From the NCBI RefSeq assembly GCF_001194135.2, contig NC_068983.1, positions 141,635,224-141,699,223 on the forward strand: a stretch of 64,000 nucleotides of DNA, given 5' to 3'. Below are positions 1-64,000 of the stretch, piece by piece (within the stretch, counting starts at the first letter, position 1; each line of letters starts with the position of its first letter). A model generated the notes under the pieces. It did no database searches and was not told the DNA's origin. It was given only the letters and a program-made list of their open reading frames with translations. This stretch comes from Octopus bimaculoides. Its lineage: Eukaryota. A program made the position numbers and the translations under genes.

Positions 1-441
1 ATGAAGTTTGAAGTTGTTGTTCAATGTTGAGCACCACCATATGCATTTATCTCGCCAGTCCGTGATCGAGACGTGCATAGTAGCCACACGTGTACGTAAA
101 CATTTACATCAGTGACATATAATATGGCGGATGTTAAAAATATTTTCTGAAACTTTATCTGGCTTCAACTGGTAAAACCAGTCTTAAATCGAAATCAGAA
201 TTTACTTTTATTTCTAGACGTGATCATGAATGGGGATGAATAAAATGGCACGCAACAATCACAAACGCCCCCACACACACACCTTCCTTCTATTGAGAAG
301 AAAATATTAAATTTCGAAAGAACATTCAATGCTATCTTACGATCTATGGCACGTACTTGTTTCAATATCCTTTATAATAAAATTTCTCTCTTTAATTACA
401 ATTGAATTAATTATTCTATTAATAGCTTAGGCATCTTATAA

Positions 442-655
442 GGCGGCGAGCTGGCAGAATCGTTAGCATGCCGGGGAAAATGCTTAGTGACATTTCGTCC
501 GTCTTTACGTTCTGATTTCAAATTCTGCCAAGGCCCACTTTGCGTTTGGTCCTTTTGGATCGTTAAAAACAGTACCAGTTTAGCACTGGGGTCGATATAA
601 TCGATTTATCCTTCCCCCGTATTTGCTCGACTTGTGTTAAAATTTGACACCAATA
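442..655 (+). mobile_element. tRNA-derived SINE, family A
   Basis: Head GGCGGCGAGCTGGCAGAATCGTTAGCA with a TTCAAATTC B-box-like motif; shares the central ...AGTACCAGTT..CACTGGGGTCGAT block with many copies in this window. Confidence 0.8.
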
Positions 656-814
656 TATTACTCATCTACAGCTGTGAATATAGCTGGGGGTAATAGAGCC
701 AAACTTAGTAACATAAAGGTTTTCATCAAACCTGAAAAGCTAGAGAAAAATTTGAGCTCTTTCAGAACTGCACATGGCGAAAGCGGTGACTGACCTTCAC
801 AACTCTCTTGCTAC

Positions 815-1503
815 CAGTGGCGGTTCGTGTATAGGAACTGTGGAACTGCAGCACTCACTATTTCCACTCGATATAATCGATTACATTCAATATAATGACT
901 CCTTTTTTTTTCTTTCATTCTGTCGTTATACTTGTACATTATATAATCCTTAAGCTTAATGTCAGTAGCTAGTTTATGAAAAAAAAATCCTTGTATAGAA
1001 TTGTGCGCTTTACAGTTCCAATGAGGCGATGTTTGGCTGTTGTGCGCATGTTCACATATCCGAGATAGGAAGCTTCATATTAGTGGGGGTGAGAGAGAGC
1101 ACTGCGTGAACGACAGTGCTGGTTGAAATGTAGTGTTTCTTTTTGACTCTGCATGTTTTGTGCTTAAAAACGTGTTTATATTCTTGAATATGATAAAGTG
1201 TAGAATTATCTTGCTTCAAGATTCAGTGTTGCTGCCAGGATTTGAAAAATAGGGCGCATTTCCACCACCCCGCCCCCTTATTTTGTGGTTTAGTGGGGAT
1301 TTTTGAAAAACAAGGGGGAATTTGCGACGGTGTTCAGTGAACAAATTAAACACACTACCCAGCAGTGGCTAAATCGCGAACCGATCAAGTTTATGTATAA
1401 CGTTTCTTTTTATATGTTTGTTTCCTTTTACACCGTATTAATACAATGGCTAAAAATTTTCTGAAGCAGCATCCCCACTAATTTTATCTACGAGCCACCA
1501 CTG
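815..1503. mobile_element. Non-autonomous hAT-type DNA transposon (MITE), 689 bp
   Basis: TIRs CAGTGGCGGTTCGT (815-828) and ACGAGCCACCACTG (1490-1503). Perfect 8-bp TSD CTTGCTAC at 807-814 and 1504-1511; 8-bp TSDs are characteristic of hAT elements. Confidence 0.8.
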
Positions 1504-1822
1504 CTTGCTACACCTTTAGCGTGAATAAATTTATTGCAGTCTTCACGCATTCTAAGGCAGTGGGGTTGGTAGAATCACTAGAGAGATGAACAAATATCTT
1601 GCAGTGGTAATGTCCTTTAATATTCTGATTTCAAGTCCCATTGGCATCGACTTTGCTTCTTAACCTTCTGGAGTCAATAGAATAAAGTATAGAATCGATA
1701 TAATCGACTGTTCTCTTAAGTTTGCGGCCTTGTGCCTATGTGAGAAATTACGTTCTGCGTTCAAATCTCACCGTGGGTGATTTTGTATTTCATACTTCTA
1801 GGATTGATAAAAAAATAAGTAC

Positions 1823-2808
1823 TGTAGTGAAACCTCTCTCTCGGGCATTCAATCATAAATGATAACGAAGCTGCTAACATCTAGCCTTCGGCTACCTTGG
1901 ACCCTTCTGTCCAACATCCTGATTGGTTCTTATTTTGCGCGGCAATTGTCCCCATGTTCTGCTTACTAAGGGAGCATTCATCCAATCGTGGCTTTGGGAT
2001 AAAGTCACGTGATAGAGTTTTACTGGGTTTCCGGTGAGCCCTTTTTCACCTATAAATAAGGCCAATCCAACGACGGCAATCGTCTTCGATTTCAGATCTC
2101 TCACAGGTCTGGTCGTTGACCACACATATACAGAACACAGCTACAGCCAGTTCCAGCGCCTTCACCACCAATGTACTGTCTACCATTGTCGTCGCCAGCA
2201 ACACCAACATCAACAAGCGCGGTTTTATCTCGATGCTATATGAGTGGAGTTTCCACTCACGAACAACAGTCAGAACTAACCAGCGAGAATATTCCGCACC
2301 AGATAACAGATCACCGCATCCGACGCTCAACACACATGTGTATGAACATTCTATCTCCTTGTGTAGCTCTTATACGAACTGGTATTTCTCTATCGCAGTG
2401 TTTTAAGACTTTTTACAGTCTATGTTACAGACACTCTTTCTATGTTCTGTGTTTCCTCTGATTCACACGCACACTTGTACTCTCACATATTGTACACACA
2501 CTATTGTTTATACGACTGTCCGTCACTTCACATTGTTGTATACATTCTCTTGTACACGAAGGCCTGAATTATCTACTGTCTTAATTTTATGTCACAGACA
2601 CAAACAGTTTCACTTTGTAAATAAACGTATTCTCATTATATATCTAACGGTTGGGTTTGCCCTAAGTTCTTTTACTGGCACTCTTACGACGAGCCTATTA
2701 TCTTATATATAATCTTGTATTTTGTGTTGGACCGTGCAACATGGTAAAAAGGAGCCTTTTCCCGTCTACGTCGCCATCTCCTTTGGTTCGCACGGTCGAA
2801 GTATTACA
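1823..2808 (+). mobile_element. Solo LTR (probably Gypsy-like), 986 bp
   Basis: Termini TGTAGT...ATTACA (TG..CA, short inverted ends), 4-bp TSD GTAC (1819-1822 and 2809-2812), TATAAATA at 2051 and AATAAA at 2620. Confidence 0.6.
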
Positions 2809-3780
2809 GTACTATCAAGTTAACGGCGTCCTCTTCCTCAAACTGTATGTACTTGTATCTTTTCCACGTATTATTTAGTTCAGTCCTTCTCAGTTTCGAG
2901 TTCATATCCATCCGGGGTTGATTTCATTTTTACTGTGGTCTTATGAGTACTTGATAAATCAAATACTAATGTATTGTGTTTGGCGGTTGATTTAATTCAT
3001 TATTACTCGACCTTGCTGTATACTGCGTTTCTCTCTCCTTCTCAGAAGATTCTAAACACGGTTCTGTTCTTTTGAGTTACCTAACTACATAACCTTTCCA
3101 TTCATCCATCCATCCTATTCGATTCTTTTCCTCGTTGCTCTTACTCAATGTTACTATCCAGGCCGCACCAAACCCTTCGAGCTGATCTTTTAGGAATTGA
3201 TCTAGAATGTGCATTCGCCCGGGGTAGGCTGAGCTGACTCCGTGCAACGAGTTCACCATGTTCCTCACGAATGTTGACCACATCCGACAGTCGGCCCTAA
3301 CGTTCCAGCAGACAAAGTACTGTAATGCTTCAGTCTGCGGCCCAAATTTCTAGCTTACAAATTTGACAAATACCCTACTGGATGAGCAAGCGCATCGGAG
3401 AGCGCGACCGCCATAGCAATAATCGTCACTCGTTGTTGAGATGTAAAGTTCAGTCGGAAAACAAGTTCACATGTGATCCCCGACTACCTGCATACACACT
3501 TTGGGATAGTGTGATCCGTAGCAGCTCATCTTGCCGTCGATTGTCGACCGTCGCAAAGATTCGCTAACCAAGCTACCGCCGATTATCAAAGCAGATGAGG
3601 CTGAAACAATGTACCTCTTGACCCCCACCTCTTCTAGGCCCTGCAAATAAGTAGTTGTCCGCGACTGTTTCCATAACATTTGACATATTAGATAACAAGT
3701 TTTTGTTTGGTGTCGTAAGAGAAGTTTCCTCTTTTAAGGGTACACGCTGTCGTGTGTTTCCATAAGCTGGCGGTACGTAC

Positions 3781-3862
3781 CTGTACAGAAGTTACATTTG
3801 AAGAATTTGGTGGGGATAAGAACCAGTTTTGGAGTACACAGAGCAGTTGACAGATGAAACAT
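3781..3862 (-). CDS. Possible first coding exon of a divergent minus-strand gene (MFHLSTALCTPKLVLIPTKFFKCNFCT-G)
   Basis: ATG at 3862 preceded by an in-frame stop, strong donor CAG|GTACGT at 3781/3780, CpG-containing neighbourhood. No convincing in-frame downstream exon was found. Confidence 0.25.
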
Positions 3863-4606
3863 CGTCAGAACCAGCCACCTCGGTAGCTGAAGTGATCAGC
3901 GAAGTTCGCAGACTCGGCAACATTTTGCACGCAGAGGTAGGAGTCAAGAAAATAAGCTAGACAGGACTTTTGTTTCAAGTGTTCAAAGTGAGATGGTAGC
4001 AAATGTGATAGCTTTATTAGCAGCAGTGCTAATTAGAGTTCACTTGCTACATTGATGGCAGATAGGGGGCTACAAAGTTAGAAAAAGATCTTCTTAACGA
4101 CAGACGACGGTTTCTGTTATTAAACACATAAACAATTAGTTATAACGTAATTGGTATTCTATAGTTAATTTACTACAGTAACTTTAATCAGTAAAAGTAT
4201 CGTGTTAAACCGTATTTTCACAATAGAAGTCGACTGGACTCGATAACTGACAAGCAGTTCAAAGTTTTGTGTTTACGAGTTCTGAATATCGTGCAACGAT
4301 TAGCCCCAGTGATTCACCCATCCACGATTTTCGAGCCAGAAGTAAATGTGATACAGGATGTGTTGCTGGTATATCCGAGTTAAATGAAATTTTTATCCAA
4401 CGACATTTCATACGGTTGGGTTGCAATTTGAGAACGATCTGTTTATCTTTATATTTTCTTTTTTTTAACATATCAAAGGACTACGTCCAAATTCCTCGTT
4501 GACTAGTGTACCCACGTTTTACATAAGATCAACGATGTCACATATCAACATTTATGTCAGATACTTTACATGGCTTACAGTGAATGTAAAAGTTTTTTGT
4601 TTGGAA

Positions 4607-4820
4607 GGCGGCGAGCTGGCAGAAACGTTAGCACGCCGGGCGAAATGCTGAGCAGTATTTTGTCTGTCTTTACATTCTGAATTTAAATTCCGCCGATGTC
4701 GACTTTGCCTTTCATCCTTTCGGGGTCGATGAATTAAGTACCAGTTGCATACTGAAGTCGACCTAATCGACTGGCCCCCTCACCCTAAATTTCGGGCCTT
4801 GTGCTTAGAGTAGAAAAGAA
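4607..4820 (+). mobile_element. tRNA-derived SINE, family A (full length)
   Basis: GGCGGCGAGCTGGCAGAAACGTTAGCACGCCGGGCGAAATGC...GCCTTTCATCCTTTCGGGGTCGATGAATTAAGTACCAG...GGCCTTGTGC. Confidence 0.85.
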
Positions 4821-4942
4821 AAGCTTTTGCCTGACTATATACAGCACCTGAGACTGCAGCAACAATTGGGTCATTGCTTTCAACTACACCAACCTCACTA
4901 ATCTGAGAAAGAGGGCAAAGGTTGTAGACGTTGTCACCACAC

Positions 4943-5100
<158 letters not shown>

Positions 5101-5607
5101 TCAGTAAAAAAATAATCCAGACACTTTAGCAGGAACTGATCCCAGAAAGGTAGAATTGTTAGAGTTGTTGGTCAAAATGCATGCGTATTTAGCTACTAAC
5201 CTTTACATTTCTAATACCACCAAGGTCAACTTTGCTTTTCCTTCTTCGATATAATAAAGTTCCAGTCAAGTAATGAGTTGATCTAATTTTCCTAGAAAAC
5301 ATTTTAGATGTCAATTGAAATTACATTAGACAAGAAGCGCCAACATTATTTTAAAGCATGAACGACACTCGAAGCCTGATTGAGACTCTAAGCACGTAAA
5401 AAATTCTGGTGTCCCAATGTATATGGAATTCAAAACATAAACAATAATAAACCATAAAATAAACTTTTATTTTTCAAAATGAAACAAAGCTAACAATAAG
5501 ATAGAAATTAGTGTTTATTTTTATATACTTCCACTTTTTTATATATGAAAAGTTTTCTCTTACTTTCTTTAATTGCTTTGATCAGATCTTCACTATGACA
5601 CTATAAT

Positions 5608-5681
5608 CACTTCGAAATTACATCTCCGATCATTAAAACCACTTCGAAATTACATCTCCGATCATTAAAACCACTTCGAAA
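5608..5681. repeat. 32-bp tandem duplication (about 2.3 copies)
   Basis: CACTTCGAAATTACATCTCCGATCATTAAAAC x2 plus a partial third copy. Confidence 0.9.
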
Positions 5682-6920
5682 CCTCATTTAGCAAGTGAAT
5701 TCTTCTGTGCCGTAAACCTTTATCATTTCTGTGGTACCCCTTCCCTTTCCCTTGGTACCCTAAACACTAGCTTATTTTGCTTGATTATTAATCCAGCGCT
5801 GACAACTCGTAAGACATGTAGTTCTTACAGAAAGACGGAATGATCATAGATGAAATGCTTTCAGCATAACTGGTTAATCAAGGCTATTCTGGTGTCAAAC
5901 ACCTACAACTCTCAGCAGGGCTTAGAAAATGCCATGACAGTTATTATAACTGTTTCCCAGTATTTCTTTACACGTGTACTAGCGTGTTTATCCAATAAGC
6001 TACTAATACTGGCAAATTAGAGGAATAAGATCTTACTACCTTTCGTTTGTAAAAACATTTTGATGCAAGCACAAGTTCAGAAACTTTGGTGTCGAGCTTA
6101 TATAATTAAATCAACTCTAGTATGTAACAAAGTACTTTATTTATCGACCCTGAACAATTATCCCTTATTCTAACAGTAGTGCTTTACAGCTTCATGTCTT
6201 TACATACTGGTTTCAAATTCCTTTAAAAACATGTCTTTTTATCTTTCCCAATTGCAGTTAAGTACTGAGAATTGTAATTTTCTATGATATTTTTAGCCTC
6301 AGGTGTTAGAAAGTATGAAAAATCAATAGAGTACAGCATTGGAAGTAGATTAGCAGAATTGGTGAAGACTTAGGCAAAATGCTATTCAGTGTTAGGCTCC
6401 TTTATAATGTATGTTCAAATCCCACCAAAGTAAATGCCAATCCCCTCACCTAAAACATTTGTAGTCTTGCATCTAGGTTAAAAAATTAAATATATGTATT
6501 AATCCATTTCATTCCTCTTTGTTTTCCCTCTCATTACCCCTCCTTTAAATATAACATCAAGATTCTTGTATTGATGTAATTATCAGCTGCATTGCTCAAA
6601 ATACTGCAGTTCAACTTTATTTTGGAAAATTGCCTACATTAAACAGCTGATGGTGCAATCTTGACATAACTAAGCTGAATGAAATTTACCAAGACTTCAC
6701 TGACCAAATCAATAATTATTCCTATGTGTGTTGGTTAGGCTGTTTATAGAACTGTATCGACAAAATTTGTGTAGTCACAAATATCTGCAGTGCAGAAAAG
6801 AGAACATTTTTGTGTAAGATGACCTCTCTTTCTCCTTATATTATCAATCTCCTTCCTTCTATATCCCCCTTTTGTTTTAGTTTTTCATTTTTTTTTTGTT
6901 ATCAAATACCACCAGTGTAA

Positions 6921-7112
6921 CTGAGTTACATTCCTGAGAAGATACTCAATTTCACATTTAGGTTAAACCCCAACAGTAGGAAAAGTCAGGTTGTTAAAAT
7001 TTTGCATAGTATTGTTCAAGTAGAAAGTAAATCTGAGTTAAGTCAGCGATTTCTTTTTTGGATAACTAGATTGTTTGACCTTTATTCGTTTACTTGGCTG
7101 GGAGTGGAGTCT
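6921..7112 (+). pseudogene. Decayed galectin CRD central-exon-like sequence
   Basis: Frame starting at 6960 reads RLNPNSRKSQVVKILHSIVQVESKSELSQRFLFWITRLFDLYSF. It aligns without gaps to CRD4 HLNPRLNEEQVVLNHYCGGEWGEEERTSDYFPFMGSEPFELLIA (11/51 identities: LNP, QVV, S, FxF, FxL). No intact splice sites; stops flank it. Confidence 0.4.
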
Positions 7113-9139
7113 TGACTGATATAAGATACCTACACAGAATGTAGACTAAATACTTTCACCGAATTATCTTTCAGTCAAATTAACTTTTGGCTCAGATTCA
7201 TTTTAAAATTAAGTATTTGATAGAAAGAAAGAAAGAATAACTTAATAATAATGGGGAGGGGAGATTGAAATTTGAATTTTGAAAGAACATTCTAGACTGG
7301 TCTGACATGTTTTAATATTACTTACAAAGTAATGGTGAAACAGTATTATTTTTAATTAACAATACTATATTGCTACTGATGTAGTTGGCTAATTATACTG
7401 GCTTCTCTTAAAGAATCACCTTCAATAAAGTCTTTTCTAATTCAATAGATCTATCAATTTCATTATTTATTATTGTTTTATATGTTTTACAGTTTTTCTT
7501 TCTAAAGAAGGATCTAAGTTAATTTATTCTTATGATAAACATTTTTAAATGAGTTTTGTGGACAGACAAGTGTTGTAGCATGGCCACAAACCCAAGAATT
7601 AAAACAAGTAAAATAGTAAATGTTTCATCCTGCAAAGATCATGGATGTCCCTTGTCCTTTTTGGATAAGTCACTTAAAAAAAAAAACATAAAGCTAATAC
7701 AGTGTTTCATCCATCTGGTTTTATGGTTTAAATTCTGCTGCTGTCAACTTTGCCCTTCATGGCTTTGAGTCTAGTCAAAGAAAATCATTCAGCTTAAGAA
7801 TCTGACCAACCAAATTTTGAGTTTTGCTCTGTGTCGCTAATCAAAACATATACACTCGCAATGTTTTTTCTTTTTTTCTTAAACCATGGTATTTGAAAGA
7901 ATGTTATATTTTCTTAATCACCCATCTTCAATATGTCTAAATATAGCCTAGATAGTCATTTATAAGCATGTTCTTGAAATACTTTATTTAGTAAATGAAC
8001 TTCAGACTTGTTGAAGAAGATTAATCTCTTCATTTCTCACTGGTAAGGAACTAATCAAGCTGTGTCACTGCCTTTATCAGTCTCACAGCTTGGTAGGTTA
8101 GGTGTGTCACCTACTTAAGATAAACAAGTTACCAAACTATTCAGTCTGTTATTCTACTAAATATCAAATATACTAACATCAAGAGACATTAACACCAAAA
8201 CCAGAAGAAAATTATTGAAACGTTATGTGTCCCACTTTGTAACATGTTGTTGAAACAGACATTAATTATCAAACAAGTTGCATGGCTTTGAGATGTTGAG
8301 ATGTTAGCATAAAGAAACTTGCTATCATAGACCAGGCACAAAATTCATGATGAAGCACTAAAAATGGCAAAAACTAAAGACATTTTGTTGGACACATTTG
8401 AGTAAAAAATGGTCTCCAAATATTACGAGAGAAAGCAAAATAAATGGGAAGAAAGAAAGGGAATTACATAGATAGATAATATCAAAAATTGAACAGAGGT
8501 TAAATATTATAAATGTATAAGGACAACAAAAGAAAGATCAGGATAGTAACCCATGATATTCAACCTGCTTAGAACAGATGATATCTGATGGCAGTGATGA
8601 TTCTGCCATCAAAAGATTGTCCTGTGTTAGAACAGTTTAAGCTTTTGCTATACTTTAGCTTAACTCTTTCAGGTCCATTTTTCATCAGAATTATGTGTTT
8701 CCATGAATTTTGAAAAATCAAGAATTTCAAAGGTTTTAATAAAACGACAAACTACTCCATTATTAAGTTGCCATTTGAAACATAACTAAAATTTCATACA
8801 TACAATTATGATGCAATTTAATTGAAATATAAACACTATAAAAACAGTAAACTACCTGAAACAACCTCTAGTTCTGTGGTACAAAACTATCAAAAGGATT
8901 AATACTGATTTCTATCATTAGAACAAGGCTACAAATTTGGAGGTTTTATCCAGCTCTAATGCATATCTGTACTGTCCCTTTATTGACACTCAAGAAAGAC
9001 GATAAAGTGTTGTGGGGTTTAAACTGTAAGGCATTTAATTTAGTACTCTACTATTTCTTATATTCCATAACTCATTAATATTAGTAATATTGGCATTATT
9101 TACATTTGACAGATATTTGTCCTCATCTTGTTTGCTGTT

Positions 9140-9185
9140 AACACAATGTTTCGGCTGATAAACACTCCAGCCTTCATCAGGTGTC
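9140..9185 (-). ncRNA. Minimal type I hammerhead-ribozyme-like motif (degenerate) in SINE tail
   Basis: Minus strand reads GACAC-CTGATGA-A-GGCTG(GAGTGTTTAT)CAGCC-GAAAC-AT-T-GTGTT: core boxes, stem II and stem I are present; the expected GT of stem III is AT (CpG decay). Confidence 0.6.
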
Positions 9186-9232
9186 TTGGGGAAATTTCGA
9201 ACCTGGGATCTCATTCCTAAGGTATTTTTCGA

Positions 9233-9263
<31 letters not shown>

Positions 9264-9497
9264 GTTATTATTCAGATCACTGCCTGGAATCGAACTTGGA
9301 ATCTTGGGGTTAATAGCCCATGCTCTTAACCACTATGCTATATGCCCGTGGCGTAGTGGTTAAGAGCGTGGGCTACTAACTCCAAGATTCCAAGTTCAAT
9401 TCCAGGCAGTGACCTGAATAATAATAATAATGATAATAATAATAATAACATCAAAAAATACCTTAGGAATGAGAACCCAGGTTCAAAATTTCTCCAA

Positions 9498-9543
9498 GAC
9501 ACTTGATGAAGGCTGGAGGGTTTATCAGCCAAAACGTTGTGTT
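9498..9543 (+). ncRNA. Minimal type I hammerhead-ribozyme-like motif (degenerate) in SINE tail
   Basis: GACAC-TTGATGA-A-GGCTG(GAGGGTTTAT)CAGCC-AAAAC-GT-T-GTGTT: palindromic AACGTT stem III is intact; C3 and G12 of the core are mutated. Confidence 0.55.
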
Positions 9544-12267
9544 AACAACAAACAAGATGAGGACAAATATCCATCAAATGTAAATGTACATAATTCCTCA
9601 CCTCTTAAATATAGAACAGCAATATTAGCATCATTAAGTTTATACGTTATTATTTCTTAAACTGGTTCTGCAAAATATGTCTCCATTATCAAAATATATT
9701 CAGAATGTCATGTCCTCAACTGTTTTCATGACATTTTAAATTGGCACCTCATCCTGAAAAATATTTATATTGGGCTGCATCTGGCAAAATATAATACTTT
9801 TTCCTGATAAATGAAACAGCACATGTACAATTACCTGTACTATTCAAATATACAAGGAAGCACTACAATCTATTTAAGCCTAAAACATATTAGCTGATAG
9901 CCCAGTACCTTAACACTCAACTATTTTGTCTATACCTATATGATTATTTATTTGATGTGTTTGCTATTGTCTTATGATTTACTTATGATTTAAACAGGAT
10001 GCAAGGGAGTACCCATGTTGAGCATATGTTCTCTGCTACTAATCTAATGCAGGACAGAACCTATGTCCTTCATAAGTCACTGGTCAAATTATTTTTAAAG
10101 GTGTTCAATGTGAACATCTCTGAGTCAATTTCTACAGTAAAAAACGTAATCCCAGAGAGATAATCCCAGGGAACTGGCATTCTGAGGAGGGAGTATAATG
10201 GTTTGTGGCATCTGAGGGAGATGAGTATGAAGGCTAAAAAAGAGACCAGTATGGCAAATTAACTTAGATAGATATGGTATGTAACTAGCCAGCTCAGCAG
10301 AGCAAAGAGTGTAGTAGTGAAAGTGATAAAATAGACAGAATGAGGAGACATAACACTTGTAGGCCAGAGTTTGTAGAGAATCAGTAAGTCTTTATCAGCC
10401 ATTATGATGGTCTTATTTTGGATGAAGTTACTTTGAATACTGATCATCTTTAAGGGGTTTCACAATCAGATTCAAAGAGTGATAAAGTTAATCATTGGCC
10501 AATAATGGTCAAAATAGCTGAGCAAGCATAGTATCAGACAACAGACCCAAAGGTCTTTTCTTCAAAAGTTCTACAGACGTTTTGCCATCAATTTGAACTT
10601 TGATTTCAAATCTTGATGATGGCCAGAGACTGAAGCATAATGAATATGCATATATTGAAAAGTGTTTCAGATCTAAAGATAAAGCTGAAAAATATATAAC
10701 CTTGGTTACTCATTTCATGCATTTAGACAGTTAATAACGGGGCATTTAAATTTTGAAGTTACTTTATTCTGTATTTTCTTAAGTGAACAATGAGGAAGCA
10801 GCTGACAAAGCAGGGGAGGACTGTCAGTTCTTTTGATATTTGCTACCTTATGTCAGTGCTGAAAATGAGTTAATTTCAGAGATGATTTCATAAAATAACT
10901 GCCATATGTTTAAGCAACAGATTGCTATTTTTATAAATTATGTAGGAAATATAAGACACAGAGAGAAAATTAAGGTGGAAGTTATGAGTACATATTCTAA
11001 GCATATGTCCTTGACACTGTGAGATATAGAGGAAGGAATCAGATGCAATCTGAAAGAGTGACTGCTCATTCCAAGTCAGCTTTGATTGCACTCCAGCTAT
11101 GGCCTTTTAATATATCTATTATCCAATGTATCCTTCTTTAAGGCAGTAGATTATAATATGAGGGACATTTGAATGCTATTTCTAAGCTGCTTAAAGTTTC
11201 AAGTGACCATCCAGAAGGTTGTATGTGAATAATTATGACTGGGCTACTTTATAGTAATCATCTTTTAATGACAGATTTCCCATGATTATCTTAATTTTGA
11301 CACGATGTGTGCTTGCATGTGCATACCTGCACACATGCAATGTAAAATTTACTATCAAAGGAGCTGGACAACAGTTCAAACAGCACTGATATGTTGTTAC
11401 AGAGTTCAAGTTCTGTGTGACTTACCTACCTTAATTATCAAAGCACCTGTTCTTAATTATTTTTCAAAATCAGTTCTGATGAAAGACAATTAAAAGACAT
11501 TCCAGCTGAGGCCATCCCAGACACCATTTTTCTAGGACTTCCTGATTCAGTGGGTTTCTCCATTAAGACAGTAGGTGTGAGTTGAAATTTAGCTGCTATT
11601 TTTATTTCTTCAAGCAACCACATCATCATGGTGTTACTGATTAGCACAGCTCATATTGCTAATTCTTGATTGGCTCAGTGATTGCGAGAAAGGACATTTA
11701 TCTCCACAATTCTTCCAACAGAATGCAAATATACAAAAAAAAACCCACTCTCTTTCATGCTAGCTTAGAAATATTAAATCAATCAACATAATTTTAAATT
11801 AACATGGTTCAAAACTTAAGTAAAAATTTACTCTCTAACACTGTAAGAACAGTCTAGTGAATTTATACTGTAATGTACATATGTTATATTTTTGTGGTTT
11901 CATTCATTAGACTGTAGTCATAGCATAGTACAGTCTTCTAAAATGTTTATCAATCATATCAACTCCTGTACTTATTTCAGTCTAGTTCTTATTTTAATGA
12001 TCTTTTAACCAAATACCAAAGCACATTTACTCTTTTATGGCTCTTCAACTGTTATCTTTTCAGTCATTTTATGTTTTATTTTGTGTACCATGCATACACT
12101 TCTAGCTTTTGCTGTCTTTCTTTACTTGACTTTTTGATAGACTTATTGCTGCTTTCTGGTCCCTCTTTCATCCTTTTTCTGACAAGTTGTGCATCTGAGT
12201 ATTATATACAATAAGCTCATCGTCATCATCCTCATCATCATCATTATCATTATTATTATTATTATTT

Positions 12268-12450
12268 GCTGGCAGAATTGTTGGCATGCTCGACAAAATG
12301 CTTAAAGACATTTCATCTGTCTTTATATTCTGATCTCAAAGGTCAACTTTCATTCATCTTTCAGGGTTGATAAAATAAATACCAGTTGAGTACTGGGATC
12401 AATGTAATTGACTAGTCCCTGCCTTAAAAATTTTAGGTTTTGTAGAAAGG
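12268..12450 (+). mobile_element. SINE family A, diverged (partial second copy to about 12625)
   Basis: GCTGGCAGAATTGTTGGCATGC...TTTCAGGGTTGATAAAATAAATACCAGTTGAGTACTGGG. Confidence 0.75.
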
Positions 12451-24905: not shown

Positions 24906-26845
24906 AAACTGTACGAAGCCCATAGTGTGTGGATAGAGGGTGTCTGTTTATATTTTGCTCTTCTGTAAAAATTTGTGATTGGGATACTTGCTGACTTTTC
25001 CTCAAAATATTTTCTAGTGGCTCTGTGTTTTCAAAGGCAAATAGAATTAAAACCCCCATACTTGAAAAATAGATGAAGGTTAGCAAATGGAAAAGACATT
25101 CAACTGTAAAAACAATGTCTCAGTAATATGGCCCATACTAACATTGAAAAATGAATGTAAAATGAATGAAAAAACAATCAAACAAACTTACCCAACTACA
25201 TAAAGATCATTGAAGATTTAGCAGACTTATAAGAGAAATTGAACTCAGTACTGCAAGCTCAGTACTCTTGCGTTTTTTTACAGTATTAAACTATACACAT
25301 AACTATTTATGACAGTGGTTTATAGTTTAGTATGGAGTTGATAGATCTAATAGTGTGTGTCCAAAATACAATTAGAAAATTAATGCAGTGAAGAGATGAG
25401 GACATAAGCTCAGTAGCTATTAATTTTTTTCGTAAATATGTGAGACAACTCAAGTTATGTTTCAGTCGTTTTAGACCTCTTCAATAAAACATAGATTTTT
25501 TACCAAGCTTGCTAAATAAGAGAATAACGAAGTAAGGTTAAAGTTTTGTAAAATAAGTACTTAAAAAGTTGCTTTGGTTAATTATTGCTTCCATCCTCAT
25601 TGAAAATTAAGGCAAGTAGAGATGAAAATATTTAAAACAGAACATCAAAAATCTGCTAATATTTGTGGTTTTTTTTATAATATTTAATATGTGGTGAATA
25701 TACAGAAGAGAATTAGAATAGTTGGATTTAAATGTGTGGGTTGTTGGTATAAGTGTAACAGATATGATCGGAATCTTTTTTTTTTCTTTTTCATTTGAAT
25801 GACAATCCAACAAACTATTAATCTGGAGAGCTACATTTTTAGATGCTAACAATCACTAACATTGATATTCTTTTTAAACAATTAATTCCTCTTATATCAA
25901 CAAATAAGGCTTCAACATGTGACAAAGTCTAATTTTATAGGTTATTGTTCACATCTGGCCCATACATATCTTAACTACCACATTTTTAGATTCTTCTTAG
26001 AATGACATGTTTCTGTTTGCCATCTCTCAGCAAGTAATGTTATTATTTATATTATGAGCCGATGAAGAAGACTCTAAGCAGCTGATCAACCTCCTAGAAA
26101 TAAGAAACCAAATATCCCTCAAATCACACTTTACTGTCTTGAAAAGAACACATTAGATAATGTTATTCTTGATGCACTATCTGACTTGTTAGTTAATGCA
26201 TACAAGCACTCCCTTGGCCAATGAGAGATGTCAGTGTTATTTCTAGCATACTGAATAAACCAGTGTTGAGACTCTCTTGTTTGTTTAAGAGTCAGTTTTT
26301 AGTTGAGGAAATGACTAAGTTTTAATGATAAGATAAAAGTAAAAATATCACAAGCTTTGGAAAGAGTGTTCGGTGATTCAGACAAAATTGTTTCTCAAGC
26401 ACTTTTTTTTTTACTGATTTTTAATACCTATTGTTTTTATTTTACTTAGTATAAATTATCAACAGTTCTCTTTAAATTCGATAGACCTTTGTACAAAGTT
26501 AATTTCATTTCATCAGCAGATAGTGTACTTTGTTTATGACTTAGTTTTTAACTGCTGCTAATGCTGCTGCTGCTACTACCCTGCTATTGTCACAGGTATA
26601 GCTGTGCAATTAAAGTTTTGAGTTCAATCCCACTGGACTATATGTTTTCAGAGGACCTTGTCAATGAAATTTGTTGGCTTGAAACAGTATTGAAATCCAT
26701 CAGAGAAATCATTCCGGTTCTTGAGGAGTATACTTGTCTAACACCAACACCTAGTAACTTGGGGTGCCTTTTGCAGAGCTGAGTCTGCAAAAGCATTCAG
26801 GCTAGATCGTCTTAGAACCTCACACTAATCTCAGAAACTCTTAAT

Positions 26846-27125
26846 CAGGGGTTCTCAACCACATTTTATCTATGGACCCCTTTGGTTACTATTTTATTTT
26901 GGTGGACCCCATAGCCATTCGATGTTTAAAAACTTGTTTTACAGAAACTTCTTTCAAAATTCCTATTTTGTTTTTCACACATTAACTTGTGTAGGCTGAA
27001 GTATGTAAAATGTTAGAGAAAGAAGCTGAGCTATTTCTTGCAATATACACCAATACATTCATCTAAAGCAAAATTTTTCAAGGGCCCTTAAAATTCTATT
27101 GTGGATCTACAGTTTACAATTTTGC
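26846..27125. mobile_element. Degenerate hAT/Charlie-like MITE
   Basis: Begins CAGGGGTTCTCAACC...ATGGACCCC; right end is eroded and no clean TSD is visible. Confidence 0.45.
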
Positions 27126-28376
27126 CCCAGCATGACCACAGTCCAATGACTAAAGTGAATAAAAAACTATTATTACTATTACCCACCTCAGCCATTGCAT
27201 TCTGTGAACTAATACTCTGCTGGAGTAATGATGCTATGCCTGAATGACATGCAGGTTTCACTTTCCCAGTCTAGTAATTAGTATCAAGGGAAGGTATCAA
27301 GCAGTACAAAAAAACAGCTCTAGAAATATTCAAATGTTCAAAACAAGAAAAATGCAACCCACCATCATAGTTTAAAATTTTGATGTAAAATAGCAATGTA
27401 GAATGTCCTTACTTTGCATAACAACATAACCAATCCTGTTTATTTCATATTATCATTATCTTTGAAGTATCCTGCTGGAAATTTTAAACTACTCCTCTTC
27501 CTCATAGTAAAATAATTCATTCCACTTTCCACACTTTTAAAATTTATTATTTGCCATTACTGACCACTTCTAATTTTCCTGGATTTTCTATTTCATCAGT
27601 TTATAAATGTAAATTTTTTTCCCTTTGAAAATTTGATATTCTTACTAATTGTAAATCAAATTCTACTTTATAAAAATTCAAATACCATATATATCCATAT
27701 TAAACATTTGTTTTAAAAAAAGAAGGAAGGTCTTTGACCAAAAGTAATAGCTGTGAAGAGTGACTGGTACAAGAACACAAATTAGAAAATTTGAATGATT
27801 TAATTTTAAAAGTAATGCAAAAGAATTTCTGTTAGTAAAGATTGTTTTCCTAGATTTCATCATCATTGTTTAAAGTCTACTTTTCTATACTTGCATGGGT
27901 CAGACAGAAATTGTTGAGGTGGATGTTTTACAGCCAGATTCCCATCCCGTCATCAACTCTCACCTGTGTCCAAGGAAGATAATATTCCCAATGACCAGAC
28001 GTGTTTTTATGGAAGATTGGAAACAAAGGACACTGCCTGCCTGATAGTGACACTTATTTACGATTATCACATGAAACCAAAGGGAGGGGATAGGCACACA
28101 CACACACACACATACAGACGTACATATACACACAGACATGTGTGTGTGACAGCATCTTTCAATTTCTGTCTACCAATTTCTGTTACTATACAATTTATGT
28201 TTCCATTATTAAAATCATAAAATATGATTCAAAGGAGATTTGATTAAATATTCACTAGTTGAGTGATCATGGAGAAGGATCCACCATTGACTTGAAGTTT
28301 CCTACTTGAATTTTGAAAGTGATAATCTTGTTTTATTGTTACATATTGCCATATCTGCCATTGTCTTTTCTTTCAG

Positions 28377-28575
28377 TTTTCACATCAACTTCACCACTGA
28401 CTATGACGGCAGTAGCATTGCTTTCCATTTCAACCCTCGAATTGGGGATGCCACTGTTGTTTGTAACTCATATGATGAAGGATGGGGTGATGAAGTGAGG
28501 GAAACTGAGAATTTTCCTTTCTTTGAAAGACAACGTTTCACTCTATGCATTGTTGCTGATGAAGATGCCTTTAAA
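28377..28575 (+). CDS. Galectin CRD1 exon b (sugar-binding exon)
   Basis: FHINFTTDYDGSSIAFHFNPRIGDATVVCNSYDEGWGDEVRETENFPFFERQRFTLCIVADEDAFK; full H-N-R / N / W-E-R galectin motif; TTTCAG| and AAA|GTAAGC; 199 nt, phase 2 to 0. Confidence 0.95.
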
Positions 28576-29896
28576 GTAAGCACTAATAAACTTGATTACT
28601 TATTTCATTCATTGTTGTAGAAGATATTCAGTCAGCTTTTCTATGATTTCAATCAATGATTAGGTCTTAGTGAGCAAACAAGAGAATCCCTACATGGTGG
28701 CTTAACCTGCTAGAAATAGCAAATAAATTATTTCATGCCATGCCCAACTTAAAGCAAGGAAAACATGTTAGACAATGCAAAATCAGATACACATGAAAAT
28801 TAGATATCATGACTGAATGCCTCTGATCATAGACCAGCTTAATTCAGGCTGAGCTGGGATTAAGTAACAAGAACTGGACCATGTCTTAACTCTAGTTTCT
28901 GTTGTCTTAAGTGAAAGCGAGCCACATATTCCTCTGTTTATGCCACCAATCTATTACAGGAAACTTGTGGGAGCATCTGAAGTCAACACTGTAAACCTAA
29001 CAAACTTTTTGAAGCCTGGTAGACTTATGATTGTGAGATGAGTGTCTTGGCCACTGGCCTCTTTACTGATTGTCTGGCATCTCATTAACTAATCCATACA
29101 CATTGTCTGAACTAAATACCTAAACATTAAATGCTTGTCATTTGGTCAACAAGTCATAATCAATGAAGTGGAATTCCTCAATGGTTGATTGGTTCTATTT
29201 ATTAGACATCTGCCATCATTGCCCTTACTGTTGAGTCACTTCTTTCACCCTCTCACCTTAGTTTGCTTTCTATTATTATTCTTTCTTTTATTCACCCTTT
29301 TAGATATGCTGCTTTGAATTCATAGAGATAATGTAGAATAGTTAATACCTTTTAGTCTTGCATGATACAAGGCATCAAAACTTGTGCTAGCGTCACAATA
29401 AAATGCCTCCAGTACCCTCTGTAAACTGAATGTCAAATGAGTCAAGACTATTTTGTTGAGAAGACTTTTCAGTCCTGCTAAGGACATGAAACTCTTCTAG
29501 TTGTGGTAGAACTATAAAATTCTCCCACTATACTCTATAAAATAGTTGGTATTAGAAAGGACATTAAGCCATAGAAACCATTTGAAAAATGGAATATGTG
29601 GGTACAGTATGGTCCTCTAACTTATTTAGGAGGACAGTACCTCCAAATTAAAACTGATTCAGACTGTAATAGTCTGTCCAAACCATGCCAGCATGAAAAA
29701 CAGGTATGTGATAAGGATTTTGACAGTGGTGATACACAAGGTAACTTATACTGGTAAAGAGAAAGAGTTGATTATATAAACCTTACTATTTGACTGATAC
29801 CTATTTTATCAATCCCCAGTAGGATGAAAGATCAATTATCTGAATTACTGCATACCTCTACTTGAAATTGTTGTCTTGTGATTGTAAAATTTCCAG

Positions 29897-30016
29897 GTCT
29901 ATGTCAATGGCACTCATTTCCTGAACTTCTACCATCGAATGTCATATGAAAATGTCAACTACTTGGCCATTGGTGACGGTGTGGAACTATATGAAATGAT
30001 CATGAGGGATTCCTTG
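29897..30016 (+). CDS. Galectin CRD1 exon c
   Basis: VYVNGTHFLNFYHRMSYENVNYLAIGDGVELYEMIMRDSL; TTCCAG| and TTG|GTATGT; 120 nt, phase 0 to 0. Confidence 0.93.
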
Positions 30017-31337
30017 GTATGTATATACTTTTTATAGACTTATTTGCTGTATATACATCTGTTTTCAGCTCTCTTGGTATGTACACATTTTGTAACAATA
30101 CTTTGTACACAAAATTCTCTTAGACTCTGGTTTTCAAATTGCAAGTTTCAAAGTATACAAACCTAAATACATGTCAGTGAATATCTATTTAAGTGTGCAT
30201 ACACAGGCATGTTTCTGCATCATATGTGCACATGCTTGTATGTGCATATGTTGTAAATATATCTGTGTATATGCATATGNNNNNNNNNNNNNNNNNNNNN
30301 NNNNNNNNNNNNNNNNNNNNNNNNNNNNNNNNNNNNNNNNNNNNNNNCATATGTTAATGTATGGCACCAGATAAGTGAAAGTAAGGTAAAAAAAATATAT
30401 AAACATCCAGTCCATTGTGACATTTTGGTGGTAGAAACATTAGTTGGTGATTATGTCTGCTATACAAACTTCTTGTCCTTGACTCCTAAAAGAATGGAAC
30501 TGAATCAGCCAATATACACATGTTTGTTACACAATGTCACTGACTCCTGTTTAGGTTCTATCTTGCCTTTGCAATTATTTACAGATAAGTGGAGTGAGTC
30601 AAACTACGCTAGTTTTTGTTGAAATTATGACAGATATAATTAATACTTCAAGAATTCAAACTCAGAATGTTGAGAAACAAAACTTAATACAGTGAGTTTA
30701 ATCAGTATTAACATACTTAATGTTGTCAGTGTCAGAAGTATAATTAGAGATGGTTATGTGGTGAAGAAAAGACAACAGTACTTCAGTACCTAATATTATT
30801 TTAATCATTTCAACAAGTAAGGAAGACCTCTTCAGACATTGCTTAGTCCTATTAGACTTCCTTGGTGAAGCATAGACCACATCATAGCCATCAAAGAATC
30901 ACTAAGTAGATCTAATAAATTGTACGTGAATAGGTATTAGAAGTTAAACTATTTTTAAAGCCAAATCTCCAAGAATGTTACTCAGGCACCATCATAAATG
31001 GCTCATTAGTTACTCAGACACCTTCTGCATGATAAAACAATAATTAATAATTAATCGTAGAAGTTTTATTACGAAAAATTTGGAAATTTTGAAACCTTAT
31101 TCAGGTACCATATTGAACATCTTCTAAATGATTTTCTTGTAACTATTTTGGTAAGTATGAAGTTTCAAGCATAGCTGGCAAAAGCTAGTGTAATTGGAAC
31201 ATGAAGAGTTGTTCCCCATATTTATTAAAATGTTTGAGATAATGTGAATCATTGTGCTTATTTCTAATCAAATTTTTGGTGCACCCTTCATTAAACATGT
31301 TAACACTAATTTAATTTTGTTTTATTTTCTTATACAG

Positions 31338-31367
31338 AGGGTATCTCTTGGTGATGAATATGAGTGA
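31338..31367 (+). CDS. Candidate alternative terminal exon after CRD1 (RVSLGDEYE-stop)
   Basis: Long polypyrimidine acceptor TTTTGTTTTATTTTCTTATACAG|, in frame with exon 29897-30016, TGA at 31365-31367, AATAAA at 31729-31734. Confidence 0.45.
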   Translation, partial: RVSLGDEYE

Positions 31368-31775
31368 TTTATGTTTTATAGAATGTAAAGTATTCAGTCA
31401 AGCACTCAACTGTTTCTATCCCTCCACCCACTAGCGTAGCTAGAGTGTGTACCGCCTGGGATGGACCACCCCACCCCCCACTCTCCAGCTACGCTAGTGC
31501 CTCTGCCTGTCTAACTCTGGAAATAAGAGTTCACAAGCTGAGTCTACATGCCACTCAGCTCAGTTAATTTCATTTATGCTAAAATTAACTGATTTTACCT
31601 TTCATAAATTAACTAATTTTACCTTTCATAAACTATGAAATTCAGATAATCTTAATTGCCTTCTCTTAATTGCCTTCTCTTAATTGCCTTCTCTTAGTAT
31701 ATATGTTTGACAGTTTACATATGTGATTAATAAATTCTTTGAGTATAAGTCATTATTTTTGTTTCCTCTTCACAG

Positions 31776-31864
31776 AGAATCCCATACATTGGTGAAATAG
31801 CTGATCGTATGTCTATAGGTAAAGCTATAGAAATCAAAGGGGTACCAACATTTGATCATGACAG
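31776..31864 (+). CDS. Galectin CRD2 exon a
   Basis: RIPYIGEIADRMSIGKAIEIKGVPTFDHD-R; TCTTCACAG| and CAG|GTAAGC; 89 nt, phase 0 to 2. Confidence 0.92.
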
Positions 31865-32050
31865 GTAAGCATAAAGTAGCATTTAGAAACGTTAAAGCTC
31901 TTTTCATTAGAAAACACTCAAGAAAGTTGTGTAGGTTGTATTTCTTGAAATGCCATCCAATTGCAAAATGATACAATACACTTCTTGGCAGTCTGAACTG
32001 GGAAAATAATTTCTTGATTAGAAACAATGGTCTAAATTACTTTCAAATAT

Positions 32051-32212
32051 GAGGTATTGAGCTGACAGAATCATTAGCATGCCAGTTCAAATCCTGCGGG
32101 GATCAACATTACCGTTCGTCCTTTCGGGATTGATAAAATATGTACTAGTTGACCACTGAAGTCGATGTAATTGACTATCCCACACCCCCACTGCCTCAAA
32201 ATTGCTGGCCCT
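32051..32212 (+). mobile_element. SINE family A, diverged
   Basis: GAGCTGACAGAATCATTAGCATGCC...CCTTTCGGGATTGATAAAATATGTACTAG. Confidence 0.7.
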
Positions 32213-33239
32213 ATGGTAATTTCTGTTGACAAAGATACTCAAACGTTTTTCATAATGTTTGTTGATTTGTTTCTATTTATTTATTTGATATTTTAACAGA
32301 TGACATTTTAGGCTTTTTTTTTCTTTTCTTTTTTTTCTTTTTTTGCATCATTTATGTAAAATTGAAGGTTCCAGCTGGCTGGCCATGTGCTGAATTGTTC
32401 AATGAAAAGTCAACAGTTTGTATACTTTTCAAAACCACAGTTTTCAGATAACTAAAGTACCAAAGAAAACCAATTTAACTTTTAATGGCTATGCTTAGTT
32501 TACTATAAATAAATAATTAACGATTTAGGTCCACCTTTATATTCAGTACAGTAGGGGATGAATATAATGCAGTAGAGATGGAATACAAGACACTATACCA
32601 AATTATTTTAAATCATTTTTAAGACCATTATATCAGATAATTAGTCATAATTTTTAATATCACATTTTTAACTTGTGTTTTATGGAATTAGCCTGTAACT
32701 CTTTAACATTCAGATTATTCTGTTAAATGAAATGCTTATATGTTTATTTAATCACATTGCTTTGAATTAATAGTGAATTATCCCATAGTTTTGAGATTTT
32801 AATGATATGATTGTTTAATTTTACAATGACAATGTAGGGTAAATGTAAGAAGCTGGATCTGACCAATCTGAACAAAAAAAAAGCATAGAATATTTGGGCC
32901 TGATATGGCTGATATGAAGGCTAAAAAATCTAATTTATAACTAGAAATAGTTGACTTAATGGTTTCCATGAAAAAAAATATAGAACAAAGCTAAGAGTGA
33001 AGAATCCTCTACAAGCTGGCAGAACAAAATAGTTGCAGCATTGTTGAAGTGGTTAATGCTGCACTGGCTCGGTGTAGAGACTGCATAATAATAAGGCAAA
33101 TAGTACAGGCCAAAAAAGAATAGAAACTGAGCATTCCCTGCTAGCTTCAATGTTATTCAGTGCCAAAAAATGCCGAAACTGTTGATCTCCAGACTTCTGG
33201 CACTCCATCAGTAATAACAATGTAGGTTTCAGTTGATCC

Positions 33240-33510
33240 AGTCAACAGATCACCCTTCTCATGAAATTGACTTGCAAGTGGCTGGGCACACCACAGACAC
33301 ACATGCCCTTAGTACAGTTCTCAGGGAGATTCAGCATGACACAGAATGTGATAAGGCTGGCCCTTTGAATTACAGGTACTACTCATTTTTGCCAGCTGAG
33401 TGGACAGGAGCAATGTGAAATAAAGTGTCTTGCTCCAGGAAACAACATGCTGTGAGGAATTGAACTCGTGACCTTCTGATCTTGAGTTGATTACCCTAAC
33501 CACTAAGCCA
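33240..33510 (-). mobile_element. tRNA-derived SINE sharing the family D 3' part but with a different central domain
   Basis: GCAAGTGGCTG.GCAC.CCACAGACAC...CCCTTTGAATTACAGG is shared with family D; ends in a tRNA-like head ...CCCTAACCACTAAGCCAC. Confidence 0.65.
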
Positions 33511-34336
33511 CATACCATATACATAAACACATGCTCATACACTATGTGTATGTGGATAATATATTGCTGAACTACCCTATCTCAGCCCATATCTCTGCTT
33601 GTTCCAGTTTATCCCCACCTTTACAATCTGCATACAGAGAAACAATTGTCCTTATAGGGTTAAAAAATATAAATTAGCTAGAGCAAGGAGACAGAGAAAG
33701 AGACAATCAAAATGGACCAGAGATGAATAACTTTCTTTCATGTTTTTACATGTCAGTTGGTTTGAACAACTAGTCCCTTCTTCTCAGATCAATAGCCTTG
33801 TGCCTAAAAAAAGCTATTATTACTGTTGCTATTTTATTTTTTATATTGTTATCGTTATCATTATTTTCATTAGCATCTTCTTTCAATTCTGTTTCCATTT
33901 CTTAACCGAGTGTCTTCCTTACGCTCTAGGGTAGAGAAACGTACTGTGTAGATTAGTAAGCTATTAAAACAAATACACCAGATTGTTCATTTACAGAATC
34001 ATGTGATAGGGAAAAGAGGAAGACAGCGAGAAAAAGGAAAAATAGAAAATAGAAAAGTATCATTATTATTATTATTATTATTATTAATAGAAATGATAGT
34101 GACAGACTGACTACTTCTTTGTCTTTAATTGCATCTCTTATTCTGCCAAAGGCAGAATTTGCTGTTCCCTCTTCCAGGATTTTAATAAAAGCAGTACCAG
34201 TAATATCAATTCAGTCATATGTAACCCTGTTTCAGATGTTATGATCTTATGCCAATGTGGAAAATCACTACAGTGGTTGTCAATATCATTATTATTTGCC
34301 TGTTTATTTATTTTTGTGTAAATTCTTTGTTTTTAG

Positions 34337-34354
34337 TGGCACCGATGCTGTAAG
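34337..34354 (+). CDS. 18-nt symmetric microexon in CRD2 (adds SGTDAV)
   Basis: TTCTTTGTTTTTAG|TGGCACCGATGCTGTAAG|GTAAGA; phase 2 to 2, frame-preserving between exons 31776-31864 and 37484-37676, no stop codon. Confidence 0.7.
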
Positions 34355-34807
34355 GTAAGATATTTGTGTCTCAGCTTCCAAGTATAAGTCTTCACTTGCT
34401 GGAATGGTACAGTCAGAAGCATGCAAATATTAATAGCCAGTTATATTTGCAGGACACTGGATGCTGACAATTTCATCTTTCTCATTCATTATCTTCAAAT
34501 ATATCTTTGTCTTCTTGCACATATTTTCACTGCTTAAGCTAATCTCACGCAACATAGTAAGACAAACCGAAATAATTTATTTTTGTAGCATGAATAAGAT
34601 TGTCTTTAGAGGAAAAGGTTGGGCGGGGCCGCAATGTTACCAAAGCCATTTTTTTTTGTTTTTTTTTACACAGTTGAAAAATAAAACTAATGTTCCTGAC
34701 CTGCTTTGAGTTCTTGACTTATTGCACTTATGAAAAGTATGAACATCGCAACATTCAGTTTACACCATCTTATAAAATTGCTCTGCAATTAGAAAAGACA
34801 GAACACA

Positions 34808-34969
34808 AGGCATGGCTGTGTGGTAAGAAACTTGCTTCCCAACCACATGGTTCTGGATTCAGTCCCACTGCGTGGCACCTTGGGCAAGTGTCTCCTACTA
34901 TAGCCTCAGACTGACCAATGCCTTGTGAGTGGATTTGTTAGATGGAAACTAAAAAACAAGCCCGTCATG

Positions 34970-35001
<32 letters not shown>

Positions 35002-35212
35002 TGTATGTGTCTGTGCTTGTCCCCCACTATCACTTGACAACTGATGTTAGTGTGTTTATGTCTCCATAACCTAGAGGTTCGACAAAAGAGACTGATAGAA
35101 TAAGTACTAGACTTACAGAGAATAAGTCCTGGGATCGATTTGTTTGACTAAAGGCAGTGCTCCAGCATGGCCACAGTCAGATGACTGAAACAAGTAAAAG
35201 AATAAAAGAATA
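34808..35212 (+). mobile_element. SINE family B (full length, internal (ATGT)n)
   Basis: GGCATGGCTGTGTGGTAAGAAACTTGCTTCCCAACCACATGG...CCTTGGGCAAGTG...TGCTCCAGCATGGCC...AAGTAAAAGAATAAAAGAATA. Confidence 0.8.
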
Positions 35213-35992
35213 TTAGCTTGATCCTTTATTTTGATCAGAAAAGAAAGTTAGGGGCAGGGCAAAATTTTTATTAAGACTTAACATGGATTTGCAGAGGAGA
35301 GTGGATCTGATTTTTGGCAAGAACAGAGACAAGAATTAATCACTAAGCCAATATAATTCCTTTTCTCTTCACTGCTGATGTAATTTTAATTAAAAATTTT
35401 TGAGCTGTTTATGTTAGCCTGTACTTAACTATTTGTTTTCTGCTCAGAAGTCATACTGGGTAAATTTCTCAGTCATTCATCCTATCAGTGAAAACAAATT
35501 TTGTTAAAACTTGCACATGCTGTCTAAAAACACTTAAACATAAAATTAAACTGCAAAATATGCATCTAGTAGTGCTTCTGTACAAATGAATGCATATGTA
35601 TATATATATATATTACAATGGCTGCTGCATGTGTAGATAGAATGCAAGATTAAATGCAAGGTTGAACATATTATTGTCAGTATATCCATATTTGATTGCT
35701 TTATGATGTTTTTTTCCTTGTATCTTTTTATTATTTCTAAAGTGAATGCCTCTAATAATAGTATATATATCTATATATATCTGGCAATCTGTGGGATGGG
35801 GGTTTTGGATATAAATTCTTTGTTAACTATGCCTTGATCATTTTTGTTGCTGTATAGCTCCAGATCAGTCTTAAATGAGATCTATGATCTAAAGCATTGA
35901 TGTCATGAGTATTTCATTTTATTTTTATTTTTTTAAATGGTGATAAAATAGGGCACCCTTGCCTACACATTATTTAATGTGCCCAAGACAAT

Positions 35993-36200
35993 GAGCTGGC
36001 AGAATCATTAGCACACTGGGCGAAATTCTTAGCAGTATTTCGTCTATCTTTATGTTCTCAGTTCAAATTCCACTGAGGTCAACTTTGCCTTTCATCCTTT
36101 CGGGGTCAATAAATTAAGTACCAGTTGTGTACTGGCATCGATCTAATCGACTGCCCACCACCTTCCAAAAATTTTGGGCCTAGTGCTTAGAGTAGAAAAG
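35993..36200 (+). mobile_element. SINE family A (full length)
   Basis: GAGCTGGCAGAATCATTAGCAC...GCCTTTCATCCTTTCGGGGTCAATAAATTAAGTACCAG. Confidence 0.82.
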
Positions 36201-37254
36201 ATTATTTTATGTGCCTTTTTAGTATGGCTTGAGGGTGATTTAGTTGCTATTTCTTGAAGGTTCAACAACTAAATACTCTCCCTTCATTGGTAATTTTTGT
36301 TGTTTTATACGCATGGCTATTTGGTCATTCTTTCAGGGAAAGTACAAGAAATTAAAACAAAGAAAAAAACAATTTGGTTTCATTAAAAATAAACATTTCT
36401 CTTTTTTCTCTTTTTTAGGACCCTATTTATTAATTAATTTATGTATTTATGTATCTATTTTTTTTCCATAAAATTCTTTATCTCCCCTCTGCAAGGGAAG
36501 TTAAGCACTTGACAATTTCTATATTGCTGCACCATAAAAGCATAATTACCTGATTTAGATGTCAGAATATACACTTCTGAACCTATACGAGCAAACCTGC
36601 ATTCACAATTGTAAACTTGCACATGCAAACATGCACTCACTTGCAAGCATACACTTTTATATGCAAACTAGCACTTGCCTACCATGATCATGAACTGAAT
36701 ACTTTAACCACTTTTCATTCCTTATTGAATACCAGTCATTGACTTTTCTCCACTATGCTTCACTCTGGGCTGTCTTTTCCTCTTACAAGTCTTGTTGGTT
36801 TTGAATTGTCATGGAATCTTCTGTAACTTTGCTGTTTTTTCTAGGTATGACAATGGCCCATTTTTATCTCTGAGAAGTGGTCCATATTAGTCTAGCTATT
36901 ATCTTTTGACTTGCCCAGTAACAGAGGTTTTACTAGGAGCTTGCACTCAATGGCTTAACTCTTAGGGTCATTGAGACACACAAGCCACTACAGTGCAAGA
37001 AGAACTGGACGTTGTAGTGGTGAGAGAGCATGAGACAAAATGCCTCATGGTATTGAGTTTTTACCTTCTAAGTTAAAATCCTGCTGAGATAAACTTTGCC
37101 TTTTATCCTTCCAAGGGTTCAATAAAATAAAGTATAAGCCAACTATTGGAATCAATATAATTGACAATATTCTAATTCAATGTAGAATTTTCAAAAAAAA
37201 AAATTGATGATAAATAGTCTGTTCTTTCTACAATATGCATGTGTGTACAAAATT

Positions 37255-37361
37255 TGGTTGTTCTTTCTAGTAGGATGACCAATTGGACAAGGACCCTCTC
37301 CCATTGTTGCTATTGTTTAGCATTGTTTTATATAAACCACAAGAAATTTTATAAAAGTTAA
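37255..37361 (+). repeat. 107-bp direct repeat, copy 1
   Basis: Near-identical to 38792-38898 (about 2 substitutions). Confidence 0.9.
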
Positions 37362-37483
37362 CAAGTTATAAAGGTGTGTATCTGTGTATATACATATGTA
37401 TGTAGTATGTGTGAATCATTTATGATAAACTAATTTTTGCTTTCTATTTTCTATCTTTTTGACAATGCATTTCAAACTGCCAG

Positions 37484-37676
37484 ATTTAGCATCAACATCT
37501 GTAGTGACCCTAATGGAACAACAGGTCTTCATCTAAACCCACGTCCTGATCAGAATTCTGTTGTTTTGAACCATTATGATGGCGATTGGGGTGAAGAAGA
37601 GGTGATTTCTGACAACCCATTCCACCCATGGTCTATGTTCAAGCTTATGATTGTTGCCAGCTATGATGGCTACCAA
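37484..37676 (+). CDS. Galectin CRD2 exon b (sugar-binding exon)
   Basis: FSINICSDPNGTTGLHLNPRPDQNSVVLNHYDGDWGEEEVISDNPFHPWSMFKLMIVASYDGYQ; TGCCAG| and CAA|GTAATA; 193 nt. Confidence 0.95.
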
Positions 37677-38791
37677 GTAATATAAATTTCTTATTTCTAG
37701 AAACTTTTGTATCATTTGAACCCCGTGATTAATAAGTTTTATTCATTTATTTACATCTTGCTGAGTTTAGTGGAAGGGACAGTTCTCATGGTCTTTGCAG
37801 GTCTTTCTAGATTGGTGAGATTGATGTCATTAACCCTTTCATTACCATATTTATGACCAAATACAGTACCTTTATTTCAATTAATTTTGAAAATAATGAA
37901 GTATTGAGTAATCTGTTGAGGAGCTTAAATTAACATGAAATTTAGATAGATTTTAATTTAGTTTACTTTAAAACAGAAAGTTTGTGTTATAGACCAAGGT
38001 GGTTTCAGGTGTGTTGGCATTTAAAGGGTCAATGTCTGTCTTGAACCTTTATAAGTCAACACTTGCAGGAGCAAAGAGTGAATTCCAGAGGGCTGACCTT
38101 CCTGGAAGGAATTGACTGAGTGTAGTGGTAAGTACAGAGCCTGGATGATAGGAAGAGAAGCATGGGAGATGGGGATGTTTGAATGGAGGAGGCACAAGCT
38201 CAACCTGGAGTTATTATAGTATCAGTAGAAAAGGCAAAGAGAGAAGAAACGGCACACCATGAAACTTTATTAGATGGGATCTAACTTCTGCAAGTTAGTC
38301 AATTAAGCCATGGTGAGGATTTCGCGAAAGGTATAACCTTCATTTTCCATCATTCCCAATCATCAACCACCCACAAGTTTTCTTACAATTTCTTGATTAC
38401 TGTTACTCAGCCACCCTCATTGTGATCTTCCTGTATTTCTTACTGGAGGAATATTTATTGATGCATAACAATACTGGGGTTCAGTGTTATGTTAGATGGG
38501 TGAGCCACTTGATTTTTATGCCTTTTTTAACAATTAGCTGAAGTGAACAAGCATTGAGAAAGCTCAGTTTAGAAGAATTATTTACTTTATAATGAATATA
38601 AGGAGTATATGAACATATGTTGCACTCATTATAGTGTGTGTATACATACATGATATACACACATATGCACACACACACACACATACATATGTATGTAATA
38701 TAATTTTTTTTTTTTTTTTGTATAAACAGGACTACATTGTCCAGTATGTCTTTTCCTAATTAAAACAGTAAAATGAGATTTGAGGAAAATC

Positions 38792-38898
38792 TGGTTGTTC
38801 TTTCTAGTAGGATGACCAATTGGACAAGGACCCTCTCCCATTGTTGCTATTGTTTAGCATTGTTTTGTATTAACCACAAGAAATTTTATAAAAGTTAA
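38792..38898 (+). repeat. 107-bp direct repeat, copy 2
   Basis: Near-identical to 37255-37361. Confidence 0.9.
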
Positions 38899-39598
38899 AT
38901 TATAATTACTATATGTATGCTATATTTCCTGATGTTATCCATGGTGGCAAAAATATACTTCCTAGGTTGTGCCATCAGTTGATAGATGACACTCTGTGAA
39001 GATTATAATTCATAAGACTTAAGTTCATCTTTTGAGATGAATGTTTTTATTTTTAATTTGGTATTTACTTCTATATTACATTTCAATTGGTTTGATTTCA
39101 GCCCATCATCAAGTGTATTATTCCTAGAGCAAGTGACTTCAAAATTTGAGATTTTAATGAATAAAAAAAATTTAAGGAAATTAGCCATCTTAGAAATTGA
39201 ACAATTTGTTTTAAGTCAATGCATGGCACTACTTGTTGGAAATAGCAACCAAATTCCAATGAAATCCTACCTTAGCATCTTCAACTAAAAGGACAAAGTA
39301 TAATCCTAGATTAGCTATGCCTGAAAAATAAAATGTGACAGCCATGTTTGGAACACCTCAGTCATAGCTTTGTCTGATCAGCAATCCATCAACTCAAAAG
39401 TCCAACATTTTTAACAGTTGGTTACTTTTTTTCACTCTAAAGCATACCCTTTCTATCAACTAATTAGAGACCTTTTCAATAACTTCAACTGGAGATTCTT
39501 GCACAAATTCTTGAGCAACATGTGATGTAATTCCCATTCCTATCCCCACCCCAACCGTGATTATCATTAGTAAAACTAGAAATTTATTTCTCTTCTAG

Positions 39599-39718
39599 AT
39601 CTTTCTGAATGACAACTACTTTGCACTGTTTCCTTATCGGTGCAGCATAGATTCTATGAAGTATCTCTACATCCATGGTTGTATTAGCATTGCTTCTATC
39701 AATTACTTGAGACCGCTT
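39599..39718 (+). CDS. Galectin CRD2 exon c
   Basis: IFLNDNYFALFPYRCSIDSMKYLYIHGCISIASINYLRPL; TCTTCTAG| and CTT|GTAAGT; 120 nt. Confidence 0.92.
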
Positions 39719-40761
39719 GTAAGTATTTTACTTTATTTTTATTTTTTATTACCATAAAAACCCATGTAATTTATGCACTTTAGGGGTTGTGTAAATTGCA
39801 TGAGTAGATCATTTCCAGAAGTTTATTGAAATTTTTTTTGGTTGAAAAAAACGACATACAAAATGAACATTCATACTGGAAGTTGACTCAGTTAATGTCA
39901 GAATAGGGTTTTATAGAAAAAATAATAGCTTAAATACACATAATAAAGTTGACTTTATTTATGCTGGACGGTATAATGCTTACTTTTTCTGTATAAATTT
40001 ACTAAAGCCATTAAATGGTTAACTAGCTTTTGAAGTCTGGCATTCATGCTGGCAAACAGGGTCTGGGCCATATTTTACATAGCTTGGAGTTTCTACCTAT
40101 CGCAAGTGGCTTCTAGCAGCAGAAGCCTAAACTATGACAGGCTTGTCCAACAGAGAACATTTCTGGTTACTTTTGGGTACCACCTCATATATATATATAT
40201 ATATATATATATGAGAAATTAAAGACAGAAAATGCATACACTTTACATAGTTTTAATATAATTTTGGAACTATGATACTACTGTTTTGTTTAACCCCAGG
40301 AAAATATCTTCTCCAGTTGGTTAATGACACAACAACCTGTGTCCAATATAATGTGAGCAGGGAAGCAAACCCCTACCATCTAGCAGTTTGACAGGATCAA
40401 TAGACCAATGTTTTCAGGGTATTTATCTTGCTCAGCACAGTACTGAGGAAGGGAAACAACTGCCATGTCTAGCAGACATGACAGTCATTCATCATAGCTT
40501 GTAATAATAGAGAAAAATAAGCGACATTCAGCTGCTGATATTTTGCAGCAAGTAAAGAAGCTAGTTCTAAAATCTCTCTCTCACTATATATATATTTATT
40601 GTATTTTGTCTGGGAGAATTTTAAATAATCAAACTTTAATAAAAACAGACCTTTACTTGCCATATTGGATTCCATCATCGCATTAATAGGTTATTGTTAA
40701 AGTTGTTGATTTAAGCAATTTTGTGAAAACTAAAGACTATATTTTTTTTTTGTTTCTGCAG

Positions 40762-40847
40762 CCAATGGACTTCACAAAAGAAATTCCATCTGGATTGCAA
40801 TACAAAGATATCATTAAGGTGACTGGATTTTTCACAACTGGAGATAG
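40762..40847 (+). CDS. Galectin CRD3 exon a
   Basis: PMDFTKEIPSGLQYKDIIKVTGFFTTGD-R; TTTCTGCAG| and TAG|GTAAAA; 86 nt. Confidence 0.92.
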
Positions 40848-40989
40848 GTAAAAACTATTTTTGCATTCTTTTTCAACAGATACAGTTAATATTAGGGAAT
40901 ATAATTGAGACATACTACTAATTTATACATTGTGTTTACATATATTTGCCATGTCTTTCAACATTGTTTGTAAACATAGTTAACCATCA

Positions 40990-41150
40990 TTTTTCACCTG
41001 GTGCACCATTCTTTTGAATGCACTACACCATCTTTTCAAAAGTTGTGCATCATCCTTTCAAATGTAGTGCATTGTTCTTTTGAATGCAGTGCATTCTGAT
41101 TTTGAATGTGGAACACCCTCCTTTTGAATATGGTGTGCCATAAGTTAAAC
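40990..41150. repeat. Degenerate minisatellite, unit about 20-22 bp (GTGCA.CATTCTTTTGAAT-like)
   Basis: Repeated TTTTGAAT/GTGCA motifs in tandem. Confidence 0.6.
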
Positions 41151-41633
41151 ATGAAATATATTTTATATAAAACAGATATTCAGAATACCCCTTTTTATCA
41201 TTTTGACACCTTTTGGCATGTTATTACTATATAGAAAAACATATGTATCTGAGAATACCATCCCACTGAAAACTTCCCTTTCTTTCCATGCTTTCTCTTA
41301 GATTACTAAACTTCAGCAGTTGAAAGTAAACCCCAGTCATTGAAATCACATTCAATTATTCTTGCCCTTGAATCCAGGAACTGTAAAGAGCCAAAGCGAC
41401 AGATCTTTTTCTTCAGAACTAGTCAATAAAAAAAAAAATCTTTCATCCTGTCCAACTCTTTCAACCTATGCCAGCTTAGAGAGCAGACATAAAATGAGAA
41501 ATAGATATATATGAGCAAGGGTGGGAATAGTTAATAATCCATGGTTAATTTCTGGTTGCAATAAGTTCACCAATGATATGAGAAAGTCATGTATCGACCA
41601 TACTTATAATGAAACCATACAATTACCGGCACA

Positions 41634-41975
41634 GTGGAGGTGCAATGGCCCAGTGGTTAGGGCAACAGACTAGTGGTTGTAGGATTGTGGTTTTGATTCC
41701 CAGACTAGGTGTTGTGAGTGTTTACTGAGCGAAAACACCAGCAGGGGGTGTTGGCAACCCCTGCTGTACTCTTTCACCACAACTTTCTCTCACTTTTTCT
41801 TCCTTATCCTATTGTACCTGTATTTCAAAGGGCCAACCTTGTCACACTCTGTGTCACACTGAATCTCCCCCCGAGATCTACATTAAGAGTACACGTGCCT
41901 GTGGAATGCTCAGCCACTCATTTCATGAGCATCTGGAACCCTCATCATCGTAACCAACAGAGTGCCATAATGACT
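41634..41975 (+). mobile_element. SINE family D, diverged
   Basis: GTGGAGGTGCAATGGCCCAGTGGTTAGGGC...GTTTTGATTCCCAGAC... Confidence 0.8.
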
Positions 41976-42280
41976 GGCACAACTTTGTAGCTTTCCCTCT
42001 ACAAGTATGTTAAAACAGACACTGACTATGAATCTACTGTCTTGAATTCCTCAACTCTTTACCATGCTGCCTTCTAGAATTTCTTTTCTTATCCCCGCTG
42101 TGATCATAGATACAAAACTACTCAAATTTAACTTTACCAAATTATACAGATGTTCTAATCAAGTAAAGAAGTGTTAATAAGGACTATGAACATTGTCTAT
42201 CTCTCAGTATAATAAAGCATAAACTTGTTATCAAATGGATAAAGAACATCTTTTTTTTTTTTTTCCAACACATTTTATAG

Positions 42281-42473
42281 GTTTGCGGTTAATCTGAAAC
42301 ATGGTAATGAAATTCCTCTCCATCTCAATCCAAGACGAGATGAGGGTGAAATGGTTTTGAACTCTTATACCGATGAGGAGTGGGGCGAAGAAGAACGACA
42401 TCCATTGCCTGTTGGTTTATTGGAGGGTATTCCTTTTGAAATGAAGATTAGAGTGAAAGAAGACAAACTAAAG
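42281..42473 (+). CDS. Galectin CRD3 exon b (sugar-binding exon)
   Basis: FAVNLKHGNEIPLHLNPRRDEGEMVLNSYTDEEWGEEERHPLPVGLLEGIPFEMKIRVKEDKLK; TTTTATAG| and AAG|GTAAGG; 193 nt. Confidence 0.95.
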
Positions 42474-42941
42474 GTAAGGCTTTGATGTCAGGGTGATTAA
42501 AAAGCAAAGCAGAGAAACTTCCAAACTTTGAGAAAATATTAAAATAAATAGATATTCTTTTTTTCTCTTAATTAACGCAAGGGGACAAGCAGTCAAGCTA
42601 GCTGTGCGAAGGAACAGGCAGCCAAGCTAGCTGTGCAAGAGGACAGGCAGGAAAATTAGTAGTGCAACTAAGCTAACAGCATGAAAAGACAATCTTTCTA
42701 ATACAAATGCCTAAGAGACAAATTTACTGAGTTTAAAGAAAAAAATTTTCTGTATCTTAAAAATGTCAGTCACTAAATTGATGACTGCAACGTCGAAAGT
42801 GTAATCTAAAAATTTTCAGTGTAATAAAAATTGCAATAACTTTATGCATTTATCTAGGAAATAGATATTCTTGTATTGAACAAAATACTTTCTGTCATAA
42901 AATTCATAGATAATTCTTAACTCCCTGTCTCTCTTTTGTAG

Positions 42942-43061
42942 GTTTATATAAATGAAAAGTCATTTGCATCATTCCATGCTCGAAAACCAGTTGAAAGTAT
43001 CAACAATATTTCTTATAATGGAGAAGTATATATCTATAATATGCAACTTCTTCGTCGTGTG
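42942..43061 (+). CDS. Galectin CRD3 exon c
   Basis: VYINEKSFASFHARKPVESINNISYNGEVYIYNMQLLRRV; CTTTTGTAG| and GTG|GTAAGA; 120 nt. Confidence 0.93.
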
Positions 43062-44846
43062 GTAAGACCTTTCAGCTAATATTTATTTACTTTCTTTCTC
43101 TCGCTTTTTTGATATGTAAATTATGATGTACACCAGCAGTGAGATTAAAATTTGAAACTAGAGAGTGAAAGCTGTCATTTAAATCTTTCGTGTTGACATT
43201 TCTAATGAAATTCAGTGTCTTTTTCACTCAATGCTGAAATTGCCTAGAATTTGGAGAGATTTAGTAAAATAACTAAATTTTCTATTGCTAAGCTGGTGTT
43301 CGAAATTTAATGATTTTATAAAAATGGATGGTGGAAGTTTTTATTATTTTCTTCAAAAGAATACTAATACATTATTTTGAATGATAGAATAAGTGGCAGT
43401 CTTGAGCTTGCTGGCATCAAAAGGATTAAAAAGCTTAAGGAAATAGTCATGATTTCCTGGCAAATGATTTGAAATTGGTACTGTAACATGCTTGGAACCA
43501 TTGCTTCATGATATAGTTTCTCCCCAGAAATAACATACTTTGGGAGTGAATTCTCTTCTTCACAATAAATGAAATCAAGCAATAAATAAGTGTCAAAATA
43601 TTGCCTAATCTTCCAGCCTTGATGTTTCATTGTTTGAACTCCTTGGATTTTAGGCATGATTGATACTACATCATCACCTTCATTCACTGAGTCATAAGGA
43701 TCAGTTACTGATTGGTTGTATAAGGCAACCTTTTCAATGTCCAGAGTGTTGTCAGCAATTAATCTCCTTTGTTACATTCAGAAAATCTATTAATTTGACT
43801 GAACTGCAGTCTGAAACATAAACATTTCCACAACATTGATGGTCTCAAAATGTCAAATAAATTGTGTAAATGCTGGAGTTCAAGTGAGTTAACATTTATT
43901 CTTGTAATTCCTTTAACTCAAAAATCAAAATAAATAATTTTAAATATATATATATATATGATTTCTCCTTTCTGTTCCAGTTATGTTTGGGTTTTCTTTT
44001 TACTGAGAATGGGAAGTGTTTGCAATACCCTTAGTTAGTCTTTGTAGTTTCCTAGAATGTTGCAGAGCCTTAGATGAGAATTTCAGATATAACTAGAAAT
44101 ACAGATCTATGGATTGTGTCTAGCCATTTGTCCATCTACTTGTGCAATATAAGACAACTCAGTTACGATTAACTTGAAGATAGACCTCGATAATTGGCTA
44201 TTTTCTAGTTATACTGTTTGGAAATACAAAAGAAAATTAATTTCCTCTTTAATTTGATGATATTAGTTATCCTTGCCTTGGGCCCTCATCTTGTTGTGGA
44301 GTCATACAGGCACACCATTAAGACATAAAGTGCATCTTTGACATTTTTAGTCTTGGTGAAGCCTATTCTTCTCCAGATGTGGCCACTGTGATTTCTCCTA
44401 GAAAGGCAGACAGACAGAAAGAGAAAAAAATATCAATCCAGTACACTGCTGGTACTATAATTATCAAGCCCCAAAAGATGAAAGGAAAAGTTAACTTTGG
44501 TGAGATTTGAACTTGAAGAGCAGAGAGCCAGAACAGTGCCATAAGGCTATCTGATGCTTTAATAACTCTGTCAATTCACCTCAAAAGTTCTTAATGTAAT
44601 ATCTGTGAAACCTTAACTTTCAATCTAATTTAATAATATTCTGTCCAAGAATATGATAGATACTTTCTTGTCAAAAGGCAACAACAAAAAAAGATATAAA
44701 TCAACATTTATGATGATTCGTGAAAGCACTCCAGTGATAAAACAATCACTCTTTGTCAAACTACTGCAAGGTTTTCACACTTTTCTCCTCCTTTAGTTTT
44801 AGATATGTATAATTTTATTTTTATTAATTTTTACTTTTTATTAAAG

Positions 44847-44935
44847 GATGTCCCTCATGTTGAGAGGTTGCCTGGCACATTGGCTGTGGATCGCTGGATC
44901 AAAATTGGTGGTTCTGTGAGGAAACATGCTGAAAG
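44847..44935 (+). CDS. Galectin CRD4 exon a
   Basis: DVPHVERLPGTLAVDRWIKIGGSVRKHAE-R; TTTTTATTAAAG| and AAG|GTATAG; 89 nt. Confidence 0.9.
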
Positions 44936-45740
44936 GTATAGTTCTGAAACAACACAAAATGTTATCCACTAATATCAGTTTCTTTTGTTTAGGAACAGTC
45001 AGTTCTTTTAGAGTAGTATTTCCCAGCATGTGAGTCATTATCCAATTTTGGTCAGAATATAATTCTGAAAGAGCCACAAATACAAAATCTTTTAGTTTTC
45101 ATATATTTGACAAACTGTAAATTCTTCATGAATATATTATATGACAAACTGTTAGACATGAGAACCACAACACTTAAAGTTAACAAAATAAAAATCAGGA
45201 AAAGTAGAAATATTGTGACCTAACAAACAATGGTCATAGAAGGTTTACAAATATGGATCAGTGTGATTAAAAGTGAAGAACTATTATTCTAAGGGCTGTG
45301 TGTGTGTGTGTGTGTGTGTCCATTTGTAGTGTATAACAGTGGTGTTTATTAAATCTAGAGACAGAAATGATTTGAACACCAAATAATATCAAAATGAGTT
45401 TATATTTCAAAATGTTTATCTAGTGCTTAATCATTTCTGCAAAATCAGGACACTCATGTGATTTTGGGAAAACCAAATAAACATTATGTTAACAGTTCAA
45501 TTATCAACATTTGTAGAAGAATCACCAAGTTTTAGATTTCAATTATAATACGTATGCATAAACATGCAAGCACACATATAAGAACATATGCAAACAAACA
45601 CACACACACACACATAGATTAGCATAGAAAAAGCAGATTCAAAAGTAATAACAATGATTATGAAAATGATGATGATTGTAATAATATTAGAAAATTACTA
45701 TTTTTAAATCTCACAACAAGAGATATTCAGCAACAGTACT

Positions 45741-45985
45741 TTGGAGTAAAGACTGCCAACATAACATGGCAGTCCTGGTTTAGGACAAATGTTGCTGTAA
45801 TTTAGCCCTAGGAGATATCATCTCTATCTGGTTATACTATATGATCTGTGTCCTTGTTTGAAAATATAAGGATACAGATCGTGTCGTATAGCCAACTGGA
45901 GATGATGTCTCCTGGGGCTAAATTACAGCAACATTTGTCCTAAACCAGGACTACCATGTTATGTTGGCAAAAATCTTTACTCCAA
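45741..45985. repeat. 245-bp foldback (MITE-like) inverted repeat
   Basis: Arms TTGGAGTAAAGA...GTGTCCTT and AAGGATAC...CTTTACTCCAA pair over about 115 bp around a loop of about 12 nt. Confidence 0.88.
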
Positions 45986-46032
45986 TTGTAATAATATTGA
46001 GAAAATATCTAAAGTGAAATTTGTTTTTTCAG

Positions 46033-46225
46033 ATTTGCTATTAACTTGAAGTGTGATGATGATATTCTCCTGCATCTTAATCCTCGTCTAAATGAAGAAC
46101 AAGTAGTATTAAATCACTACTGTGGTGGTGAATGGGGTGAGGAAGAAAGAACTTCAGACTATTTCCCTTTTATGGGTTCTGAGCCATTCGAGCTTCTTAT
46201 AGCTTGCCAAGAAGAATCTTTCAAG
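46033..46225 (+). CDS. Galectin CRD4 exon b (sugar-binding exon)
   Basis: FAINLKCDDDILLHLNPRLNEEQVVLNHYCGGEWGEEERTSDYFPFMGSEPFELLIACQEESFK; TTTTTTCAG| and AAG|GTAATA; 193 nt. Confidence 0.95.
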
Positions 46226-46999
46226 GTAATATTCTTTATTTCACCTTTTTTTTTATTCATGTCCTTTATTAAATTTTCAACAAGGATTGTCCTTTGAATT
46301 ACAATCCATCTGACAGGCATTTATGCAGTTTTCCCTCTGCCTAATTTTATTCACAAGGTATATGTTGACTTGAAGCTATACAAAAATAACACTTGCTCAA
46401 GATATCATGCTGCGGGATCAACCCTGGACCTTGTGAGTTTGAAGTAAACTTGGCTATTCTATGTGTACAAACACTTCATATAGTAAATTACCAATCTAAT
46501 GAGCTAGTTGTTCCAACTATATGCCCTACTCAGTAGACAAAGGCAGTGAATGTAAGCACCACATAGTTCTAGATTGAATCTCACCATACAGCACTGTAGG
46601 AAAGTGTCTTCTATCAATGGTCTCAAGCTAACCAATATTTTTATGTAGAATTTGGTTGATGGAAACTCTGCAGAAGCTCATTGTAGATATGTTGTAAATG
46701 TATGTATGGTATGTATCTATATGTGCATGTTTATATATTATTCACCATTATATATCATTGGTGGATGAAAATATAGGTAAGAAAACTAAAATAATGATCA
46801 ATAAACAAAATTCCTTGAGTTGTTTGTTCTGCATCAAATATGGAATCTAAACCAATGATGATGTTGCTCACTAATTGTGATATAAAATGGATTCCTTTTC
46901 TTCTGTTATTGCTAATAAAAAGAAAACAATTTCTAAAGCTTGGCAGTCTCATTGTTTTCTTTTTAATAGATTTTTATCTGTTTTTCTTTCTGTTTTCAG

Positions 47000-47113
47000 A
47001 TTTATGTGAATGGAAACTACTTGACTGATTTTGCTCACCGAATGCCTTTTGAGTGTGCCAAGACTTTGGAACTTTCTGAAGATGCTCACTTCTTCCATCC
47101 AGAAATTTATTAA
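47000..47113 (+). CDS. Galectin CRD4 exon c (terminal coding exon)
   Basis: IYVNGNYLTDFAHRMPFECAKTLELSEDAHFFHPEIY-stop (TAA 47111-47113); TGTTTTCAG| acceptor. Confidence 0.93.
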   Translation: MYVNGNYLTDFAHRMPFECAKTLELSEDAHFFHPEIY

Positions 47114-47314
47114 ACCTTTTTGGCTTCATAAACTTTTTAGTTTTAGTTTCATACTAAATGCATGTTCAATTTTTTAACATAAAAATGTGAAACTGGCAAA
47201 ATATGCTTTTGAAATTACAAATTGCCTGAAATGTTAGCTTTAATGATTCGATTTATATTCTATTAAAAAGGATGAAACGGTTGTAATTTGTTATTGACTA
47301 CATAATGCAAAAAA

Positions 47315-47358
47315 AATAAAAAGGGGGGTGCTAAATTCAATAAAGCTTTTTCAATAAA
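47315..47358 (+). terminator. Cluster of polyadenylation signals for the galectin gene
   Basis: AATAAA at 47315, 47339 and 47353, followed by GT/T-rich sequence, about 200-245 nt after the stop codon. Confidence 0.65.
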
Positions 47359-48766
47359 TGTTTTGTATTGTTAAATGTATGTGCATATATCTGTACATAA
47401 ATTCATATATTATTGATATCACCTAGAAAGAGGGTTGAAGTTAGGCCAGAAGAAATTGATGCCATCAAACAGTATCCAACAATCATCAGGTATTTCAACA
47501 CTGAACAACACCCTCCTGTTGGTGGGTCAGCAAAGGTGGCCAAATCACTGCTTATCTCCTCTTGGTTTCCATCTTAACTTATTTCCCTTCCTCCATAACC
47601 AGCAAGAGACTAATTCTACTGCCCCTCCCATTGTGTGTACAGCCACCCTTCACATTTTTCCTCTCATTCCAATGGTTGTAAGCATCCTTCATGCCAACTG
47701 GGTAGTGAATCCCTTACAGCCAACCTTAACTGGGAAAAGCCATGACTGCCTTCTCTTTTTCCCTGAAATTTTGTAGAAAGCTCTTGTACTTGGTGCATTT
47801 ACATTCTTATGCCTGATCTCACCCTTCTTCCTGGTTCCATACTTCAACCTAGATCATGGCCCTCTTCTTATTGATATCCATCTTCCATTGTAAGAAATGG
47901 AAGAGCCAAAACCCTGCTATCTTCTGCCTGTAATTCCAGTGATGTCACATAGAAGAAGTAAGTTTTCAACCTGCACAACGACTGTGTTGCTGACCACCCA
48001 CTTTCACCCAGACCTTGTGTTACCTGCATATCTGACATGCTTATCCTAGGAGTCCCAGTGCACCATTATAACTATATTTTGTGATCTTGAATTCCTCTAT
48101 CACAGGTGACAGAGTAAGTTAGATTTCCAGATCTTTGGCAGAAGCCTATTGAAGTGAAGCTTAGAGGGACACTTAGCCATCTAGTTGTTTACTTTGCTCT
48201 CCACTTTTTCTATTCTTGTCATTGGAATATCATACCATGTTAGGAGAGCCATATCTGGAAGCCCTGATCCTTCAATTCTCCTCAGCTGCTTGCAGTCCTG
48301 GTGACGTTGCTGTCAGGGGGTGAATTGTCAGATCACTCACCAAGGCATTTGAGTGGATTTTTCTCTATTAATGGAATAACCTCTCCTAGCACTTGTAACT
48401 TGATTTTGTTTATTTGCCTCTCCTGATCACCATACACCTAGATTTCTTGCACACATTTGCCATTTGTTTAAATGAAGCTGGCACTCATTCTGCCTACACA
48501 TACATTGTGGTTGTCACTGTAAGGTCATCAATGAAACTCATTAAATGTTGTTGGCTGCCTGATTCTATTTCTGGCATTTCAGCTCCTTTATCAGTAACTG
48601 TTATAAGGAGATTCATTCCTGTGATTTAAAGGATGGGGTAAATTGTGCAACCAGTTAGAATTCCTTTTTCCAGGTCCTGCCACTGAGCTGTAAAGCAAGC
48701 TGCTTTGAAATATAACTGGATAGCTCCAAAGTAGCTGGTGATCATTCCCTGGATGTGCAATTATAT

Positions 48767-49125
48767 TGTAGTAACGCCGTGCGCATGCGTAGTCTCACGC
48801 ATGCGTGGAATTCAACAACCAAGCTTTCCTGCTTCATTTTGTCTCTTTGTTGCTGGCCAGCGATTGAGCAAGGACGTGTTTAGCTGTCTCTCTCTATCTT
48901 GCAAACTTACGCTAGACAGCTCGCTCACATCTACATACCAACGTCCCAACAACCATGCTCACACACACAGAAGACGTCTCAACAAACGAGAGCTAAAGAT
49001 GTATATTTTCCACCATGAATAAATGTTGTTGAGTTGATAGTCTGGAGTTCAGCGTTCCGTTAATTCTTAATTTTATATAGGAAAGTCAGGTGTACATCTA
49101 AAGATGTATAACCCACTTCTCTATA
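48767..49125 (+). mobile_element. Solo LTR candidate, 359 bp
   Basis: Starts TGTAG, ends CTATA (probably decayed CTACA), 4-bp ATAT on both flanks, internal AATAAA near 49018. Confidence 0.5.
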
Positions 49126-49148
49126 ATATCGTAGTTTCAAGAACTGCA

Positions 49149-49530
49149 TACGTTGGAGTACCCAAAAGTAACCGGAAATATTCTCTGTGGGGCATTCTCT
49201 GTAATTCACTCTTCCACCGTTAGAAGTCACTTGATGTGACCCTCGGGCATCGGTCTGCCGACCGAGGTCGTTTTTGAAGACCTACTGCCATATGGTGCGT
49301 CTTTGTTTTGCAGTGCGTCGATTGTTCGTCAATTTTTTTTTATGACTTTTGTCCAAGTTTTGTGATGGCAGAAATGAAGGAACAGCAGGCTTCCATGAAA
49401 TTCTGTTTTCTGCTGAGGAAAATAGCAACCGAAACAGTTGTCATGCTTCAAACAGCTTACGAGGATGCTGCCATGAGTAAAACACAAGTTTATGAGTGGT
49501 TTTCATGCTCTAGGAATGGTCACTTGCTTT
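49149..49530 (+). mobile_element. Mariner (Tc1/mariner) 5' end with truncated transposase
   Basis: TA + TIR-like CGTTGGAGTACCCAAAAGTAACCGGAA; ATG 49365 reads MAEMKEQQASMKFCFLLRKIATETVVMLQTAYEDAAMSKTQVYEWFSCSRNGH, the mariner N-terminal HTH pattern; no DDD catalytic domain follows. Confidence 0.85.
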
Positions 49531-62598: not shown

Positions 62599-64000
62599 AA
62601 ATGTGCTATAGTAACAATAATTTCCTCATGTGAATCACATCAAACTATTTCTGTTATCCGGAAATTTTTAGATGTGAACGAAAAGCAGTGTAGCAGCGTA
62701 ATAAAAGATAAATGGGACATACTTATGTTTTGTAGTTTGATTTACTCGCAACGAAAATATGAAAAAGATTATTTTTGTTTATTTCATTTAAACTATCTTT
62801 GTCAATTTACAGCAAAGCGGTGAGCTGGCAGAACCGTTAGCACGCTGGTCAACAGGCTTAGCGGTGCCTTCTCCATTTTCCACAATGGGAAACAAAACAA
62901 CAATTAACGAATTAACAACTTTAGCAACAATTCAAATCAATAACAATGGCAACAATTCGATAAACACTTCAACCTAGACTCACGCAATAACTTCACAGAG
63001 ACGGGATCCCGCTAAGCGGTTCGCCAGGCGTGCTAACTGCCTTGTAAAAGCGCAAATATTATCACCTCAGTCTGTGTGTACAGAAATTTATTCACCTAAT
63101 TTTTTTACTTTTTGCTTTATCTTTATCTGTCTGTGTCTGTGCATATATGTGAACTTGTGACCGCTGAGTTATGTAGTAAATGACATCTGACCCCTATAAT
63201 GTAGCAGACAAAAAGGTTTCAATGTGATTACACACGTATGTTTGCGATTCCTTATCTAAATACTTAATACAATAACTATACATCATGAACGTTAAAAAAA
63301 CCTCATGAAGAACATTGCTATCAAATATCTTTTGCGATATAAACTATTAACAAGCTTATAATTTATTATATTGTCTAAAAAAAAAAAAAAAACTAATGTT
63401 TTTTTTTTTCCTGACTTTTTAGTTTTCTGATCTTTTTCGATTTATCATTCTTCTTGACCGGTTTATTCAAACCACCTTTTTTGTTGTTTTAGCTTGTAAT
63501 ATGCAAATGTAAAGCGTAAACACACCCAACTCGATATAGGTATAAATTATTGATAATTCAAATATTTACTGCAAATAACTTTTGCACATAGTTCTAAAGA
63601 GTCGAATTTCAACAAGTGTCAATTGACACCTCATGAATAAGTAGTTGCATACATTATTGCATAATCTCTATATATAAAAATGAGAATATGTGTCTGTCTG
63701 TCTGTCTGTCTGTGTGAATCCCTAAAACTCGAGAACTACGCAACCAATTTCATTCAAATTTTACACATGCCTTACTTAGGGTTCCAGTTGTGTTTTAGTC
63801 AAAAAAATTTTTTAACTTCTTGCAGAGTTCGAGCACACGGCAACATAATATCTCTTCCACTATTTAAGTATTACGTGTCAAAAGTGAAACAAAAACACTC
63901 ATGTCAAATACTTTCACTTTAAAAATGAAACTATTCCACTAACTGAAACAATCACATTTTGATACTGTAATGACAGATACTTTCACAGAGAGAGAAAGAG

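What the first reader, a model, noticed from the sequence alone, without database searches (positions are those of the whole stretch)
34337..34354. 18-nt frame-preserving microexon inserts SGTDAV into CRD2
Seen: an 18-nt exon with a strong polypyrimidine acceptor and a consensus AAG|GTAAGA donor sits in the 5.6-kb phase-2 intron of CRD2. Inclusion changes ...FDHD-R-FSIN to ...FDHD-SGTDAV-R-FSIN. I found no such exon in the equivalent introns of CRD1, 3 or 4, and the CRD aligns well without it. Established: this loop precedes the FxxN strand bordering the extended glycan-binding groove, and microexons are often tissue- or neuron-regulated. Inference: a regulated switch that tunes the specificity of one CRD; gene predictors would probably miss it.
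Basis: partly seen in the sequence, partly recalled or inferred. Interest (0 to 1): 0.7.

Follow-up and report, generated by a model that had tools for sequence, protein, structure and literature searches.

The report
Conserved alternative microexon in octopus galectin
The 18-base exon is real: it is spliced into a four-domain Octopus bimaculoides galectin in some samples and skipped in others, and the same exon exists in argonauts and bobtail squids. It is already in the public gene annotation, and its effect on sugar binding is untested.

Summary
**Observation: confirmed.** Window 34337-34354 (TGGCACCGATGCTGTAAG) is a genuine cassette microexon in the 5,619-nt phase-2 intron of CRD2 of a four-CRD galectin.

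**RNA evidence.**
- Some runs carry only the skip junction (X1, X3, X7, X9, X13).
- One run carries both forms (X11, unitig depth 33 vs 25.5).
- Two runs with very high expression carry inclusion as the main form (X15, X17, depth 11,700-13,800).
- Three raw-read runs show roughly 15, 44 and 50% inclusion.

**Conservation.**
- In Argonauta hians the microexon plus both splice sites is the only colinear conserved block in the intron (64 nt, 84%).
- In two bobtail-squid-type decapodiforms, transcripts differ by an 18-nt insert at the same codon phase.

**Structure.** The six residues double the loop between two beta strands (6 to 12 aa). They sit directly before the Arg that aligns with galectin-8N Arg45, a galactose-contacting residue.

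**Annotation.** Both isoforms are already public: RefSeq XP_052822553.1 ("galectin-6 isoform X3") and UniProt A0A0L8I276 / A0A0L8I238.

**Open points.** A change in glycan specificity is plausible but untested. The tissues could not be identified because sample labels are coded.

The parts
34337..34354 (+). 18-nt cassette microexon TGGCACCGATGCTGTAAG. It adds SGTDAV and regenerates the split Arg codon (AG|T ... AG|A).
   Evidence: Sequence. Inclusion contigs in X15, X17 and X11. Mixed raw reads. Present in XP_052822553.1. The Argonauta ortholog is 16/18 identical.
34304..34336 (+). Conserved polypyrimidine tract and AG acceptor of the microexon.
   Evidence: Part of the only colinear conserved intronic block against Argonauta hians (34304-34367, 84% over 64 nt, E 1e-12).
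34355..34367 (+). Conserved donor GTAAGATATTTGT of the microexon.
   Evidence: Same conserved block. Sequence.
31776..31864 (+). CRD2 exon a (RIPYIGEIADRMSIGKAIEIKGVPTFDHD plus AG).
37484..37676 (+). CRD2 exon b (A plus FSINICSD...HLNPR...WGEEEV...YDGYQ). This is the sugar-binding core.
   Evidence: (skip junction 31864>37484 with 68/24/46 reads).
39599..39718 (+). CRD2 exon c (IFLNDNYFALFPYRC...RPL).
   Evidence: Matches XP_052822553.1.
13043..13066 (+). Start codon and first 8 codons (MSYSHTDF) of isoform X3.
19771..19859 (+). CRD1 exon a.
28377..28575 (+). CRD1 exon b.
29897..30016 (+). CRD1 exon c.
   Evidence: (junction 28575>29897 in X1 and X7).
40762..40847 (+). CRD3 exon a.
   Evidence: Protein identical to P0001.
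42281..42473 (+). CRD3 exon b.
42942..43061 (+). CRD3 exon c.
44847..44935 (+). CRD4 exon a.
46033..46225 (+). CRD4 exon b.
47000..47113 (+). CRD4 exon c with the stop codon.

Best explanation
**Shown**
- The gene is the Octopus bimaculoides four-CRD tandem-repeat galectin, annotated as "galectin-6".
- An 18-nt cassette microexon lies in the phase-2 intron that splits the Arg codon at the start of CRD2's core exon.
- It begins with one base and ends in AG. Inclusion therefore adds exactly six residues (SGTDAV) and rebuilds the same Arg.
- Inclusion ranges from undetected in assembled contigs to the dominant form, depending on the sample.
- The exon, its phase, its length and its alternative use are conserved across coleoid cephalopods.

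**Predicted**
- The insert lengthens the loop between the strand ending ...EIKGVP and the strand RFSINI from 6 to 12 residues. The rest of the fold is unchanged.

**Inferred**
- The following Arg aligns with galectin-8N Arg45, which contacts galactose.
- Cephalopod CRD2 has also lost the canonical Arg of the WGxExR motif.
- The longer loop therefore most likely reshapes the rim of CRD2's sugar-binding groove and changes its ligand preference or affinity.
- This would give the animal two versions of one lectin, chosen by regulated splicing.
For: **Inclusion and skipping in RNA**
- Inclusion form: X15 unitig of 30 nt plus the exact 18 nt, depth 9,417 of about 11,700. X17 contig at depth 13,810 reads exon, microexon, next exon.
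- Both forms: X11, inclusion branch depth 33 vs skip branch 25.5.
- Skip only in contigs: X1, X7, X3, X9, X13.
- Raw reads: skip junction has 68/24/46 reads. Loose-end agreement of 0.89/0.68/0.64, with a chimeric consensus in X23, implies about 15/44/50% inclusion.

**Public records**
- Both isoforms are public.

**Conservation**
- Argonauta hians has TGGCACCGATACAGTAAG. The only colinear conserved block in the intron is the microexon plus its splice sites.
- Euprymna scolopes AHG53998.1 carries SGPNAT, while 547-aa siblings lack it.
- In a second decapodiform, transcripts L005 and L008 differ by exactly 18 nt at the same phase, with 2 other mismatches in 1,644 nt. There are 51 contigs with the insert and 39 without.

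**Structure**
- AF2 inclusion model: loop 169-180, block pLDDT 63. Skip model: loop 169-174, block pLDDT 87. Flanking strands are unchanged.
- The Arg aligns with galectin-8N Arg45, which hydrogen-bonds galactose O4' (PMC5175137).
- All 8 cephalopod CRD2 sequences have V or I where 23 of 24 gastropod and bivalve homologs keep the canonical Arg.
Against: - There are no binding data for either isoform.
- The insert sequence is loosely conserved (SGTDAV, SGTDTV, SGPNAT, SNPNMV), as expected if length matters more than specific contacts, or if constraint is weak.
- The AF2 tool returns no coordinates. I could not check whether the loop faces the groove or a neighbouring CRD.
- CRD2 lacks one canonical sugar-contacting Arg, so it may not bind classical beta-galactosides at all.
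- Logan contigs drop minor variants, so "skip only" means skip-dominant, not zero inclusion.
- Sample labels are coded, so regulation by tissue as opposed to individual or condition is not demonstrated.
Confidence: 0.55

Rival explanations
1. The microexon is real, conserved and regulated, but it acts on something other than sugar specificity. Candidates are packing between the four linker-less CRDs, oligomerisation, a protein partner, stability, or secretion.
For: - AF2 gives pTM 0.86-0.88 for the whole four-CRD chain. This suggests fixed inter-domain contacts in which a loop could take part.
- The insert sequence varies between lineages while its length is fixed.
- CRD2 lacks the canonical Arg of WGxExR, so its groove may be partly disabled.
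Against: The insert directly precedes the residue that aligns with a galactose-contacting Arg. CRD2 keeps H-x-N-P-R, V-x-N and W-G-x-E.
Confidence: 0.3
2. The insert is tolerated splicing variation with no functional consequence. On this view the 18-nt exon is kept only because its strong splice sites persist, and inclusion levels drift between samples.
For: - The loop has low predicted confidence (pLDDT 63).
- Only the first residue, Ser, is invariant. It is forced by AG plus a pyrimidine.
- Pfam scores the inclusion form 6 bits lower (95.1 vs 101.1).
Against: - Exon length, phase, both splice sites and the coexistence of both isoforms are kept in octopods and decapodiforms.
- The surrounding intron is otherwise unalignable between Octopus and Argonauta.
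- Inclusion swings from undetected to dominant rather than sitting at a low noise level.
Confidence: 0.12
3. The exon is a chance pseudo-exon or an assembly or annotation artefact.
For: Sequence alone is weak evidence. The crude filter gives 2 hits against 0.27 expected.
Against: There is direct RNA support in three independent studies, independent protein records, and orthologous exons in other genomes and transcriptomes.
Confidence: 0.01

Closest known systems
Splice isoforms of vertebrate tandem-repeat galectins (galectin-8 isoforms 1/2, galectin-9 short/medium/long)
   Same: Alternative splicing of small in-frame exons gives several versions of one multi-CRD galectin. PDB entries are named "Isoform 1/2 of Galectin-8" and "Galectin 9 short isoform variant".
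   Different: From my own knowledge, those exons change the linker between CRDs. Here the exon lies inside a CRD, one residue before a sugar-contacting Arg, and the protein has no linkers.
Regulated bilaterian microexons (3-27 nt, frame-preserving, often neural and SRRM3/4-dependent)
   Same: It is 18 nt and preserves the frame. It sits in a surface loop beside a binding site. It has strong splice sites, conserved intronic flanks within an otherwise diverged intron, deep conservation and switch-like inclusion.
   Different: The tissue is unknown. A UGC motif lies about 38 nt upstream in Octopus but is absent from the Argonauta flank. The gene is an immune-type lectin whose squid ortholog is a hemocyte protein (PMC5216023).
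Molluscan four-CRD galectins (Euprymna scolopes tandem-repeat galectin AHG53998.1; gastropod and bivalve homologs P0006-P0029)
   Same: Four PF00337 domains in one chain of about 550 aa without linkers. The Euprymna record already contains the orthologous 6-aa insert.
   Different: None of the 24 gastropod and bivalve representatives has residues at this position, and 23 of 24 keep the canonical Arg of WGxExR in CRD2.
Human galectin-8 N-terminal CRD (PDB 3vkl and others)
   Same: It is the best solved-structure match to CRD2 (E 2e-18). The RF(S/Q)(I/V) strand aligns, with Arg = Arg45 and Ser = Gln47.
   Different: Galectin-8N has no alternative insert before Arg45. It keeps its canonical sugar-contacting residues (His65, Asn67, Arg69, Asn79, Glu89, Trp86; PMC5175137).

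Membership tests
Galectin (Pfam PF00337), four-CRD tandem-repeat type | Four Gal-bind_lectin domains in one polypeptide | tested here: met
   Pfam gives 4 stretches, 412.6 bits, E 2.3e-125. The protein is 100% identical to XP_052822553.1 "galectin-6 isoform X3".
Galectin (Pfam PF00337), four-CRD tandem-repeat type | Canonical sugar-binding signature H-x-N-P-R ... V-x-N ... W-G-x-E-x-R in CRD2 | tested here: not met
   CRD2 has HLNPR, VLN and WGEEE, but V replaces the final Arg. The same V or I is found in all 8 cephalopod sequences. CRD1, CRD3 and CRD4 keep the Arg.
Cassette microexon | Exon of 30 nt or less, length divisible by 3, with AG acceptor and GT donor | tested here: met
   18 nt, ttgtttttag|...AAG|gtaaga.
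Cassette microexon | Both inclusion and skipping observed in RNA of the same species | tested here: met
Cassette microexon | Conserved exon and flanking intron in related species | tested here: met
   Argonauta hians block of 64 nt at 84%. Decapodiform 18-nt insert at the same phase.
Neural SRRM3/4-dependent microexon programme | Preferential inclusion in neural tissue | not testable with these tools
   Run, sample and study names are coded and no tissue labels are available.
Neural SRRM3/4-dependent microexon programme | UGC motif close upstream of the 3' splice site | tested here: inconclusive
   Octopus has one TGC about 38 nt upstream. The aligned Argonauta flank has none within about 45 nt.

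The most novel reading that the evidence does not exclude
A microexon present in both main coleoid lineages (octopods and decapodiforms) acts as a splicing-controlled specificity switch in a hemocyte-type four-CRD galectin. By doubling the loop in front of the galactose-contacting Arg of a non-canonical CRD2, it would give cephalopods two ligand repertoires from one lectin gene. These could be deployed in different tissues or immune or symbiotic states. As far as I could find, this would be the first splice-regulated change inside a galectin binding site.
Probability: 0.3. Interest if true: 0.55.

Novelty: already known. Interest (0 to 1): 0.3.

Why it matters
Galectins are the main soluble beta-galactoside sensors of invertebrate immunity. 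The squid ortholog of this gene is a hemocyte protein whose abundance changes with symbiont colonisation (PMC5216023).

If the microexon changes what CRD2 binds, cephalopods would diversify lectin specificity by splicing rather than by gene duplication. The two natural isoforms would then be a ready-made experiment on how the loop before the S3 strand shapes galectin specificity.

As it stands, the exon and both isoforms are already in public annotation. What this work adds:
- evidence that inclusion is switch-like between samples;
- evidence that the exon is conserved across coleoids;
- its placement next to a sugar-contacting residue.

Tried and rejected
- A protein search with the 100-aa CRD2 fragment found nothing, because of the word-index limit. 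The full-length query succeeded.
- I laid contigs of four other organisms (B-E) on the intron at 80% likeness. Only repeats aligned, no exons. These species were too distant, so the call was uninformative.
- Laying raw reads on the downstream exon printed no loose-end consensus, so it gave no independent count.
- The first exon was found instead from the RefSeq N-terminus.
- A motif search for CRD1 exon a failed. It was located from the contig loose end.
- The Octopus vulgaris genomic locus was not delivered because the gene range was too long. Conservation in that species was therefore not tested at DNA level. Its one annotated protein is the skip form.
- **Alternative 13-nt exon using the GCT|GTAAGG donor.** There is no support. 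The inclusion contigs carry the full 18 nt.
- **Modification sites in the insert.** A CK2-type S-x-x-D occurs in octopods and an N-A-T sequon in Euprymna. Neither is conserved across lineages, so I rejected them as the point of the exon.

Full report
**1. Observation**

The sequence is exactly as described.
- An exon ending ...GATCATGACAG|gtaagc lies at 31776-31864.
- An 18-nt segment, TGGCACCGATGCTGTAAG, lies at 34337-34354. It sits between ctttgtttttag and gtaaga.
- An exon starting ccag|ATTTAGC lies at 37484.
- The intron is 5,619 nt and splits an Arg codon after its second base.
- Inclusion reads FDHD-SGTDAV-R-FSIN.

A crude splice filter finds only two frame-preserving candidates in this intron, against 0.27 expected in shuffles. 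It finds none in the equivalent introns of CRD1 and CRD3, and one in CRD4. On sequence alone the case is suggestive, not conclusive.

**2. RNA evidence**

Raw reads from three 2026 RNA runs (X21-X23):
- The skip junction 31864>37484 has 68, 24 and 46 reads.
- On the upstream exon alone, the letters following 31864 are a mixture of two forms.
- In X21 the consensus is the skip form, with agreement 0.89.
- In X22 it is the skip form, with agreement 0.68.
- In X23 it is a position-by-position chimera of ATTTAGC... and TGGCACCGATGCTGTAAG+ATTTAGC..., with agreement 0.64.
- The two forms differ at 22 of the 30 positions. The agreements therefore correspond to roughly 15, 44 and 50% inclusion. This is my arithmetic, not a direct count.

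Assembled contigs give direct proof:

| Run | Study | What the contigs show |
|---|---|---|
| X15 | P6 | 48-nt unitig = last 30 nt of the exon plus exactly the 18 nt, depth 9,417, where the exon itself has depth about 11,700 |
| X17 | P6 | One 480-nt contig, depth 13,810, reads exon, microexon, ATTTAGCATCAA |
| X11 | P5 | Both branches: depth 33 for the longer, inclusion branch and 25.5 for the skip branch |
| X1, X3 | P1 | Skip form only |
| X7, X9 | P4 | Skip form only |
| X13 | P5 | Skip form only |

The exon is therefore real, and its use ranges from undetected to dominant. The two runs where it dominates are also those where the gene is expressed 30- to 100-fold more strongly. Contigs drop minor variants, so "skip only" means skip-dominant. 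Sample labels are coded, so I cannot name the tissues.

**3. The gene**

I rebuilt the coding sequence from the window.
- There are four galectin CRDs.
- Each is encoded by three exons with the same phases: a = 89/89/86/89 nt, b = 199/193/193/193 nt, c = 120/120/120/114 nt.
- There are no linker exons.
- Pfam finds four PF00337 domains.
- The inclusion protein is 100% identical over its full length to XP_052822553.1, "galectin-6 isoform X3 [Octopus bimaculoides]", which is UniProt A0A0L8I276.
- The 542-aa skip form is UniProt A0A0L8I238.
- The window is therefore O. bimaculoides, and both isoforms are already annotated.

**4. Conservation**

- *Argonauta hians.* The annotated ortholog (GAB1600384.1, 76% identical) carries SGTDTV at the same place. 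In its genomic locus the microexon is TGGCACCGATACAGTAAG, 16/18 identical. Between the two species' introns, the only colinear similarity outside the flanking exons is a 64-nt block (34304-34367, 84%, E 1e-12). It covers the polypyrimidine tract, the microexon and the donor.
- *Euprymna scolopes.* The "tandem-repeat galectin" AHG53998.1 (553 aa) carries SGPNAT. Transcript-derived proteins of 547 aa in the same 90% cluster lack it.
- *A second decapodiform.* Its protein is 84% identical to the Euprymna protein. A 553-aa form (SNPNMV) is seen on 51 contigs and a 547-aa form on 39 contigs. Transcripts from two runs of one accession series differ by exactly 18 nt, CAATCCTAATATGGTCAG, at the same codon phase. 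There are only 2 other mismatches in 1,644 nt.
- *Gastropods and bivalves.* None of the 24 four-CRD representatives has residues at this position. This shows only that the listed isoforms lack it.

The exon's length, phase, the Ser forced by AG plus a pyrimidine, the terminal AG that rebuilds the Arg, and its alternative use are thus shared by octopods and decapodiforms.

**5. Where the insert sits**

- The best solved-structure match to CRD2 is the human galectin-8 N-domain (E 2e-18).
- The split-codon Arg aligns with Arg45, and the Ser of RFSIN aligns with Gln47.
- In galectin-8N, Arg45 hydrogen-bonds galactose O4' together with His65, Asn67 and Arg69 (PMC5175137).

AlphaFold2 models of the whole protein, with a 30-32-sequence alignment, are confident:

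| Model | Mean pLDDT | pTM | Loop | pLDDT of the 10-residue block | Next strand |
|---|---|---|---|---|---|
| Skip | 89.5 | 0.86 | 169-174 (6 residues) | 87 | 175-180 |
| Inclusion | 90.4 | 0.88 | 169-180 (12 residues) | 63 | 181-186 |

- In both models the preceding strand is 161-168.
- Every other element is simply shifted by six residues.
- The tool gives no coordinates, so I could not check the loop's orientation relative to the groove or to neighbouring CRDs.

**6. CRD2 is already unusual**

- It keeps HLNPR, VLN and WGEEE.
- V replaces the last Arg of the WGxExR signature.
- All eight cephalopod sequences have V or I there, whereas 23 of 24 gastropod and bivalve homologs keep Arg.
- Loss of this Arg and the presence of the microexon therefore coincide in the cephalopod sequences sampled here.

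**7. Interpretation**

- *Shown:* a conserved, alternatively used cassette microexon that adds six residues and preserves the adjacent Arg.
- *Predicted:* a doubled loop with the fold intact.
- *Inferred:* because the loop abuts a sugar-contacting residue at the start of the strand that lines the groove, inclusion most likely alters ligand preference or affinity of CRD2.

The main rival is an effect on inter-CRD packing or another interaction. Neutral splicing variation is unlikely, given the conservation of the exon, its splice sites and both isoforms, and the switch-like inclusion.

**8. Comparison with the known, and novelty**

- Vertebrate tandem-repeat galectins (galectin-8, galectin-9) have splice isoforms, but from my own knowledge those differ in the linker.
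- Regulated microexons in surface loops near binding sites are a well-known class.
- Full-text searches found no paper on a galectin microexon or on splice isoforms of cephalopod or four-CRD galectins.
- The squid papers mention the galectin only as a hemocyte protein that is more abundant in symbiotic animals.
- The exon itself is in RefSeq and UniProt, and its squid counterpart is in a GenBank protein record. I therefore rate it "already known".
- The functional question remains open and is moderately interesting.

Noticed in passing
window 12884-13066: The exon holding the ATG of isoform X3 (13043) continues upstream in frame from an acceptor (tattttcag|TTGATTTTGG). It encodes VDFGFVKKKGPKKPEPEPESEPES(KPES)n...NPEPA from a 12-nt tandem repeat. 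Argonauta's protein starts MPVDFGFVKKKGAKE..., so longer N-terminally extended isoforms with a low-complexity PESK tail probably exist here too.
   Followed up: partly
window 37484-37676 (CRD2 exon b): CRD2 has WGEEEV instead of WGxExR. All 8 cephalopod orthologs have V or I there, whereas 23 of 24 gastropod and bivalve homologs keep Arg. This is a lineage-specific change in the binding site of the same CRD that carries the microexon.
   Followed up: partly
window 33929-34127, 34725-35321, 35919-36316: Intronic repeat segments have RNA depth of 100-770 per strand, far above the exons (20-40). They carry many partial reads and back-joints. Mismatches are dominated by A>G (21-26 sites) and T>C (14-16 sites). 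They could be expressed repeat copies from elsewhere or A-to-I editing. I did not resolve this.
   Followed up: no
window 45012-45029: An 18-nt frame-preserving candidate (AGTAGTATTTCCCAGCAT, donor CAT|GTGAGT) lies in the equivalent intron of CRD4. It would replace the Arg by Ile.
   Followed up: no
whole gene, window 19771-47113: All four CRDs share one three-exon plan with identical phases and nearly identical exon lengths, and there are no linker exons. This fits internal tandem duplication of a three-exon unit. AF2 pTM of 0.86-0.88 suggests the four domains pack in a fixed arrangement.
   Followed up: partly
window 28419: Run X7 has T>C in the main contig. It is a synonymous ATT>ATC (Ile) change in CRD1 exon b, probably a polymorphism.
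   Followed up: partly
window 16357-16366, 17994-18698, 21764-22024, 30280-30347, 57849-58275, 60339-60502, 62469-62552: Runs of N (assembly gaps). Three of them lie in the 6.7-kb intron between the first coding exon and CRD1 exon a, a fourth (21764-22024) in the 8.5-kb CRD1 a-b intron, and a fifth (30280-30347) in the intron after CRD1.
   Followed up: no
run X6: A "termite gut metagenome" metatranscriptome run holds all sampled words of the octopus exon 31776-31864. This is most likely cross-sample carry-over in sequencing.
   Followed up: no
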